54,768 nt of DNA from Minisyncoccota bacterium. GTDB lineage: Bacteria; Patescibacteriota; Minisyncoccia; Phycocordibacterales; UBA6899. The stretch spans positions 7,284-62,051 of the forward strand of contig DALYED010000004.1 of NCBI GenBank assembly GCA_031972735.1. The letters run 5' to 3'. Below the pieces are notes generated by a model. It saw only the letters and a program-made list of their open reading frames with translations. It was not told where the DNA came from and did not search any database. A program made the translations under genes and the position numbers. Shown here piece after piece: positions 1 to 54,768 of the stretch. Numbering within the stretch: the stretch's first letter is position 1; each line of letters opens with the position of its first letter.

Positions 1-288
1 AGCAAAAAATCCGTGCGTGGTGAGATCGGTGTCACCAAATGATCCACCAATAGACTTCTCGGGCACAGCAACAATGACTTTCTTGATTCCTTGGTTTTTC
101 AGTTTATCAAGTGCAAGAAACATTAACGCTCTGGATTTCCCAGAAGCGGGAGGGGCTTTCAAGAGGAGGTATTGCGCCCCTCGTTTCTCGAATGCCTTAG
201 CCTGCATTTCACGCATACCTAGTGCGTTTAATTTCGTACTTTCGCCAGTTTGCTTGTAATCTGCAGTAGCGACTTGGATTGTTTTCAT
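1..288 (-). CDS. SF2 helicase / restriction (Res-like) ATPase, N-terminal fragment; the gene continues past the left window edge
   Basis: ATG at 288..286, 4 nt after the methyltransferase stop. Hand translation gives MKTIQVATADYKQTGESTKLNALGMREMQAKAFEKRGAQYLLLKAPPASGKSRALMFLALDKL..., with Walker A APPASGKS. The frame stays open to position 1. Confidence 0.6.
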   Translation of the reverse strand, partial: MKTIQVATADYKQTGESTKLNALGMREMQAKAFEKRGAQYLLLKAPPASGKSRALMFLALDKLKNQGIKKVIVAVPEKSIGGSFGDTDLTTHGFFA

Positions 289-292
289 ATAA

Positions 293-2962
293 TTATTTGT
301 TGGTTTCGTTACTGATCATTTCCTCATACAATTTGAACAAGTGAGCCAATCGGTCTTCGTCATTTTCAAAAGGTTTATTTCGGTATATTTGATCAATGGC
401 GAGGTCAAGATATTTGTGAGCGTCCCTCAATCCTTCGGGCATTTTATCAGGATCGTATAACTCTGCCATAGTTCTATCAGGGTATTTTTCACGTTCTCCA
501 AGGATATTATACACATGGCCAGTCAGTGCCTCTTTTTGTTCAACCGTAATTTCAGGAAAAGGAAAGGTGTTATAGCAAATTGTTCCCGAGTACCTAATAT
601 CAGTCTTTAATCTTCCTGCCACTGCCTTAACCCAAACCATGTGCATTTTTGATGTAAGAATACTAAATATATACAGCTCAGGATTATAAATAACTAAAAC
701 CCCATTACTAAATACTGTACCTTTATCTAAATATCCAACTGTCATATAATCCCTCCTTTCAGTACTTGTCATGGGAAGGATTATTGCATTAGAATTTTTG
801 AATTTTCTATAAAAAAATCGATGTGCCACTGTCGCTGCTTTTTTTGCATCTCGCCCTGCACTAAGTCTGAATGCCCTACATTTATCAATTCTGTCCTTAA
901 TTAAAGGAATTTCATTCGCTTCTTCGGCTAGTTCATCATCTATCCACAAACAAAATCTTTTTGTACCACTTAAAAAATCACTTCCACCCATAAATGGTTT
1001 TATAAATTTTTTTGAAAGAGGGTTATTTAGAATAAAATTATCTCTTTCTTCTTTTGAAAGAGTTAGGTGTCCACCATCAATTCCACTACTACCTAATATA
1101 ATTTCTCCTACTTCAGAAAGTGGTTTGTTTCTCGCACAAATATACAAATTTTTTGCTTCAACTAAGTATGGGGAAATATTAAAAACTTTATGTTTTATCT
1201 GGTCTGTATATATGTATTTAGGTCTCTCAGATAACTTTCTTAACCCTATGATCACGCAAGTAACCCCCGCATTTCCTTTTGCCGAATTCTGCCATTTAAA
1301 TGATTGATGTGCAAAACTAATTTCAATCTCATCACGCAGAATTAAAGGCCACAGAACAGCTACTTGTTCGCCTTGGGAAATTGAATTTGTAGAAACGAAG
1401 GCAGACTTATTATTTGTATTTTTAATATATTTTGCAGCAAGAAAAAACCAACAGGATATGTAATCAATATTGCTAATTTTTTCATTACCCTTAAATACTA
1501 TTTTTAAATCATCTCTTTGATCTTCATTTTGCTTTTTCGCTCCATAGTAAGGAGGATTCCCTATCACGTAAATTTCGTAAGGCTCATTTTTATAATTAAG
1601 CTTTGGGCATATTTCATTCCAATCTAGCCTTGTGGCATTTCCACAGATAATTTTTCCACTCTCCTTGAGGGGTAGAGTTGGTTTCATAATTCCAAATTCA
1701 TCATCAAACGAAAGATTCATTTGGTGTTGGGCAAGCCACAACGAAAGTCTTGCGATCTCATGCGCAAAATCATCAATTTCAATGCCAAAAAATGAGTTGA
1801 GGGAAATGCCTGATAGAGGCATGTGATTTTGTTGCCCCATGTCAGTCATTTTTTCAATTATCTTGATTTCGAGCTTACATAGTTCCTTGTATGAAATAAT
1901 TAAGAAATTTCCTGAGCCACAAGCAGGATCAAATATTTTTATCTTTACAATCCTCTCTCGCAGTTTGGTAAGTTTGTTTAAACTATCCTTTGAGTCTTCG
2001 AACTCCTCGTATAAGTCGTCGAGGAAAAGTGGCTCGATGACTTTCAAAATGTTGGGGACAGAGGTGTAGTGCATTCCAAGGTTTTCTCTTTGCCCAGGAT
2101 GAACGACTGCCTGAATCATTGATCCGAAAATGTCAGGATTGATCGCACTCCAGTCCAACTGTCCGCATTCAATAATGAGTTTTCTGGAGCTTGCCGTAAA
2201 AACAGGTAATTTAATCTTCTTTTCAAAAAGCCCACCGTTTACATATGGAAACTCGGTAAAGTGGTGTGCAAATAATGCCCTGTCCTTCGCCTCAGCATTA
2301 AGAACATCAAAAAGCGTATCGAAGTATGCACCAAGATCTGAACCACTCACTTGCGTTGATGAATCAAGTGAATTTGTAAATAAGGTCTTTGGGAATATAC
2401 CAGTGTCTTCAGCAAAGAAGCAGAAGAGTAGTCGAGATAGGAAAATATTGAGATCATGAAGTCCACTCTCACTATGATCAGGACTATCATTGATGATCTG
2501 ATCGTACAGCTTAGCCATTTTGCTCGCCGCACGGATATCAGCAGGATTCTCATTTACATGCTGAGCTTTCTCCATTCCTGCCCACGGCAAGAAGAAAGCA
2601 TAGTGCTTACCCAATTCGTTGATGTGAATATCAAGGGTTTCGCGCGTTTTTGTATCAACTGCAAGGAGAGTCTCAAAATCGGTAACAATAATAAACCGTG
2701 GGTTATACTTTGATGCCATCTTATCTTTTTGAAGATCATCAATAGTAACGTGCACATCTTCTCCCGATGGGACATGAAAAAGAAGTTTATTTTTCAGAAT
2801 TATCTGGTTATCCTTACCGGACAGTTTTGATGGGCTATTCCTAAGGAGGGTGATGGTGCTTTTAGGTATTTCGTATGCGGAAAGCAACTCAAAGACAAAC
2901 GTTTCCCTTGAAAGGTCTGTGCTCAATTTTTCTAGGTTTTCTTGAAGTGCAACTGAGTTCAT
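293..2962 (-). CDS. MmeI-family (type IIL/IIG-like) N6-adenine DNA methyltransferase with target-recognition domain
   Basis: 889-aa ORF. Motif I is IFDPACGSGNFLI and motif IV is GNPPYYG. Collinear MmeI-family blocks are RLLFCFFAEDTGIF, FPYVNGGLFE, LDWSAINPDIFGSM, NLGMHYTS, FFGIEIDDFAHEIARLSLWLAQHQMN and FVSTNSISQGEQV. Confidence 0.85.
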   Translation of the reverse strand: MNSVALQENLEKLSTDLSRETFVFELLSAYEIPKSTITLLRNSPSKLSGKDNQIILKNKLLFHVPSGEDVHVTIDDLQKDKMASKYNPRFIIVTDFETLLAVDTKTRETLDIHINELGKHYAFFLPWAGMEKAQHVNENPADIRAASKMAKLYDQIINDSPDHSESGLHDLNIFLSRLLFCFFAEDTGIFPKTLFTNSLDSSTQVSGSDLGAYFDTLFDVLNAEAKDRALFAHHFTEFPYVNGGLFEKKIKLPVFTASSRKLIIECGQLDWSAINPDIFGSMIQAVVHPGQRENLGMHYTSVPNILKVIEPLFLDDLYEEFEDSKDSLNKLTKLRERIVKIKIFDPACGSGNFLIISYKELCKLEIKIIEKMTDMGQQNHMPLSGISLNSFFGIEIDDFAHEIARLSLWLAQHQMNLSFDDEFGIMKPTLPLKESGKIICGNATRLDWNEICPKLNYKNEPYEIYVIGNPPYYGAKKQNEDQRDDLKIVFKGNEKISNIDYISCWFFLAAKYIKNTNNKSAFVSTNSISQGEQVAVLWPLILRDEIEISFAHQSFKWQNSAKGNAGVTCVIIGLRKLSERPKYIYTDQIKHKVFNISPYLVEAKNLYICARNKPLSEVGEIILGSSGIDGGHLTLSKEERDNFILNNPLSKKFIKPFMGGSDFLSGTKRFCLWIDDELAEEANEIPLIKDRIDKCRAFRLSAGRDAKKAATVAHRFFYRKFKNSNAIILPMTSTERRDYMTVGYLDKGTVFSNGVLVIYNPELYIFSILTSKMHMVWVKAVAGRLKTDIRYSGTICYNTFPFPEITVEQKEALTGHVYNILGEREKYPDRTMAELYDPDKMPEGLRDAHKYLDLAIDQIYRNKPFENDEDRLAHLFKLYEEMISNETNK

Positions 2963-2975
2963 GTTTATGTATAGG

Positions 2976-3188
2976 CTATTTTAAAAGCTCATTACTTGAA
3001 ACACCCAGCGCGCTCGCAAGTTTTGAAATAGTCGAAAGGGTCGGATTCGTCTTGCCGTTTTCAATATTGCTCACAAAACTTCGGCTAAAGCCGAGCGTTC
3101 TAACAATATCTCCTTGTGTTATGCCTTTCTCTGTTCTAATACGTTTTAAGTTTTTCCCCAATTTTGCAGACTCACTTTTCATGTCCAC
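2976..3188 (-). CDS. XRE-family helix-turn-helix regulator (controller/C-protein-like)
   Basis: 70-aa ORF with LKRIRTEKGITQGDIVRTLGFSRSFVSNIENGKTNPTLSTISKLASALGVS. It sits 13 nt upstream of the methyltransferase on the same strand. The ORF-track start is GTG at 3188; an ATG at 3183 is the more likely start. Confidence 0.8.
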   Translation of the reverse strand: MDMKSESAKLGKNLKRIRTEKGITQGDIVRTLGFSRSFVSNIENGKTNPTLSTISKLASALGVSSNELLK

Positions 3189-3191
3189 AGA

Positions 3192-3205
3192 TTATACCGC
3201 GGTAA
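3192..3205 (-). promoter_or_regulatory. -10 box (TATAAT, 3197..3192) overlapped by the perfect 10-bp palindrome TACCGCGGTA (3196..3205); candidate C-protein operator
   Basis: The reverse complement of 3184..3197 reads TATAAT-CTGTGGAC, followed by ATG at 3183, a gap of 8 nt. The palindrome was read directly. Confidence 0.45.
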
Positions 3206-3413
3206 TTATATTGTACACTAATATTATAATATAATGTAACAGTCCCGAAATTCATTATGGTAAGCGAAACGCTTTCTTGATTTTAAGTATGGCGGGGCGG
3301 AAAAAAATCGAGAGCCGGAGATGCCGTGGGGCGACGAGCGAAGCGAGCGGGGGTGCCTGAGTTATCCTTGCTCATTCCTCTCGAAAAAGGTTCGCGCGAA
3401 TGATATTATGACA

Positions 3414-3534
3414 CCACCTAAAGATACTTTGTCGGAGAATGGCGAAAAGCTCGCGGTCTGCGACGCAGACTGCTCGGCTGTGGAAATCCAATTCGCCTTT
3501 GTGTGCGCCATGAATTCATAAAGTTCCCCCCAAT
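3414..3534. repeat. Left copy of the 121-bp inverted repeat (IR-L)
   Basis: It is the reverse complement of 4960..5080, compared base by base at 120/121. The only mismatch is at 3527, paired with 4967. Confidence 0.95.
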
Positions 3535-3542
3535 TAACTTAT

Positions 3543-5144
3543 ATGCAAGGACTCAAACCAAAATATTTCCTCTACGCGCGCAAGAGTACGGAGGAAGACG
3601 ATCATCAGATCATGAGTATCGAAGCTCAACTCTTTGAGCTTCGTGAATATGCGCGCAGAGAAAATATCGAAATTCTCAAAGAATTTACCGAATCGAAAAG
3701 CGCAAAGAAGCCCGGACGTGAGTTGTTTAACGACATGATGGAGCAAATAGAGTACAGCAAGGTTCCGCTCGGTATCTTGGCATGGCATCCTGACCGCCTT
3801 GCTCGTAATTCGGTGGATGGAGGCAAGGTGGTCTATCTAGTAGATACCGAGCAAATTGTTGCTTTGCGCTTTCCGACATTTTGGTTTGAGCCAACTCCGC
3901 AAGGCAAATTCATGTTGCAGGTGGCGTTCGGACAGAGCAAGTACTATAGCGACAATCTTGTGGAGAATATCAATCGTGGAATCCGCCAGAAAGTTCGTCG
4001 TGGCGAGTGGCTAACAAAGGCTCCCTTTGGCTATCTCAATAACCCTAAAACGCGCAATATTGAGCCTCACGCAACTGAATCGCGCATTGTGGTGCAAGTG
4101 TTTAAGGAATACGCCAAAGGGACGCATACACTCGGCACAATTTCTGACTTTATGGCGGATCACGGAGTACTTACATCAAACGGAACGCCACCTGCCAAAG
4201 CTTCCGTCGCTCGCATGCTTTCAAATCGTGCATACCTCGGTTTGACGCATCATAAGGGCGAGTACTACGACGGAAGCTTTGCGCCAATTGTTTCTCCGAT
4301 ACTGTTTGAAGCAGTGCAGAAGATGCTCGCGAAGAAAGCGAAGCCTCGTGTGCAAAAAGTACCGAACCATTTCCCTTTTGCACAGTTCGCAAGGTGCGGT
4401 GAGTGCGGAAGCATGATCACGGCTCAATATTCCACCAATCGTTTTGGTACTGTCTATACTTATTATCGTTGTACCAAAAAGAAGGGTGTCTGTGGTCAGC
4501 CGCATACATCCGCAGCCGCACTCACCGCCCAGATACATGCACTGCTTCAAACAGTCTCGCTTCCTCTTTCAGAAATTGAGGTCATGGAGAGACAAATTGA
4601 TGTATGGGAAAAAGAGTCAATTTCCAAAAGAGGAAGTGTTGCTCAAAATCTTAAAACCAAGCTTGCAGAAACAAAGGAGAAGCTCGATAAGCTCGTTTCA
4701 ATTTATCTCGATGGGGATATTGAGCGTGAGATTTACATACAACGCAAAGACCTTCTCCTTCGCCAGAAAAGCAAGCTTGAGGAGAGTTTTAAAGATTTAG
4801 GGCAACAGAGAAAAAATTGGGTCGAACCCTTGCGGAGTTTTGTTTTATCTTTGAGAGAAGGCGTGGAATTGGAAAAGGGCGAAAATTATTTCGCATGGCG
4901 TGAGTTTTTCCAAAAGATCGGCTCGAACCCTACTCTCAAAGACAAATCTCTTTCAATCCATTGGGGAGAACTTTATGAATTCATGGCGCACACAAAGGCG
5001 AATTGGATTTCCACAGCCGAGCAGTCTGCGTCGCAGACCGCGAGCTTTTCGCCATTCTCCGACAAAGTATCTTTAGGTGGACCATGGGAGAATCGAACTC
5101 CCCACCTCTTCCATGCCATGGAAGCGCTCTACCAAATGAGCTAA
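3543..5144 (+). CDS. Large serine recombinase (resolvase/invertase N-domain + recombinase domain + zinc ribbon + coiled coil)
   Basis: 533-aa ORF with FLYARKSTEEDD (Ser nucleophile), HPDRLARN, the Zn ribbon CGECGSMITAQ...YYRCTKKKGVCG, and a coiled-coil KLAETKEKLDKLVSIYLDGDI. The last ~60 codons lie in IR-R and antisense to tRNA-Ala, so the true C-terminus is uncertain. Confidence 0.9.
   Translation: MQGLKPKYFLYARKSTEEDDHQIMSIEAQLFELREYARRENIEILKEFTESKSAKKPGRELFNDMMEQIEYSKVPLGILAWHPDRLARNSVDGGKVVYLVDTEQIVALRFPTFWFEPTPQGKFMLQVAFGQSKYYSDNLVENINRGIRQKVRRGEWLTKAPFGYLNNPKTRNIEPHATESRIVVQVFKEYAKGTHTLGTISDFMADHGVLTSNGTPPAKASVARMLSNRAYLGLTHHKGEYYDGSFAPIVSPILFEAVQKMLAKKAKPRVQKVPNHFPFAQFARCGECGSMITAQYSTNRFGTVYTYYRCTKKKGVCGQPHTSAAALTAQIHALLQTVSLPLSEIEVMERQIDVWEKESISKRGSVAQNLKTKLAETKEKLDKLVSIYLDGDIEREIYIQRKDLLLRQKSKLEESFKDLGQQRKNWVEPLRSFVLSLREGVELEKGENYFAWREFFQKIGSNPTLKDKSLSIHWGELYEFMAHTKANWISTAEQSASQTASFSPFSDKVSLGGPWENRTPHLFHAMEALYQMS
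4960..5080. repeat. Right copy of the 121-bp inverted repeat (IR-R); lies inside the 3' coding end of the recombinase ORF
   Basis: It is the reverse complement of 3414..3534 (120/121). Positions 5078..5080 are also the last 3 nt (C71, C72, A73) of tRNA-Ala(GGC). Confidence 0.95.
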
Positions 5145-5150
5145 TGGCCC
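5078..5150 (-). tRNA. tRNA-Ala (anticodon GGC)
   Basis: The reverse complement folds as a 73-nt cloverleaf: GGGCCAT TA GCTC ATTTGGTA GAGC G CTTCC ATGGCAT GGAAG AGGTG GGGAG TTCGATT CTCCC ATGGTCC A. The G3:U70 alanine identity pair is present and CCA is not fully encoded. Confidence 0.9.
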
Positions 5151-5159
5151 TCGGTGAGC

Positions 5160-5188
5160 ATTATACAAGACTTTCAGAATGAGTCACG
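5160..5188 (-). promoter_or_regulatory. Candidate promoter of tRNA-Ala(GGC): GTGACT - 16 nt - TATAAT
   Basis: The reverse complement reads ...TTCGTGACTCATTCTGAAAGTCTTGTATAATGCTCACCGA followed by the tRNA 5' end. The -10 box is at 5165..5160. Confidence 0.4.
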
Positions 5189-5248
5189 AATCTTGTAGAC
5201 AGGTCATTCATAGTACTTTTTTATGTATTTTTTCATATCTCAAGAAAA

Positions 5249-5277
5249 TTGACATATATTGAAATATCTGATATAAT
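5249..5277 (+). promoter_or_regulatory. Consensus sigma70-type promoter: TTGACA - 17 nt - TATAAT
   Basis: TTGACA at 5249..5254 and TATAAT at 5272..5277, about 49 nt upstream of ATG 5326. That ATG has a GAGGAG Shine-Dalgarno. Confidence 0.7.
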
Positions 5278-5325
5278 AGTATCAGTTCCTTTCAAGATTG
5301 TATTCTCCAATATGAGGAGTATAAA

Positions 5326-6231
5326 ATGCTTCAACGTATCACTGTATACCAAAAAAGTATCCAAGAGTGTGTTTTTCATCTTAAAACAATGAAACGCAAG
5401 GATTTCTGCCGCTGGCTCGAGACTGGGTACGGCTGTATTTTTTCTTTTGTTATGCTCCTTTTGCTTGTGATTCTTCTCAACTGGGCAACTCTTCCAAAGC
5501 GTCCTGATCCAGTTCAATTTGTGCAACTTGCTGAAATCGTTACAGCACAAACAACTTCCATCAGCTCAGTTTCGGAACACGTTGTAACAGCTCCGCGTAT
5601 CCTGCAAGTTACCTCAAAATCTGGTATTACTCCTTTGCAATATCAATACACGATCAAATGGGGTGACACACTTACTCGTATCATGAAGGAGACATGCAAT
5701 TCGATCAATGAATTGCAGAGCATAAATCACATCGAAAATCCGGACTTAATTTATGCTGATAGTCAACTGATTATCAGAAAAGTGAATTCCTGTTTGAGTG
5801 CGAACCTGTCGCCTTCCAAGTCGATTACGTACGCAGCGAATGCAGTCAAAGCACCAGTGCAATTGCCCAAGGCGTCTATTGATGAGCCAAGTCTCGAAAG
5901 CGCAGCAGGCATGATTCATCAATCGACTGTTACGATTTCGATTGAAGCGATCAGCACACTTGAGACTGAAGACGCTACGGAAAGCGGAGCACCAAGTACG
6001 GTCCACCTCATTGACTCTGCTGTAGACGAAGTAATCGCATGCAATACTGATGCAGATTCCCTACAGAGCAATACACCATTGGTGCATCTTGGTACAATTT
6101 CCCCAGAATCAGACCCCCAAATTGATCCAGCTGGCGATGAACTTACGGATCATACATCTCAATCACGCGAGCGAACGTCGCTTTGTGAAAGTGTGAGATA
6201 CCTTGAGCCTGATTTAAGTAAAATACCCTAA
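5326..6231 (+). CDS. Membrane-anchored LysM-domain protein
   Basis: 301 aa with an N-terminal TM segment (IFSFVMLLLLVILL), the LysM block YTIKWGDTLTRIMKETCNSINELQSINHIENPDLIYADSQLIIRK, and an acidic low-complexity C-terminus. GAGGAG lies 8 nt upstream. Confidence 0.75.
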   Translation: MLQRITVYQKSIQECVFHLKTMKRKDFCRWLETGYGCIFSFVMLLLLVILLNWATLPKRPDPVQFVQLAEIVTAQTTSISSVSEHVVTAPRILQVTSKSGITPLQYQYTIKWGDTLTRIMKETCNSINELQSINHIENPDLIYADSQLIIRKVNSCLSANLSPSKSITYAANAVKAPVQLPKASIDEPSLESAAGMIHQSTVTISIEAISTLETEDATESGAPSTVHLIDSAVDEVIACNTDADSLQSNTPLVHLGTISPESDPQIDPAGDELTDHTSQSRERTSLCESVRYLEPDLSKIP

Positions 6232-6242
6232 TACACCATTAG

Positions 6243-6275
6243 AACGCCCCACAATATTGTCGGGCGTTTCATTTT
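6243..6275 (+). terminator. Rho-independent terminator
   Basis: Stem AACGCCC (6243..6249) pairs with GGGCGTT (6262..6268), followed by TCATTTT. Confidence 0.65.
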
Positions 6276-6291
6276 ATCTACGCAAGAGAAT

Positions 6292-6320
6292 TTGACATAA
6301 TCCTGTTTAGTGACTAGAAT
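6292..6320 (+). promoter_or_regulatory. Promoter: TTGACA - 17 nt - TAGAAT
   Basis: TTGACA at 6292..6297 and TAGAAT at 6315..6320, upstream of the second LysM gene. Confidence 0.6.
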
Positions 6321-6413
6321 AATTTTTTGTTCTTCCATATCTTTCAATTTAATTTCTGATACACGCAGTCTCACAAGGGGTATCAAATTGCGGCAAATAC
6401 AAAGAATCAAGGT

Positions 6414-7466
6414 GTGGGTGCGGTGCTAGTCACCATGCTCATTCTCCTGATACTCGTCGGACTCATCTGGAATGACCGCCAAACAGGAGCACAAGAAAGC
6501 GACAAAAGTCAGCTTAGTGCTCCACTCAAGCAAGAAATGCGCGGAGTGGTAACCACACAAGATTCTACTAAAGTAGTAAAAAATCTCATTCCAGAAGTTT
6601 TCTATCGAGTTGTTGTTCGCGGAGACACGCTTACCAAGATCGCACGTGAGTCGTGCAACACAATCGGTGACATCGCCACAGAGAATCATATCTCTGACAT
6701 CAATGTTATCTACGTGCACCAAACACTCACGCTTAAAAAGGTAGAACCATGTTCTCCGGTATTGGCGAAGTTGAAAACTTCTCCGGAGAACGTTCTGCAG
6801 TCACAACGCGGAGCTTCTCGGGAAAAGTCTTTATCACCCGATTCCGCGATTTCTTCGTTGCAACATGCTGGCACACAGCGCACCAATCGACTTGTCACTG
6901 ATGATATCTCTCCTGTCGAGTCAGTGCGTAATTGTGCGACTGTTGCATGGCGGATCAAGGATAACCTTGAAAAGCTCCGTATCAATGCAAAATGCATCGA
7001 AGAGATGTATGGTGAAATCATTCGAGATGCCATTCGCGAGGTAGATACTCGTATTGCATTTTATGATGTCATTGCGATCATCATTATCGAGTCCAAAGGC
7101 AACCCACTTGCTACCAACAGCGAAACGGATTGCCATGGACTGATGCAGCTCCAATCGCCCACTGCCCGAGGTTTCGGTGTCGCACATGTGTATAACCCCA
7201 GAGAAAATATCTTTGGTGGTGTACGCGTACTTTCGAACTATATCTTCGAAAAGTTCGGAGGTAGTCGTGCGCACGGAATCGCAGGATACAACATGGGTCC
7301 GTACAGCAAGTATTTCAAAGGTCACAATGACCCCAATAAGTATTGGTATGTACGTGATGTCGAGCGCATTCGAGCGATACTCGAACCACTTCCGCCCGTC
7401 TCTGGTGAAGAGATACTGCTTGAGCCGTCGCAAGAAATTGCGTCAGAAAGAAAATTGAAAGACTAG
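6414..7466 (+). CDS. LysM-domain lytic transglycosylase (SLT/GH23 domain)
   Basis: 350 aa with an N-terminal TM segment, the LysM block YRVVVRGDTLTKIARESCNTIGDIATENHISDINVIYVHQTLTLKK, and SLT motifs IIIESKGNP, HGLMQLQ and AGYNMGP. The start is uncertain (GTG 6414 or ATG 6435). Confidence 0.8.
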   Translation: MGAVLVTMLILLILVGLIWNDRQTGAQESDKSQLSAPLKQEMRGVVTTQDSTKVVKNLIPEVFYRVVVRGDTLTKIARESCNTIGDIATENHISDINVIYVHQTLTLKKVEPCSPVLAKLKTSPENVLQSQRGASREKSLSPDSAISSLQHAGTQRTNRLVTDDISPVESVRNCATVAWRIKDNLEKLRINAKCIEEMYGEIIRDAIREVDTRIAFYDVIAIIIIESKGNPLATNSETDCHGLMQLQSPTARGFGVAHVYNPRENIFGGVRVLSNYIFEKFGGSRAHGIAGYNMGPYSKYFKGHNDPNKYWYVRDVERIRAILEPLPPVSGEEILLEPSQEIASERKLKD

Positions 7467-7487
7467 TTTTTCAATTGCTCCAGAAGC

Positions 7488-7518
7488 AAAAACGCCCCAC
7501 AAAAGTGAGGGCGTTTTT
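7488..7518. terminator. Bidirectional rho-independent terminator between convergent genes
   Basis: AAAAACGCCC (7488..7497) pairs with GGGCGTTTTT (7509..7518) across an 11-nt loop. There is an A-run on one side and a T-run on the other. Confidence 0.7.
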
Positions 7519-7533
7519 ATAATTTCTACAACT

Positions 7534-8004
7534 TCATGCGATATCACCTGCAAATACTTTCTCAAGTGTTGCAATATCAAATTTCTTCATCGCAAGAAAC
7601 GCTTGAGTTACTCTCCCAATCTTTTCCATATCTCCAGATTTCATCATCTCATCCATGCGAGTTGGAACAATTTGCCAAGATAGACCATATTTATCTTTGA
7701 CCCATCCACACTGCTCTGCATCTTTCACAAAGGAAAGCTTCTCCCAGTAATAATCGATTTCATCTTGGGTGTCACAGCGAATGACAAACGATATTGCTTC
7801 GTTAAATTTAAACATCGGACCTGCTGTCATGAGACTTAATTCTTGCTCAAATATCACAAGCGTTGCCATCTCCACATTACCCGATGGAGTATCAGCAAGT
7901 GATCCATTGCTACGTAACATCGCATCAGGGAAAACTGAGATATAGAAGTCAGTAATTTCTTTTAAATTCTTATCAAACCAAAGAAATGGAGTAATTTTTT
8001 TCAT
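7534..8004 (-). CDS. VOC-superfamily protein, PhnB/YjdN-like (3-demethylubiquinone-9 3-methyltransferase-domain family)
   Basis: 156 aa with ITPFLWFDKNLKEITDFYISVFPDA...CGWVKDKYGLSWQIVP, which is typical of this family. Confidence 0.75.
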   Translation of the reverse strand: MKKITPFLWFDKNLKEITDFYISVFPDAMLRSNGSLADTPSGNVEMATLVIFEQELSLMTAGPMFKFNEAISFVIRCDTQDEIDYYWEKLSFVKDAEQCGWVKDKYGLSWQIVPTRMDEMMKSGDMEKIGRVTQAFLAMKKFDIATLEKVFAGDIA

Positions 8005-8140
8005 ACCATCAGTATAGCAAATTTCCTTGATGGAAGAATTTGGAGATGTGAGGTCTAATGTCTTTCAGTTGACTATGGAGTGTCCTAGATATTGCGCTCT
8101 GAAAAATAAAATACCGCCTCTGAAGGCAGTATTTCATTTG

Positions 8141-8213
8141 TGGACCGTACAGGACTCGAACCTGCCACCCCCGCATTGCAAATGCGGTGCTCTACCAGAT
8201 GAGCTAACGGCCC
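8141..8213 (-). tRNA. tRNA-Ala (anticodon UGC)
   Basis: The reverse complement reads GGGCCGT TA GCTC ATCTGGTA GAGC A CCGCA TTTGCAA TGCGG GGGTG GCAGG TTCGAGT CCTGT ACGGTCC A, with G3:U70 present. Confidence 0.9.
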
Positions 8214-8286
8214 AAAGTGCTACTATCGTAACAGAAGAGATTATACATGAATACTATTTTTTTTCCACCTTTTTTACAATGTTAAA

Positions 8287-9255
8287 CTATTTCTTTTGCG
8301 TAAGCGCAAGTGAGAGGATGTGGTCTATGAAATCGCTAAATTCAACTTTTCCTGCTTTTAACGCTTTCGGAAGGAGTGAATTATCAGTTAATCCTGGAAG
8401 GGTATTTATTTCAAGCAGATAAATACCATCATCCGCAATAATAAAATCAGAGCGCGAATAGTGGCGTGCACCAATTGCATGATGTGCTTTGAGTGCTAGC
8501 TCACGAAGTTTCCCATGTACTTCAAGGGTAAATCTTCCCGGACATATTTCTTCGGTTTCTCCGCTATATTTCACATCTTGGTCAAAAAAATCATGTGCTG
8601 GTGGAGGCACAATTTCGATTGGATAAAGCACAAATGACTCGCCAGGAGTTGTGCCCTCAATTACACAGACAGTTGCTTCCTTTCCAGGAATGAAGTCTTC
8701 TACGAGCACATCGCCATGTTGACTTGCTTCAACCAGCGCACTGCGTAGTTCATCATATGTACGTACAACTTTTGTGGCGAAGGAGGAACCACCCGATACA
8801 GGTTTTACAATAACGGGCATGTGTCGGTTGCGAAACAAATCAAATGCTACTTCAAACATGTTCGCAGTTTCGCTAATTACCTCACCGTGTGGAACTTTGA
8901 GTCCAGCTTCAGTAAAACGATCCTTTGCAAGTTGTTTGTGCATACCTACGGCAGACGCCATAACTCCCGATCCAGTATAAGGTATCTGCATTGCCTCAAA
9001 ATGCTGTTGCACTTTTCCATCCTCACCAAACTTACCATGCATTGCATTCCATACGACATCAACATGATGGTTAATATTTGCAAGGTCGGTGCGAATGCCA
9101 TTCATATACCAATCACCTCGTGGCGTGACGAGGATATCAACGGGGGTATATTTTTCACGATTGAGATGCCGGAGCACACTCTCACCTGTTTTAAGCGAGA
9201 CAACATATTCAGAAGATGGACCTCCTCGAACTACTCCTACGCGAATGTGCGACAT
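8287..9255 (-). CDS. ddl: D-alanine--D-alanine ligase
   Basis: 322 aa with IRVGVVRGGPSSEYVVSLKTG, the ATP-grasp block IVKPVSGGSSFATKVV, and LEINTLPGLT at the C-terminus. Confidence 0.9.
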   Translation of the reverse strand: MSHIRVGVVRGGPSSEYVVSLKTGESVLRHLNREKYTPVDILVTPRGDWYMNGIRTDLANINHHVDVVWNAMHGKFGEDGKVQQHFEAMQIPYTGSGVMASAVGMHKQLAKDRFTEAGLKVPHGEVISETANMFEVAFDLFRNRHMPVIVKPVSGGSSFATKVVRTYDELRSALVEASQHGDVLVEDFIPGKEATVCVIEGTTPGESFVLYPIEIVPPPAHDFFDQDVKYSGETEEICPGRFTLEVHGKLRELALKAHHAIGARHYSRSDFIIADDGIYLLEINTLPGLTDNSLLPKALKAGKVEFSDFIDHILSLALTQKK

Positions 9256-9304
9256 ACCTATCAGTATAGTGTATTCAGATGTTAGTATCTAGTATGAACA
9301 TACA

Positions 9305-10654
9305 CTATTTTCTTATCTTATCGCGTAGTTCACGGTGATACGCAACGGCAAAACGATGGGATTCAAGATTTGCAATTAATATCCCACGTTTATACGACTC
9401 TATCAGTTCTTTATTACCCATTATTGCTTTTGCTTTGTGCTTGTCATCTTTCACAACACTTACAATTGGAATAGTGAAATTGAGTTCTTTGAGTACCTTT
9501 TCTGCGCGTCTTTTTTGTGCTGTACCACCATCGATGACAAGCAGATCTGGACGTTGCCATTCAGGGTGTGCGAAACGTCTCATCAGCACTTCCTCAAGAT
9601 GAAGTGTATCGTCAGCTCGCTCACTCTCAATTCGTATTTTAAATTTGCGATAATCGCTTTTCTTTATCTGCCCATCTTCAACAACCACCATCACTCCAAC
9701 AGTGTACTTTCCTGAAATATGTGCGATATCGTAGGCTTCGATTCGGTATGCCCGATCTCTTTTTTTTGACGAGCGTTGTGAGTATTCGCGTATCTCTTCA
9801 TCTAAGAGTGACACATCTTTAATGTGCTTTAACGCATAGAGCATTTTTTTACTGTCGTTGGCTTGCTCAAATGCAAGCTCTTTTGCATGTGCATGCATTG
9901 ATTGAGTAAGGCGTTTTACCACTTCTGTTTTTTTGCCCTCAAAAAATAACTTAATATTTTTGAGTTGTTCGTTGTACTGAGTTGCATCAATTTCACCACT
10001 ACACACACCAGGGCAGAGACCGATTTGGCGATTAAAACATGGTTTCCCTGTACTTGGATCACCAAGCACTGGAGGAGTACATTTATCGCGAAATGGGAAA
10101 ATACGTCTGATGATCTTAAGTGCTTCTGCAAGACTCCTTCCTTGCGGAAAAGGTCCAAACGCTTGCTTGTATATCTTACCGTTATCACCTACGTCTGTGA
10201 GCATATTTCGTTCACGAATTACCAGTACTCGTGGAAATATTTCGTTGGTAAATACTACATAATTAAAACTTTTGTTGTCTTTTTCTTTAGTATTATAAAT
10301 TGGCTGGTGTTCCTTTATGAGTGCAGCTTCAAGAATGAGTGCCTCAAGTGCGGAATCTGTAGTGGTGTATGTTACAGAGCCAGCAAGTGTGACCATATCA
10401 ACAATATGCTTACCTCGAGTATGTAGTAGGTCATTACTAAAATAACTTCGGACACGATCTTTCAGTGACGTGGCTTTTCCTATATAGAGAATACCCCCAT
10501 TTGTATCAATAAATCGGTATATACCAGGCTCGTCAGGCAGTTTTAGTTCCTTGAGATTTACTTGAATCACAGTATGATCATACAATGAAGTATAGCTATT
10601 GACAAATATGTAATTAGTGATTTGATTAAGAAGTTCCTTTATAACCCGAAACAA
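9305..10654 (-). CDS. uvrC: Excinuclease ABC subunit C (short form)
   Basis: Carries GIY-YIG (PGIYRFIDTNGGILYIGKATSLKDRVRSYF) and the UvrC RNase H-like block RIEAYDIAHISGKYTVGVMVV. It ends without a (HhH)2 domain. A GTG at 10570, preceded by TTGTCA-17-TATGAT-6 nt, is a plausible true start. Confidence 0.85.
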   Translation of the reverse strand: MFRVIKELLNQITNYIFVNSYTSLYDHTVIQVNLKELKLPDEPGIYRFIDTNGGILYIGKATSLKDRVRSYFSNDLLHTRGKHIVDMVTLAGSVTYTTTDSALEALILEAALIKEHQPIYNTKEKDNKSFNYVVFTNEIFPRVLVIRERNMLTDVGDNGKIYKQAFGPFPQGRSLAEALKIIRRIFPFRDKCTPPVLGDPSTGKPCFNRQIGLCPGVCSGEIDATQYNEQLKNIKLFFEGKKTEVVKRLTQSMHAHAKELAFEQANDSKKMLYALKHIKDVSLLDEEIREYSQRSSKKRDRAYRIEAYDIAHISGKYTVGVMVVVEDGQIKKSDYRKFKIRIESERADDTLHLEEVLMRRFAHPEWQRPDLLVIDGGTAQKRRAEKVLKELNFTIPIVSVVKDDKHKAKAIMGNKELIESYKRGILIANLESHRFAVAYHRELRDKIRK

Positions 10655-10666
10655 TTGGAGACACTC

Positions 10667-11056
10667 ATGGAGCTTGTTATTTCAACCCCAACAACAGAGC
10701 AAGTCTATAAATTTCCTTCCCCTCTTCTGATACCAGAACGCGACAAATATCGTATTGCTGAGTGTATTAGCAAAGAGCATCAAATTGGCATACTTACTGC
10801 TCATGGTGCGTCGTTTGCTGATTTGATGGTTACCTGCCGCCAACTCGCGAACAACTACTTGATCATCTCAACTAAGCCCTACGACGATAAGCCTCCTGTT
10901 GCACTTTCGTGTGATGCTGCATACAAAGCTATCCTAAGTGGCACAATTCAATTTTTTCGCGAATATGGAAGAACAACATTGAGCGTCAAGGATCTGATCG
11001 TTGATTTGCCAGCAATTCTTGATGACATGGATCTGGTTGGACATCTTCGTCAGTAA
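10667..11056 (+). CDS. Hypothetical protein
   Basis: ORF-track frame 10622..11056, whose first ATG is at 10667 (MELVISTPTTEQ...). No recognisable motif. It is followed by a strong terminator. Confidence 0.5.
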   Translation: MELVISTPTTEQVYKFPSPLLIPERDKYRIAECISKEHQIGILTAHGASFADLMVTCRQLANNYLIISTKPYDDKPPVALSCDAAYKAILSGTIQFFREYGRTTLSVKDLIVDLPAILDDMDLVGHLRQ

Positions 11057-11069
11057 ATAACCCAAATGC

Positions 11070-11100
11070 AAACGGGGTCACATAAGTGACCCCGTTTTTT
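11070..11100. terminator. Bidirectional rho-independent terminator
   Basis: AACGGGGTCA (11071..11080) pairs with TGACCCCGTT (11088..11097), followed by TTTTT. It lies between convergent genes. Confidence 0.75.
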
Positions 11101-11110
11101 TACATGAGAA

Positions 11111-13762
11111 TTATTTTTTTCTTCTCAGCATTTTCTTTAAATATGTTCCTGTATGTGATTTTGTATTATTCGCAACCTCTTCAGGGGTTCCCTTGGCTAC
11201 TAGTTGCCCACCACCTGATCCACCCTCAGGTCCAATATCAATAATATAGTCACATGATTTAATCACATCAAGGTTGTGCTCAATGAGCATGACACTGTTT
11301 CCTTTCTCTACGAGCATCTGTAAGATATCTATAAGCTTTTGTACGTCTGCGTAATGTAGCCCTATTGTAGGTTCATCAAGGAGATAGAGTGTGCGTTGCA
11401 TAAGTGGTCGGTACAACTCAGAAGCAATTTTTACACGTTGCGCTTCGCCGCCTGAAAGAGTGGTGGCACTCTGCCCAAGAGCAAGGTATCCAAGGCCAAC
11501 ATCATTTAAGCTTTTCATGCGATCAGATATTGCGGGAATATCCTGAAAAAATGTGCATGCTTCCTCAACAGTCATTTGCAATACATCATAAATACTTTTC
11601 TTTCGCCATTTCACTTCGAGCGTTTCCTTTTGAAAACGCTTTCCTTGGCATACGTCACAAAGTACGTAAACAGTAGGGAGAAAGTGCATCTCAACTGCAA
11701 CCATGCCATTACCTTCACATGCTTCGCAACGCCCACCTTTCACATTGAACGAAAAGCGAGACGACTTCCATCCGCGTATGCGTGCTTCCTCACTCTCAGC
11801 AAACAGATCTCGAATGAAGGTCCATGACCCTGTGTAAGTAGCAGGATTAGAGCGTGGCGTGCGACCGATTGGAGATTGGTCAATAAGAATCGTGCGATGG
11901 AGATATTCAGTGCCCGTAAACTCAGAGCAGTTATAAATTTTTGCACTACGGTATTTTCTATCGAAACGTGCCTGCAGATTTTTGTGAACTAGTTCATACA
12001 GGAAAGTTGATTTCCCAGAACCAGAAACTCCCGTGATCGCAACCATGCGACCAAGAGGAATGCTTACATTCATATTGTTAATATTGAATGCCTTACCACC
12101 TTTGATCGTCAGCTCCCCTTTCTCTTTATCCCTGCGTTTTTCTGGTACTTTAATACTGACGTCACCTCGCAAGTAATCAAGGGTAAGTGACTTTTTCTTT
12201 TTATCAAGCAAAAGTTCTTCGAGGTACCCTGATACAACTACATGACCACCATGCACGCCTGCACCAGGACCAATATCGACTAAATAATCTGAAGCAAAAA
12301 TTGTATCTTCATCATGTTCAACAATGATGATTGAATTGCCCATATCTCGAAGATCACAAAGCGTTTTTATTAATCGATCATTATCTCGTTGATGAAGTCC
12401 AATAGTTGGTTCATCAAGTACATAGAGTGCTCCTACGAGTCGTGATCCAAGTTGTGATGCAAGTCGAATACGTTGCGCTTCTCCACCTGAAAGCGTATTT
12501 GCACGACGACCAAGAGTAAGATACCCAATTCCTACATCAAGCATGAAACGGAGTCGTGATTCAATTTCTTTAATAATCACTGATGAGATTTGGCGCTCCA
12601 TTTCTGTGAGTTCGAGAGTAATAAAAAACTCACTTGCCTCTTCAATCGACATATTTGTGATATCGAGAATACTTTTACCACGCGGATAGAGTACCTTATT
12701 CTTTTTCTTGAGTGTTTCAGACTCTTTAATGGCGTTTGCATCACCAATAGTGACATTGAGTGCTTCTCCTCGAAGCCGTGCACCCTTACATGTGTCACAA
12801 GGCTCATCTCCAAAAAAATGTTTTGTTCCAAGCCCATTACAGGATGGGCAGGCACCATAGGGTGAATTAAATGAGAACAATCGAGGTTCTATTTCTGGGT
12901 ATGAAAAACCATCATCTGGACAAGCAAATTTTGCAGACATAAGCGTCTCTTCTTCACCGATGACCATAAGTACAAGTCCATCGGTTTCCTCAAGTGCTTT
13001 TTCAACAGACTCAGCAAGTCGCTCTCGCACACCTTTTTGATTTTCTTTGAATTCAGAAACAAAAAATTCATCAACGAGAATATCAATATCGTGCTTTTTA
13101 GTTTTGGTTAACTCTATGCGATCTCGTAAATTTTTAATTTTTCCATCAACTCGCACTTTGGTATATCCTTTTGATAGAAAATCGTAGAGTAGTTGGTAGT
13201 ACTCCCCTTTTCTTCCTCGTATGACTGGAGCATAAACCCCAACTTTGAGTGTGGAGTATGGGACTCCCATTACAGCATCTTTTGCTTCATGTGCTCCGAT
13301 CTTGTCGACGCGCTCCGAAATAAAATCAATAATTTCTTCATTCGTAAGACGCTTAATTGGTTTTCCGCAAATAAGACAGTGCGGGATACCAACACGTGCA
13401 AACAATACGCGGAGATAGTCATAAATTTCAGTAATTGTAGCAACTGTTGAACGAGGGTTTGAAGAGTGAGATTTTTGATCAATTGAGATTGCAGGCGAAA
13501 GTCCCACAATTTCATCAACATCAGGTTTCTGCATTTGATTGAGGAATTGTCTTGCATATGCAGATAGTGACTCAACATAACGTCTTTGTCCTTCAGCAAA
13601 AATAGTATCAAAGGCGAGTGAAGATTTCCCTGAACCCGAAAGACCTGTCACCGCAACCATTTTATTGCGCGGCATCTCAACCGTAATATTTTTAAGGTTA
13701 TGTGTTCGAGCACCTCGAACTATTATTTTCTCTTCATGTTTTGGCTTCTCTTTTGATGACAT
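11111..13762 (-). CDS. uvrA: Excinuclease ABC subunit A
   Basis: 883 aa with two ABC ATPase modules ([12 protein letters not shown] and [10 protein letters not shown], plus LSGGEAQR twice) and zinc-finger cysteines. Confidence 0.95.
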
Positions 13763-13825
13763 ATCTAAAGTAGCGCGATTCTATCATAAAACGTGCTTTT
13801 TGACACCTTTCAAGAATTACCCTCA

Positions 13826-14659
13826 CTACTTTGGCTCTCGCGGTTTTGCAACAATTTGCTTTACCTCCTGCACGACTTCGTCAAGAGTGAAGTTTGCTTT
13901 GACGAGAAAATGATCAGCACCACCTTTCAGTGCTCGCTCAACATCTTCACGCTGACCAAAGTTTGAGAGCATGGCAACATGAGTACCATTGAGTGCCGGA
14001 TTTAATCTTACTCGGCGAAGCACTTCATAACCATCAATTCCGGGAAGTAAAATATCAAGTAAAATAATATTTGGGATATTTTTTTCTGCAAGCGCCAGAC
14101 CTTGTTCTCCGTCTACTGCAGTTGTGACGTCTAAATTTTCTTTAATCATTTTTTGAGCAGCAAGGTCACGTAAGAATTTATCATCTTCAACCATAAGCAC
14201 GCGGATCTTTTGGTCACTTTTCTGAACAAGTGGACTTGGTGTTACCAATGTCGCTTCATGAGCAGGGCCTATTTGCTTTGCGATCTTTGAAATAATCTGA
14301 TCAGGGGTAAATGATGTTTTGACAAAATAGTCCTTGATTCCTAAATGCAAACCTTTTGATATTTCCATCAAATCACCTGTGTTTGAAGCGATGATAATTG
14401 GGAGTTCTTTTTGCCACAATTCATTAGATGAGCGAAGCGATTGGATGATTGCAAATCCATCAAATGTTTGAGCACCTACGTCAAGAATCAGGAGATCAGG
14501 GTGATAGTGCTCAAATTCTGCAGCCGCAGTCTGAGCATCATGGACAGCAAGTGTCCCATAGCCAACTTCTCCAAGCTTTGAAACGAGTGTTTCTGAGATT
14601 GGTTGATCTGTGAGTATAATTAAAATTTTCTTTTCGACATCTGGATTCATATATATCAA
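13826..14659 (-). CDS. Response regulator with two receiver (REC) domains and no output domain
   Basis: 277 aa. The C-terminal REC is canonical ([12 protein letters not shown]...[15 protein letters not shown]...LVKANF). The N-terminal REC-like half reads ILIILTDQ...LLILDVG. Confidence 0.8.
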
Positions 14660-14680
14660 TTAGTATAACATATTCTTGAG

Positions 14681-16117
14681 CTAAGAACTGAAAGGTAAGA
14701 GTACGTGAAAAGTTGTCCCTTGATCGATGATACTATCGAACCAAATCTTTCCCCCGTGTCGCTTGACCACACTTTGAGCTATGAATAGACCCAACCCAGA
14801 TCCATTTGTCTCTGTATGCACTGCATTGTTAGCACGAAAGAACCTTGAAAAAATCTTATCTTTTTCTGCTTCAGGGATACCAATGCCATTATCGGTGACC
14901 CAAAAATGAAGCTCTTCTTTTTCCATAGCAACACCAACAGTAACGACTCCATTCATTCTTGTGTATTTAATTGCATTATCAATCAAATTCTGAAGCACAT
15001 CACGCATTTTATCTGGGTCAATTTTAATTTTTTGCAGTGCTTCTTGTGGTGTACTGAGTTCAACACGAATATTTTTCTGAGTTGCAAGTGGCAATAGGTT
15101 TTCAATCATATTTTGCACCAGCTCTTCAAATTGCACGGGAACAAAATTATATTTTATTTTTCCTGATTCAAGCCTATCGACAGCAAGCATGTCATTAATA
15201 AGTCCTATCATGCGCTCATTTGAATCAAAACCTTTTGTAATCAGGTCCTTCTGTTCTGGGTTAATTGGTCCTGCATCTTGATCCAATAGAATTTTAAGCG
15301 TCCATTTGATTGCAGAAAGTGGCGTTCTCAACTGATGTGCAACGATTGAAATGATTTCCGATTTCATTTTATCTAGCTGTGTAAGCTTTTCATTTGCACC
15401 AGAAAGCTCAAGATCACGGCGCACTAACAACTTTGCGCTTTTATCAAATTCTACAGTGAGCTCTTCGAGGCGTTTTACATGACCTTCTTCTTTTGTGATC
15501 TGCTCAATTAACAGAATGTCACGTGCGCGTAAAAGTCGGGAGATATAACCACCAAAAAAACCCATGAGAAGAAAGACGAGAAAAAGAATTCCGTCTTTTG
15601 TGAGTTCAATAGAAAGTTCGCGTGTAATTGTGGCAGTTCCAAATTGAAAAAGCTGAGTAAATACTCCTGCACGTATAAATGCTGAAAGGAAAATGAGGCA
15701 ACCCGAAACCACAGCAACAGCAATTGACCCTCGAAAACCAAAGAGGATCATTGAGACCATGATCGTAATCGAAAAAAACGAGTGAGCAATACTATCTACA
15801 CCCCCGCCAGTAAGCAATATAATGACAAAAAAGAAACAGAGATCGATTGAAATTTGGCTTAAATTGAGTGCATTGAGTCGCTTTTCAGAAATACTTCCCT
15901 GATTGAGATTGTGGAGATAGAAATAGAAAAAAATATTACTGAGTAGTACCAAGAGTACTGCTACAGCGGCAATGACCATTGCACGTGGCATATTTGCATC
16001 CTCATTTGTAATTACACTCAAGAGAAATGCGAGTAATACATAGTACCATCGCGCGTCTATAATCCAACGCGTTGACTGTAATCTCGTATTTGAATGATGG
16101 ACATTCTCAAGTTGCAT
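14681..16117 (-). CDS. Membrane sensor histidine kinase
   Basis: 478 aa with multiple N-terminal TM segments, the HisKA H-box IVAHQLRTPLSAI, and the HATPase_c blocks NLIDNAIKYT, DNGIGIP and GSGLGL. Confidence 0.9.
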   Translation of the reverse strand: MQLENVHHSNTRLQSTRWIIDARWYYVLLAFLLSVITNEDANMPRAMVIAAVAVLLVLLSNIFFYFYLHNLNQGSISEKRLNALNLSQISIDLCFFFVIILLTGGGVDSIAHSFFSITIMVSMILFGFRGSIAVAVVSGCLIFLSAFIRAGVFTQLFQFGTATITRELSIELTKDGILFLVFLLMGFFGGYISRLLRARDILLIEQITKEEGHVKRLEELTVEFDKSAKLLVRRDLELSGANEKLTQLDKMKSEIISIVAHQLRTPLSAIKWTLKILLDQDAGPINPEQKDLITKGFDSNERMIGLINDMLAVDRLESGKIKYNFVPVQFEELVQNMIENLLPLATQKNIRVELSTPQEALQKIKIDPDKMRDVLQNLIDNAIKYTRMNGVVTVGVAMEKEELHFWVTDNGIGIPEAEKDKIFSRFFRANNAVHTETNGSGLGLFIAQSVVKRHGGKIWFDSIIDQGTTFHVLLPFSS

Positions 16118-16151
16118 AACAATACTGGTCTTATGTTACGTGATATGGTGC

Positions 16152-17327
16152 CTATTCAGCAAGTAACCATATGAGTAATGAACCATTATGGAACGGTACG
16201 TGACCACCAAGCCTATCTCCAATTTGAGCATAAGAATAGTAGCCCGCAATTGGTACATCGCGACCGATGATCTGCTGTATGACTTGGATCTCCTCATCTG
16301 CTTTACTTCCCAGCATTTTTTTTCTTGCAACTGAATTAATAATGATTGCTGCCTTTGGTTTTCTTCCTTCAAGTTTTGCCACTGCTTCAATGGCAGTCTG
16401 TTTTGCAATTTCCAGCCCTTGTTCAATATCAGAAATCATTAACCGCACATCAGCACCCTCAGGTATTGCAGAAGTAAATGTCATTCCTCCTTTCTGATCA
16501 ACAAAAATTGGTGTTCGGAGAATGACATTATTTGTTTCGGGAAGAAATACTCCGAGTGGATACGAAACTGCAAGTGCAGGAAGGAGTCCCTCGTGGAGTT
16601 CAGAAAGATGCTCTTCTCCAAAATACTCTTCATAAATTGACACTGCAGGCTTGCCGTCAATTTCAAGTAATGTTGTTCCCTCAGAGTGAGTGACACTCCG
16701 AGCAATGCCGATAGGGAGAAATCCATGACGAGCAACTCCAACTGCATGATATTCGCCTGAAATACCAACCCCAACAGCAGATCCGTTATAGGCTTTATCC
16801 CCAAGATATTGGTAGGTTTGAAAAAATAACATATCGTCTGCTGCAGAACCTCCATATATGGGGAAATTTTGTCCGAGTCGTTCAAGCATTCCCGAAAGTG
16901 CAAGTTCGCCGTTGCCTGAAATAATATCAAGAAAAAGTAGCGCAGATGTCATGTAGCCATGTGAATCATATTCAAGTGTATTCGCAAGCTCCTGTCCTGC
17001 CTGCTTTGCATTCCACATAATATGATTACCAACGGCCCCCCAAAACTTTACTTTATCTGAGGCAATCGCTAACACGACAACGCTTTTTTCAAGTGATAAA
17101 CCGTCACCAGAAATTTCACCAGCAGATGAGCAACCTACAAGCAGAACTCCAGGCGCGGAAGCAGAGATACCTTCAATCAGCTTATCTTGATCAAATGCTA
17201 TTGATGCAAATACAAAAAGTACTTCTGGCTTGTGATGTGAAAGACCAGCGAGTGCTACAGTGCACGCATCTACACCTGCGCGATAAGCATCAGCACCAGA
17301 TCCAACCCCAACACTTGCAGCGATCAT
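16152..17327 (-). CDS. FIST-domain signal-transduction protein
   Basis: 391 aa with FIST_N/FIST_C-like blocks (LLVGCSSAGEISGDG and AGYYSYAQIG). It is the first gene of the kinase/regulator operon. Confidence 0.7.
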   Translation of the reverse strand: MIAASVGVGSGADAYRAGVDACTVALAGLSHHKPEVLFVFASIAFDQDKLIEGISASAPGVLLVGCSSAGEISGDGLSLEKSVVVLAIASDKVKFWGAVGNHIMWNAKQAGQELANTLEYDSHGYMTSALLFLDIISGNGELALSGMLERLGQNFPIYGGSAADDMLFFQTYQYLGDKAYNGSAVGVGISGEYHAVGVARHGFLPIGIARSVTHSEGTTLLEIDGKPAVSIYEEYFGEEHLSELHEGLLPALAVSYPLGVFLPETNNVILRTPIFVDQKGGMTFTSAIPEGADVRLMISDIEQGLEIAKQTAIEAVAKLEGRKPKAAIIINSVARKKMLGSKADEEIQVIQQIIGRDVPIAGYYSYAQIGDRLGGHVPFHNGSLLIWLLAE

Positions 17328-17382
17328 ATAGTGAAATTATACCATGAACAGACAACAAAATAGTTGTGATCGGTATGGTTAA

Positions 17383-19446
17383 TTATTTACGACTGCGCCT
17401 ATCCCCTTTTGGACCAATTGATTCACCCTTTAAAAGCTTAATTTCGTCACGTAATAATGCTGCAGTTTCAAAATCAAGCTCTTTTACTGCGAGCATCATT
17501 TGCTTTTCCTTTTGCCTGATTACTTTCTCAGGATTTTTTTCAAATGATTTCTTGTCGAGTAGCATCATTTCATAGAGTGTCTTATCATGCACCGTTGTAA
17601 GTTGTTCGGTGATATCATTTATCTTCTTTTTGATTGAAACTGGAGTTATTCCGTGTTCAGTATTGTAAGCTATTTGAATTGCTCGTCTTCGATTTGTTTC
17701 ACTAATAGCTTTTGTGAGAGAATTTGTCATCACATCAGCATATAAAAGTACACGCCCTGATATGTTGCGAGCTGCACGCCCAATTGTTTGAATAAGTGAA
17801 GTTTCAGAGCGCAAGAATCCTTCCTTATCTGCATCAAGAATTGCAACAAGCGAAACTTCAGGCAAATCAAGCCCTTCACGAAGTAGATTGACGCCCACTA
17901 GGCAATCAAATGTACCTTTGCGAAATTCGGTGAGAATCTTTATTCGGTCCATTGTCTTGACATCACTGTGCAAATATTCACTCTTCACACCTTTTTCTTT
18001 AAGATAAGTTGAGAGATCTTCTGCCATTTTTTTTGTGAGCGTTGTCACGATAACACGCTCGTTCTTTTTGACCGTCTTAATGGTCTCGTCAATAAAATCC
18101 TGTACTTGTCCTTTATATGCATCGCCACCTTTACCTGTAGATTCTCGCTCAACTACCCCCCTCACAATCATTTCAGGGTCAATCAAACCTGTTGGGCGAA
18201 TAACCTGCTCTACGACCTGTTCACTCACTTCACGCTCAAAATCTGCCGGGGTAGCAGAGGTAAACAAGACCTGGCCTACACGTTTCTCCCATTCTTGAAA
18301 AGTAAGTGGTCGATTGTCACGTGCTGAAGGTAATCTAAACCCATGTTCAATCAGTGTATTTTTGCGAGACTGATCACCAGCATACATCGCACGCACTTGT
18401 GGCACAGAAACATGCGACTCATCTATTATCGTCAAAAAATCTGGAGTTCCATCTGCTTTGTGTGGAAAATATGAAATAAGCGTCTCTGGTGGTTCCCCAG
18501 CTTTCTTCCCAGAAAAATGGCGAGAATAATTTTCAATACCACTACAATATCCCACTTCATCAATCATGGTAATATCGTATTTTGTACGTCGTTTCAATCG
18601 TTCAGCTTCAAGTACTTTTCCTTGAGAAGCAAACACACGTAATTGTTCATCAAGTTCGATTTGAATATCTAGTACTGCACGTTTGCGCTCATCTTCACCT
18701 GTAACAAAATGTTTTGCAGGAAAGAAGAATGCATGCGCCTCATGACTAACAATTGAGCGTGAAATTGGATCTATCTTTGTTATTGTAGCAATAGTAGAAC
18801 CCTCAAACGAAACTTGATATATCATCAACTCGCCTGTTGGCATAATCTCAAGTGTATTACCTGTTGCACGAAATGTTCCTGGTTTGAGATCTGCATTAGT
18901 GCGATCAAAGTAAACACTGACAAGTCTTCGAATAATATCATTGCGGACAATCTTATCACCAACAGAAATCTTAATATTCACTTTTAGATACTCATCAGGT
19001 GAACCAAGACCGTAAATACACGAAACCGAAGCAACGATGATTACATCTTTTCGTGAGAGAAGTGCCTGCGTTGATGCGTGGCGAAGTCGATCAATCTCTT
19101 CATTGATTTGCGCATCCTTTTCAATGTATGTATCTGTTGTTGGGAGATATGCTTCTGGCTGGTAATAATCGTAATATGAGACAAAATAATGCACTGCATT
19201 ATCTGGGAAAAACATACGATACTCTTGGGCGAGTTGTGCAGCAAGTGTCTTATTGTGTGCAATAACAAGTGTAGGCTTATCAAGATTTGCTATCACATTT
19301 GCAGCAGTGAATGTCTTTCCTGAGCCTGTTACACCAAGCAGAGTTTGATAGCGTAAACCACGCTGAAATCCTTCTGTAAGCGCGTGTATTGCCTTTGGTT
19401 GATCTCCAGCAGGTTCCCAGTCACTCTTCAGCTTGAAATTACTCAT
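17383..19446 (-). CDS. uvrB: Excinuclease ABC subunit B
   Basis: MSNFKLKSDWEPAGDQPKAI...LLGVTGSGKTFT, with helicase motifs and a C-terminal UVR domain (EKQMMLAVKELDFETAALLRDEI). The start was chosen at ATG 19446, by analogy with canonical UvrB N-termini; the ORF track extends to 19476. Confidence 0.93.
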   Translation of the reverse strand: MSNFKLKSDWEPAGDQPKAIHALTEGFQRGLRYQTLLGVTGSGKTFTAANVIANLDKPTLVIAHNKTLAAQLAQEYRMFFPDNAVHYFVSYYDYYQPEAYLPTTDTYIEKDAQINEEIDRLRHASTQALLSRKDVIIVASVSCIYGLGSPDEYLKVNIKISVGDKIVRNDIIRRLVSVYFDRTNADLKPGTFRATGNTLEIMPTGELMIYQVSFEGSTIATITKIDPISRSIVSHEAHAFFFPAKHFVTGEDERKRAVLDIQIELDEQLRVFASQGKVLEAERLKRRTKYDITMIDEVGYCSGIENYSRHFSGKKAGEPPETLISYFPHKADGTPDFLTIIDESHVSVPQVRAMYAGDQSRKNTLIEHGFRLPSARDNRPLTFQEWEKRVGQVLFTSATPADFEREVSEQVVEQVIRPTGLIDPEMIVRGVVERESTGKGGDAYKGQVQDFIDETIKTVKKNERVIVTTLTKKMAEDLSTYLKEKGVKSEYLHSDVKTMDRIKILTEFRKGTFDCLVGVNLLREGLDLPEVSLVAILDADKEGFLRSETSLIQTIGRAARNISGRVLLYADVMTNSLTKAISETNRRRAIQIAYNTEHGITPVSIKKKINDITEQLTTVHDKTLYEMMLLDKKSFEKNPEKVIRQKEKQMMLAVKELDFETAALLRDEIKLLKGESIGPKGDRRSRK

Positions 19447-19450
19447 ATTA

Positions 19451-20653
19451 TTAAACTTCTTTATAGTAGTCGCCAAGCGTTTTTTCTTTCAGAGCTTCAT
19501 AGGTACCATTGAGTAATGACGCGCGAATTCGAGCAACAAGATTTACCGCAAAATACAGATTATGGATTGAACCGAGTGCAGCTCCAAGCATCTCTTCTTC
19601 CCGGAATAAATGTGCAATATACGCACGTGTGTAATGTGTACACGCATAGCAAGCACACCCTTCTTCAACTGGAGTGAAATCATTAACAAACTTTGCATTA
19701 TTGATATTCATACGACCATCCTTGGTGTAGAGTGAGCCATTTCTCCCCAATCGAGTTGGTGACACGCAATCAAAGGTGTCTACTCCAGCTTCAATTCCAT
19801 AGAAAAAATCAATCGGTTCACCAATTCCAAGCAAATGACGTGGTTTATCTTCTGGGAGTATGGAGTTAACCCAATGTACTGCTGTTGCAATGTCATTTTT
19901 ACCAAATGAACCGCCAATTCCGAATCCATCAAAATCCATCGCTCCAATAGTGCGCGCAGCTTCTTCGCGTAAATCTTGATACATACCACCTTGAATAACT
20001 CCGTAGAGTGCTTGGTCACCTCCGAGTCGCTTATGTTCAGCAAGTGATCGTTCTGCCCATGCATGAGTACGATCGAGTGAAATTTTTTGCTTCTCATGTG
20101 GCTGAGTTGGTGAAGTGCATTCATCGAATGCAACGATAATGTCTGCCCCAATATTATGCTGGATTTGAATGGAACGTTCTGGAGTAAATCGGTGTAATGA
20201 TCCATCTTTGTGTGAACGAAAAGTAACGCCATTGTCATCGATTTTTGCCAATTGATTGTGGTCAGTATCTGTATCTTCGTGATGCTCTTCTTCTTTTGCG
20301 ATTTTACCAATTCCCTTCCCATATGCGACTCCGAGGGAAAATACTTGGAATCCACCAGAATCAGTAAATGTTGGTCCATCCCAGTCCATAAATTTACCAA
20401 GTCCACCTGCTTGCTTTACAAGCTCATCTCCTGGGGCAAGATAGAGATGGTACGTATTTGATAGCACAATCTGGGCACCTATTGATTTGACCTGCTCCAT
20501 TGTAAGAGATTTTACGGTAGCTTTTGTACCAACAACAATAAACGCAGGAGTTTGTATATCTCCATGTGGTGTGTGAATAGTTCCGACACGTGCGAGTGAG
20601 TCAGGAATCTTCTTTTCGATGGTAAAACCAAATTTTTTGCTATGTTGCTTCAT
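19451..20653 (-). CDS. tgt: tRNA-guanine transglycosylase (queuine tRNA-ribosyltransferase)
   Basis: HTPHGDIQTPAFIVVGT, TDSGGFQVFSL, DKPRHLLGIGEP, FDCVSPTR, and the zinc motif CACYACTHYTRAYIAHL. The start was chosen at ATG 20653 (MKQHSKKF...); the ORF track extends to 20713. Confidence 0.9.
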   Translation of the reverse strand: MKQHSKKFGFTIEKKIPDSLARVGTIHTPHGDIQTPAFIVVGTKATVKSLTMEQVKSIGAQIVLSNTYHLYLAPGDELVKQAGGLGKFMDWDGPTFTDSGGFQVFSLGVAYGKGIGKIAKEEEHHEDTDTDHNQLAKIDDNGVTFRSHKDGSLHRFTPERSIQIQHNIGADIIVAFDECTSPTQPHEKQKISLDRTHAWAERSLAEHKRLGGDQALYGVIQGGMYQDLREEAARTIGAMDFDGFGIGGSFGKNDIATAVHWVNSILPEDKPRHLLGIGEPIDFFYGIEAGVDTFDCVSPTRLGRNGSLYTKDGRMNINNAKFVNDFTPVEEGCACYACTHYTRAYIAHLFREEEMLGAALGSIHNLYFAVNLVARIRASLLNGTYEALKEKTLGDYYKEV

Positions 20654-20734
20654 TTGGATGACTATAGCATGCATTTTGGTAAGAAAAAACCGAGTACAGG
20701 ACAAAGTCTCCATACTCGGAATAATACTGCAACA

Positions 20735-22120
20735 TCAAGACTTTTTCGTAATATCCTGAAGTCCACGTCTTACATCAAATCGACCAACTTCACTGTCGAC
20801 ATGAAGTCGAAGTCCATAACCCCCAAGCATGGTCTTCAGCTCGTTTGCAATTTGATGCGCTCGCACTTGAAGTGTTGGATGAACAAAACGTGTTGCTCGT
20901 AGCTCTGCTAAATACACCAGTGCTGGGATGTCTCCAGTAATTCGTATCGGCACACGGTACCCCATTGGGAGGTAGTATTGCATTACTTCCTTGGGTACAT
21001 CTCGATCACGAAGCATAACCATATATCTCAAGCTCTGTTTAAGCAAAAGCTCTGCCTCTATATGCACATCTTTAGGAAGCTCAGCAAGATACCATTTCTC
21101 GAACCCATGTCGGACTGTCAAAAGTGGCATTCGCTGTGAGACAGCGCGTTGACGCTGTACATCACGAAATGAACCAAAGTCGAGCAGAAAGCGAAACTGC
21201 ATTGTCCCTAATTCTGCTGCGATTTTTGGGACTTCAGTTTTTGGTGGGCGCTTCGCAAAGATATTTTGCCAGACAGGGTTTGCATCAAGTTCTTCATACG
21301 CAACATCATCACGTTGCAGTGCAAAATCAGGGCAAGTGGGATCCGTAAAGTAATAATAATTCCTTACCCACTCTGTGTTGTAATTTTCAGTTTCTTCATA
21401 ACGCTTTCCAGAAAATGAACTTGGATATGCTTCAATGAGTACTTTTTCAAATGCGCTCGCAATATCTCTCACTTCTCCAAGTACGTGGTGTCGCAACAAC
21501 ATAAGCTTATCTGCCGCCTGCCTAAGATTTGTGTGCCAAGAAACACTTGTTGTAGCGCCTGCAGGAAGAAATCCTCTTAAGATATCAAATGCGCGTGCAT
21601 GAATTGCTTTTTCATACCCTACTTCACTTGAACCTTTTGGAAAACGCACATGAAGACTAGAAACTACTTTTGGAAGTGCGTAGACATAAAATGATCTAAA
21701 TTTTTCAAGATAGATTCTTGATGACTCAGTACTTACAGGATCTTCAAACTTAGCAACTGAGAAATCAACATACCTTGTTGAGACTTCTTGACCTGCGTAA
21801 AGCATCCAATCTTGTACTGCTTTCGCAGCGAGCATTGAAATGCCTTCAGCAAATAGCGTAATAGAGCCACAATCGCCGATCGACTTATGGCCGTACCCGA
21901 CATAGTAGTTGGACATGAACTTTTCAGGTCCTTTTATGGCAATTTCCTTGAGATGTTCATGGACACTTGCTGGACTCCGAGAATACAATGCCTGAAGCAT
22001 TGCATCTGCCTCAGGAGTGATTACCGCTCCTGTATCTAAAAGGAGGACAAACCCTCCATTTTCAAGACTTGCGGTAGAGTGACGAAGTGTAGTAAACCGC
22101 GACTGCTGGGCATTGTCCAT
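20735..22120 (-). CDS. ThyX-like (FAD-dependent thymidylate synthase fold) tandem-duplicated protein
   Basis: 461 aa with two ThyX-like halves. The first reads YGHKSIGDCGSITLFAEGISMLAAKAV...STRYV and FLPAGATTSVSWHTNLRQAADKLMLLR. The second reads FRDVQRQRAVSQRM and MGYRVPIRITGDIPALVYLAELR. An AGGAGAA Shine-Dalgarno lies upstream. Confidence 0.5.
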   Translation of the reverse strand: MDNAQQSRFTTLRHSTASLENGGFVLLLDTGAVITPEADAMLQALYSRSPASVHEHLKEIAIKGPEKFMSNYYVGYGHKSIGDCGSITLFAEGISMLAAKAVQDWMLYAGQEVSTRYVDFSVAKFEDPVSTESSRIYLEKFRSFYVYALPKVVSSLHVRFPKGSSEVGYEKAIHARAFDILRGFLPAGATTSVSWHTNLRQAADKLMLLRHHVLGEVRDIASAFEKVLIEAYPSSFSGKRYEETENYNTEWVRNYYYFTDPTCPDFALQRDDVAYEELDANPVWQNIFAKRPPKTEVPKIAAELGTMQFRFLLDFGSFRDVQRQRAVSQRMPLLTVRHGFEKWYLAELPKDVHIEAELLLKQSLRYMVMLRDRDVPKEVMQYYLPMGYRVPIRITGDIPALVYLAELRATRFVHPTLQVRAHQIANELKTMLGGYGLRLHVDSEVGRFDVRRGLQDITKKS

Positions 22121-22214
22121 TTATGTTCTCCTGTGAGTTGGTTGTAATGAGCTGCCAAACTCAAGTCTATGCGAAAACAGTAAGTTGTCTAGCTTCTTAT
22201 TTATGAGAATAGCT

Positions 22215-23081
22215 TTATTGTGCACCTCGCAACTTAATGAACGCAAGAGCACCATAGAGCCCACCAATATCACCAAGTGAAGAATGAACTATACGAGGAA
22301 GTGATGGATAGATACGCAAAATTCCACCAAGATGAGCTCTTACTCGCTCAACGGGAATTCCAATTTCTTTCATCATTGAGCCACCGAGTACTACGACATC
22401 AGGTGACCAATGGACAATTGTATTGCTTAGTCCATATGCAAGTAGCCTTGCTATTTCATCCCAAAATTTTTCATCAGTTATTTCATATGGCTTTTTTCCA
22501 TACCGAGCAGTGATTGCTGATCCAGAAATATACCCTTCGAGATCAAGTCCTGTTCCCCCAACTCCATCTTTATGAAAACCTCCACTTGCATCAAAAATCT
22601 GATGCCCAGGTTCAAAGCCCATTGCTGAGACATCAATATTTCCATTGACAATTCTTACACCTCCAACTCCAGTTGAAATTGTAATATACGCAACTATCTC
22701 ATGCCCCTTACCTGCACCATATACAGCTTCGCCAAGACCGACAACCGCTGCGTCATTTGCGAGGGATGCCTCTGTTGAAAGTGCTGTTTCAATTGCATAT
22801 TTCACATTTTTCCCATTCCAACCAGGAAGATGTGGTGATTTCAGTAGCACTGCTTTATCTCGCGAAAATACCCCAGCTACATCGCCTGCTGCATAATCTA
22901 TTTTTTCGCCACGCGTTAGCTCGTAAGAAATTTGCTTTAACTGTGCGATTGCTGTGTCAAAATCTTTCGGAGTATCAACTATGCGGGGATCATTAAATGT
23001 TTCACCGTCATGAGAAACAGCTATCCGAGTTTTTGTTCCACCAATATCAAATAGTATGTAGTTCATAAAATATTTATGCAT
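22215..23081 (-). CDS. ROK-family sugar kinase (glucokinase-like)
   Basis: 288 aa with ILFDIGGTKTRIAV at the N-terminus and ISTGVGGVRIV. It lies adjacent to pgi. Confidence 0.75.
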   Translation of the reverse strand: MHKYFMNYILFDIGGTKTRIAVSHDGETFNDPRIVDTPKDFDTAIAQLKQISYELTRGEKIDYAAGDVAGVFSRDKAVLLKSPHLPGWNGKNVKYAIETALSTEASLANDAAVVGLGEAVYGAGKGHEIVAYITISTGVGGVRIVNGNIDVSAMGFEPGHQIFDASGGFHKDGVGGTGLDLEGYISGSAITARYGKKPYEITDEKFWDEIARLLAYGLSNTIVHWSPDVVVLGGSMMKEIGIPVERVRAHLGGILRIYPSLPRIVHSSLGDIGGLYGALAFIKLRGAQ

Positions 23082-24375
23082 TCAAAATATCCCTCATTAT
23101 TTTTTTATAGTCCTCAACGTTAGGCTGATCAAATGCATCGACATGCATAAGTTCAGCAAGGTACATCACTGCAATCATTTGCCACTCCATAAACATACCT
23201 ATTGAATATGCTGACACATCAGGAAGCACCACTTCGCCATATGGAAGCTTGTGTTGATTGTATGCATGAATTACTCCCCCATATACCGCTGACATGATTT
23301 GGTCTGGTGATTTACCAATAAGACCAGGAATAAGTGAGGTGAGTAGCCCATTATTTGGTATCGCAAGCTTTGACGGAGTACGCACGTATGTGAGTAATGT
23401 GAACTTATCCATAGGTCCACCAAAATAAAGCTGTGCAACAGAGTGTAAGTCTGTTGAACCGATTGAGACAATGGGAGTTATTCCTGCATGGATAACCTTT
23501 CCGCTTTTATCATGCTCTTTTCCTAATGACTCAGCATAGAGCTGTCTCGCCCATTTCCCTAGTGATTCAAGTTCGGGATTAAAGAAAAAGAAATTACACA
23601 TCGACACACCCTCATGCATTGACTTAAATATTGTCTCAGCAAGACGCTGGGCATGATTGATTCTATTGAAGTTACTATTGAGCATATCTTTTGCACCTAA
23701 AAGAAGTTCACGAATATCAATGCCCGCCATTGCAAGTGGGAACAGCCCTACCGGAGAAAATACAGAGTAGCGACCACCAATAAGAGCGGGTATCGCAAGC
23801 AGTCCTAATTCTTCTTTTTGTGCTTTATTCCAAAGTGGTGATCCAATATCAGTAGTAACAACAATGCGACTCTTTATATTCGGGAATCGCTTATGTAAGT
23901 ATGAATATATCAATTCAAAGTTTGCAATACTCTCTGTTGTTGCACCTGACTTACTAATGAGGTTGATGATGATTTCGTCAGGGTATGTTACTTCAAGTTC
24001 AAGTACGCGCTCGATATCTTGTAATAACTTTGTTGAAACAGTATCGAGAAAAATAAGTTGAGGATAGCTTTCGTGCACCCCATCACGCTCACGGCGTAAT
24101 GCATCATAGATAGCCTGTGTTCCAAGATTTGACCCACCAATGCCAACAACTATTATGTAACGAAGTGACGTATTGAAATAGCGTTCAATAACTTTTTGTA
24201 TATCAGCGAGCATCACCACATCTTCAGGAAGCCTTATTGCATGCTCGTGATTTTCATAGACTCCAGTTTTTAATGAAGCAATATGTTTGAGTGTGTCAGT
24301 ATACTCTGCGATGCGAGCAGGGATATGTGGTCCTTTGCCAATATTGTTGAAAATAAAATCTAGGTGTTGTTTCAT
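23074..24375 (-). CDS. pgi: Glucose-6-phosphate isomerase
   Basis: 433 aa with VVGIGGSNLGTQAIYDAL, ISKSGATTES, GGRYSVFSPVGL and DQPNVE. Confidence 0.88.
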   Translation of the reverse strand: MKQHLDFIFNNIGKGPHIPARIAEYTDTLKHIASLKTGVYENHEHAIRLPEDVVMLADIQKVIERYFNTSLRYIIVVGIGGSNLGTQAIYDALRRERDGVHESYPQLIFLDTVSTKLLQDIERVLELEVTYPDEIIINLISKSGATTESIANFELIYSYLHKRFPNIKSRIVVTTDIGSPLWNKAQKEELGLLAIPALIGGRYSVFSPVGLFPLAMAGIDIRELLLGAKDMLNSNFNRINHAQRLAETIFKSMHEGVSMCNFFFFNPELESLGKWARQLYAESLGKEHDKSGKVIHAGITPIVSIGSTDLHSVAQLYFGGPMDKFTLLTYVRTPSKLAIPNNGLLTSLIPGLIGKSPDQIMSAVYGGVIHAYNQHKLPYGEVVLPDVSAYSIGMFMEWQMIAVMYLAELMHVDAFDQPNVEDYKKIMRDILNA

Positions 24376-26348
24376 AGTGGTGGAATTTCAGTGATACCAA
24401 GTTCACCGAGCCTGCGCATATACATTATGACGGTACGAATATACTCTGCATGACTCCAAGTAAGCGGTGCTGCAGAAATCTGACCACCTGTGTATGGGTT
24501 TAATTGCTCTGACATGACTCCTGAACGCAATGCATTATGTTCAACCCAATTAAGATCTGCTCGGACCTGATCGAGATCATGATCATTTTTTGCTAGTGCA
24601 ATTGCATACTGCGTGTACCAGAGCGTTGTAATAAACCATGGGTTACCAGGTTGATCAGTTCCAGTTTGGAAATAATGATCATTTTCATAGCGTGCAATTC
24701 CTCCAACTGGAGTTGTTACGGTGAGACGATCTTTCGTCAGCTTCATTGCATGCTTAAGTCGCTCATCTTCAGGTGGTAGTACCCCAAAAATAAACACCCC
24801 ATATGCACTTGAGGAATCAATCGTGCGGTCATATACAGTCATACCTCGTGGATCAATAATCAGTGAGCGATAAAAGCTTCCGTCCTCAATGTTATAGAGA
24901 TGTTTAATGATCGCCTCGCGCATATCTTCCGCAATGCGCTCAAAATTATGCTCACTTCTTTCTTTGCCAAGCAACTCAGCAAAACGCGCGGCTGCCTTTA
25001 GCCCTGCATATACTGATGCAGCCGTATAGGTATGAACACCGAATTTCTCTTCCCAGAGGTTGTAAGAAGGTTTCGGGAGTCCTGAGTACGGATCACGATA
25101 TGATGTGAGAAATATAGCTGCTTTATTGATAAAAGAATCATATATTGACTCAATAAAATCTATATCTTTTGAAACAAGCCAATGTTCCCATAGTGCCCAC
25201 AAGATAAGCGCAGTTTCATCTTCCTGAATTGGTAATTCCGGTTTTCCATTTACGAGCCAACCATGCCAAGATGATCCAAGTGAACCATCGGCACGGTATT
25301 TATGCATCAAGTACCCATCTTCAGTTATTGCTTTATTACAAAATAAGAAAAACTGACGAGCACTGTGCCTGTCACCTATCCAATCCAGCACTGTTGCGAC
25401 AATTGCAGAATCTCTTGGCCAAACATAGGCATATGTATCTCTACCACCTTGAAGCATATCTGAATCCCCAGATGCAATGACACCTCCATGTCGATCGATA
25501 TGCGAGCGAAGCAAAAATTGAGATCGCTTAAATAGGCTGATGAGCGTGTCCCCAAGTCCGTAAAAATTCCAATTATTACGCTCAACCCATGCATACCAAT
25601 AATCTCGAGACGATTTCATTATTCCGTCAGGAGAATGAAGTAGCACGTACTGATTGAGATGTTTAACTTCTTCAATAGAGTGACCGACAGTGAGCCAGTA
25701 ATGAAAAGTATCGACACCAAGTGCTCCTATGTATAATGTGATGCCAATCGTTGAGTCAACTCGACCATGCTCAATTGAATTTTTTGCAAGAACTCCATCC
25801 TCTGCATCGCGATATGTACCCTCTTTGCCTTCAATTTCAAAAATTCCAACAGTATAATCATCAAATCCCTTTCCTGCATGAAGCGCATTCATTAAAAAAG
25901 CGCGTCGCCCTTCATAGTGTATGACAGTATTTGTCATGGGGTCGTAAAAAGCAGTATCAAGATTTTCTGAGTGATATATCTCATACTGATGATTAAAGAA
26001 AATACGAACTTCACGCTCTCGTTCAGCCATATTTTGAACCTTAATTTTGCGCAAAAAAATGTTTCGCTCATTATCAAGCACATCAGTGAAATGGAGCTCG
26101 ACCTCAAGACGAGCGGAGTGAAGACTCGTAATACCAGTATTTGCAATATCAGTATGTGTTTCAATATTCCATGAGTTATCGTCAGTCCAAGAGAACTTCC
26201 CTTCTACCCAGACTCCTATTTTGTGGGCATAGTGACCTCCAATATGATTTTCGAGTCCAACATAAGGAAAATACAAATCTCGCACCATTCCATACTTATC
26301 AGTAGTGATGAGTGTCGATCCATTTCCAAATGCAAGGGACTTCGGCAT
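24372..26348 (-). CDS. Glycoside hydrolase family 15 (glucoamylase/glucodextranase-like)
   Basis: 658 aa with YAYVWPRDSAIVA, EDETALILWAL and the SEQLNPYTGGQISAAPLTWSHAEYI C-terminal block. Confidence 0.85.
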   Translation of the reverse strand: MPKSLAFGNGSTLITTDKYGMVRDLYFPYVGLENHIGGHYAHKIGVWVEGKFSWTDDNSWNIETHTDIANTGITSLHSARLEVELHFTDVLDNERNIFLRKIKVQNMAEREREVRIFFNHQYEIYHSENLDTAFYDPMTNTVIHYEGRRAFLMNALHAGKGFDDYTVGIFEIEGKEGTYRDAEDGVLAKNSIEHGRVDSTIGITLYIGALGVDTFHYWLTVGHSIEEVKHLNQYVLLHSPDGIMKSSRDYWYAWVERNNWNFYGLGDTLISLFKRSQFLLRSHIDRHGGVIASGDSDMLQGGRDTYAYVWPRDSAIVATVLDWIGDRHSARQFFLFCNKAITEDGYLMHKYRADGSLGSSWHGWLVNGKPELPIQEDETALILWALWEHWLVSKDIDFIESIYDSFINKAAIFLTSYRDPYSGLPKPSYNLWEEKFGVHTYTAASVYAGLKAAARFAELLGKERSEHNFERIAEDMREAIIKHLYNIEDGSFYRSLIIDPRGMTVYDRTIDSSSAYGVFIFGVLPPEDERLKHAMKLTKDRLTVTTPVGGIARYENDHYFQTGTDQPGNPWFITTLWYTQYAIALAKNDHDLDQVRADLNWVEHNALRSGVMSEQLNPYTGGQISAAPLTWSHAEYIRTVIMYMRRLGELGITEIPPL

Positions 26349-26387
26349 GACAATAGTATAACAGATTGAAAGAACAAATTTGAAGAT

Positions 26388-27716
26388 TTATTTCTTTTTT
26401 GCTGTGGTTATTTTTTTCTTATGAGGTGAAGTAACTTTTTTCACAACTTTCTTTACAACTTTTTTTACCTTGGTATGGGTGAGAGTAGTTTTTTTTACAG
26501 ATAATTTCCTCTTTGGTAATTCTCCTTGCTTTAATCGTAAGCGCAAATCATGCAGAACATTATTGAATGCAATAAATGCTTCGTATGGAGTATCGTAAGG
26601 ATTAAAATATTTATGAACATCCCCATCCGCAAACCATTTCGTACACATGTAGTAATAGTGGTCAGATGTTTGAAGTTTTCTCCAATCTTCGATAATTTCA
26701 GGATTTTTTGAAGCCATAACTTCCTGTTCAAGTGCATAAATATTTTGAATTGCCTCATGTTGCATGCTATTTGAAAGCCATGCAGACAAATCTCGTTCTA
26801 CGTCAGCCCACGAGACAAAATTATGTGCGTCAAATTCACCAACTACTGGATATCTCTTCGCAGCCTCTGTGACTGTCACAAAGTCATTGTCAGGATTTTT
26901 AAGAATCTCAGCGGGTAGCGCTTTCATGAATTCAAAAATTCCCGTATCCTCCCACTGATGTTCACCAAACGTTTCATAATCCATGAACAAATTTATGACA
27001 TTTCCGTTACCGTTTACTGCATTTACCCAATCAGCAAATTTTTCTGACTTCAGAGGCCATTCAGCCCAATCACGGGATGAAAAACGAAATGCAATATCAT
27101 CAGAAAGTTTATAATTTTTCAGCAATGTTTTAATTTTTGAAGTACCTGGTGAGTGATAAAGAAAATTTGGACTTCTCCATCCAAGGATATGATCTGCACC
27201 TTCGGCAAGAATTGCTTTATACCCCATATCTTCAACAATCTTTGCGAGCTCATTATTGTATATAAGTTCTGTATTTCGAAATGCCGTTGGTACCACTCCA
27301 AAAAGTTTTTGAACCTTTTCGCGGTGCATTTCAACTTGTCTCTTAAATTCATCTTTAGAATACAGATATGACAGGGAGTGATAGTACGTTTCATCAAGTA
27401 CCTCTACTTGACCTGTCCCAACGAGCTTTTGGAAAGATTTGAGCGTCTCAGGTGAAAATTCCTGAAGCTGATCAAGAAATACCCCAGAGAATGAGAATGA
27501 GAATTTAAATTCAGGATGCTTTTTTAGTAATTCAAGCAACACTGCATTCATTGGCAAGTAACACTTTCTTGCTACTTTGTGAAGAATTTTCTCATTATTA
27601 ATATCCTTATCACTTTTATCATTAAAATATTCATGATCTTGCCCTACATCAAAAATACGATACTTTTTCGTACGATATGGCTGGTGAACTTGGAAGTAAA
27701 AACAAACGGAGGGCAT
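26388..27716 (-). CDS. Glycoside hydrolase family 57 (alpha-amylase/branching-enzyme-like) with a Lys-rich C-terminal tail
   Basis: 442 aa with CFYFQVHQPYR at the N-terminus and DYETFGEHQWE. The C-terminus reads KKTTLTHTKVKKVVKKVVKKVTSPHKKKITTAKKK. Confidence 0.75.
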   Translation of the reverse strand: MPSVCFYFQVHQPYRTKKYRIFDVGQDHEYFNDKSDKDINNEKILHKVARKCYLPMNAVLLELLKKHPEFKFSFSFSGVFLDQLQEFSPETLKSFQKLVGTGQVEVLDETYYHSLSYLYSKDEFKRQVEMHREKVQKLFGVVPTAFRNTELIYNNELAKIVEDMGYKAILAEGADHILGWRSPNFLYHSPGTSKIKTLLKNYKLSDDIAFRFSSRDWAEWPLKSEKFADWVNAVNGNGNVINLFMDYETFGEHQWEDTGIFEFMKALPAEILKNPDNDFVTVTEAAKRYPVVGEFDAHNFVSWADVERDLSAWLSNSMQHEAIQNIYALEQEVMASKNPEIIEDWRKLQTSDHYYYMCTKWFADGDVHKYFNPYDTPYEAFIAFNNVLHDLRLRLKQGELPKRKLSVKKTTLTHTKVKKVVKKVVKKVTSPHKKKITTAKKK

Positions 27717-27765
27717 ATGAGAATATATTAGAAGTTAATAGTAGGTGAGAAATATATTACTGATC

Positions 27766-28980
27766 TTATGTTGATATTTGATCATAAATTATTGAGCATT
27801 TATTTGCGGCACTCTCCCATGTGACATGCTCAACATCAATTGATCCGAGCTCTCCTAGTGTTTGTTGTAGTCCTCTACTCTCGACAACTGAGAGAATTTT
27901 ATCAGTCATATCGTCAATGTCCCAAAAATCAGACTTGAGCACGTGGGTAAGCACTTCAGCAACTCCTGATTGTTTTGAAACGAGAATCGGTGTGCCATTT
28001 GCCAGTGCCTCAAGAGCAGTGATTCCAAATGGTTCTGAAACTGACGGCATAACGTAGAGATCTGCTGCACGATAAAGCTTCATAAGTTCTTCGCCACGCA
28101 CAAATCCTGCGAATACGACTTTATCACCAATTCCAACATTCGATGCGAGACGTATCATTTGATGTTCCATATCCCCAGACCCACTCATTACAAATAAAAC
28201 ATTTGGATTATATTCAAGTACGCGTTTTGCAACTTTTATAAAATAATCTGGTCCTTTTTGAATGGTAATTCTTCCCACAAACAGCACAATCTTTTTTCCT
28301 TGTGCCCGAATATTGTGCAATGACGGAGGGAGGTCGTTCACGTGATCACCGTGATCTATTCCATTATGAACAACACTCACTTTATCCTCAGTGATGCCAT
28401 AATGCTGAACAATTATATTTTTGGTGTGCTGAGAAACTGCAATAATACAATCTGCTGCATGCATTCCGCGACGTTCTTCATCATAAATATATTGATTTGG
28501 CTTCCCAGCAGTGCGGTCAAATTCCGTTGCATGCACATGTACAATTAGTGGTTTACCAGAAACTCGTTTTGCTTCCATCCCAGCTCGAAATGAAAGCCAG
28601 TCATGCGCATGAATCACATCATGTTCTTCTTCGGTTGCGATAAGCTTTGCTTGTAATCCATATCTTCGCACTTCATCAAAAAGATTCAGGCCGTATACTT
28701 TATCTTCTGGTGCAGTACGAAGATACTCGTCATAAAGCTCGATATTAATATAGGGATGAAGTAGTGTTTTTACTTCACGCACTTTTATGTTACGTATATT
28801 CGCAAAAACGATTTTAAGAAAATCATGATCAAGTCCCCCCATCTTTTTTGGCAACACAAAAGTGACATTCACATCTTTGCGTGACAATGCTTTTGTTAAT
28901 CCATAGCATGCCGTACCTAACCCCCCACTATTGTGCGGTGGAAACTCCCAGCCAAACATGAGTACGCGTATATTCTTCAT
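27766..28980 (-). CDS. Glycogen/starch-synthase-like glycosyltransferase (GT4/GT5, group 1)
   Basis: 404 aa with VLMFGWEFPPHNSGGLGTACYGLTKAL, HAHDWL and PSVSEPFGITALEALANGTP. Confidence 0.8.
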   Translation of the reverse strand: MKNIRVLMFGWEFPPHNSGGLGTACYGLTKALSRKDVNVTFVLPKKMGGLDHDFLKIVFANIRNIKVREVKTLLHPYINIELYDEYLRTAPEDKVYGLNLFDEVRRYGLQAKLIATEEEHDVIHAHDWLSFRAGMEAKRVSGKPLIVHVHATEFDRTAGKPNQYIYDEERRGMHAADCIIAVSQHTKNIIVQHYGITEDKVSVVHNGIDHGDHVNDLPPSLHNIRAQGKKIVLFVGRITIQKGPDYFIKVAKRVLEYNPNVLFVMSGSGDMEHQMIRLASNVGIGDKVVFAGFVRGEELMKLYRAADLYVMPSVSEPFGITALEALANGTPILVSKQSGVAEVLTHVLKSDFWDIDDMTDKILSVVESRGLQQTLGELGSIDVEHVTWESAANKCSIIYDQIST

Positions 28981-29079
28981 TTTAAATTAAAAAAGAAACA
29001 GGCGGCACTCACTTGTGCTCACTGTGGCCTCATCGAAAGTATATCACGTATATTAGTCAAAAGTTATACACAGTTGTCA

Positions 29080-29107
29080 AAAAAGCACCGATGAAGGTGC
29101 TTTTTTG
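29080..29107. terminator. Bidirectional rho-independent terminator
   Basis: AAAAAGCACC GATGAA GGTGCTTTTTT. The stem pairs 29084..29089 with 29096..29101. Confidence 0.7.
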
Positions 29108-29121
29108 ACAATGCATAATCT

Positions 29122-29661
29122 TTATTGTGCCACAAACGATACTATGACAACTTTGTCTGGAGAAAGTGGTGGGAGATCTGTTTGACGATTGAATGCGTCA
29201 TTGCCGTCATCATTTAATATTCCTACGAAATATTTCTCTCCTTTTATAGTGGGACGAAGGAGTTCGACTGAAACATTGGTGTCACCAGCACGAGCTCGGA
29301 TAGCTCCCATAATATATCCTGGCTCATCATCGCGCTCATCATAAACGGCAATCCATTTAGTTTCTTCAAGTCGCAATCCTTCAACATTAACTGAATTGCC
29401 AGCTAGCTGATCTTGCACATTAATACCAACGCGAGAACCTTTTGGAATTGACGGAGCAAGTGGGAGTTGTGGGGCATGTGTAATTGTTTCCTGTGAAGCA
29501 ATGATTGTTTCAGCTGATGTTGTCGCACCATTACCAGTTGTACTTATTGCTGTTTCTAATTCTTCAGAAGCATTCTGTGTCTTCCAAGCCATCACCCCTG
29601 CTGTGCCAATAAGAACTCCAATAACAAGCATGAGTACAAGTTGTTGTGATTGTTTTGCCAT
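29122..29661 (-). CDS. Hypothetical membrane-anchored secreted protein
   Basis: ATG at 29661 gives MAKQSQQLVLMLVIGVLIGTAGVMAW (signal anchor). The ORF track extends to 29751. Confidence 0.6.
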   Translation of the reverse strand: MAKQSQQLVLMLVIGVLIGTAGVMAWKTQNASEELETAISTTGNGATTSAETIIASQETITHAPQLPLAPSIPKGSRVGINVQDQLAGNSVNVEGLRLEETKWIAVYDERDDEPGYIMGAIRARAGDTNVSVELLRPTIKGEKYFVGILNDDGNDAFNRQTDLPPLSPDKVVIVSFVAQ

Positions 29662-29838
29662 TCTGTTTTTAATATGAACAGGATATATTCCTGTATTATT
29701 AAGTTTGTTAATATAGTACTGACGTTCTGATTTCACTCTGCACCTCCCCATAACATGGAGGGTACTACCAGTAAAGCGTACCGAAGCTAGCCCAAGAAGT
29801 CAAAACTAAACAAAACTTATATCCTCAGAATAAATATA

Positions 29839-30339
29839 TTATCCCTTTATATATAATTCGAAGTTATCGAGATTTTCATTTGGTCCCGCCTCAATAAGAT
29901 TAAGCGTGACTGGTTGCCCATTAAATGTTGCAGAGAGTACTGCGCTATTTAGAGCATTTACCATAACCTTAAATCGCGCAGGTGTGATGTTGGGAGCGCA
30001 TTTCTCGCCTGTTTTTACTGATGACACGAACTGGACTACCACTTGTTTTGTATCTGCACTTGCAACAGCGGTTGTATCAAGAACATCACACGCTGTTGGA
30101 AGAGGGACTTCACCTGCAATGGTATGAGTACCTTTAAGAAATGCATGTTTTGCAGTGATAACAATATTCGGAGACAAGATTGTCTCCGCGGGAGTATTTT
30201 CCCACGCTGTAGTACTCGCAAGCTCTGGCGAAAGTGGAGTTTTCGTATCAAGTGTTGTTTTTTGAAATGAAATTACAATAAATCCAATTACCGCAAGAAT
30301 AAGTATACCTGCGATGATATATGTACTTTTTTTATCCAT
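29839..30339 (-). CDS. Hypothetical membrane-anchored protein
   Basis: 166 aa with the N-terminal TM segment YIIAGILILAVIGFIVISF. No recognised domain. Confidence 0.6.
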   Translation of the reverse strand: MDKKSTYIIAGILILAVIGFIVISFQKTTLDTKTPLSPELASTTAWENTPAETILSPNIVITAKHAFLKGTHTIAGEVPLPTACDVLDTTAVASADTKQVVVQFVSSVKTGEKCAPNITPARFKVMVNALNSAVLSATFNGQPVTLNLIEAGPNENLDNFELYIKG

Positions 30340-30358
30340 GATGTCATTCTACCCTTCA

Positions 30359-31327
30359 TCAGAAAAAGAGGCTAATCATTATTCGAACTATTTTATAAAA
30401 GACAAGTAAAAAAGCTATATAAAATATGTATGGATTTGAAACAAATGAATGAATAACGAGCGCAAGAAAGAGCTTGATATAATCAAGTGGAGACCGAACA
30501 ATTTGACCATTTTTAATCCCACCTGCAATAAGTGACCAACCTGCAATATCCTTGTCATTTTGAGTCACTACATGAACTGAAGATGTGGTTCCGGAGTGTG
30601 CGGTAATATTCCCTACCGCACTATTGAGATTCTTTGATGCTTTTATTGATTGAGAAAGTCGAATTTGTTCAATTGAGCTAATAACAGGCAAAGCCATACT
30701 TGAAACTGGCACTGGTGCATTTTCAGAAATTTGATTTTTTATTTCTTCTATGGGATTACTGCTTACTTGAGATTGTGTTGTTGTCCCAACATTTGTTGTT
30801 GTGGATGTAGGTATATTTTTTTTTGGCGGAGGAGCTGGTTCAGTACTATCACCAATTCCATTATGATTACTATCAAGGTCGGCAAATCGTTTTACTTTGA
30901 CTGTCTCAGCGATACTCACTGTCGATGATGCAACTGAGCTCGTGCCCTCAGTGAATGTGTCGCTCAATATCACAGCAGAAAAATTATGCAGACCAGGAGT
31001 AACTACCCATGGGAACACAACTACTTGTGACCCACCATTCCCTTCTACGAGTATCGAGCGCTTTTCAACAGTTGTTGTTCCATCACGAAGCGTCATGACA
31101 CCTGTCATTTGATATGGAGTTGAATTAAATACAAGTGTATTGATAGCTATGTGATCACCAACAAAGAATGGGTCTTTCGAAAACCAAATCTGGTTACTTG
31201 CAAATCCTGCAGGGAGTGTTTTTGCGAACACCACCGTAGGAAGTAGTGCTGACAGCACTGTGAACAAAATAATAGATGCAATAAGTTTATACATGAAGAT
31301 GTCGAAGAAAAGTGAGATGATACCCAT
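30359..31327 (-). CDS. Hypothetical secreted/membrane protein
   Basis: 322 aa with a signal peptide (LFTVLSALLPTVVFA), a Thr/Ser/Pro-rich linker and a C-terminal TM region. Confidence 0.6.
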   Translation of the reverse strand: MGIISLFFDIFMYKLIASIILFTVLSALLPTVVFAKTLPAGFASNQIWFSKDPFFVGDHIAINTLVFNSTPYQMTGVMTLRDGTTTVEKRSILVEGNGGSQVVVFPWVVTPGLHNFSAVILSDTFTEGTSSVASSTVSIAETVKVKRFADLDSNHNGIGDSTEPAPPPKKNIPTSTTTNVGTTTQSQVSSNPIEEIKNQISENAPVPVSSMALPVISSIEQIRLSQSIKASKNLNSAVGNITAHSGTTSSVHVVTQNDKDIAGWSLIAGGIKNGQIVRSPLDYIKLFLALVIHSFVSNPYIFYIAFLLVFYKIVRIMISLFF

Positions 31328-31344
31328 GCAAGATAAGTATTATC

Positions 31345-32076
31345 TTACATATAATCCATCAAGCTATTATACCAAGTATTGCCGAACAATTCCTCAACCC
31401 AGACATTAAGAAGTCCGAAGTTCCCCATAATGAGCAGTACCCCAATACCAAGAAACATTATTCCTCCAATGTTATTGATATACGGAAGTAGTCGTGCCAA
31501 TACTGGAAGATATGAAAATGAAGTCCCATACACATATGCAATTACAAGAAATGGCAATGCAAGCCCAATTGAATACACAAGTAGTAGTGAGGCTCCATGC
31601 ATGGCAGTTGCACTCGCACCAGCGATAACTAAGATAGTCCCAAGTATCGGACCTAGGCACGGACTCCAACCGAGTGCGAAAAGTAGTCCAAGTAAAAACG
31701 CTGAGGATGGTTCACCTGCTGATAAATATGCGGGAGTTTTCTTCTGGGAAAACAATTGCGGGAGTTCGAACACACCGAGCATTGAAAGGCCAAAACAAAT
31801 GACCAATATTCCACCAATCTGTGAAATGAGCGCGCGATGGAGTATAAAAAAATTACCGATAGTACCAGAAATCAACCCAAAAAAAATAAATACTGAACTA
31901 AATGCAACAGTAAACAAGAAGGCATTCAGCATGACTTTCTTTTTTTGTGGCTGTTGAGTAGTATTTCGTGCCCCCGCAAGAAAGCCAAGATAGGCTGGGA
32001 TGAGCGGTAGAGTGCACGGTGCAAGGAAAGTAAGTAATCCTCCAATGAGTGCAGAGATATATCCTATTTCAAACAT
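31345..32076 (-). CDS. ccdA: Cytochrome c biogenesis / thiol-disulfide transporter CcdA (DsbD family)
   Basis: 243 aa polytopic protein with the LTFLAPCTLPLIPAYLGFLAG and GWSPCLGPILG motifs. Confidence 0.85.
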   Translation of the reverse strand: MFEIGYISALIGGLLTFLAPCTLPLIPAYLGFLAGARNTTQQPQKKKVMLNAFLFTVAFSSVFIFFGLISGTIGNFFILHRALISQIGGILVICFGLSMLGVFELPQLFSQKKTPAYLSAGEPSSAFLLGLLFALGWSPCLGPILGTILVIAGASATAMHGASLLLVYSIGLALPFLVIAYVYGTSFSYLPVLARLLPYINNIGGIMFLGIGVLLIMGNFGLLNVWVEELFGNTWYNSLMDYM

Positions 32077-32164
32077 AAACCCATTGTATCATCACAACGG
32101 GAAAATGTTCGATGATCATTTCACACTACCGCCAATCAATAACTCGCTAACAGTAAAGAGCGAG

Positions 32165-32902
32165 CTATTCGGTAACCTCATTTTTTCGTGAAGTTGGTAA
32201 CGTCATTGGAAACGCAGAGAGTGAGAGACTGCGTGGTTTGGTAAGAAACGGAGCGGTTCCTGTTGAAGCGAGATCGTCTTGTTGCATTTTGTGCTGTATT
32301 GATGCGGCAAGTTGCGCTTTTTGTTTATCCTGCTCTGCGAGAATTCCGTAGACATACATCACTTTTGTCACGTATCCATAGTCTTCTGCAGAATACTGTG
32401 AGAGCCAGCGGCGGGCACGTGATGGACCCATGTTATACGCTACAAGTGCTTCTTGTGGAGAGTCGAAACCATAAAGGTCTTCTAGTTGTCGAAGATATTT
32501 CGTTCCGGCTAATATATTTTGAAATGGATCTTTTGGGTCTTTTACACCAAGTGATTTTGCAGTTTCAGGCATAAGCTGCATAAGTCCTTGAGCACCTTTA
32601 TGGCTCGTAGCCTCTGAGCGTCCTTCGGATTCAATGACAATGACTGCAAGGATGAGATTTTTATCATAGTCATGGAGCATTGAAGCTATGTTGACCATTT
32701 CTCCATAACTTTGCTTAGTACTTGAAATATAGGTTGGCGCATTACTCTTTAAATAGATAAAGTTTGCAGCAAATGTCGTTGTTGGAAATACGGATGCCAG
32801 TAATCCGATAAATAATGCGAATTTGAGTATTAAACGTGAGACGGGGCGCGAGTGCCCCTTCTGTATACCAATGTCTTCTTTAGTGGAAATGTATTGTGTC
32901 AT
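32165..32902 (-). CDS. Lytic transglycosylase (SLT/GH23 domain)
   Basis: 245 aa with a signal anchor and VIVIESEGRSEATSHKGAQGLMQLMPETA...AYNMGPSRARRW. Confidence 0.85.
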   Translation of the reverse strand: MTQYISTKEDIGIQKGHSRPVSRLILKFALFIGLLASVFPTTTFAANFIYLKSNAPTYISSTKQSYGEMVNIASMLHDYDKNLILAVIVIESEGRSEATSHKGAQGLMQLMPETAKSLGVKDPKDPFQNILAGTKYLRQLEDLYGFDSPQEALVAYNMGPSRARRWLSQYSAEDYGYVTKVMYVYGILAEQDKQKAQLAASIQHKMQQDDLASTGTAPFLTKPRSLSLSAFPMTLPTSRKNEVTE

Positions 32903-33348
32903 AGTTTGGGATGGTTGAAATCAATTGTGGGTTAGCGCACTTCAGGCAAACAATAGATCTTATGTTTATATAATAACATAAATTAGCTATTTGTCAATCT
33001 ATTATGGTGGGTTCCTTGGGTACTCGACAATTGTACAGAGTGATCCATCTCTCGCAACTACTTTTATCGACATACGAATATATGGCTTAAAATATGCATA
33101 TTTATGAATATTTATTGGACATGACTTTTTTGAGTATCCTAATTATCTTCAAATCCTATTTTGACAAATAATTATTATGTTGAATAATACTTAGCAAATC
33201 GTTGCAAATACTCACTATTTTAAGAAATTCATATATTTCATTGAATATTCATTGTAAAAATCGAGCTGAATTTTCTCAAAAAACAGCTTTACATAAGGCT
33301 TGTTTGGTACTATCATTGCCAGAAACAACAGCCGAAAGGTGACCCCCC

Positions 33349-34593
33349 ATGCAATTATTTTCTTCATTTATTGTTTATATTTTGCTTTTTCTGACTATGT
33401 ATTTTGAGGTATTTTTACTTGTTTCATATTTTGAAGAAAGTGAAGTTTTCCTGCCAGGCGAGAAAGCAAAGAACAGAAAACCTGGAAAATATCCTACAGT
33501 AACTATCATCGTACCTGCATGGAATGAAGGAGAAACATTAACAGGCACGGTTAATTCCCTACTTTCGCTCGATTATCCCAAGGACAGACTTTCGATTTTT
33601 ATTGTCGATGATGGATCGACCGATAATACCCTTGAAATTGCAAATCGTTTTGAGAGAAATCCGCAAGTTCAAATTTTCACAAAGGAAAATGGCGGAAAAT
33701 TTACTGCGTTAAATCTGGGAATCAAAGAATGTAAGAGTGATCTTATTGGCTGCCTTGATGCAGACTCTTTTGTAGACAATGCAGCCCTAAAGGAAATCAT
33801 TCCATATTTTGATAACCCTGAAGTAATGGCGGTTACTCCCTCTGTGCAAATTCATAAACCTGACAACATACTTCGAAAGATTCAGGCGACAGAATACATG
33901 ATTGGACAATTCACTCGAAAGCTCTTTAGTCGCTTAAATGGACTTTACGTAACCCCAGGTCCGTTTTCAATTTATCGTCACAAGATTTTTGAAGAAATTG
34001 GAAACTTTAAACATGCTTACAATACGGAGGATATGGAAATGGCCCTCAGACTCCAGTCAAATAGAATGAAAATTGAGAATGCGCACACAGCATATGTTTA
34101 TACAGTTTCGCCCGGTACTCCAAAAGCGCTATACAAACAACGAGTAAGGTGGGTTTCTGGATTTCTCAAAAATGCTTTTTTTGAGTATCGATTCATGTTC
34201 CTCTCAAGAAAATATGGGAATCTTGGTTTCCTAGTGATGCCATTTGCTTTTGTCTCAATCTTTATTGCACTCTTTTTTACCGCACTATACATGCGAAGTA
34301 TTGCGCATTTTATATATGAACGGTATGTGCAGTATTCAACACTTGGATTTCATCCCCACTTCGGTAAATGGGAATTTGATTGGTTCTCACTAAATCTTGA
34401 GTTTCGCGCACTAATTATTTACATGCTCTTTTTTACAACTGTATTCTTTGTGCTCATGGGAGTACGAATGGCACAAAAGAAAATTTCACTTGATATTATC
34501 TATTTCCTGCTCTTGTATGGCTTTATTGCACCATTTTGGCTCGCACGTTCACTTTACAACCTCGTAACTGCAAAGGAGGCAAGCTGGCGTTAA
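33349..34593 (+). CDS. Processive family-2 glycosyltransferase (PgaC/IcaA/NodC/cellulose-synthase-like), membrane-embedded
   Basis: 414 aa with VTIIVPAWNEGETL, VDDGSTDNT, LDADS, TEDMEM and QRVRWVSG (the QxxRW motif), plus N- and C-terminal TM segments. Confidence 0.85.
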   Translation: MQLFSSFIVYILLFLTMYFEVFLLVSYFEESEVFLPGEKAKNRKPGKYPTVTIIVPAWNEGETLTGTVNSLLSLDYPKDRLSIFIVDDGSTDNTLEIANRFERNPQVQIFTKENGGKFTALNLGIKECKSDLIGCLDADSFVDNAALKEIIPYFDNPEVMAVTPSVQIHKPDNILRKIQATEYMIGQFTRKLFSRLNGLYVTPGPFSIYRHKIFEEIGNFKHAYNTEDMEMALRLQSNRMKIENAHTAYVYTVSPGTPKALYKQRVRWVSGFLKNAFFEYRFMFLSRKYGNLGFLVMPFAFVSIFIALFFTALYMRSIAHFIYERYVQYSTLGFHPHFGKWEFDWFSLNLEFRALIIYMLFFTTVFFVLMGVRMAQKKISLDIIYFLLLYGFIAPFWLARSLYNLVTAKEASWR

Positions 34594-34623
34594 TTCGTTA
34601 AATAAGGTAAACCTTCAAATAAT

Positions 34624-35331
34624 ATGGCACAAAACAAAGACGTCAGTACTAAAAAATATGTTGTTGTATTCTTCATAACCCTTGGTGTGTTTGCAATGGT
34701 TTTTCTACTTTCAAACTATCTTTATGGTCAGCGAATTGATCAGGTAAAAAATATTGAAGAAAATATCAATCGCAATATCCTTGAATCTGAAATTCAGTAT
34801 GCACTTCTCTCCGATGCAACTTGTGATCAAGATGTAGACAACAGTCCTATCATGATTGATGAGATCAATAATCTCTCAAACCGACTTTCATACATGGAAG
34901 AACAGCGCGGAACTGATGATGCTGAAGTGATCAGCCTCAAAAAGTATTATTCCTTACTACAGGTGAAGGACTATCTCTTGCTTCGTGAACGTTCAAAACA
35001 GTGTGGTCAAAAACCACTTACCATTCTGTACTTTTATTCAAACGCTGGTGACTGCGATGAGTGTAAAAAACTAGGATATGTACTTACTTCAATGAGAGAG
35101 GACTACGGCGATCTTCACATCTATGCTTTTGATTACAATATTGGACTTTCTGTTATAGATACCCTGAAATCCATATATAAACTCAACAACAATCTCCCGA
35201 TCCTTGTTATTGACAGAAAAGCATATTATGGATTTAAAGCGAGAGAAGAGATTGAGAAACTTATGCCTGATCTGGCATTTGCAAAGGCAACATCGACGCG
35301 AGCAACTACCTCACGCACAATTGCTAAATAA
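34624..35331 (+). CDS. Hypothetical membrane-anchored protein with a single CxxC (CDEC) motif, possibly a thioredoxin-like fold
   Basis: 235 aa with the N-terminal TM segment YVVVFFITLGVFAMVFLL and ILYFYSNAGDCDECKKLGYVL. It lies 30 nt downstream of the GT2 gene. Confidence 0.55.
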   Translation: MAQNKDVSTKKYVVVFFITLGVFAMVFLLSNYLYGQRIDQVKNIEENINRNILESEIQYALLSDATCDQDVDNSPIMIDEINNLSNRLSYMEEQRGTDDAEVISLKKYYSLLQVKDYLLLRERSKQCGQKPLTILYFYSNAGDCDECKKLGYVLTSMREDYGDLHIYAFDYNIGLSVIDTLKSIYKLNNNLPILVIDRKAYYGFKAREEIEKLMPDLAFAKATSTRATTSRTIAK

Positions 35332-35375
35332 ATCATCTTATGCCTTTGACATAAGTTAACATATTCACTTCAAAA

Positions 35376-35957
35376 TCAAGCGAGTGAGAGAGATATGAGA
35401 AGCGAACCGATTAGTGAGATAAACCCAAACACGACTGAGAGACTCAGCAACTCTTTTATGTGAGACTCGACTTGTTCTAATGAGTGCCCTGCCAGAATAT
35501 ATAGTGGTGTAGTACCATCATGATATGTCATAACGACAGCATGTCGAAGCTGGGGTTTTGGCTCAAAAGTAAACTTATCAATTTGATGAGACCTGGTATA
35601 TGCAAATACATCACTTGAAGGTATTGGGTAATTTCCATTGAGTGCGCCAGTTCCCGAAATGGGTCTTCCGTTTGCATCGTAAATAATCACATACAGAGAG
35701 AGGCTTTTATCGATTTCAACTGGATGAGTGCTATTAAACTGACTCGGTAATGCACCTTCACTGAGTGCGAGGTCGATATTCTTTACAATTTCTGCCGGAG
35801 CATCATTAGCACTCATACGCATATATTGTTGGAGTGCGATATATGTAAATATAAAGAAAACAGCAACAATAAAGCCAATTGGGAGCCACGCAAGAGCAAT
35901 TTGCAATCGAGCTTGGGTCAAGAATCTCATGAGTGATTTTATCATATCATGTTGCAC
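35376..35957 (-). CDS. Hypothetical membrane protein
   Basis: 193 aa with TM segments at both ends. No recognised domain. Confidence 0.55.
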   Translation of the reverse strand: MQHDMIKSLMRFLTQARLQIALAWLPIGFIVAVFFIFTYIALQQYMRMSANDAPAEIVKNIDLALSEGALPSQFNSTHPVEIDKSLSLYVIIYDANGRPISGTGALNGNYPIPSSDVFAYTRSHQIDKFTFEPKPQLRHAVVMTYHDGTTPLYILAGHSLEQVESHIKELLSLSVVFGFISLIGSLLISLSLA

Positions 35958-36012
35958 TAGTTTCCGAAAAACGATTTTGAAATTTTCCTAATATAGGTTA
36001 CGCTCTCATGTA

Positions 36013-37035
36013 ATGGACACACAAACACGCGAAAAGCTCGTTACCATCGCAGAAAAAAACCTTCGAGATATTGTCTTGCTTGCTATTGAGCGGAAGCCAA
36101 GTGAAAAAGTGCTCGTGGTATATGATACACAATATGGACTCACGAACATCCTTGAAGAGGCATACCGGCGTGTTCTTCCTGACGCAACATTCATTGATTT
36201 TGACTTAACAGCAAAAGATGAGATCATCTCACGTTTTAATGACATGCATCCAAATGATCTCGTCATACTCCTTCAATCGTCAAATTTTCTCCTCGATGCA
36301 TTTCGCATAAGACTGCATTTGTTTCAAAAGAAGCTCAAAGTCATTGAGCATGTACACCTTCATCGAAATACTGAACCAGTCTGGGATGTCTACATTAATG
36401 CTCTAGCATATGATCCATCGTGGTATCGCGTTATAGGTCCCAAATTGCAAGAAATGCTCACAAGTACGAATGAGCTCACAATCACCGCAGGGGACGCCAT
36501 TTTGCGCGTTACAGGTGGTCTTGAGTCTCCGAAACCAAATCTTGGTGACTATACTGGCATGGAAAATGTTGGTGGAACCTTCCCTATTGGAGAAGTTTTC
36601 ACTGAAAGCAAAGACTTCAGTCAAATGAATGGTTCATTTATGATTTATGCATATGCTGGAGGTGATTTCTGTGTCCGTATGCATAAGCCATTTCGAGTTG
36701 ATGTGACAAATGGCATTGTCTCAGGATGGCAATCAGATGCACCACAATCATTTATTGACATCATCAATGCAATAACCCAGTATGAACGTCCACTAATCCG
36801 TGAAATTGGATTTGGATTAAATCGCGCAATTACTCGGGATCGTTATATCGAAGACATTACTGCCTTTGAGCGCATCCTCGGTATGCATCTCTCCCTTGGT
36901 GAGAAACACAGTGTATACAAAAAAGCAGGTATCACCACTCATAAAACAAAGTTTCATGTTGATTTATTCCCTGTTGTAGAAAGTGTGAAATCTGATGGAG
37001 TGATATTTTTTGAACACGAATCATATCAATTATAA
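36013..37035 (+). CDS. Hypothetical protein, possibly an M29 (aminopeptidase T/NicX-like) fold
   Basis: 340 aa. GGTFPIGEVFTES and HVDL resemble M29-family blocks. The assignment is weak. Confidence 0.45.
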   Translation: MDTQTREKLVTIAEKNLRDIVLLAIERKPSEKVLVVYDTQYGLTNILEEAYRRVLPDATFIDFDLTAKDEIISRFNDMHPNDLVILLQSSNFLLDAFRIRLHLFQKKLKVIEHVHLHRNTEPVWDVYINALAYDPSWYRVIGPKLQEMLTSTNELTITAGDAILRVTGGLESPKPNLGDYTGMENVGGTFPIGEVFTESKDFSQMNGSFMIYAYAGGDFCVRMHKPFRVDVTNGIVSGWQSDAPQSFIDIINAITQYERPLIREIGFGLNRAITRDRYIEDITAFERILGMHLSLGEKHSVYKKAGITTHKTKFHVDLFPVVESVKSDGVIFFEHESYQL

Positions 37036-37036
37036 A

Positions 37037-37062
37037 ATTTCCGCTCATCAATGAGCGGAAAT
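37037..37062. terminator. Bidirectional terminator hairpin
   Basis: ATTTCCGCTCAT (37037..37048) pairs with ATGAGCGGAAAT (37051..37062). It lies between convergent ORFs. Confidence 0.6.
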
Positions 37063-37072
37063 GTAATTATAC

Positions 37073-37312
37073 TTATTGTGACGCAACTCCATGATAACTT
37101 TGTATATCGCGATGCTGAGCGCTTTTGGGTGTATTTGCCATCGCCATCACCTGAGCTGCAACCGCAGGATCAGTTGTGTTGAGTATCACGGCTTTTGTTG
37201 TGGTCGCGATTATTTTACGAGTAGTACCAATAGTAAGTACCTCCCATGGAAGTGGGTGTGCTGAAACAAGAGTTTTAATTAAATCAGATGCTACGTAAAA
37301 GTAGTGATACAT
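37073..37312 (-). CDS. Small hypothetical protein (doubtful)
   Basis: 79 codons from ATG 37312 (MYHYFYVASD...). It lies between two terminators and has no recognisable motif. Confidence 0.3.
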   Translation of the reverse strand: MYHYFYVASDLIKTLVSAHPLPWEVLTIGTTRKIIATTTKAVILNTTDPAVAAQVMAMANTPKSAQHRDIQSYHGVASQ

Positions 37313-37325
37313 GAGTGACACCTTT

Positions 37326-37364
37326 AAAAAGAACAATTCTCATTTCTTATTGAAATGAGAATTG
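37326..37364 (-). terminator. Rho-independent terminator of the DUF1697 gene
   Basis: A perfect 13-bp stem pairs CAATTCTCATTTC (37334..37346) with GAAATGAGAATTG (37352..37364) across a 5-nt loop. On the minus strand it is followed by TTCTTTTT. Confidence 0.75.
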
Positions 37365-37397
37365 TGAGTGTACATGAATATTGCAAGATTGAAAAGA

Positions 37398-37952
37398 CTA
37401 TTCTGTGGTTGCATCAACTACTCTTAATACGGTGTTCCAATTTCGAGTCGTCACTTCTTTGCCGAATTCCTTTTCAATAATTGCCATTACTTCTACGGTG
37501 CGAGTATCAGGACCAAGCACAAGTGTACTAAACACTTCAGTATCTGTTACCTTGAAGATGGTGTACTCCTTTTCAGGAGAAGTGTACGGGATTGGAAGTA
37601 CTGATGCATGTGGAAGAGAAAGATATGTCACATACAATCGAGTGTCAGGGGTAATCTTAATTCCCTTAAATGGATCACTAGTAAGCAATTTTTTCATATG
37701 AGCTCCAGTGCGAAGTATTACCTCCACAGGGAATCCAAAGAGTTTTTCAAGATCATTTTCGATTTGCGTAGTAAGTTCGACAATGTTTTCGTTGCTCGAA
37801 TAAAACACAATATTTCCGGTAGCAAGAATTGTCTGAGATTCAGTGAATCCCATTTTATCAAATGCACTTTTCAGTTTCGTCATTTGCACTTGGCGTTTTC
37901 CAACATTGATTCCGCGGAGAAATGCGACGTAGTTAGGTATTGGCATGGCCAA
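37398..37952 (-). CDS. DUF1697-family protein
   Basis: 184 aa. The N-terminus YVAFLRGINVGKRQVQMTKLKSAFDKMGF is typical of DUF1697. Confidence 0.75.
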   Translation of the reverse strand: MAMPIPNYVAFLRGINVGKRQVQMTKLKSAFDKMGFTESQTILATGNIVFYSSNENIVELTTQIENDLEKLFGFPVEVILRTGAHMKKLLTSDPFKGIKITPDTRLYVTYLSLPHASVLPIPYTSPEKEYTIFKVTDTEVFSTLVLGPDTRTVEVMAIIEKEFGKEVTTRNWNTVLRVVDATTE

Positions 37953-38055
37953 GAAATTAGTTGCGTAAGAATTCTGAATTAAGAAAATATATATGCTCTT
38001 TCATATATATCAGCCAGTATAGTGAGTATACCACATGATAGTGTTTTTGGCGAGA

Positions 38056-38092
38056 CATCATAAAACCAGACATATTGTCTGGTTTTATGATG
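38056..38092. other. Perfect 17-bp-stem hairpin (3-nt loop) in an intergenic region
   Basis: CATCATAAAACCAGACA TAT TGTCTGGTTTTATGATG, read directly. It lies 37 nt downstream of the stop of gene 38129..38719. Confidence 0.8.
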
Positions 38093-38128
38093 ATTTCATT
38101 TCACATGTTCATTGAACTGTGGATCGGA

Positions 38129-38719
38129 CTACTTTTTCTTTGTTACTTTTTTTACTGGTGCTGACTTTCCCTTCTTCGCAACAACTTTTTTCGTAACAAC
38201 TTCAGTCTTGGCTTTCACCACAGATGTTTTATTCGGCGGAGTAAGTTTTTCTGGCAAACTCACTTCTTTCATTACCTCAACTGGAGTATGTTTATGAGAT
38301 TGTGCATTGTGCTCGAGCATTTTGAGCATCTTGTCCATTTTGAATTCAAGATTTGCAATTTGCTTTTTCAATTCACTGCTATCATGACTTCCGTTTTCCC
38401 GTGAAGGTGAGCGAAATTCGCGTGGACGTTCAGTGCGCTGAAATGTACTGTGACCGCGCGCATCGTCTTTTTTATCGAAGCAATCACGGCAGAATACAGG
38501 ACGATCACCATTTGGGCGAAATGGAAGCTCGCATGGCTTTCCGCAATTTGAACAAATTGCAGAAAAAAGTTCAGGTCGACCACTACGTTCACGATCTCCA
38601 CCTCTTCGATCATTGTCGCGATCACCACCTCGAGCACCGAAGCCTCGATCATTTTCAAATTTTGGACGTCCTCCAAAATCACCACCCCTATTAAATCCGC
38701 CTTTTTTAAAGTTTTTCAT
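38129..38719 (-). CDS. CxxC-x17-CxxC zinc-ribbon protein with an RGG-rich N-terminus and a Lys-rich C-terminus (probable nucleic-acid binding)
   Basis: 196 aa with GGFNRGGDFGGRPKF...RGGDRDNDRRGGDRERSGR, then CSNCGKPCELPFRPNGDRPVFCRDCF, and a tail VVTKKVVAKKGKSAPVKKVTKKK. Confidence 0.75.
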   Translation of the reverse strand: MKNFKKGGFNRGGDFGGRPKFENDRGFGARGGDRDNDRRGGDRERSGRPELFSAICSNCGKPCELPFRPNGDRPVFCRDCFDKKDDARGHSTFQRTERPREFRSPSRENGSHDSSELKKQIANLEFKMDKMLKMLEHNAQSHKHTPVEVMKEVSLPEKLTPPNKTSVVKAKTEVVTKKVVAKKGKSAPVKKVTKKK

Positions 38720-38761
38720 GAGGGGCTATGTATAACACAGATAATTATATCTGGCTAGTTT

Positions 38762-39379
38762 TTAATGCACTATCGGAGCATGGGGATCAGAAATTTCAAT
38801 TGAGCCTAGTAATTCAAGAAAATCTTTGTGCATTGATGAAAGTTCATCAACATATGCACAACTTACAAGATAGATGAGCCCTGCATTCCCGATTACTACA
38901 TTGTCTGCTTGATACAAACCATCGGACTTATAGCGAATAGCATTTGCATTGCTAATCGTTAGGGTTGCAGGTTCTCCATCCTTCATTCCGTAATTGCTGT
39001 ACGATTTGTTTGACTCAGCCCAAGCATTAAGTGAAAGATTGTTTGGATTTTTAAATATCGAAACAGTGATCATTGGTGAACCTTCAAACGGTGCATGTTC
39101 ACTGAGTATCACTTTGCTGTCCTCTTTTGTCATAAGTGATAATTCCCTTTCAAGATATGCATGCTCGTCTTTGGAAGGCATATTGGTCAACACAAAACCA
39201 TTATCACCACCATGATATTGAAAGCTAATACCAAGCTCAGTATTTGAATAACTATCTAGCGTTCTTTCAGGTGTAACAGATGCAATCACATGTGTACGAG
39301 GTATATAGCAATAGAGGACAGAAAATCCAGCAAATAAGAAGCACAGGATAGATAAATTAAGGTAAGTATTCTTGTTCAT
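38762..39379 (-). CDS. Hypothetical secreted protein
   Basis: 205 aa with an N-terminal signal anchor (LNLSILCFLFAGFSVLYCY). Confidence 0.6.
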   Translation of the reverse strand: MNKNTYLNLSILCFLFAGFSVLYCYIPRTHVIASVTPERTLDSYSNTELGISFQYHGGDNGFVLTNMPSKDEHAYLERELSLMTKEDSKVILSEHAPFEGSPMITVSIFKNPNNLSLNAWAESNKSYSNYGMKDGEPATLTISNANAIRYKSDGLYQADNVVIGNAGLIYLVSCAYVDELSSMHKDFLELLGSIEISDPHAPIVH

Positions 39380-39483
39380 GAATTCATTCTACAAAGCGGA
39401 TTCTCTGACCACAACTGGACGGAACAGTACTCATGTATCCTTTCGTAATATTTCACAATATTTTGGAATATTGTGAAATAAGA

Positions 39484-40116
39484 CTATTTGTCCGTAAGGG
39501 TTAGGGAATTTCTCATTTTATCAAAAAAATCCAAAAGGGCTGGTTCATCAAATCTTGTAATACTTCCCTCTGGGTAATTTTCGAACACGCTGTAGTGAAC
39601 AAAGTAACGCACTGCGGTACATGGATTACTGTTTGGCAATGCATACACTGTTTCGTCATAACGATTACCTGCTCCTGCACCACTTGAAGATGCCACTGAA
39701 TAACTCGTTCCATTATCCGTCAAAAGTAGAGAGTCGAGTTTATCAAGAAATAGAGATGCATTACATTTACTACTCGACGCGAACTGTTCAATGCTCAAAT
39801 ATGAATCACGTCCGAGATTTGTTCCCGTTGCGACACTATCAGGAATGGTAAACTTTACCCCTTTAATAAAGACTGATGGTCCGAGTTTGTCATATATATA
39901 AGATTCATTTCGAGAAAACCCGTTTGGGTATTGAATTGTGTATCCCAGAGAAGTACTCGAAAATGTCTGTGTTAAATTACTTGAATTATCTACTTGTGGC
40001 GTTGATGTTGCAGTATCTACCACTTGTGGAATCGTAGTACTGGTTGCGACATAATATATGACTCCGATAATAAAAATAATAACAATCCCAACAATAATAC
40101 TCGTACGTGTGTTCAT
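39484..40116 (-). CDS. Hypothetical secreted protein
   Basis: 210 aa with an N-terminal TM segment (SIIVGIVIIFIIGVIYYVA). Its architecture resembles that of the neighbouring gene. Confidence 0.6.
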   Translation of the reverse strand: MNTRTSIIVGIVIIFIIGVIYYVATSTTIPQVVDTATSTPQVDNSSNLTQTFSSTSLGYTIQYPNGFSRNESYIYDKLGPSVFIKGVKFTIPDSVATGTNLGRDSYLSIEQFASSSKCNASLFLDKLDSLLLTDNGTSYSVASSSGAGAGNRYDETVYALPNSNPCTAVRYFVHYSVFENYPEGSITRFDEPALLDFFDKMRNSLTLTDK

Positions 40117-40162
40117 GATTTAATATTACCGCATTGTCATGAGGTGATCATGAATACCGTCA

Positions 40163-40834
40163 TTATTGAGTTGCAACGCAACGAGACTCACCGAGTGGCG
40201 TTCGAATAAAGGTAGAAAGTGAAAGGGATAAATGTGTCTCGACAAGTGAACCCAGTCCTTGGCGTGTATTCTCGGTCATGTTTGGACAATTTACAGGTGT
40301 TACTTTTTCTTTTGATGGACTCCAATACGTAAGCAACAAACCTTCACTGGTAAAAGGTTTTGCATAGCGATCAGTGTACACATTTGTCTTGGTCTGCAGA
40401 TCATAGATAATCAAAATTCGAGGTGACGGGGCCGTGCCACTATCAAGAATGAGAAAATGATCTGATACAGCGAGAAAATACTCTGCATCTTTATTCTTGA
40501 TTTCAAAATCTCCATCTTGAACTTTGTACCGACATAAAAGTTCGGTTGTTGTGAGTCGCTTATCTCTGACAATGATATCAGTCCCTATCCCCATACTACT
40601 ACTCTTTGTGATAACAAAATACTCATCATGTTCATGGCACACAACACCTTCTTCACTTATGTTGGTACTCACAGATGATTGACTTGTGCCAGAGGCAACA
40701 GATGTGGATTGAAGTGTGATTCGAGTGGCAACAAAACTATAGAGTGACTGACCGACACGTAAGTGATAAAAAGCAAAGCAAAAGATAAGGAGGAATGCGA
40801 CAGCAATACTCCATTTACTGAAATTTGAATTCAT
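40163..40834 (-). CDS. Hypothetical secreted protein
   Basis: 223 aa with an N-terminal TM segment (WSIAVAFLLIFCFAFYHL). Confidence 0.6.
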   Translation of the reverse strand: MNSNFSKWSIAVAFLLIFCFAFYHLRVGQSLYSFVATRITLQSTSVASGTSQSSVSTNISEEGVVCHEHDEYFVITKSSSMGIGTDIIVRDKRLTTTELLCRYKVQDGDFEIKNKDAEYFLAVSDHFLILDSGTAPSPRILIIYDLQTKTNVYTDRYAKPFTSEGLLLTYWSPSKEKVTPVNCPNMTENTRQGLGSLVETHLSLSLSTFIRTPLGESRCVATQ

Positions 40835-40862
40835 AAATTACAGTATATCAAAATCTTAGAAC

Positions 40863-41060
40863 TTATTGCGTTTCGTTCCACACAGAAAGTGAATTATCTT
40901 TTGACTTCTGACCTATATATCCACCTCCTGCTTTTATGTATAGTAATACCGCTTGCTGCATTGCCCTTGCAGAAAATTTTCCTGTCTTTGCAATTGCTTC
41001 TGCTTTGCAGGCATCCCATAGCTCTGGATCTGTACGCACTACTTTTGCTTTTTGTGTCAT
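40863..41060 (-). CDS. Small conserved hypothetical protein
   Basis: 65 aa: MTQKAKVVRTDPELWDACKAEAIAKTGKFSARAMQQAVLLYIKAGGGYIG... The pattern resembles a small family seen in phage and plasmid contexts. This is from memory and unverified. Confidence 0.5.
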   Translation of the reverse strand: MTQKAKVVRTDPELWDACKAEAIAKTGKFSARAMQQAVLLYIKAGGGYIGQKSKDNSLSVWNETQ

Positions 41061-41231
41061 GAATGGTTTATTTAGTAATCATAGTGGTATGAGTTTGACT
41101 CATGTACACTATTTCTTTTGCGAGTTTTCATGTTCGCCCGATTTCACCATTTGTCTACAGTAATTGCCTTCATGAGTGTAATCATAGCAATTGCAATTTG
41201 AGTGCTCAATGTTATTTCAGTAAGATAAAAA

Positions 41232-41255
41232 ACCGCTGAATATTGTATTCAACGG
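41232..41255 (-). terminator. Rho-independent terminator overlapping the DUF488 stop codon
   Basis: The minus strand reads ACCGTTGAAT ACAA TATTCAGCGGT followed by TTTTTT. Confidence 0.6.
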
Positions 41256-41680
41256 TGAACAATCTGCAATTCTGGGAAAATTCGCTTGCATTCATTCGCA
41301 AGAAGCGAGCGATGGCAAAGAGATGCGCCTTCTTCGATGCACAAAATGGTGATATTTCTTTTGAGTGCAGCGTACGCAAGTATGTGCACAACTGAAGCTT
41401 TCCGGTCCGTACGAATTTCTTGCTGATAACGTACGCAAAACTCTTCCCACGATAAGCCACGTTTGTAATAGTCACCAATCAAGCGTGGTGATGGACCTAA
41501 AATTGGAGCATGGATATCAAAGCCAATGAGTCTTTTGTCGACAGTGATGCCGTCATTGTGTGTATGACGGCTCATGACTGAGATTCGGATTCCATCGCTT
41601 GGCGATGGCGCGCACAAAATACATTTAGTGAACAACATGTGAAATCCCCTTCTATTTGCAGTATAGTAATTATCACTCAT
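41249..41680 (-). CDS. DUF488 (YeaO-like) family protein
   Basis: SPSDGIRISVMSRH...GPSPRLIGDYYKRGLSWEEFCVRYQQEI...ITILCIEEGASLCHRSLLANE. The likely true start is ATG 41638. Confidence 0.7.
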   Translation of the reverse strand: MSDNYYTANRRGFHMLFTKCILCAPSPSDGIRISVMSRHTHNDGITVDKRLIGFDIHAPILGPSPRLIGDYYKRGLSWEEFCVRYQQEIRTDRKASVVHILAYAALKRNITILCIEEGASLCHRSLLANECKRIFPELQIVHR

Positions 41681-41736
41681 TGTGCAAATAAGTGAGCGAA
41701 ATTACCCAGCTTATTTTACTTTTTTACTTTTAAAAT

Positions 41737-41768
41737 ACAAAAGCCACTCTTTTTATAGTGGCTTTTGT
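41737..41768 (-). terminator. Rho-independent terminator downstream of tRNA-Gln
   Basis: ACAAAAGCCACT (41737..41748) pairs with AGTGGCTTTTGT (41757..41768). On the minus strand it is followed by a T-rich run. Confidence 0.7.
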
Positions 41769-41773
41769 GTTTG

Positions 41774-41844
41774 CTGGGAGACTTGGAATCGGACCAAGAT
41801 TAACGGCTTCAAAGGCCGCTGTCCTACCATTAGACGATCTCCCA
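41774..41844 (-). tRNA. tRNA-Gln (anticodon UUG)
   Basis: The reverse complement reads TGGGAGA TC GTCT AATGGTA GGAC A GCGGC CTTTGAA GCCGT TAAT CTTGG TCCGATT CCAAG TCTCCCA G. U1:A72 and G73 are as in bacterial tRNA-Gln. The T-loop is atypical, reading UCCGAUU. Confidence 0.8.
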
Positions 41845-41894
41845 ATATTTGGAATTATTACTCTTGCGAGCAATGTCGTGCATCATAGCATTTT

Positions 41895-41922
41895 TTGTAT
41901 GAAAAACAACATGCCGTATAAT
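41895..41922 (+). promoter_or_regulatory. Promoter TTGTAT - 16 nt - TATAAT, ending 6 nt before ATG 41929 (leaderless configuration)
   Basis: TTGTAT at 41895..41900 and TATAAT at 41917..41922, followed by GAATAG and then ATG. Confidence 0.55.
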
Positions 41923-41928
41923 GAATAG

Positions 41929-43161
41929 ATGTCTGAAAAACACATCTCCACACAGGTGGTAATCTCAGGAGGTGGACCTGCTGGAATTATGCTCGGTTAT
42001 CTACTTGCACGCTCTGGGATAAAGGTCACTGTTCTTGAAAAATGGCCAGATTTTTTTCGTGACTTTCGTGGTGACACTATTCATCCATCGACACTACTTA
42101 ATCTCCACGAGCTCGGCTTAATTGAACAATTTTTGAAATTGCCACATGTAAAAACACATAAAATTCAGATCAATATCAGTGGAGAAGACTTAGCTATTGC
42201 TGACTTTACTCGACTCAATACTCCAGAGCCATATGTGGCGTTTATTCCACAATGGGATTTTCTTAATTTTATTGCAACAGAAGCAAAGCGCTTCCCTACA
42301 TTCCAATTATTTATGGCAACAGAGGCAAATGACCTTATTGAAAAAGATGGCAAGATTGTTGGTCTCAAAGCACAGAACGAAGAAGGAGTGTTTGAAATAT
42401 CTGCAGACCTCGTTATTGCCGCAGACGGACGACATTCGACTATTCGGCCAAAATCAGGACTTCAAAGTGAAGACCTCGGTGCACCCATCGACGTGCTGTG
42501 GTTTCGCATCTCTCGTACAGAAGACGACCCAAAAGACTCCCAAGGGAGAATAGCGCGTGGCTTGATGATGCCAATGATTAATAGAAATGACTATTGGCAA
42601 TGCGGCTTTGTAATCAAAAAAGGTGAATTCACCAATATTCAAGAACGTGGACTTTCACAGTTTAAGCAAAATTTACTTCTGCTTGCACCGTTTCTTTCAG
42701 AGCGAGTTGAAGAAATTCACGACTGGAATGATATCAAGTTACTTTCGGTCTCTATTGAACATATGACACGCTGGCAACGCGATGGATTTCTTGCTATTGG
42801 TGACGCGGCCCATACCATGTCACCTGTTGGCGGAGTAGGAATAAACTTTGCAATCCAAGATGCGGTAGCTACTGCAAATATTCTCGTGCCAGCATTCCTC
42901 AGCAGTGGTATCACACTTTCTGATCTCAAGGCAGTGCAAAAGCGACGCGAATTCCCTGCACGTATGACTCAACGATTACAGGTATTTGTCCACAATAAAA
43001 TCATGCAGAGTATTCTTACCGACAATGGCGACCGCACAGCACTGCACATACCATGGATTCTTAAACTTTTTACGTATGTCCCATTTTTACAAATTATCCC
43101 TGCTCGCATGATTGGCATAGGCATGAGACCAGAACATATTCTGACCAAGGAAGCAGTGTAG
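41929..43161 (+). CDS. FAD-dependent monooxygenase/oxidoreductase (UbiH/PheA-TfdB-type)
   Basis: 410 aa with VVISGGGPAGIMLGYLLARSGIKVTVLEK (GxGxxG), ADGRHS and GDAAHTMSPVGGVGINFAIQDA. Confidence 0.8.
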   Translation: MSEKHISTQVVISGGGPAGIMLGYLLARSGIKVTVLEKWPDFFRDFRGDTIHPSTLLNLHELGLIEQFLKLPHVKTHKIQINISGEDLAIADFTRLNTPEPYVAFIPQWDFLNFIATEAKRFPTFQLFMATEANDLIEKDGKIVGLKAQNEEGVFEISADLVIAADGRHSTIRPKSGLQSEDLGAPIDVLWFRISRTEDDPKDSQGRIARGLMMPMINRNDYWQCGFVIKKGEFTNIQERGLSQFKQNLLLLAPFLSERVEEIHDWNDIKLLSVSIEHMTRWQRDGFLAIGDAAHTMSPVGGVGINFAIQDAVATANILVPAFLSSGITLSDLKAVQKRREFPARMTQRLQVFVHNKIMQSILTDNGDRTALHIPWILKLFTYVPFLQIIPARMIGIGMRPEHILTKEAV

Positions 43162-43169
43162 TATTCGTG

Positions 43170-44216
43170 CTACTTATCTTTACTTGTTTCACCAGAAATA
43201 CGGATGAGCGCAAGTTCGAGTGGGAGCGATGGGATACTACTCCATCCAATTTCTTTTGATGCAGTAATAAATGAACCAAGTACATGTGAGTTAATGCGTT
43301 TATCTTTTGATTCTGCAAGTTCTTTAATGAGAGACATGTCATCTGGTGGAAAATCTTCTGCTAATGTTTTCTCCATATGTGGGGCGTATCGAAGTAAGAG
43401 TATTGCCCGAAGTTTAATAAGTAGCATCTTTATATACACCTTCATGTCGATGCGCTCATCGCTCGCCGTTTTAAGTGCGAGTAGACCATCTTCTGGTTCG
43501 CCAGAATCGATAGCTCGAATAACACGATTAATGAGATCGTGAGTAGGGGCACCGACAATACGCGCGACAGTATCAAGATCAATCACACCAGATTCAGCTG
43601 AAATAAGCACTTTTTCAAGCACTGAGAGAGTGTCGCGATATGATCCATCGCCAAACATCGCAACAATATCCGCAGATGGCGCATCGAGTTTTATGGCTTC
43701 TTGTTTAGCAATCTCGATAGCATATTGTTTTAACTCCAAAAGCTGTGGCTGTCGAAATACGAAGCTTTGACAACGCGAAATGATCGTATCAGGAACTTTT
43801 TCTTTATCAGTAGTCGCAAGAATAAATACTACATGTGCTGGTGGTTCTTCAAGTGTTTTGAGTAAAGCATTAAATGCTTCTTTTGTAAGCATGTGCACCT
43901 CATCTATAATATATACTTTATATGGCGACTCAAATGGCATGGTACTGACGCCACTTCGCAATTGGCGAACATCATCAATTTGACGGTTTGAAGCTCCATC
44001 AATTTCATAAAGATCAGCAGGTGCACACCCTATTTCACTAGCAAAAATTCTTGCAATGGTTGTTTTTCCAGTACCACGACCCCCAGAAAAAAGATAAGCA
44101 TGTGATATGTTATTATCCTTTATGGAACGAAGAAGTGTGCTTACTACTTCGTCTTGTCCTCGTACGTCTGCAAACTCTCTGGGACGATATTTCCGATATA
44201 ATGCTTGTTCTGACAT
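43170..44216 (-). CDS. dnaX: DNA polymerase III gamma/tau subunit (short form)
   Basis: 348 aa with YRKYRPREFADVRGQDEVVSTLLRSIKDNNISHAYLFSGGRGTGKTTIARIFA, IIDEVHMLT and ATTDKEKVPDTIISRCQ. Confidence 0.88.
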   Translation of the reverse strand: MSEQALYRKYRPREFADVRGQDEVVSTLLRSIKDNNISHAYLFSGGRGTGKTTIARIFASEIGCAPADLYEIDGASNRQIDDVRQLRSGVSTMPFESPYKVYIIDEVHMLTKEAFNALLKTLEEPPAHVVFILATTDKEKVPDTIISRCQSFVFRQPQLLELKQYAIEIAKQEAIKLDAPSADIVAMFGDGSYRDTLSVLEKVLISAESGVIDLDTVARIVGAPTHDLINRVIRAIDSGEPEDGLLALKTASDERIDMKVYIKMLLIKLRAILLLRYAPHMEKTLAEDFPPDDMSLIKELAESKDKRINSHVLGSFITASKEIGWSSIPSLPLELALIRISGETSKDK

Positions 44217-44238
44217 AGCTTGATTATACCGAGAATAT

Positions 44239-44268
44239 AAAAAAAAACACCTTCACAAAATGAAGATG
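44239..44268 (-). terminator. Rho-independent terminator (hairpin plus a run of nine T)
   Basis: The minus strand reads CATCTTCA TTTTG TGAAGGTG followed by TTTTTTTTT. It lies 22 nt upstream of the dnaX start. Confidence 0.75.
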
Positions 44269-44447
44269 TCGTAGTGGCAGTGACACAACACAATTCACGA
44301 GAACGGTATACTCGTGCATACCAGCATATTTCACCTTGGAAATAATCAAACCAAAGCAATGAGACATTACGCTTTTCCAATATCTCATACATTTGCGGAC
44401 ACAAATGTATTGTCTGGAACCGCAAGAATAATGATGTACCACTGCCT
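44240..44447 (-). ncRNA. Unclassified structured RNA candidate (~200 nt) with its own promoter and terminator, immediately upstream of dnaX
   Basis: The unit runs from the promoter at 44480..44453 to the terminator at 44268..44239. A closing helix pairs GGCAGTG (44446..44440) with CACTGCC (44282..44276). Four internal hairpins are listed in the finding for this region. The only ORFs here are Cys-rich with junk-like composition. Confidence 0.5.
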
Positions 44448-44452
44448 TTTAA

Positions 44453-44480
44453 ATTCTACGTGAGTGATTGCGGGTGTCAA
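44453..44480 (-). promoter_or_regulatory. Promoter: TTGACA - 16 nt - TAGAAT
   Basis: On the minus strand, TTGACA at 44480..44475 and TAGAAT at 44458..44453. Confidence 0.6.
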
Positions 44481-44483
44481 CAG

Positions 44484-44516
44484 TAAAATAAAAACCCCAA
44501 GCTAAGCTCAGGGTTT
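44484..44516 (-). terminator. Rho-independent terminator of the Cys-rich small-protein gene
   Basis: The minus strand reads AAACCCTGAGC TTA GCTTGGGGTTT followed by TTATTTT. Confidence 0.65.
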
Positions 44517-44519
44517 ATA

Positions 44520-44783
44520 TTATACAGATGCTTTTTCAGTACTATGTTCACTATCGCAAACATGATTACCGCTGTGGTCTTCGCAAAGTTCATTGAGTGC
44601 TTCATTGCCCTCTATTGCTTCACTATGACAACACTCATCTTTTGATTTACCACATGGACACTTACCATGCTCATCAAGAGTAATACCATCTTTGGGCAAC
44701 TTGCAGGTGTCTTGTTCATTTGCCATTTGTGCACATGCACAATTTCCACCACAACCCATTTGTTCTTTATCTTTGTTATTCAT
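44520..44783 (-). CDS. Small acidic Cys/His-rich protein (possible metal-binding)
   Basis: 87 aa with 11 Cys (counted in the ORF-track translation), arranged as CGGNCAC, CPCG, CC and similar clusters: MNNKDKEQMGCGGNCACAQ...GKCPCGKSKDECCHSEAIEG...CEDHSGNHVCDSEH. Confidence 0.55.
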   Translation of the reverse strand: MNNKDKEQMGCGGNCACAQMANEQDTCKLPKDGITLDEHGKCPCGKSKDECCHSEAIEGNEALNELCEDHSGNHVCDSEHSTEKASV

Positions 44784-44839
44784 ACCAAGTAACTTAGCAC
44801 ATCACAACTGCGTGAGCAAAGACATGACACTTGTGATAT

Positions 44840-45283
44840 TTATTTCTTTGCAACTTTTGTTTTAGTAGTCTTTGCTATAACTTTTTTACCCACACTTACG
44901 GCTTTAGTTGCAGCTTTTTTAACTACTTTAGTTTCTTTTGATGCAACTCGTGAAAGTTCAGCATTCACATGTTTCCAATTTGACTTAAGTTCTTTTGCTG
45001 CATTTGCAAGGTCTTTTTTGTCGATTGATTTTACTTTTTCGTAGGCACTCATTGATTCATCGACAATTGTTTTCCATGCTTTCTCATCAAGTTTTTGCAG
45101 TTTCTTTGCCTTCTTAAGTGCATCCGCATGAAGTGTTTGAGCCCATTTTACAGCTTTTGTGCGATGCTTTGCTGCTTCTTTGCTTCCAAAAAAGAAATAC
45201 CCTGCTCCTGCTGCTGCCGCTGCTGCAATTCCGAGACCGACACCTAATGCTACCTTTTTCTTACTTACTGGTTTTGTTGCCAT
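44840..45283 (-). CDS. Membrane-anchored Lys/Ala-rich protein (YtxH-like)
   Basis: 147 aa with a Gly/Ala-zipper TM segment (VALGVGLGIAAAAAAGAGYFFFG), followed by a helical Lys-rich region and the tail KKVIAKTTKTKVAKK. Confidence 0.6.
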   Translation of the reverse strand: MATKPVSKKKVALGVGLGIAAAAAAGAGYFFFGSKEAAKHRTKAVKWAQTLHADALKKAKKLQKLDEKAWKTIVDESMSAYEKVKSIDKKDLANAAKELKSNWKHVNAELSRVASKETKVVKKAATKAVSVGKKVIAKTTKTKVAKK

Positions 45284-45312
45284 ATTGTATGCGATGAATA
45301 ATTATTAAAAAA

Positions 45313-45597
45313 CTAGACTTCCTCGTTTTTCGTACGAGTTCGCTTGCGCGTTCTCATGCCAGCGAAAAAGTCCATAAGGTGTGAGATCCGCATTCCCTCA
45401 GCGCGAACTTTGGAGCGGAGTAATTGTACATCTTCGCGTATGTGATCACTTTCATCAGAAACATTATGCGCAATATGATCTACGCTTCGTAAGATGCGAA
45501 TCACATAATAGAGTGCAACCATACCCAAGATCCCAAAGAAGAACACCACGATAGTAGTGACAGCAAAGAAAATATCCATTTTTAAGAACTCACTCAT
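45313..45597 (-). CDS. Small hypothetical membrane protein
   Basis: 94 aa with one N-terminal TM segment (IFFAVTTIVVFFFGILGMVALYYVI). Confidence 0.55.
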   Translation of the reverse strand: MSEFLKMDIFFAVTTIVVFFFGILGMVALYYVIRILRSVDHIAHNVSDESDHIREDVQLLRSKVRAEGMRISHLMDFFAGMRTRKRTRTKNEEV

Positions 45598-45643
45598 GTG
45601 TATACTTATTATACTCTCCTTCGAATTTCAACCGCAAGTGCTT

Positions 45644-46660
45644 TTAGGATTTACTACTGAGAAATTCCTTCACTCCGCGTGCGACCTCATCGCTATCGTT
45701 TGCCTCCATGAGTCTCATGCGTAACTCTTTTGCACCATCAAAACCATTCACATATGCTTTGTAATGTTTTTTCATTGTTGCAAAATTTTTAATGTCACCA
45801 AGCAAGTCTTCAAAAAGCTTTGTGTGCTCAAGCATTACTTCAAAACGTCTCTCAAGTGAAATATCATCGAAACGTATTTCTTTATTGAATCTCCAAGGAT
45901 TACCAAAAATGGCTCTGCCAATCATAATTCCATCTGCACCAGTTTCTTCTGCTTTCTGTGCTGCATCTGCTAAATCAACTACATCGCCATTACCGAGAAT
46001 ACGTGTTCCAGTCCCCGTTGCAATTTCAACCGCACGAGTAACATGTTCCCATTGCGCAGGAACATCCGACATTTCTTTTCTCGTACGTGCATGAACTGTT
46101 ATTGCTGCAGGCTTTGCTGAAAGGAGTTGTGGTAACCATGTCTCAAGCTCCAACTTATTGTATCCAACACGAGTTTTTACTGAGACAGGAATCTGCTTTC
46201 CGTCTTTTTTTGCACCTGCGATGGTTGCATGTATGATTTCAACCGCCCGCAGTGGATCTTTTATTAGCGAAGCGCCTCCGCCTTGCTTTTCTACGTTTCG
46301 GTCAGGGCAACCCATATTAATATCAATTCCATCGAAACCAAGATCGACAATTAATTGCGCAACCTTTTCAAAGTGCTCTGGCTTGCCTCCAAATATCTGC
46401 GCAACAATTGGTCGCTCTGCTTCGGTGTACATTAGATCACGGAGCAAGACTTCGCGACCTGGTGAGAGCAGTCCATCAGCAGCAACAAACTCAGTCCACG
46501 TCACATCAGGCTTTCCGTACTTTGCGATTAATCTGCGAAATGCTGCATCAGTAACATCCGCCATTGGTGCAAGAACAAAAAAAGGACGAGGAAGCTTATC
46601 CCAAAATCCACTAAATGGCATATTGTCTAACATATCACGGATAGCATAGTAGAGATTCAA
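45644..46660 (-). CDS. dus: tRNA-dihydrouridine synthase
   Basis: 338 aa with FVLAPMADVTDAAFRRL, DINMGCP and ITVHARTR. The start codon is TTG. Confidence 0.88.
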   Translation of the reverse strand: MNLYYAIRDMLDNMPFSGFWDKLPRPFFVLAPMADVTDAAFRRLIAKYGKPDVTWTEFVAADGLLSPGREVLLRDLMYTEAERPIVAQIFGGKPEHFEKVAQLIVDLGFDGIDINMGCPDRNVEKQGGGASLIKDPLRAVEIIHATIAGAKKDGKQIPVSVKTRVGYNKLELETWLPQLLSAKPAAITVHARTRKEMSDVPAQWEHVTRAVEIATGTGTRILGNGDVVDLADAAQKAEETGADGIMIGRAIFGNPWRFNKEIRFDDISLERRFEVMLEHTKLFEDLLGDIKNFATMKKHYKAYVNGFDGAKELRMRLMEANDSDEVARGVKEFLSSKS

Positions 46661-46677
46661 TGAGAATTCAAGCGATA

Positions 46678-49395
46678 CTACTGAGTGGGTGGTAAAATTT
46701 CCTCACGGTCTGGAATATGAATTGACTCAAATGCAACTGCTTCAGGAGAACGCTTGTCTACTGGGGTTGTTGCAAGCTCATGATCACTTACACCTTTTAA
46801 TTCTGGAAAATCTTCGAGAGTAAATTCAAGTCGTGAACCAGGCAATACCTTCCCTGAAATAATTTTTTCAGCAACGCGTTGTTCGACAATATCTTGCACA
46901 GCACGAGTCATTGGTCGAGCGCCCATGTCAGGATCAACACCATGCGCGAGTAGTGCTTGGATCACCACATCATTAATTACAAGATTGATACTCTTCTCGC
47001 GTAAGCGCTTTTGTAGTTTTGTAAGCATGAGTTCTGCAATAATACGATACTCTGAAACAGTAAGCGGGTGAAAGAGAATGATGCCGTCAAAACGATTAAA
47101 AAGTTCGGGCTTTAATTTTCCTTGAGCAATCACTTGGTCGATAATCTCTTTTTTTACTGTCTCAAGTTCTTTTCCCACTTTAATCGCCTCACGAATTAAA
47201 GGAGCTCCAGCATTTGATGTTGCAATGAAAATCGTATTACGTGCATTTACCTTCCGTCCTTGTGCATCATGGAAAATTCCCTCATCAAATACCTGCAGAA
47301 ACACATCGAGTACTTTAGGATTTGTCTTTTCGAATTCATCAAGAAGAACTACCCCATATGGTTGCTCTTTGAGCATAGTAGGCAAAGCACCTTGCGTACC
47401 ATCCATAGCACCAATCATACGCTGAAGACCGTCGTCACCTTGAAATTCACTCATATCAAGGCGACCCATTGCTCCTTCACTTCCAAAATATACAGATGCA
47501 AGCGCCTTGGCAGTTTCAGTTTTACCGACTCCTGTTGGACCTAAGAATAGAAAAGTTCCAATTGGACGCTCCATGCTTCTCACTCCCGCACGAGAACGTC
47601 GCATTGCATTTGCGATCACTTCAACTGCTTCGACTTGTCCGATAACTTGTTTTTTCATTAGCACCTCCAGATTCATCAAACGCATACGCTCTTCATCGTC
47701 AATATTTCCCACTGGAATTTTGGTCTTTTCATGAATAAATTCAAGTACATCAAATTTCTTTATCAAGTGACCACCCTTAGCAAGCATTGTGGGGACAAGT
47801 TCAACCATCAGATCAATTGCCTTGTCTGGCATTACTCCATTTGAAAAATAATGTTCTGCACCCTTGATTATTTCAACCACGGCGGGATACGTGAAAAAAA
47901 CAGGATGTTTACGCTCCATAGCCTCAGCAACTTCCTCGAGAATACGGAGCAAAGACTCTTCTGCTGGCTCAGTGAGCATTATTTTTTCAAAACGCTGCAT
48001 GATTGCATTGTTTGGCTCGATGTATTGATGAAATCGCGCATTATCAGCCGTCGCAATTACCTGCAACGAACTTCCAGTAAGATAGCTATCAATAATACTC
48101 ATGACATCTGAATCAAGCGCTAACCCACTTTGAATAAACCCTGGAAGATCTTCTATGACTAAAATAATATTACCTGCTTTGACTGAGTCATTCATGAGAC
48201 GAATCAATCCCGTTTCTAGTGATTGTTTATCACGCATGCCAGCAATGAAACTTTTTGCATCAAATGCCATTACTCTGCGGTGTTTCAGTGCGGGGTTTGA
48301 ATACCCATTTGTAATATCACGAGCAAAATCAAGGATCACATCCATTTTTCCAGTACCCTCTTCACCTACCAAAATAGCATTTGCCTCTTTTTCTCTTGAA
48401 AGAACAATTTCGAGCTGTCTAATTTGATCATTACCATAAACAAAGCGGAAATTAGATCCGCCACCAATTGCTTCTTGTGAGAGGTCCCTGCCATACTTAC
48501 CAAGGATAAATGCACTGCCATATGCAAAATCTGCACCAAATGATTTTGATTGACCAAGTGAGACTCTTCCCCAGAAGCGTTGTTTTTGTTTACGTTTTTT
48601 AATTACGCGTTCGACCCATTCAGCAGGTCCAATAAGTTCACGCTTACGCACTCCGAGTTCAAAAATATATTGATAAAAATCAGGATCTTTTTCAATGATG
48701 ATGTCTGTGAGATCGCGCAGTGTAAATACTTGTCTTAATTCTGACTCAAGCTCATTCCAGTTCACAACTGATTTTCTGTTTTTTAGGTATTCGAGAATTG
48801 TTTCATCTGCAAGTCCGGCGCGACGAGTGATTGCTTTCCCGTAAGAAGAATTCAAGAAGCTCTTGAGTAAGTCACCATGTTTTGTTTCATAGTAAATATC
48901 ACACACCTCATAATTTGGGGTAGTGTATGGCGTTTGTGAACCAGTAACTCCACGCTCGAGCAATGCCTCTACATGATAGTAATATGATCTCGAGTAATAA
49001 GTGAGCATTTTAAGAGAAAGCCATATTGCAAGCGCAATCAGAAAAATACCATTACCTTTTGAAGAGCTCGTATCAAGAGGTATTTCATTCCCACCAATCC
49101 CAGGAATGAGAGTTGGGAGCACTGTTGTACTCGGAACAGTCATTGTTACCTCTTTTTGTACTACGAGTGTCTTGTTTGGCGCATCCATCACATTCATTTT
49201 GGGAACCACAAGTCCTGTCGCAAGTCGATGCTGGATAAATGGTGCGATACCTACCGCAAGGTATAGGAGTACGATAGTGCCAGTAATTATAGAAACCCAA
49301 TCACGAATTTTTTTAGCAATCGAGTGCTCAAGTACGATTCCTTTTTCAAAGATATAGCTTGGGTCACGCCAAAATGTATTATCAAAACCAAACAT
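46678..49395 (-). CDS. Membrane-anchored Clp/Hsp100-family AAA+ ATPase (ClpB/ClpC-like)
   Basis: 905 aa. Two TM segments replace a canonical N-domain start. The first nucleotide-binding domain has the Walker A-like GEEGTGKM. The second has GPTGVGKTETAKALA, the Walker B VVLLDEFEK, and the sensor-2 GARPMTR. Confidence 0.85.
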   Translation of the reverse strand: MFGFDNTFWRDPSYIFEKGIVLEHSIAKKIRDWVSIITGTIVLLYLAVGIAPFIQHRLATGLVVPKMNVMDAPNKTLVVQKEVTMTVPSTTVLPTLIPGIGGNEIPLDTSSSKGNGIFLIALAIWLSLKMLTYYSRSYYYHVEALLERGVTGSQTPYTTPNYEVCDIYYETKHGDLLKSFLNSSYGKAITRRAGLADETILEYLKNRKSVVNWNELESELRQVFTLRDLTDIIIEKDPDFYQYIFELGVRKRELIGPAEWVERVIKKRKQKQRFWGRVSLGQSKSFGADFAYGSAFILGKYGRDLSQEAIGGGSNFRFVYGNDQIRQLEIVLSREKEANAILVGEEGTGKMDVILDFARDITNGYSNPALKHRRVMAFDAKSFIAGMRDKQSLETGLIRLMNDSVKAGNIILVIEDLPGFIQSGLALDSDVMSIIDSYLTGSSLQVIATADNARFHQYIEPNNAIMQRFEKIMLTEPAEESLLRILEEVAEAMERKHPVFFTYPAVVEIIKGAEHYFSNGVMPDKAIDLMVELVPTMLAKGGHLIKKFDVLEFIHEKTKIPVGNIDDEERMRLMNLEVLMKKQVIGQVEAVEVIANAMRRSRAGVRSMERPIGTFLFLGPTGVGKTETAKALASVYFGSEGAMGRLDMSEFQGDDGLQRMIGAMDGTQGALPTMLKEQPYGVVLLDEFEKTNPKVLDVFLQVFDEGIFHDAQGRKVNARNTIFIATSNAGAPLIREAIKVGKELETVKKEIIDQVIAQGKLKPELFNRFDGIILFHPLTVSEYRIIAELMLTKLQKRLREKSINLVINDVVIQALLAHGVDPDMGARPMTRAVQDIVEQRVAEKIISGKVLPGSRLEFTLEDFPELKGVSDHELATTPVDKRSPEAVAFESIHIPDREEILPPTQ

Positions 49396-49396
49396 A

Positions 49397-49828
49397 CTAT
49401 GAGAAGAGCATATCTACACCGTTTATAAATAACATTGGCACTAGCACAGGAAGTGCAACCCACAGCAGAAAGAACATTCCCCCTGCGATTAGTACAACGA
49501 AAAATGAGAGAAGTGCAATGATGATAATTGCTGCACGCAACAAAAAACCAACGATACGCATAATGAAATTCACAAATAAGTTTGAGAAAAATGCTTCAGG
49601 GTGAAGTAGTATGCTTACTTTTTCTTCTTGGAGTCGCTTGAATGGAGCGAAGAGACTTAATGTAACATCAGGAACTGAAAATATATGATTGACGAACCAA
49701 ACGTAATTCCACCATATATGGAACATGTCACTTATTGCGGTACTAAAATGCCAAACGAGATAGTTTTTAGCAATTGAGATTATGTTCATTAAAAAAATTA
49801 TATCATGGAGAACAAAAGCGTACACCAA
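49397..49828 (-). CDS. Hypothetical polytopic membrane protein
   Basis: 143 aa with several TM segments. Its stop abuts the Clp-like gene start, with a 1-nt gap. Confidence 0.55.
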   Translation of the reverse strand: MVYAFVLHDIIFLMNIISIAKNYLVWHFSTAISDMFHIWWNYVWFVNHIFSVPDVTLSLFAPFKRLQEEKVSILLHPEAFFSNLFVNFIMRIVGFLLRAAIIIIALLSFFVVLIAGGMFFLLWVALPVLVPMLFINGVDMLFS

Positions 49829-49898
49829 CTTACAACTAATTCACAGCAACATACCGCATCAGCATGCGGATAGCGTTCTTATATAAATACGTAGGCGC

Positions 49899-50768
49899 TT
49901 ATCTGTAGAAAATTTTATTTCCAAATCGCAAATCAATTGTTCGCACACTCTTTCCTTTATCTGGAGACTTATCAAGATTTTTTAGCACAACTCCAAGATT
50001 TGAAATAGCACGATCAGCATCTTTGTCATACGAAAAAAGTATCTCCCAAGGCATACCTACCTCAAGAAGGATGTCATTGCCCCCCAATAGTGTTACGACA
50101 TGAGTGGTGAGTCCGACAACTGAGAGATGATCGATAAATGATGTTATCTTTTCATAATCTGGTTCACTTATCACTCGTGTTCCTATTGGAGATTGATGCA
50201 TTACGGCTTCTTCTGAAGTTGATGCAATGATCGCAACAAATGGGTATCCCACGTACTCAGGAGCTTCTGCATACACATATCCCTCCTCGTCAGCAAAAAA
50301 GCAATCTTTTGGTTGTTGATCAGTGGGTGTTGAAGATGCAATATGATCAGCCTTATCGCTGTGCAGACAGTAAAGGAAGTTTGGTGTAAATTCTGTGACT
50401 TCGATCTTGAGTTTGTTTTTTGTATCAAATGTAGTTTCAACATGCGCAAGTCGCGGAGAAATTGAAAGCACATCTGTTTTTAATTGTGTCTCAGGGTAAA
50501 GAAATTTATTGTTGCGGTTGATACGATATAGATATTTTTGATCAAGTAATGATACCGCTAGCATTTGAATACTTGTACTTGATACCGCATGAGTACCAAG
50601 AACAGTAATCTCATTTATAAAGAGTGATGGGCGAGCAAATACCCACACCACAAGAAGATACACTCCATAAACAACAATCAAAAAGTATGCGATATACTCA
50701 AACGTCTTATCAATCGTACGCGAACGTGCGTGAGAAGACTTCAGTTTCTTTCTTCTTACAATTACCAT
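49899..50768 (-). CDS. FtsQ/DivIB-like cell-division protein (POTRA domain)
   Basis: 289 aa with a basic N-terminus, one TM segment, then INEITVLGTHAVSSTSI...LKIEVTEFTP, which is typical of POTRA_1/FtsQ. Confidence 0.55.
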   Translation of the reverse strand: MVIVRRKKLKSSHARSRTIDKTFEYIAYFLIVVYGVYLLVVWVFARPSLFINEITVLGTHAVSSTSIQMLAVSLLDQKYLYRINRNNKFLYPETQLKTDVLSISPRLAHVETTFDTKNKLKIEVTEFTPNFLYCLHSDKADHIASSTPTDQQPKDCFFADEEGYVYAEAPEYVGYPFVAIIASTSEEAVMHQSPIGTRVISEPDYEKITSFIDHLSVVGLTTHVVTLLGGNDILLEVGMPWEILFSYDKDADRAISNLGVVLKNLDKSPDKGKSVRTIDLRFGNKIFYR

Positions 50769-50789
50769 GCAACACCTGCAAAATCGCAG

Positions 50790-52052
50790 TTATCCTATTA
50801 CTGACTTACCCATAAATGGGACAAGTGCATCTGGAACACGAATAGTACCATCAGCCTGTTGATAATTTTCAATAATCGAAACAAGGATGCGCGGAGTAGG
50901 GATTGCAGTACAGTTGAGCGAATGTGCAAAACGCATTTTACCAGAATCATCTCGATAGCGTGTATTAAGTCTTCTTGTCTGAAAGTCATGGAAATATGAA
51001 GCCGAACTGATCTCACGATACTTCCCTTCACCAGGGACCCAAAGCTCGATGTCGTATTTTTTCACCTGACCCAAGCCTAAATCACCACCGCAATTCACAA
51101 CGGTATGATATGGAATACCGAGAAGCTCAATGAATTCCTCAGTGTTACGATTGATCTCATCATGGAGCGCAACCGAAGTCTCATGACTTCCTTCGCAAAG
51201 TACAACCTGCTCCCATTTAAAAAATTCATGGACACGGATGAGTCCGCGGGTATCTTTGCCATGAGCACCTGCTTCGCGACGAAAGCATGGAGAAAATGCG
51301 AGAAATTTAATTGGACCCTTCGAAAGATCAATCGTCTCGTCCATGTAATACCCCATTGTTGCCACTTCACCTGTACCTGCAAGAAAATCACCATCTTGTG
51401 TTTTATATAAATCATCTTCTCCTTGAGGTAGGTATCCGGTTCCCAAAAAAGTCTCACGGCGCACAAGAGATGGAACAAGCATGGGAGTAAAAGATTTACC
51501 AACCCAATGCTTGAGTGCGAGCTGCCAAACAGCATTCGCAAGCAGCACTCCGTCACCCTTCAGAAAATATCCTCGAAAACCAGCGACTTTAGTGCCCCGT
51601 TCAAAGTCCACCATGTCATGCTTCTCCATTAGTTCAATGTGAGTTTTTGCTTCAAAGCCAAGTTGAGTAGGTTCACCCCAACGTTTTATTTCTTGATTAT
51701 CTTCGTCGCCTCCTCCTTCAGGAACAGTGATGTCTGGTACGTTCGGAACTTGAAGCATTAGTAATCTCCAGATTTCAAGAATTTGTTTGAGCTCTTCTTC
51801 TTTTGTCCCAATTTTATCTTTGAACTCTTTCATTGCGTCAATCATAGATTGGCGCTCGATGGGGTCGGTCGCACGAGCAATTTTATCTGTATAACTATTC
51901 TGCTCTGCGCGCATCGCCTCTACTTCAGCAAGGAGTGAGCTACGTTTTTCTTCAGCAAGAATGAGACTTTCCACTTCGAAATCAATATGCTTTTTTGCTG
52001 CTGCGAGTTTAATAAGGTCTGGATTTTCGCGAATGAATTTGATATCTAACAT
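50790..52052 (-). CDS. serS: Seryl-tRNA synthetase
   Basis: 420 aa with MLDIKFIRENPDLIK, an N-terminal coiled coil, and the class II motifs FRREAG and GTAIPTPRILVSIIENYQ-like blocks. Confidence 0.93.
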   Translation of the reverse strand: MLDIKFIRENPDLIKLAAAKKHIDFEVESLILAEEKRSSLLAEVEAMRAEQNSYTDKIARATDPIERQSMIDAMKEFKDKIGTKEEELKQILEIWRLLMLQVPNVPDITVPEGGGDEDNQEIKRWGEPTQLGFEAKTHIELMEKHDMVDFERGTKVAGFRGYFLKGDGVLLANAVWQLALKHWVGKSFTPMLVPSLVRRETFLGTGYLPQGEDDLYKTQDGDFLAGTGEVATMGYYMDETIDLSKGPIKFLAFSPCFRREAGAHGKDTRGLIRVHEFFKWEQVVLCEGSHETSVALHDEINRNTEEFIELLGIPYHTVVNCGGDLGLGQVKKYDIELWVPGEGKYREISSASYFHDFQTRRLNTRYRDDSGKMRFAHSLNCTAIPTPRILVSIIENYQQADGTIRVPDALVPFMGKSVIG

Positions 52053-52103
52053 ATTCCGCTATCATAGCAAACAGCCACCTTTTTCCAAAATTATTCAAAT
52101 AAA

Positions 52104-52129
52104 ATGACCACGCATGGGTGCGTGGTCAT
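52104..52129 (-). terminator. Rho-independent terminator
   Basis: ATGACCACGCA TGGG TGCGTGGTCAT, an 11-bp stem. On the minus strand it is followed by TTTTATTT. Confidence 0.7.
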
Positions 52130-52149
52130 GAAGTTTCGTGATGAATATA

Positions 52150-52485
52150 TTATATAGGCTGACATTCTTTACCTGTCGCAAGCTCAAACAACCGTCGATT
52201 GATTAGTGTGAGTGCATAAAGATCTTCAGTAAGGCGTGCAGTGTATGCACCCATGCAAAGCGGCAAATTTCTTGAAAATGCATCAGCATAGGCAAACGGT
52301 AATATTTTTCCATGCTGTAACGCATCAATGATTTCCAATGTGCGTGTTTGTACTTCAGTTAGTCGTTTGAGTTCTTCCCCCATATATCCTACTGATTGCG
52401 TAATGATGTTGGCAATCTCTACTGATTGGGCATTCAGTAGTGCAAGGCTCTGTGCAATTGGATTTACTGCAGATTGAGTCTTCAC
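52150..52485 (-). CDS. Hypothetical protein
   Basis: 111-aa ORF with its own terminator. No recognised motif. Confidence 0.5.
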   Translation of the reverse strand: MKTQSAVNPIAQSLALLNAQSVEIANIITQSVGYMGEELKRLTEVQTRTLEIIDALQHGKILPFAYADAFSRNLPLCMGAYTARLTEDLYALTLINRRLFELATGKECQPI

Positions 52486-52614
52486 GATGGGCTCTCCTCA
52501 CCTATTATTGATAGAACAATTTTCCAAATTTCCGTCCTAAATTAATTCATTTATATTTAATTCTGTCAAGTACACTTTTGAGGCAAGTCTGTGTAGTCTC
52601 ATTTATATAACATC

Positions 52615-53472
52615 ATGGATATCATCAAACTTAATCCAGAAGAATTCCCTCCACAACTACTGGAGACCCCTGAGCCACCAAAGTCACTTTGGCGTATTGG
52701 TACACTTCCATCTCCTGACACAACACTACTTACTGTAGTTGGTGCACGCAAACACTCATCGTATGGAAAAGAAGCATGCGAGACACTCATTGCGGGGCTT
52801 TCAGGTTATGACATTACCGTAATCTCAGGACTTGCACTTGGGATTGATACAATTGCGCACAAAGCTGCCATGTCGGCAGGACTTACAACCCTTGCTGTGC
52901 CCGGCTCTGGTCTTCATCAAAAAGTCCTCTATCCGCGCTCAAATCTTCGTCTTGCTGAAGCTATCGTTGCAAGCGGAGGGTCTCTCCTTTCTGAATTTGA
53001 GCCAGATACTCCAGCTGCACCTTGGACCTTTCCAAAGCGCAATCGCATTATGGCGGGACTTGCGCAAGCAACCTTAGTGATTGAAGCTGAGACACGTTCA
53101 GGCACACTCATTACATCTCGACTTGCGACAGATTATAATCGTGATGTCTTTGCGGTTCCTGGTGAAATATTTTCTCCATTGGCAGCGGGCCCTAATATGT
53201 TGATTGCGCTTGGTGCCACTCCTATTCATTCGAGTGATGATATCTTGCGTGCACTTGGCTTTTCAATAGAGGTAACGAATGAACGGGAAAAAGACTATTC
53301 GATGCTTTCTCATGAAGAACAATTGGTCATGGAAGCACTTACCTCAACAATGTATCGAGAGCAACTCATCAGTGAGCTAAACATGTCTCCCAGTGAAGGA
53401 AATATCTTACTCATGAAAATGGAAATTGCTGGCCACATTATTGAAACTCCAAGCGGAATTCGCAGAAGTTAA
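52615..53472 (+). CDS. dprA: DNA-processing protein A (DprA/Smf)
   Basis: 285 aa with VVGARKHSSYGKEACETLIAGLSGYDITVISGLALGIDTIAHKAAM and GTLITSRLATDYNRDVFAVPG. Confidence 0.88.
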   Translation: MDIIKLNPEEFPPQLLETPEPPKSLWRIGTLPSPDTTLLTVVGARKHSSYGKEACETLIAGLSGYDITVISGLALGIDTIAHKAAMSAGLTTLAVPGSGLHQKVLYPRSNLRLAEAIVASGGSLLSEFEPDTPAAPWTFPKRNRIMAGLAQATLVIEAETRSGTLITSRLATDYNRDVFAVPGEIFSPLAAGPNMLIALGATPIHSSDDILRALGFSIEVTNEREKDYSMLSHEEQLVMEALTSTMYREQLISELNMSPSEGNILLMKMEIAGHIIETPSGIRRS

Positions 53473-53617
53473 TAGGTGGCTGTTTATAAATTTTTCGTAA
53501 GCATTATTTTTATATCAACAGATGTTGTTTCGTCCATACACCTAATCACGTAATCTTACTCATCCCCGTTTATACATTTGCAAAATAATTTTACGCGTGA
53601 TACTCATATACAAATCT

Positions 53618-54768
53618 ATGAGCACCGCAATGTCGAAAAAGACTCTTGTAATTGTTGAGTCACCTTCTAAGGCAAAAACTATCGAGAAATATCTCGGAGA
53701 TGCATATATTGTTCGAGCATCAGTCGGGCACATACGCGACCTACCAAAATCAAATAAGAAAGCAATTGATATAGATGATGGTTTTACCCCGCACTATGAA
53801 ATATCAGCTGGCAAAGACAAAGTAGTCAAAGAGTTGACCGACTTAGCACATATTACAAAGGAAGTACTTCTTGCAACTGACCCTGATCGTGAAGGAGAAG
53901 CCATCGCGTGGCATATTGCAGATGCACTGAAATTGAAGAATGCGAAACGAATCGTTTTTCATGAAATCACTGAGCATGCCATTAAAGAAGCGACCGCTCA
54001 CCCTCGCAATATTGATGAGAATTTAAAAAGCGCACAAGAAGCCCGTCGTGTTCTCGACCGCTTAGTAGGCTATGACCTCTCTGGCTTGATTTGGAAGAAG
54101 GTTCGCTACGGACTCTCTGCTGGACGAGTACAATCCCCTGCGCTTCGTATTATTATGGAGCGTGAGCGCGAGATCCGCGCATTTATCCCAGAGACGTTTT
54201 GGCGACTTCGTGCACAAGTTACATCTCCTTCAAAAGAAGCATTCCAAATTGAGTGCGCAGAAGAACCTCGTGATAAAACACTTGTCGAAAAAATCCTCAA
54301 AGAAGGAAACGCTAAGAAATGGAAAGTACTTGAAGTAAAAGCAACAGAAGCTTCACGTGCACCAAAAGCACCATTCACCACTTCAACTCTGCAACAAACA
54401 GCAAGTACGCGTTTTGGTTTTTCACCATCGAATACCATGCGAATTGCACAAAAGCTCTATGAAGGTGGCTTCATCAGTTACATGCGTACTGATAGTACTA
54501 ATCTTGGTAAACAAGCACAAGATGAGATTGTTGCATTCATCGTAAAAGAATACGGCAAAGACCTTTCTGCCCCACAAACATATAAGACCAAGAGCAAGAA
54601 CGCCCAAGAAGCACATGAGGCAATCAGACCTACCAATGTGACAAAAAAGAGCGCGGGACGTACCCCTGAAGAGCAGAAACTCTATAAGCTCATCTGGGCA
54701 CGTGCAGTGGCGTCACAAATGAAAGATGCAACCATGCTCCGTACAAAAATCATTGCGAATGTCGAAGG
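53618..54768 (+). CDS. topA: DNA topoisomerase I, N-terminal part; the gene continues past the right window edge
   Basis: Hand translation gives MSTAMSKKTLVIVESPSKAKTIEKYLGDAYIVRASVGHIRDLPKS...LLATDPDREGEAIAWH (TOPRIM domain). The frame stays open to 54768. Confidence 0.9.
   Translation, partial: MSTAMSKKTLVIVESPSKAKTIEKYLGDAYIVRASVGHIRDLPKSNKKAIDIDDGFTPHYEISAGKDKVVKELTDLAHITKEVLLATDPDREGEAIAWHIADALKLKNAKRIVFHEITEHAIKEATAHPRNIDENLKSAQEARRVLDRLVGYDLSGLIWKKVRYGLSAGRVQSPALRIIMEREREIRAFIPETFWRLRAQVTSPSKEAFQIECAEEPRDKTLVEKILKEGNAKKWKVLEVKATEASRAPKAPFTTSTLQQTASTRFGFSPSNTMRIAQKLYEGGFISYMRTDSTNLGKQAQDEIVAFIVKEYGKDLSAPQTYKTKSKNAQEAHEAIRPTNVTKKSAGRTPEEQKLYKLIWARAVASQMKDATMLRTKIIANVE

Follow-up and report, generated by a model that had tools for sequence, protein, structure and literature searches.

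At one end of a 54,768-nucleotide stretch of DNA from a Minisyncoccota bacterium (the window), a gene for a methyltransferase of the MmeI family lies directly ahead of a helicase gene that is cut by the window edge. The host has a roughly 1-Mb Patescibacteria-like genome. The locus raises the question of whether a restriction enzyme that has handed cleavage to a partner constitutes a novel Type III/ISP/BREX-like hybrid, as a preliminary description proposed, or belongs to a known class. The whole is best explained by the second answer: probably, positions 1-3188 are the promoter-proximal part of an intact operon of the YeeA(DnmA)-YeeB-YeeC type that travels as cargo on a serine-recombinase island and acts through the mechanism suggested by Morgan and colleagues. 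These authors described YeeA-YeeB-YeeC as a ‘second group’ of MmeI homologues and proposed the outsourced nuclease there (Morgan et al., 2009; PMC2731913). The supposed hybrid had thus already been described, with the same mechanistic idea, and the operon is an ordinary additional copy of a gene set known since 2009, adding no new principle.

Operon layout and the window edge

Table 1. Features of the operon and its surroundings (window positions; C4 denotes the contig).
Feature	Position	Strand	Basis and remarks
HTH_3 gene	2976..3188	-	ORF, 70 aa
YeeA/DnmA-type MmeI-family methyltransferase	293..2962	-	ORF, 889 aa
YeeB-type DExH SF2 helicase, first 96 codons	1..288	-	Open-ended ORF
Large serine recombinase	3543..5144	+	Pfam Resolvase, Recombinase, Zn_ribbon_recom; flanked by 121-nt inverted repeats
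tRNA-Ala(GGC)	5076..5150	-	ARAGORN; island edge
80-nt inverted repeat, right arm	3288..3367	.	Repeat search; arms 95% complementary
80-nt inverted repeat, left arm	C4:62-141 (outside window)		Repeat search

The minus-strand genes follow one another in the order HTH_3, 889-aa methyltransferase, DExH SF2 ATPase of about 650 aa and 381-aa T5orf172 protein (Table 1). The ORF coordinates agree with the earlier account of three co-oriented genes with tiny spacers, 13 nt (2963-2975) between the HTH gene and the methyltransferase and 4 nt (289-292) between the methyltransferase and the helicase, and a promoter and terminator scan detected no signal above chance separating the genes. The operon had also been described as truncated on the left. 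The helicase is indeed incomplete in the window, but the cause is a 10-N scaffold gap (C4:7274-7283), beyond which sequence data resume; the helicase reading frame runs on in the same contig (C4:5614-7273). The remainder of the system was rightly placed outside the window, the contig to the left holding the rest of the helicase and a T5orf172/GIY-YIG gene. A 468-aa gene located after the nuclease was considered as a fourth subunit and rejected, its homologues (DUF8370 + DUF8371) being solitary in unrelated contexts; none occurs in the 80 loci that carry the three-gene set.

The 70-aa product of the first gene matches HTH_3 in Pfam (59 bits) and the PADLOC Control_protein model (E 1.7e-12), with an alternative start at an ATG at 3183. 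The palindrome TACCGCGGTA overlaps a TATAAT box, and the gene is a candidate controller of the operon. As a feature of the family it was rejected: an HTH_3 gene lies directly upstream in 7/54 other loci and is missing in the two closest relatives. The ‘C-protein’ that the preliminary description counted as part of the system is therefore a minority trait, one which sets the present copy apart from the YeeA(DnmA)-YeeB-YeeC arrangement in general.

Composition of the three proteins

In the 889-aa protein, the N-terminal domain is followed by a helical spacer, then by a gamma-class N6-adenine methyltransferase with the motifs FDPACGSGNFL and NPPY, and lastly by a target-recognition domain (TRD) and a C-terminal domain. 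The corresponding Pfam models MmeI_N (98 bits), MmeI_hel, MmeI_Mtase (360 bits), MmeI_TRD (243 bits) and MmeI_C all match, which bears out the collinearity with the MmeI family noted beforehand and supplies the profile check recommended with it; a B. subtilis control genome also matches MmeI_N. All five motifs quoted at that stage (FDPACGSGNFL, NPPY, LFCFFAEDTGIF, NLGMHYTS and FVSTNSISQGEQV) occur in the translation. In a phmmer search, MmeI (PDB 5HR4) matched at E 8.5e-189 over residues 82-884 only, and residues 1-81 gave no alignment to MmeI. Among PADLOC models, REase_MTase_IIG scored 1012 bits, and partial matches were obtained to DrmMI (E 2e-40, residues 466-863) and PglX, both confined to common methyltransferase/TRD parts.

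When the N-terminal 160 aa were compared with PDB sequences, only MmeI residues 102-176 aligned, and for this reason the catalytic positions were scored against two stand-alone MmeI-type plasmid proteins (L007 and L008). Between them, these carry D-X10-EMK and D-X9-EAK, and they have no helicase neighbour. Aligned with them, the 889-aa protein has no D-X9-E-X-K, and the motif is not conserved among 55 relatives, in keeping with the missing acid-X-Lys reported earlier. AlphaFold2 models the N-terminal domain with confidence (pLDDT 86.7), yet a Foldseek search against the PDB returned no match at E <= 0.001, the best restriction-endonuclease-like match having a TM of 0.31. The domain is predicted from its sequence to be non-catalytic, without a nuclease motif; since the predicted fold has no significant PDB neighbour, an adaptor role for it is a conjecture.

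The helicase ORF in the window includes ...KAPPASGKSRAL... with the Walker A motif PPASGKS, so that the tight coupling of the methyltransferase to a Walker-A SF2 helicase, separated by the 4-nt spacer, holds. The full helicase is interrupted solely by two 10-N scaffold gaps. An intact orthologue of 650 aa is found at locus L002, and the pieces match its residues 1-96, 97-340 and 347-650 at 96-99% identity, with 0 residues lost at the first gap and 6 at the second; Walker A, DEFHH and QIIGRATR are present in them. The pieces also share 67-70% identity with a helicase from a triad on a Bacillus plasmid, where it is annotated as a DEAD/DEAH box helicase. The intact orthologue passes the Pfam ResIII cut-off weakly (27.5 bits), shows no nuclease domain in profile searches and has no close sequence relative in the PDB. 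Foldseek neighbours of the AlphaFold2 model (pLDDT 77) include Hel308/Hjm, PolQ helicase, MrfA, RapA and HsdR at TM 0.3-0.4, HsdR with an E of about 2e-8; only generic SF2 cores resemble the model, for which reason the translocase subtype and mode of action cannot be read from it.

T5orf172 and MUG113 are the domains matched by the 381-aa ORF, which overlaps the stop of the helicase gene. The blocks GYIY...YKIGF...R...EWF are conserved in this protein, which is 47% identical to a Bacillus plasmid ‘GIY-YIG nuclease family protein’. The earlier suggestion of outsourced cleavage therefore stands as far as an MmeI-like protein devoid of a nuclease motif is accompanied by helicase and GIY-YIG partner genes, while the idea itself is not new (Morgan et al., 2009). 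The locus combines MmeI homology, no PD-ExK, a differing first ~100 aa, a YeeB-like helicase and a YeeC-like gene, the features of the class, with likeness to YeeB and YeeC judged through the Bacillus plasmid triad and other Bacillus loci.

Conservation, selection and mobile context

In a set of 80 loci drawn from many phyla, the helicase gene has the methyltransferase gene upstream in 63/64 informative cases and a YeeC-like nuclease gene downstream in 71/71. The triad has been found in Patescibacteria, an alphaproteobacterium, Bacillus and Vibrio plasmids, the same set being carried by the Bacillus loci L006, L075 and L092. This synteny bears directly on whether the 889-aa protein could be an ordinary stand-alone Type IIL (MmeI-type) enzyme beside chance neighbours. 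Such a reading would account for the Type IIG score of 1012 bits and for a collinear match to MmeI that spans about 800 residues (E 8.5e-189), but it is extremely improbable, given that D-X9-E-X-K is absent, that MmeI gives no alignment to roughly the first 80 aa, that expression of YeeA and of another member yielded no endonuclease activity (PMC2731913) and that the neighbours are conserved partners. MmeI and the present protein are homologous and collinear from the helical spacer through the gamma-class m6A methyltransferase and the TRD to the C-terminal domain, and single-strand adenine methylation would be expected for both; MmeI, in contrast, has its own D-X9-E-X-K nuclease and acts alone.

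At least 589 confirmed helicase loci are spread over many phyla, with the helicase being unusually conserved (60-75% identity across phyla). Only 1/200 other genomes of the same class carry it; the distribution of the operon is patchy and the operon is mobile. Relative to L002, dN/dS is lowest in the helicase (0.007-0.038), followed by YeeC (0.071) and the methyltransferase (0.095). These ratios are rough because dS (0.8-1.9) is near saturation, and they point to strong purifying selection on all three genes. The TRD is the most diverged part, being 52% identical to that of L002 while the flanking domains reach 85-96%.

These data weigh against an explanation advanced for B. subtilis DnmA, in which the methyltransferase acts as an orphan, gene-regulating m6A enzyme while the helicase and GIY-YIG genes persist without function as remnants of a former restriction system. 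A YeeA-like enzyme of Streptococcus mutans has been described as regulatory (PMC13081822), which favours this explanation. It is nevertheless unlikely here: all three genes are intact with catalytic motifs kept, the dN/dS values (rough, as stated) are lowest in the helicase, the triad is retained across phyla, the TRD diversifies as it does in active restriction systems, the locus is mobile cargo, and yeeAB protects Vibrio crassostreae (bioRxiv 10.1101/2021.05.05.442762).

The position of the operon by a serine recombinase and a tRNA gene, from which a mobile island had been surmised, is substantiated by both features (Table 1), and serine recombinases adjoin the triad at L002 and L003 too. 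The recombinase belongs to the context of the island and lies outside the restriction-like system. No direct repeat of the tRNA 3' end was found on the contig as a left island border. The 80-nt inverted-repeat arms bracket a cargo block of 10,429 nt that contains the operon, and the same element surrounds a different cargo on the metagenome contig L094. It is possible, though doubtful, that the operon is one interchangeable cargo of an undescribed cassette of ultra-small bacteria, perhaps with a new large structured RNA.

At the far end of the cargo block lies a GC-rich element of ~620 nt (C4:142-760), whose folding is much stronger than that of shuffled sequence. Compensatory changes are found among the few homologues identified and no Rfam match was obtained; the element might represent a large structured RNA of a new kind, connected with mobility or control of the cassette.

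Comparison with known systems and proposed mechanism

The operon shares with the described YeeA(DnmA)-YeeB-YeeC clusters (Nye et al., 2020; Fernandez et al., 2023) a PD-ExK-less MmeI-like methyltransferase/TRD followed by a DEAD/DExH helicase and a T5orf172/GIY-YIG protein, as well as gene order, tight coupling and residence in horizontally acquired DNA beside recombinase genes. It differs in occurring in an ultra-small Patescibacteria-like genome with a full 650-aa helicase, and in lying within an 80-nt-inverted-repeat cassette whose neighbour at tRNA-Ala is a serine-recombinase cassette. Type I (EcoR124I HsdR) and Type ISP (LlaGI/LlaBIII) enzymes likewise unite a site-specific m6A methyltransferase/TRD, an SF2 motor and a nuclease. 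In those enzymes, however, motor and nuclease (PD-ExK or Mrr) are joined in one protein. Here the nuclease is encoded apart from the motor as a GIY-YIG/T5orf172 protein, TRD and methyltransferase share one polypeptide, and the helicase constitutes a distinct family that lacks close sequence relatives in the PDB. MANTIS (formerly Gao_RL; bioRxiv 10.64898/2026.09.23.753747) is likewise a defence based on methylation: short asymmetric sites are hemimethylated, and a helicase-nuclease effector, itself a separate component, carries out restriction.

A variant of DISARM, BREX or Type III with its other components elsewhere is scarcely credible. Resemblance to class 1 DISARM is limited to the DrmMI methyltransferase/TRD part (PADLOC E 2e-40), and the DrmMI and PglX matches that prompt such a reading span shared methyltransferase/TRD parts only; scores with the NCBIfam PglX models lie far under the cut-offs. 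DrmA, DrmB (DUF1998), DrmC, PglZ and BrxC were not found in the 7.3 kb left of the window, nor does the whole genome contain DUF1998/MZB (PF09369) or PglZ (PF08665), so that DISARM and BREX do not apply and the PLD, DUF1998 and PglZ partners anticipated in the preliminary description are not present (left 7.3 kb; DUF1998 and PglZ genome-wide). As regards Type III, the weak ResIII score (27.5 bits) is the point of contact, while the helicase has no PD-ExK nuclease domain and no close solved relative, and the methyltransferase is of MmeI type with a fused TRD. Neither intact nuclease residues in the N-terminal domain nor an ordinary Type III Res or housekeeping helicase came to light.

For the YeeA(DnmA)-YeeB-YeeC-type operon, a mechanism may be inferred after Morgan et al. 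(2009; PMC2731913). The methyltransferase/TRD subunit would read a short asymmetric site and methylate one adenine on a single strand, thereby marking host DNA as self; the homologue DnmA has been shown to make m6A at GACGAG (PMC7261158). At an unmethylated site, the conserved, non-catalytic N-terminal domain would engage the helicase and the GIY-YIG nuclease, which would act on and cut foreign DNA using ATP, as expected of a split restriction enzyme resembling those of Type I or Type ISP.

Published evidence on function is divided. In Vibrio crassostreae, yeeAB mediates resistance to one phage group (bioRxiv 10.1101/2021.05.05.442762; Piel et al., 2021). In B. subtilis, deletion of dnmA, yeeB or yeeC leaves phage sensitivity and transformation unchanged, and the cluster was termed a relic by its authors (PMC9973331, PMC7261158). 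Bacillus phages show no depletion of the DnmA motif (PMC9973331). This last observation, together with the restriction of the Vibrio defence to particular phages and a modelled helicase fold that appears nearest to the repair-type SF2 helicases Hel308, PolQ helicase domain and MrfA, would suit a functional but non-classical triad, for example one causing abortive infection or replication interference triggered by phage DNA, or an island-stabilising addiction module. Such a role is very unlikely, the combination of a methyltransferase, a variable TRD and a nuclease being the signature of self/non-self restriction.

The YeeABC mechanism of 2009 is still a proposal, and the in vivo results conflict, with protection in Vibrio and none in Bacillus. 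In the present copy, the system is intact, under purifying selection and mobile within a genome-reduced Patescibacteria lineage, which argues against the view of YeeABC clusters as mere relics. With only four genes, among them a candidate controller, the locus is also compact enough to be cloned for biochemical work on the class.

Gene content of the operon and its continuation on the contig

The minus-strand operon at the left end of the window (listed in the table) opens with three co-oriented frames separated by spacers of 13 and 4 nt in the ORF list, which agrees exactly with the layout given in the preliminary description, and the five motifs quoted there for the 889-aa protein were all found in its translation. 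The five Pfam domains of this protein are MmeI_N (98 bits over residues 1-158), MmeI_hel, MmeI_Mtase (360 bits), MmeI_TRD (target-recognition domain, 243 bits) and MmeI_C, and it scores 1012 bits against the PADLOC Type IIG model.

Features of the operon and of the surrounding block (plain coordinates refer to the window, C4 is contig DALYED010000004.1, and L001 and L093 are stretches including DNA to the left of the window)
Feature	Position	Strand	Basis or property
HTH gene, 70 aa	2976..3188	minus	HTH_3 (Pfam), Control_protein models (PADLOC)
Methyltransferase, 889 aa	293..2962	minus	five MmeI Pfam domains
Helicase start, open-ended ORF beginning MKTIQV..., with KAPPASGKSRAL	1..288	minus	ORF list
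T5orf172/MUG113 (GIY-YIG superfamily) gene, 381 aa	overlaps helicase stop	minus	domain matches
468-aa gene, DUF8370 + DUF8371	L001:3071-4477, left of window	minus	family match
80-nt inverted repeat, two arms	C4:62-141 (L093:62-141) and C4:10571-10650 (window 3288-3367)		95% complementary
GC-rich element, ~620 nt	C4:142-760 (L093:142-760), left end of block, left of window		59% G+C vs 41% G+C in the genome

The rest of the system had been placed outside the window, and the helicase remainder and the T5orf172/GIY-YIG gene have indeed been located on the contig to the left. The assembly (1.04 Mb, 29 contigs) is scaffolded with many 10-N gaps, one of which (C4:7274-7283) abuts the left edge of the window (C4:7284-62051). 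The helicase carries on in two further pieces on C4, and the three pieces correspond to residues 1-96, 97-340 and 347-650 of the intact 650-aa orthologue in the metagenome contig L002, with 96-99% identity. This gap and a second one (C4:6529-6538) lie within the helicase gene and shift its apparent frame, so that gene prediction would make it look broken. Compared with the orthologue, no aligned residues are missing at the first gap and six (ALGMAK) at the second, which indicates that the helicase gene is no pseudogene. The protein carries Walker A, DEFHH (motif II) and QIIGRATR (motif VI). Its intact orthologue barely clears the DEAD, ResIII and Helicase_C models (26-28 bits), no close solved relative was found by sequence (best E 0.01), and the structural neighbours of a predicted model are generic SF2 proteins only. 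In the 381-aa protein the GYIYxL...LYKIGF...RI...EWF blocks are conserved.

Downstream of the 381-aa gene, the 468-aa gene follows after 4 nt, succeeded by genes for TPR, winged-helix and 287-aa proteins. The 468-aa gene has been rejected as a part of the system, since its DUF8370 + DUF8371 homologues stand alone in varied contexts, often recombinase/methylase islands, and the family occurs in none of 80 triad loci. All 115 homologues share D378 and E391-x-K393, so the gene probably encodes an independent protein of the PD-ExK type. A weak match to the PADLOC PDC-M36A model has also been detected.

The HTH gene may begin at GTG 3188 or ATG 3183. Directly upstream lie a TATAAT box (3197-3192) and the palindrome TACCGCGGTA (3196-3205), which suggests that the transcript may be leaderless. 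This gene is missing from the two closest relatives of the locus, and an HTH_3 gene ending just before the methyltransferase occurs in 7 of 54 other loci, making it an optional add-on. The C-protein of the preliminary description is a candidate controller, matched by the PADLOC Control_protein models.

The N-terminal domain and assignment to the YeeABC class

A phmmer comparison with MmeI (PDB 5HR4) returned E 8.5e-189, with an alignment beginning only at residue 82 (MmeI residue 102), and the N-terminal 160 aa searched alone gave the same boundary. The motif region was compared with two plasmid-borne MmeI-type genes, from Limosilactobacillus reuteri and Corynebacterium maris, neither of which has a helicase or GIY-YIG neighbour; their match to the query likewise begins near residue 80-88. 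These two proteins carry D-X10-EMK and D-X9-EAK, to which the aligned 889-aa protein has no equivalent, H63 and P65 occupying the E and K positions in one alignment. A pattern search of 56 N-termini of the window type detected no conserved D-X8-12-[DE]-X-K, chance matches in six of them being scattered at non-homologous places. The acid-x-Lys reported as missing is thus absent from the 889-aa protein in these alignments, and no such motif is conserved among the N-termini. Despite the absent nuclease motif, the domain is strongly conserved as judged by alignment, with R89, D103, F123, F124, P126, E131 and A145 invariant across 51 N-terminal sequences, and 657 database proteins match its first 170 aa at E <= 0.001.

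Morgan et al. (2009; PMC2731913) described a second group of MmeI homologues, lacking the PD-ExK motif and differing in the first 100 residues, which "invariably" have a DEAD helicase of the YeeB type and a GIY-YIG protein of the YeeC type as neighbours. In two Patescibacteria contigs and one alphaproteobacterial contig, close homologues of the methyltransferase precede a helicase of 641-650 aa and a T5orf172 gene of 382-384 aa, and the copies on Bacillus and Vibrio plasmids carry the annotations DNA methyltransferase, DEAD/DEAH box helicase and GIY-YIG nuclease family protein. A helicase-alignment scan with one genome per species confirmed at least 589 loci of 600 candidate stretches. Gene order was read in 80 loci spanning many phyla. 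Of the 64 with sufficient sequence, 63 have an MmeI-like gene upstream of the helicase on its own strand, and a YeeC-like gene follows downstream in 71 of 71. From sequence and published work combined, the operon very probably belongs to the YeeA(DnmA)-YeeB-YeeC class. The locus had been proposed as a Type III/ISP/BREX-like hybrid and is instead of this type known since 2009; the reasoning on an outsourced nuclease was sound and the finding is real. Of the partners suggested for a check, DUF1998 (DUF1998/MZB) and PglZ are absent genome-wide, and the 7.3 kb to the left of the window gave no match to DISARM, BREX or Type III parts, which rules out membership of these systems.

In 23 of 60 triad loci (L015-L089), unrelated passenger genes spanning 0.5-5.7 kb lie between methyltransferase and helicase, including RhuM (7), Schlafen AlbA_2 + HATPase_c_4 (5), Fic (3), PDDEXK_3, PIN, Abi_C and Mrr_cat. 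They recall the passenger genes lodged within Type I restriction loci.

The surrounding mobile DNA

The operon lies in a 10,429-nt block bracketed by the 80-nt inverted repeat. The system is accessory, as only one of 200 further genomes from this class has the helicase. Adjoining the block are a recombinase cassette with flanking 121-nt inverted repeats and a tRNA-Ala(GGC); the recombinase and the tRNA gene noted previously are both confirmed. Another contig of the assembly, C10, ends within a partial third repeat copy (C10:51416-51537) whose flank resembles that of the left arm (C4:1-61) and whose core resembles the right arm. An assembly break, differences between strains or an inverted cargo block may underlie this arrangement. 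Five stretches were recovered when metagenomes were scanned with a 29-mer taken from the repeat. In one of them, L094, two inverted copies surround a different cargo (Panacea-domain antitoxin, GNAT acetyltransferase and ABC transporter), and in L097 and L098 the repeat adjoins recombinase homologues.

The GC-rich element contains no conserved ORF, and a comparison with Rfam gave nothing at E <= 1. Versions about 80% identical occur in L094 and L096, and among 400 genomes of the phylum only two gave partial matches. The z-scores of its minimum free energy are -7.3 (plus strand) and -4.1 (minus strand), a perfect 27-nt long-range pairing joins 363-389 and 685-711, and compensatory changes occur at 18 of 176 predicted consensus pairs, from three sequences only. 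It is a candidate for a large structured RNA or for a DNA element of the island, a lead and not a result.

Selection and proposed function

Rough dN/dS estimates against L002 (dS 0.8-1.9) are lowest for the helicase pieces (0.007-0.038), with 0.071 for YeeC and 0.095 for the methyltransferase. Within the latter, the TRD shares 52% identity with that of L002, whereas the flanking domains reach 85-96%, which is, in sequence terms, the pattern of specificity turnover. The part of the gene encoding it corresponds to about window 545-1155, and G+C falls to 0.34 in 1001-2000, covering part of the TRD. Taken together, the divergence and the G+C drop suggest that the specificity domain has been replaced by recombination. 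The HTH, methyltransferase-TRD, SF2 ATPase and GIY-YIG set has been shown, at the level of predicted genes, to be intact, co-transcribable, in possession of all catalytic motifs, constrained and located on mobile DNA.

In Bacillus subtilis, YeeA (DnmA) produces m6A at GACGAG (PMC7261158), and neither transformation nor the three phages examined were affected by dnmA, yeeB or yeeC (PMC7261158, PMC9973331); YeeA and a second member, when expressed, showed no endonuclease activity (PMC2731913). The main rival reading, drawn from B. subtilis, is a regulatory orphan methyltransferase with relic partners, against which stand the purifying selection, TRD turnover and mobility of the present copy. In Vibrio crassostreae 7F1_18, resistance to one phage group is mediated only by yeeAB (bioRxiv 10.1101/2021.05.05.442762). 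Morgan et al. speculated that specificity and modification of the host come from the MmeI-like subunit, whose N-terminal domain would interact with separate helicase and nuclease subunits (PMC2731913). A restriction-type mechanism is considered the likelier for the operon, with reasonable though not strong confidence. In such a mechanism, one-strand m6A would mark self, the ex-nuclease N-terminal domain would link site recognition to the helicase and nuclease, and ATP would power translocation or remodelling, with foreign DNA being cut.

Follow-up and report, generated by a model that had tools for sequence, protein, structure and literature searches.

A large serine recombinase gene framed by 121-bp inverted repeats at a tRNA-Ala 3' end, probably part of an integrated island in a CPR genome

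The repeat search carried out on the window (the whole 54.8-kb stretch of DNA analysed here) identified two inverted-repeat arms of 121 nt, 3414-3534 and 4960-5080, which are complementary at 120 of 121 positions (99%) with a spacing of 1425 nt, as the original prediction had stated, and which have no further copies within the window. Chance cannot account for a near-perfect match of this length. The two arms enclose most of a large serine recombinase (LSR) gene and the second of them runs into a tRNA gene, giving the following features from left to right:

3414..3534, + strand: left (5') arm, leader of the recombinase gene, ending 8 nt upstream of the ATG
3453..3473, no strand assigned: GC-rich hairpin GCGGTCTGCGACGCAGACTGC in the left arm, with a mirror copy at 5021-5041
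3543..5144, + strand: LSR gene, an ORF of 533 aa (Pfam domains, alignment)
4960..5080, + strand: right (3') arm, recombinase codons 473-513, its tip completing the tRNA 3' end
5076..5150, - strand: tRNA-Ala(GGC), the integration target (ARAGORN; 5078-5150 with 60.7 bits in Rfam)
5160..5187, - strand: promoter-like site of tRNA-Ala(GGC) (promoter scan), transcription from which would converge on the recombinase gene

The sole mismatch between the arms lies at arm position 114 (3527 versus 4967) and exchanges GGA for GGG, both of which encode Gly, so that it is silent in the recombinase ORF; this, the position of the right arm in codons 473-513 and the 8 nt between the left arm and the ATG were all reproduced from the ORF at 3543..5144. 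Since the ORF has no stop ahead of the tRNA, its final 21 codons run antisense through tRNA-Ala. The contact between repeat and tRNA gene was likewise borne out by both ARAGORN and Rfam: the arm tip GGTGG (5076-5080) overlaps the tRNA and thus encodes C71, C72, A73, C74 and C75, so that the 3' end of tRNA-Ala(GGC), positions 71-75, is completed by DNA of the element.

Pfam assigned the recombinase the domain order Resolvase, Recombinase, Zn_ribbon_recom, with an N-terminal resolvase catalytic domain (PF00239, E=5.4e-21, residues 9-156) followed by DBD1 (PF07508, residues 179-264) and DBD2 (PF13408, the zinc ribbon, residues 278-331). Across an alignment of 24 sequences Y11, R13, K14, S15 and T16 were invariant, the catalytic YxRKS motif (S15) being kept, as were the CxxC...C..C cysteines of the zinc ribbon. 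The closest solved structure is that of the SPbeta integrase (E=2.6e-9), the match to which spans residues 13-428, and about 100 residues lie beyond the zinc ribbon. More than 7,500 homologues were found, and identity to any annotated phage or plasmid LSR is only ~24%.

No canonical terminator was detected within the arms of the window by the terminator scan. Relatives likewise have one or two hairpins per arm, which keep their distance from the tip, differ in sequence (median z about -1.9; 48% below -2) and in many relatives are bordered by A and T runs. An Rfam scan of 2500-9000 returned two tRNAs only, and the GC-rich stretch 3290-3360 matched no family.

Features to the left of the arm-recombinase-arm cassette, together with a second tRNA-Ala gene to its right, were delineated as follows:

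3372..3413, + strand: conserved 'P flank' ctcgaaaaaGGTTCGcGCgaaTGaTATTATgaca (promoter scan, family alignment, conservation profile)
3333..3413, + strand: putative 'P-side' repeat, whose inverted mate would be expected past the left end of the window
2976..3188, - strand: XRE-family HTH gene (Pfam HTH_3), divergent from the cassette and first gene of the cargo operon
293..2962, - strand: MmeI-family (type IIL) restriction-modification enzyme, cargo (Pfam)
1..288, - strand: first part of another cargo gene, which has a Walker-A motif and weakly resembles DEAD helicases
8101..8213, - strand: unoccupied paralogous site, tRNA-Ala(TGC), reading CCAC/AAAT directly after the tRNA and then a hairpin and T-run terminator

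The P flank resembles an extended -10 promoter in the promoter scan (-35 at 3381-3386, -10 at 3404-3409), with a predicted transcription start approximately at the arm tip. The MmeI enzyme contains the Pfam domains MmeI_Mtase, MmeI_TRD, MmeI_N, MmeI_hel and MmeI_C. As the gene at 1..288 continues beyond position 1, the far end of the island proposed below would lie outside the window; in keeping with this, when the window was searched for the P flank with up to 3 mismatches, the match at 3389 was the sole one, placing the mate off-window. The strain is present in SRR4000971 and SRR4000976, and a Logan contig belonging to it stops at window position 3362, which would fit a k=31 branch point near 3333.

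Counting in related genomes was restricted to the 113 related loci with enough upstream DNA, and an inverted repeat was scored from a length of 80 bp upwards. It was present in 92 of these loci (median 130 bp; 47 perfect), and in the remaining 21 or so the arms have diverged or are hybrid, or the left arm is missing, so that identity of the arms is not obligatory; in some relatives they differ by 1-18 substitutions. In 71 loci a tRNA or tmRNA gene has its 3' end directly at the tip of the 3'-side arm, the targets being tRNA Leu, Ala, Glu, Arg, Tyr, Phe, Lys and Ile as well as tmRNA, and the sequence of the tip varies together with the tRNA, being CCACC at Ala, GCACC at Leu and TCACC at Glu genes. 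A comparison of 63 distinct loci showed a conserved pattern in the ~26 nt of the arm next to the tip, with CACC at +2..+5, AC at +13/14 and AATT at +23..26. More than 90 independent assemblies show the repeats in this setting, contigs of 200-500 kb among them, the largest contig measuring 516 kb (locus L018), and well over a hundred assemblies of ultra-small CPR/Patescibacteria have the general arrangement in common. The 5' arm meets the conserved P flank in the window and in ~85 other loci, and XRE homologues stand at the matching position in ~45 loci, the XRE gene being a conserved neighbour and the cargo at that position varying between relatives. That the repeat is family-wide, that the unit extends leftwards past 3414 and that the arm rebuilds the tRNA 3' end had been overlooked in the original prediction.

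Copies 93-96% identical to each other were found in different CPR lineages with different flanks. Within single genomes near-identical copies were not found; the window holds one copy. Many contigs of 1.7-2.1 kb among the homologue matches are attributable to assembly breaks at the repeats, locus L059 consisting of the 1429-bp unique segment only and Logan contigs breaking likewise. No exact matches were obtained for the recombinase, the MmeI enzyme or the 70-aa XRE protein of the window, and a 68-aa XRE protein and the LysM neighbours match only short Logan contigs, broken inside tRNAs or at 3362. Relatives were absent from the IMG/VR viral contigs, which leaves a phage origin unsupported. 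None of the fetched loci was on a circular or repeat-ended contig, and none of the loci, all of which were chosen for carrying the recombinase, showed a tRNA directly followed by an inverted P flank, the arrangement of a cargo-only insertion. An empty tRNA-Ala site was found in paralogous form, as tRNA-Ala(TGC) of the window; Logan contigs, protein look-ups and fetched loci yielded neither an orthologous empty tRNA site nor an excised circle.

In 22 complete elements of 3.4-7.3 kb an inverted second copy of the P side closes the cargo at its far end, the P-side repeats extending 32-377 bp beyond the flank. Past the far junction lies either a hairpin with a T-run (at least 9 of the 22) or the following tRNA in an array, in both cases in the orientation that matches the target tRNA, and exactly this native hairpin and T-run structure is seen after the unoccupied tRNA-Ala(TGC) of the window. 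The three junctions have only NCA(C), a core of 3-4 nt, in common, and stretches of ~25-30 bp are conserved on each side of it. Measured from this core, the register of the T-loop box GTTCRA of the tRNA differs by 6 bp from that of the GTTCG box of the P flank. The internal site formed by P flank and left arm shows weak dyad symmetry (7 of 14 positions).

The window is therefore probably best described as holding one end of an integrated LSR island that lies between tRNA-Ala(GGC) and its former downstream sequence, the far end of the window's copy being modelled on its relatives. The tRNA and the right arm would together form an attL-type site (B-O-P'), the far-end flank and the displaced terminator an attR-type site (P-O-B'), and the P flank and the left arm an intact attP-like copy (P-O-P'), inverted and retained inside the island, in which the left arm would be the inner (P'-type) half and the P flank the outer half-site. 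An excised circle would accordingly bear the attP-containing stretch of 200-500 bp twice, in inverted orientation, parting a recombinase segment from a cargo segment, and integration would split one of the two attP copies. The retained copy would double as promoter and leader of the recombinase; as a putative binding site of the recombinase itself, it makes negative autoregulation probable. Should it also be usable as a second attP, this would explain the cassettes that meet a tRNA precisely at either end (L009, L057, L138). Near-identity of the arms may be upheld by arm-arm recombination or gene conversion, with occasional inversion of the cassette as a by-product.

According to one study (PMC11722253), the DBD2 motif lies 4-5 bp nearer the centre in attB than in attP half-sites. 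The 6-bp shift between the GTTCRA and GTTCG boxes would resemble this half-site shift of serine integrases, and this relation of the universal T-loop box to the flank box may explain why any tRNA or tmRNA can serve as a target. Several observations weigh against the island model. The register shift is 6 bp, not 4-5, and the weak dyad symmetry is at most suggestive; neither an excised circle nor an orthologous empty site came to light in the searches above; about 21 of the 113 loci lack well-matched arms; equivalent attP copies predict equal orientations, yet ~95% of loci share one; LSR half-sites need ~25 bp, so that identity over 120-140 bp (200-500 bp in the circle) is left unexplained; and in L144 and L165 the arms join the downstream (B') side directly, an outcome not predicted by canonical attP x attB recombination under this assignment of sites.

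A modular arrangement, which we consider possible although unlikely, would consist of an autonomous cassette and separate cargo modules (XRE and defence genes) with promoter-bearing inverted repeats of their own, brought together by shuffling of half-sites. The 120-140-bp arms would then be terminal repeats of the recombinase cassette, and any two of four types of half-site (arm, promoter flank, tRNA T-arm, tRNA downstream sequence) would be joined by the recombinase, with a 2-bp core located at tRNA positions 71-73 and the T-loop GTTCRA as distal motif. The double inverted attP would result from fusion of the two circles with palindromic junctions; tandem composites, flipping of the cassette and its natural exchange between convergent tRNAs would follow, possibly without a separate directionality factor, and the C-terminal tail of the recombinase would change with the state of the element.

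In another alternative, the 1.67-kb arm-recombinase-arm unit would be autonomous and IS-like, mobile via a circle whose joined arms form a perfect palindromic site and inserting at tRNA-like 3' ends, and the flank, XRE gene and cargo would be a second module with its own inverted repeats, in or beside which the cassette had inserted. We regard this as improbable, although parts of the original prediction of a 1667-bp IS-like unit have held: where copies from different genomes are 93-96% identical, their similarity can break off precisely at the arm tips (as for L014 against L005, L007 and L018), L144 is a lone cassette between two tandem tRNA-Arg genes, and the composite L165 is bounded on the outside by arms, one of which meets a tRNA and the other a terminator. 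P-like flanks on both sides (L095, L118, L148, L167) and three copies in one MAG (CALRHG01; L004, L019 and L057) point the same way. However, the three copies are divergent, at 79%, 78% and 67% identity to the window protein, and simple insertions, with a tRNA on one side and native downstream sequence on the other, amount to only about 2 of ~110 loci. The short contigs that could have represented free cassettes are accounted for by the assembly breaks at repeats noted above. What does not fit a self-contained unit is that the window and ~85 loci join the 5' arm to a conserved flank, with XRE gene and cargo, that has a far-end mate of its own.

Both orientations of the segment between the arms are observed between genomes, L014, L121 and L166 having the cassette turned round between flanks of the same two kinds. 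Inversion at the window would give the tail ...GG-VIISFARTFFERNEQG with a stop at 3364-3362, which follows directly from the sequence as predicted, and the corresponding alternative tail xIIxFARTFFE was carried by 8 of the 120 protein homologues among the matches listed (~7%), its conservation following from that of the flank. For L121, a flip by re-integration via the other attP copy was considered and rejected, as the XRE gene stays beside the same P-side copy; the pattern fits in-situ arm-arm recombination.

Inversion in three independent lineages and the alternative tail are what stands of the proposal of a dedicated self-inverting switch, in which the recombinase would flip its own gene and so change its C-terminal tail and its sense or antisense reading by promoters outside. 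The promoter-like sites of flank and tRNA do face the cassette from opposite sides, and in a study of the SprA integrase the extreme C-terminus reportedly affects directionality. We nevertheless consider a dedicated switch quite unlikely. The orientation bias is ~95:5; the identical arms supply the same mRNA leader in both states, so that the gene would be expressible either way; and the tail encoded by the tRNA varies with tRNA type and is hence unlikely to be functional. Redirection of transcription towards neighbouring genes, also part of the original prediction, was not upheld: the promoter-like sites lie outside the segment, and no gene or promoter is switched except the last ~20 codons of the recombinase itself. 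The far-end mate, the displaced terminators and the tRNA specificity would all be superfluous for a pure switch, whereas the larger integration architecture explains them better.

Maintenance of the DNA repeat by selection at the RNA level appears very unlikely as the principal explanation. The leader would pair with the coding 3' end, or with read-through from the tRNA, in a duplex of ~120 bp controlling translation or stability of the message, for which the predicted transcription start at the arm tip, the convergence of tRNA transcription on the recombinase gene and the arm hairpins conserved in position and not in sequence (with the z values given above) can be cited. This leaves the precise tRNA junction, the far-end mate and the double-tRNA cassettes unexplained, and about one fifth of the loci have diverged arms yet intact genes; such a function is compatible with the island model as an added layer rather than an alternative. 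An inverted chimera from assembly or MDA, a general possibility to which only the frequent breaking of contigs at the arms lends anything, has a negligible probability given recurrence in more than 90 independent assemblies from different assemblers on contigs up to that of L018, arms differing by 1-18 substitutions, tips covarying with the tRNA and conserved flanks.

Compared with known systems, the protein has the same three domains (Resolvase, Recombinase, Zn ribbon) as the large serine integrases of phages and ICEs (phiC31, Bxb1, A118/LI, SPbeta SprA), and a core of 3-4 nt is all that the junctions have in common, in line with a 2-bp crossover between putative half-sites. It departs from them in the inverted duplication of an attP-like stretch around the integrase gene, overlapping its coding end, and in the use of tRNA/tmRNA 3' ends as targets; no RDF was identified. 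Such targets are generally associated with tyrosine integrases, not with serine integrases. The islands of the former are alike in 3'-end insertion, in the rebuilt tRNA end, in an integrase beside the tRNA and in a cargo of restriction-modification and other probable defence genes. Here, by contrast, the recombinase is a serine enzyme, a long direct repeat of the tRNA 3' part is absent, and all the long repeats are inverted ones within the element.

Hin-type invertible segments are similar in that a serine recombinase gene lies between inverted repeats and both orientations occur naturally. Hin, however, is a small invertase with 26-bp hix sites that switches an outward flagellin promoter, whereas the present enzyme, unlike Hin, Gin and Cin, is a 533-aa LSR with 121-bp arms, being neither a small invertase nor equipped with their C-terminal HTH; in addition, the promoter lies outside the segment, one orientation strongly predominates, and the repeats serve as integration junctions too. 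The predicted circle would be similar to the yeast 2-micron plasmid (FLP/FRT in 599-bp inverted repeats) and to pSM19035-type plasmids in having two unique segments between long perfect inverted repeats. As in 2-micron, the recombinase encoded by one of the segments would have its target within the repeats, and isomers of the flip-flop kind are seen; FLP, in contrast, is a tyrosine recombinase on a replicating plasmid, while the present element has no conserved replication gene and is found integrated, its circle being a prediction.

Tn4451 (TnpX), Tn5397 (TndX) and IS607 are alike as discrete units with an LSR-type enzyme; theirs move via a circle, and here cassette-only insertion is rare (L144). 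To our knowledge, none of the three has perfect terminal inverted repeats of 120 bp, an overlap between repeat and recombinase coding end, or tRNA 3'-end targeting. In Tn3/gamma-delta res, binding of the resolvase represses its own promoter; the embedding of the promoter in a predicted site of the enzyme suggests, by an analogy of logic only, a res-like autoregulation of the recombinase.

CPR/Patescibacteria have tiny genomes and are thought to be poor in mobile elements. The architecture was not found described in the literature searched in full text, an absence that is no proof of novelty, and an inverted-repeat recombinase island in CPR has apparently not yet been described. With its more than 7,500 homologues, the family is apparently a common vehicle of restriction-modification and other probable defence genes in CPR, inserting at almost any tRNA or tmRNA gene. 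Unusual for a serine integrase are the tRNA 3'-end targets with a core that covaries with the tRNA, and the duplicated and inverted attP-like region overlapping both the promoter and leader and the coding end. The family offers natural cases of cassette flipping between inverted att sites and of products resembling cassette exchange, and it makes testable the relation of half-site spacing to directionality and the autoregulation of an integrase through a retained attP. In practical terms, the repeats systematically break short-read assemblies beside tRNA genes in these genomes, and compact integrases that read a universal tRNA feature could serve genome engineering.

A repeat search of the whole window placed two inverted repeat copies (arms) of 121 nt, 99% complementary and spaced by 1425 nt, at 3414-3534 and 4960-5080, with no further arm copy beyond these two. 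The inverted repeat of the original prediction was confirmed together with its silent mismatch (3527/4967), which corresponds to arm position 114 (GGA to GGG). The recombinase encoded between the arms, with which it forms a cassette, was classed as a large serine recombinase (LSR) because the LSR domain tests were positive. The annotated features are:

1-3188, minus strand: three-gene operon
288 to beyond the left window edge, minus strand: Walker-A/DEAD-like (helicase-like) gene, cargo
293-2962, minus strand: MmeI-family type IIL restriction-modification enzyme, complete, cargo
2976-3188, minus strand: XRE HTH gene, first of the operon
3543-5144, plus strand: LSR ORF, 533 aa, with Resolvase, Recombinase and Zn_ribbon_recom domains
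5076/5078-5150, minus strand: tRNA-Ala(GGC), predicted by two tools differing in the 3' end
8140-8213 (8101-8213 with downstream region), minus strand: unoccupied comparator tRNA-Ala(TGC), ending ...GGTCCAC/AAAT, followed by its own hairpin and T-run terminator

The GGTGG tip of the right arm (5076-5080) supplies C71, C72, A73, C74 and C75 of tRNA-Ala(GGC), so that the last part of the acceptor stem consists of repeat DNA. No stop codon precedes the tRNA in the recombinase ORFs of the window (5081-5144) and of the listed protein homologues (P0001-P0120), and most predicted recombinases therefore end in the translated antisense strand of a tRNA, with tails of the type ...GPxxxRT...EALYQxS (Ala) or DPTGNRTR...PNR (Leu/Glu). 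The CCA of tRNA-Ala(TGC) is incompletely encoded; this gene (8101-8213) is a potential target, Ala-TGC being used by the element family in many relatives.

Recombinase homologues numbered more than 7,500 at E<=1e-10, and all named ones belong to the CPR/Patescibacteria, chiefly to the Parcubacteria/Paceibacterota group. Relatives were retrieved as 80 loci from genomes and 80 from metagenomes, of which the 113 having at least 150 nt upstream were eligible for the repeat count; in 92 of these, leader and 3' coding end formed an inverted repeat of 80 bp or more (median 130.5 bp; 47 perfect), and in about 21 loci the arms were hybrid or diverged or the left arm was absent. In 71 loci a convergent tRNA or tmRNA gene shares its 3' end with the tip of the 3' arm, the targets being Leu, Ala, Glu, Arg, Tyr, Phe, Lys and Ile tRNAs and tmRNA. 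The tip sequence changes along with the target: Ala sites carry CCACC, Leu sites GCACC and Glu sites TCACC. Two related loci, L123 (arms 3210-3262/4670-4722) and L125 (4899-4951/6359-6411), have hybrid arms identical over the inner 53 bp only, while the outer ~85 bp on the tRNA side derive from another arm variant, which suggests replacement of a resident element via homologous recombination. In L073 the main recombinase copy is accompanied by another, incomplete homologue (FWFDPTPQGKFML...) upstream of it (1015-2205, ~3 kb left of the arm).

Directly outside the left arm, ~40 nt are kept in every lineage (ctcgaaaaaaGGTTCGnGCaaatgaTATAATnaca), with a profile over 63 distinct loci of GTTCG at -24..-20, GC at -18/-17 and a TAnnAT box at -10..-5. 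A promoter scan of the window flank (3381-3409) returned TCGAAA, 17 nt and TATTAT with TG upstream, and transcription from this predicted promoter would initiate at about the arm tip. Between it and the XRE gene lies a GC-rich stretch (3290-3360, GGCGGGGCGGAAAAAAATCGAGAGCCGGAGATGCCGTGGGGCGACGAGCGAAGCGAGCGGGGGTGCC; genome 40% GC) with no Rfam match, which could be an XRE operator or a portion of the P-side repeat, the P side being the conserved promoter-like DNA outside the left arm; similar stretches sit at the equivalent place in relatives and produce spurious conserved ORFs. The arms of the family contain one or two GC-rich hairpins at a fixed distance from the tip, many of them between A and T runs, and their sequences vary across lineages, which points to compensatory change; the window arm has a single hairpin (3453-3473, mirrored at 5021-5041) without a T-run. 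Protein conservation in the alignment falls off past WGELWDF; what has been conserved therefore seems to be features of the DNA or RNA and not the encoded tail.

The repeat forms part of a larger unit. Left of the flank, about 45 loci, the window among them (2976-3188), have a ~68-aa XRE HTH gene encoded on the other strand, and the DNA beyond it is cargo that varies from locus to locus; from its gene content, the window operon looks like defence cargo. In 22 loci the flank and 32-377 bp beyond it are repeated, inverted and mostly perfect, 2-5 kb further left, delimiting elements of 3.4-7.3 kb. At the far junction, identity with the internal copy ends after NCA(C) and is followed, in the tRNA direction, by a hairpin and T-run in at least 9 of the 22 elements or by the next tRNA of an array (L073, L115, L126). 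A contig of the same strain as the window in the Logan assemblies stops at 3362, which suggests that the window P-side repeat begins near 3333; its mate would then have to lie left of the window. The same-strain Logan matches (L161, L162 and L164; window 5115/5122-8166 and 922-3362) come from SRR4000971 and SRR4000976 at 99.96-100% identity, and their contigs end within each of the two tRNA-Ala genes and at 3362.

In the proposed model, a circle would be inserted by the serine integrase between the tRNA and its terminator, giving three junctions: tRNA and arm would form attL (B-O-P'), far flank and terminator attR (P-O-B'), and flank and left arm an intact P-O-P' copy kept, inverted, within the element. 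The left arm would thus be P' of this intact copy and the 121-bp repeat the P' part of a longer stretch present in two copies, one of which would be split on integration. In the tRNAs, 18 nt separate the T-loop box GTTCRA from the arm tip, against 24 nt for the GTTCG of the flank. In published structures (PMC11722253), the distal DNA-binding domain of attB half-sites is placed 4-5 bp nearer the centre than that of attP half-sites, which the 6-bp shift here resembles but does not equal. Since the two shifts are similar and not identical, we infer the half-site assignment. The internal copy would put the recombinase promoter within the probable binding site of its own enzyme, suggesting autoregulation, for which we take Tn3 res to be an analogue. 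The window locus is accordingly read as a probable LSR-driven tRNA island, with class support coming from the relatives and the far end lying outside the window.

The proposal of a self-inverting switch stood in part. Locus L014 has the tRNA flank and ~355 bp of promoter-side flank as in L007, L008 and L018, with its 1678-bp cassette inverted; in L121 the 3' arm leads into the inverted P side and then the XRE gene, and in L166 the tRNA adjoins the 5' arm and the flank the 3' arm. (Also in L166, ARAGORN called a 'tRNA-Stop' (anticodon TTA) adjacent to tRNA-Ala at 8543-8617; this may be a genuine suppressor tRNA or a false call on a CPR contig.) The tail predicted for the inverted state was correct at the sequence level, and xIIxFARTFFE, the translated inverted flank, ends 8 of the 120 listed homologues. 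These arrangements indicate that cassette inversion happens, but about 95% of loci share one common orientation; the tests defining a Hin-type switch were negative. Precise tRNA junctions at both arms occur in L009, L057 and L138, the product that would be expected if the internal site recombined with a second tRNA.

The IS-like reading, with a serine transposase, has partial support from cassette-only behaviour, although the tests defining a multi-copy IS were negative. In L144 (3580-5389) the cassette stands alone between two tandem tRNA-Arg genes; acceptor strands being complementary, its arm tip coincides with the 3' end of one gene and also with the 5' end of its neighbour. The TARA scaffold L165 (5059-15363) is a composite with two cassettes in direct orientation around one cargo, in the order tRNA-Glu, arm-LSR2-arm, P side, XRE, AAA_15 ATPase, N6_N4 methyltransferase, ResIII helicase, inverted P side, arm-LSR1-arm, terminator; one outer arm is joined to the tRNA and the other to the terminator, and LSR2 (398 aa) is apparently truncated. 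The cassette thus appears able to act as a unit by itself, and the simple island model does not fully explain these two loci.

An assembly or MDA chimera was excluded, as the structure is present within 200-500 kb contigs (L007, L018, L037), certain arm pairs differ by 1-18 substitutions and the flanks are conserved. The left arm is a very frequent contig break point, L059 (1429 bp) consisting of the unique between-arm segment alone, and many homologue contigs measure 1.7-2.1 kb because assemblies break there.

The locus shares behaviours with a Hin-type switch and an IS, yet was assigned to neither class. Among annotated phage and plasmid LSRs, the closest are ~24% identical to the window recombinase; its nearest solved structure is the SPbeta integrase (E=2.6e-9), a scan of viral contigs found no relatives, and the literature searched contained no description of the architecture. 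If transcripts end within the arm, the recombinase messages would be non-stop mRNAs. Unusual here are a serine integrase with tRNA and tmRNA targets, an inverted attP-like duplicate overlapping the promoter/leader and coding end of the integrase gene, and the natural occurrence of flipping and exchange products.
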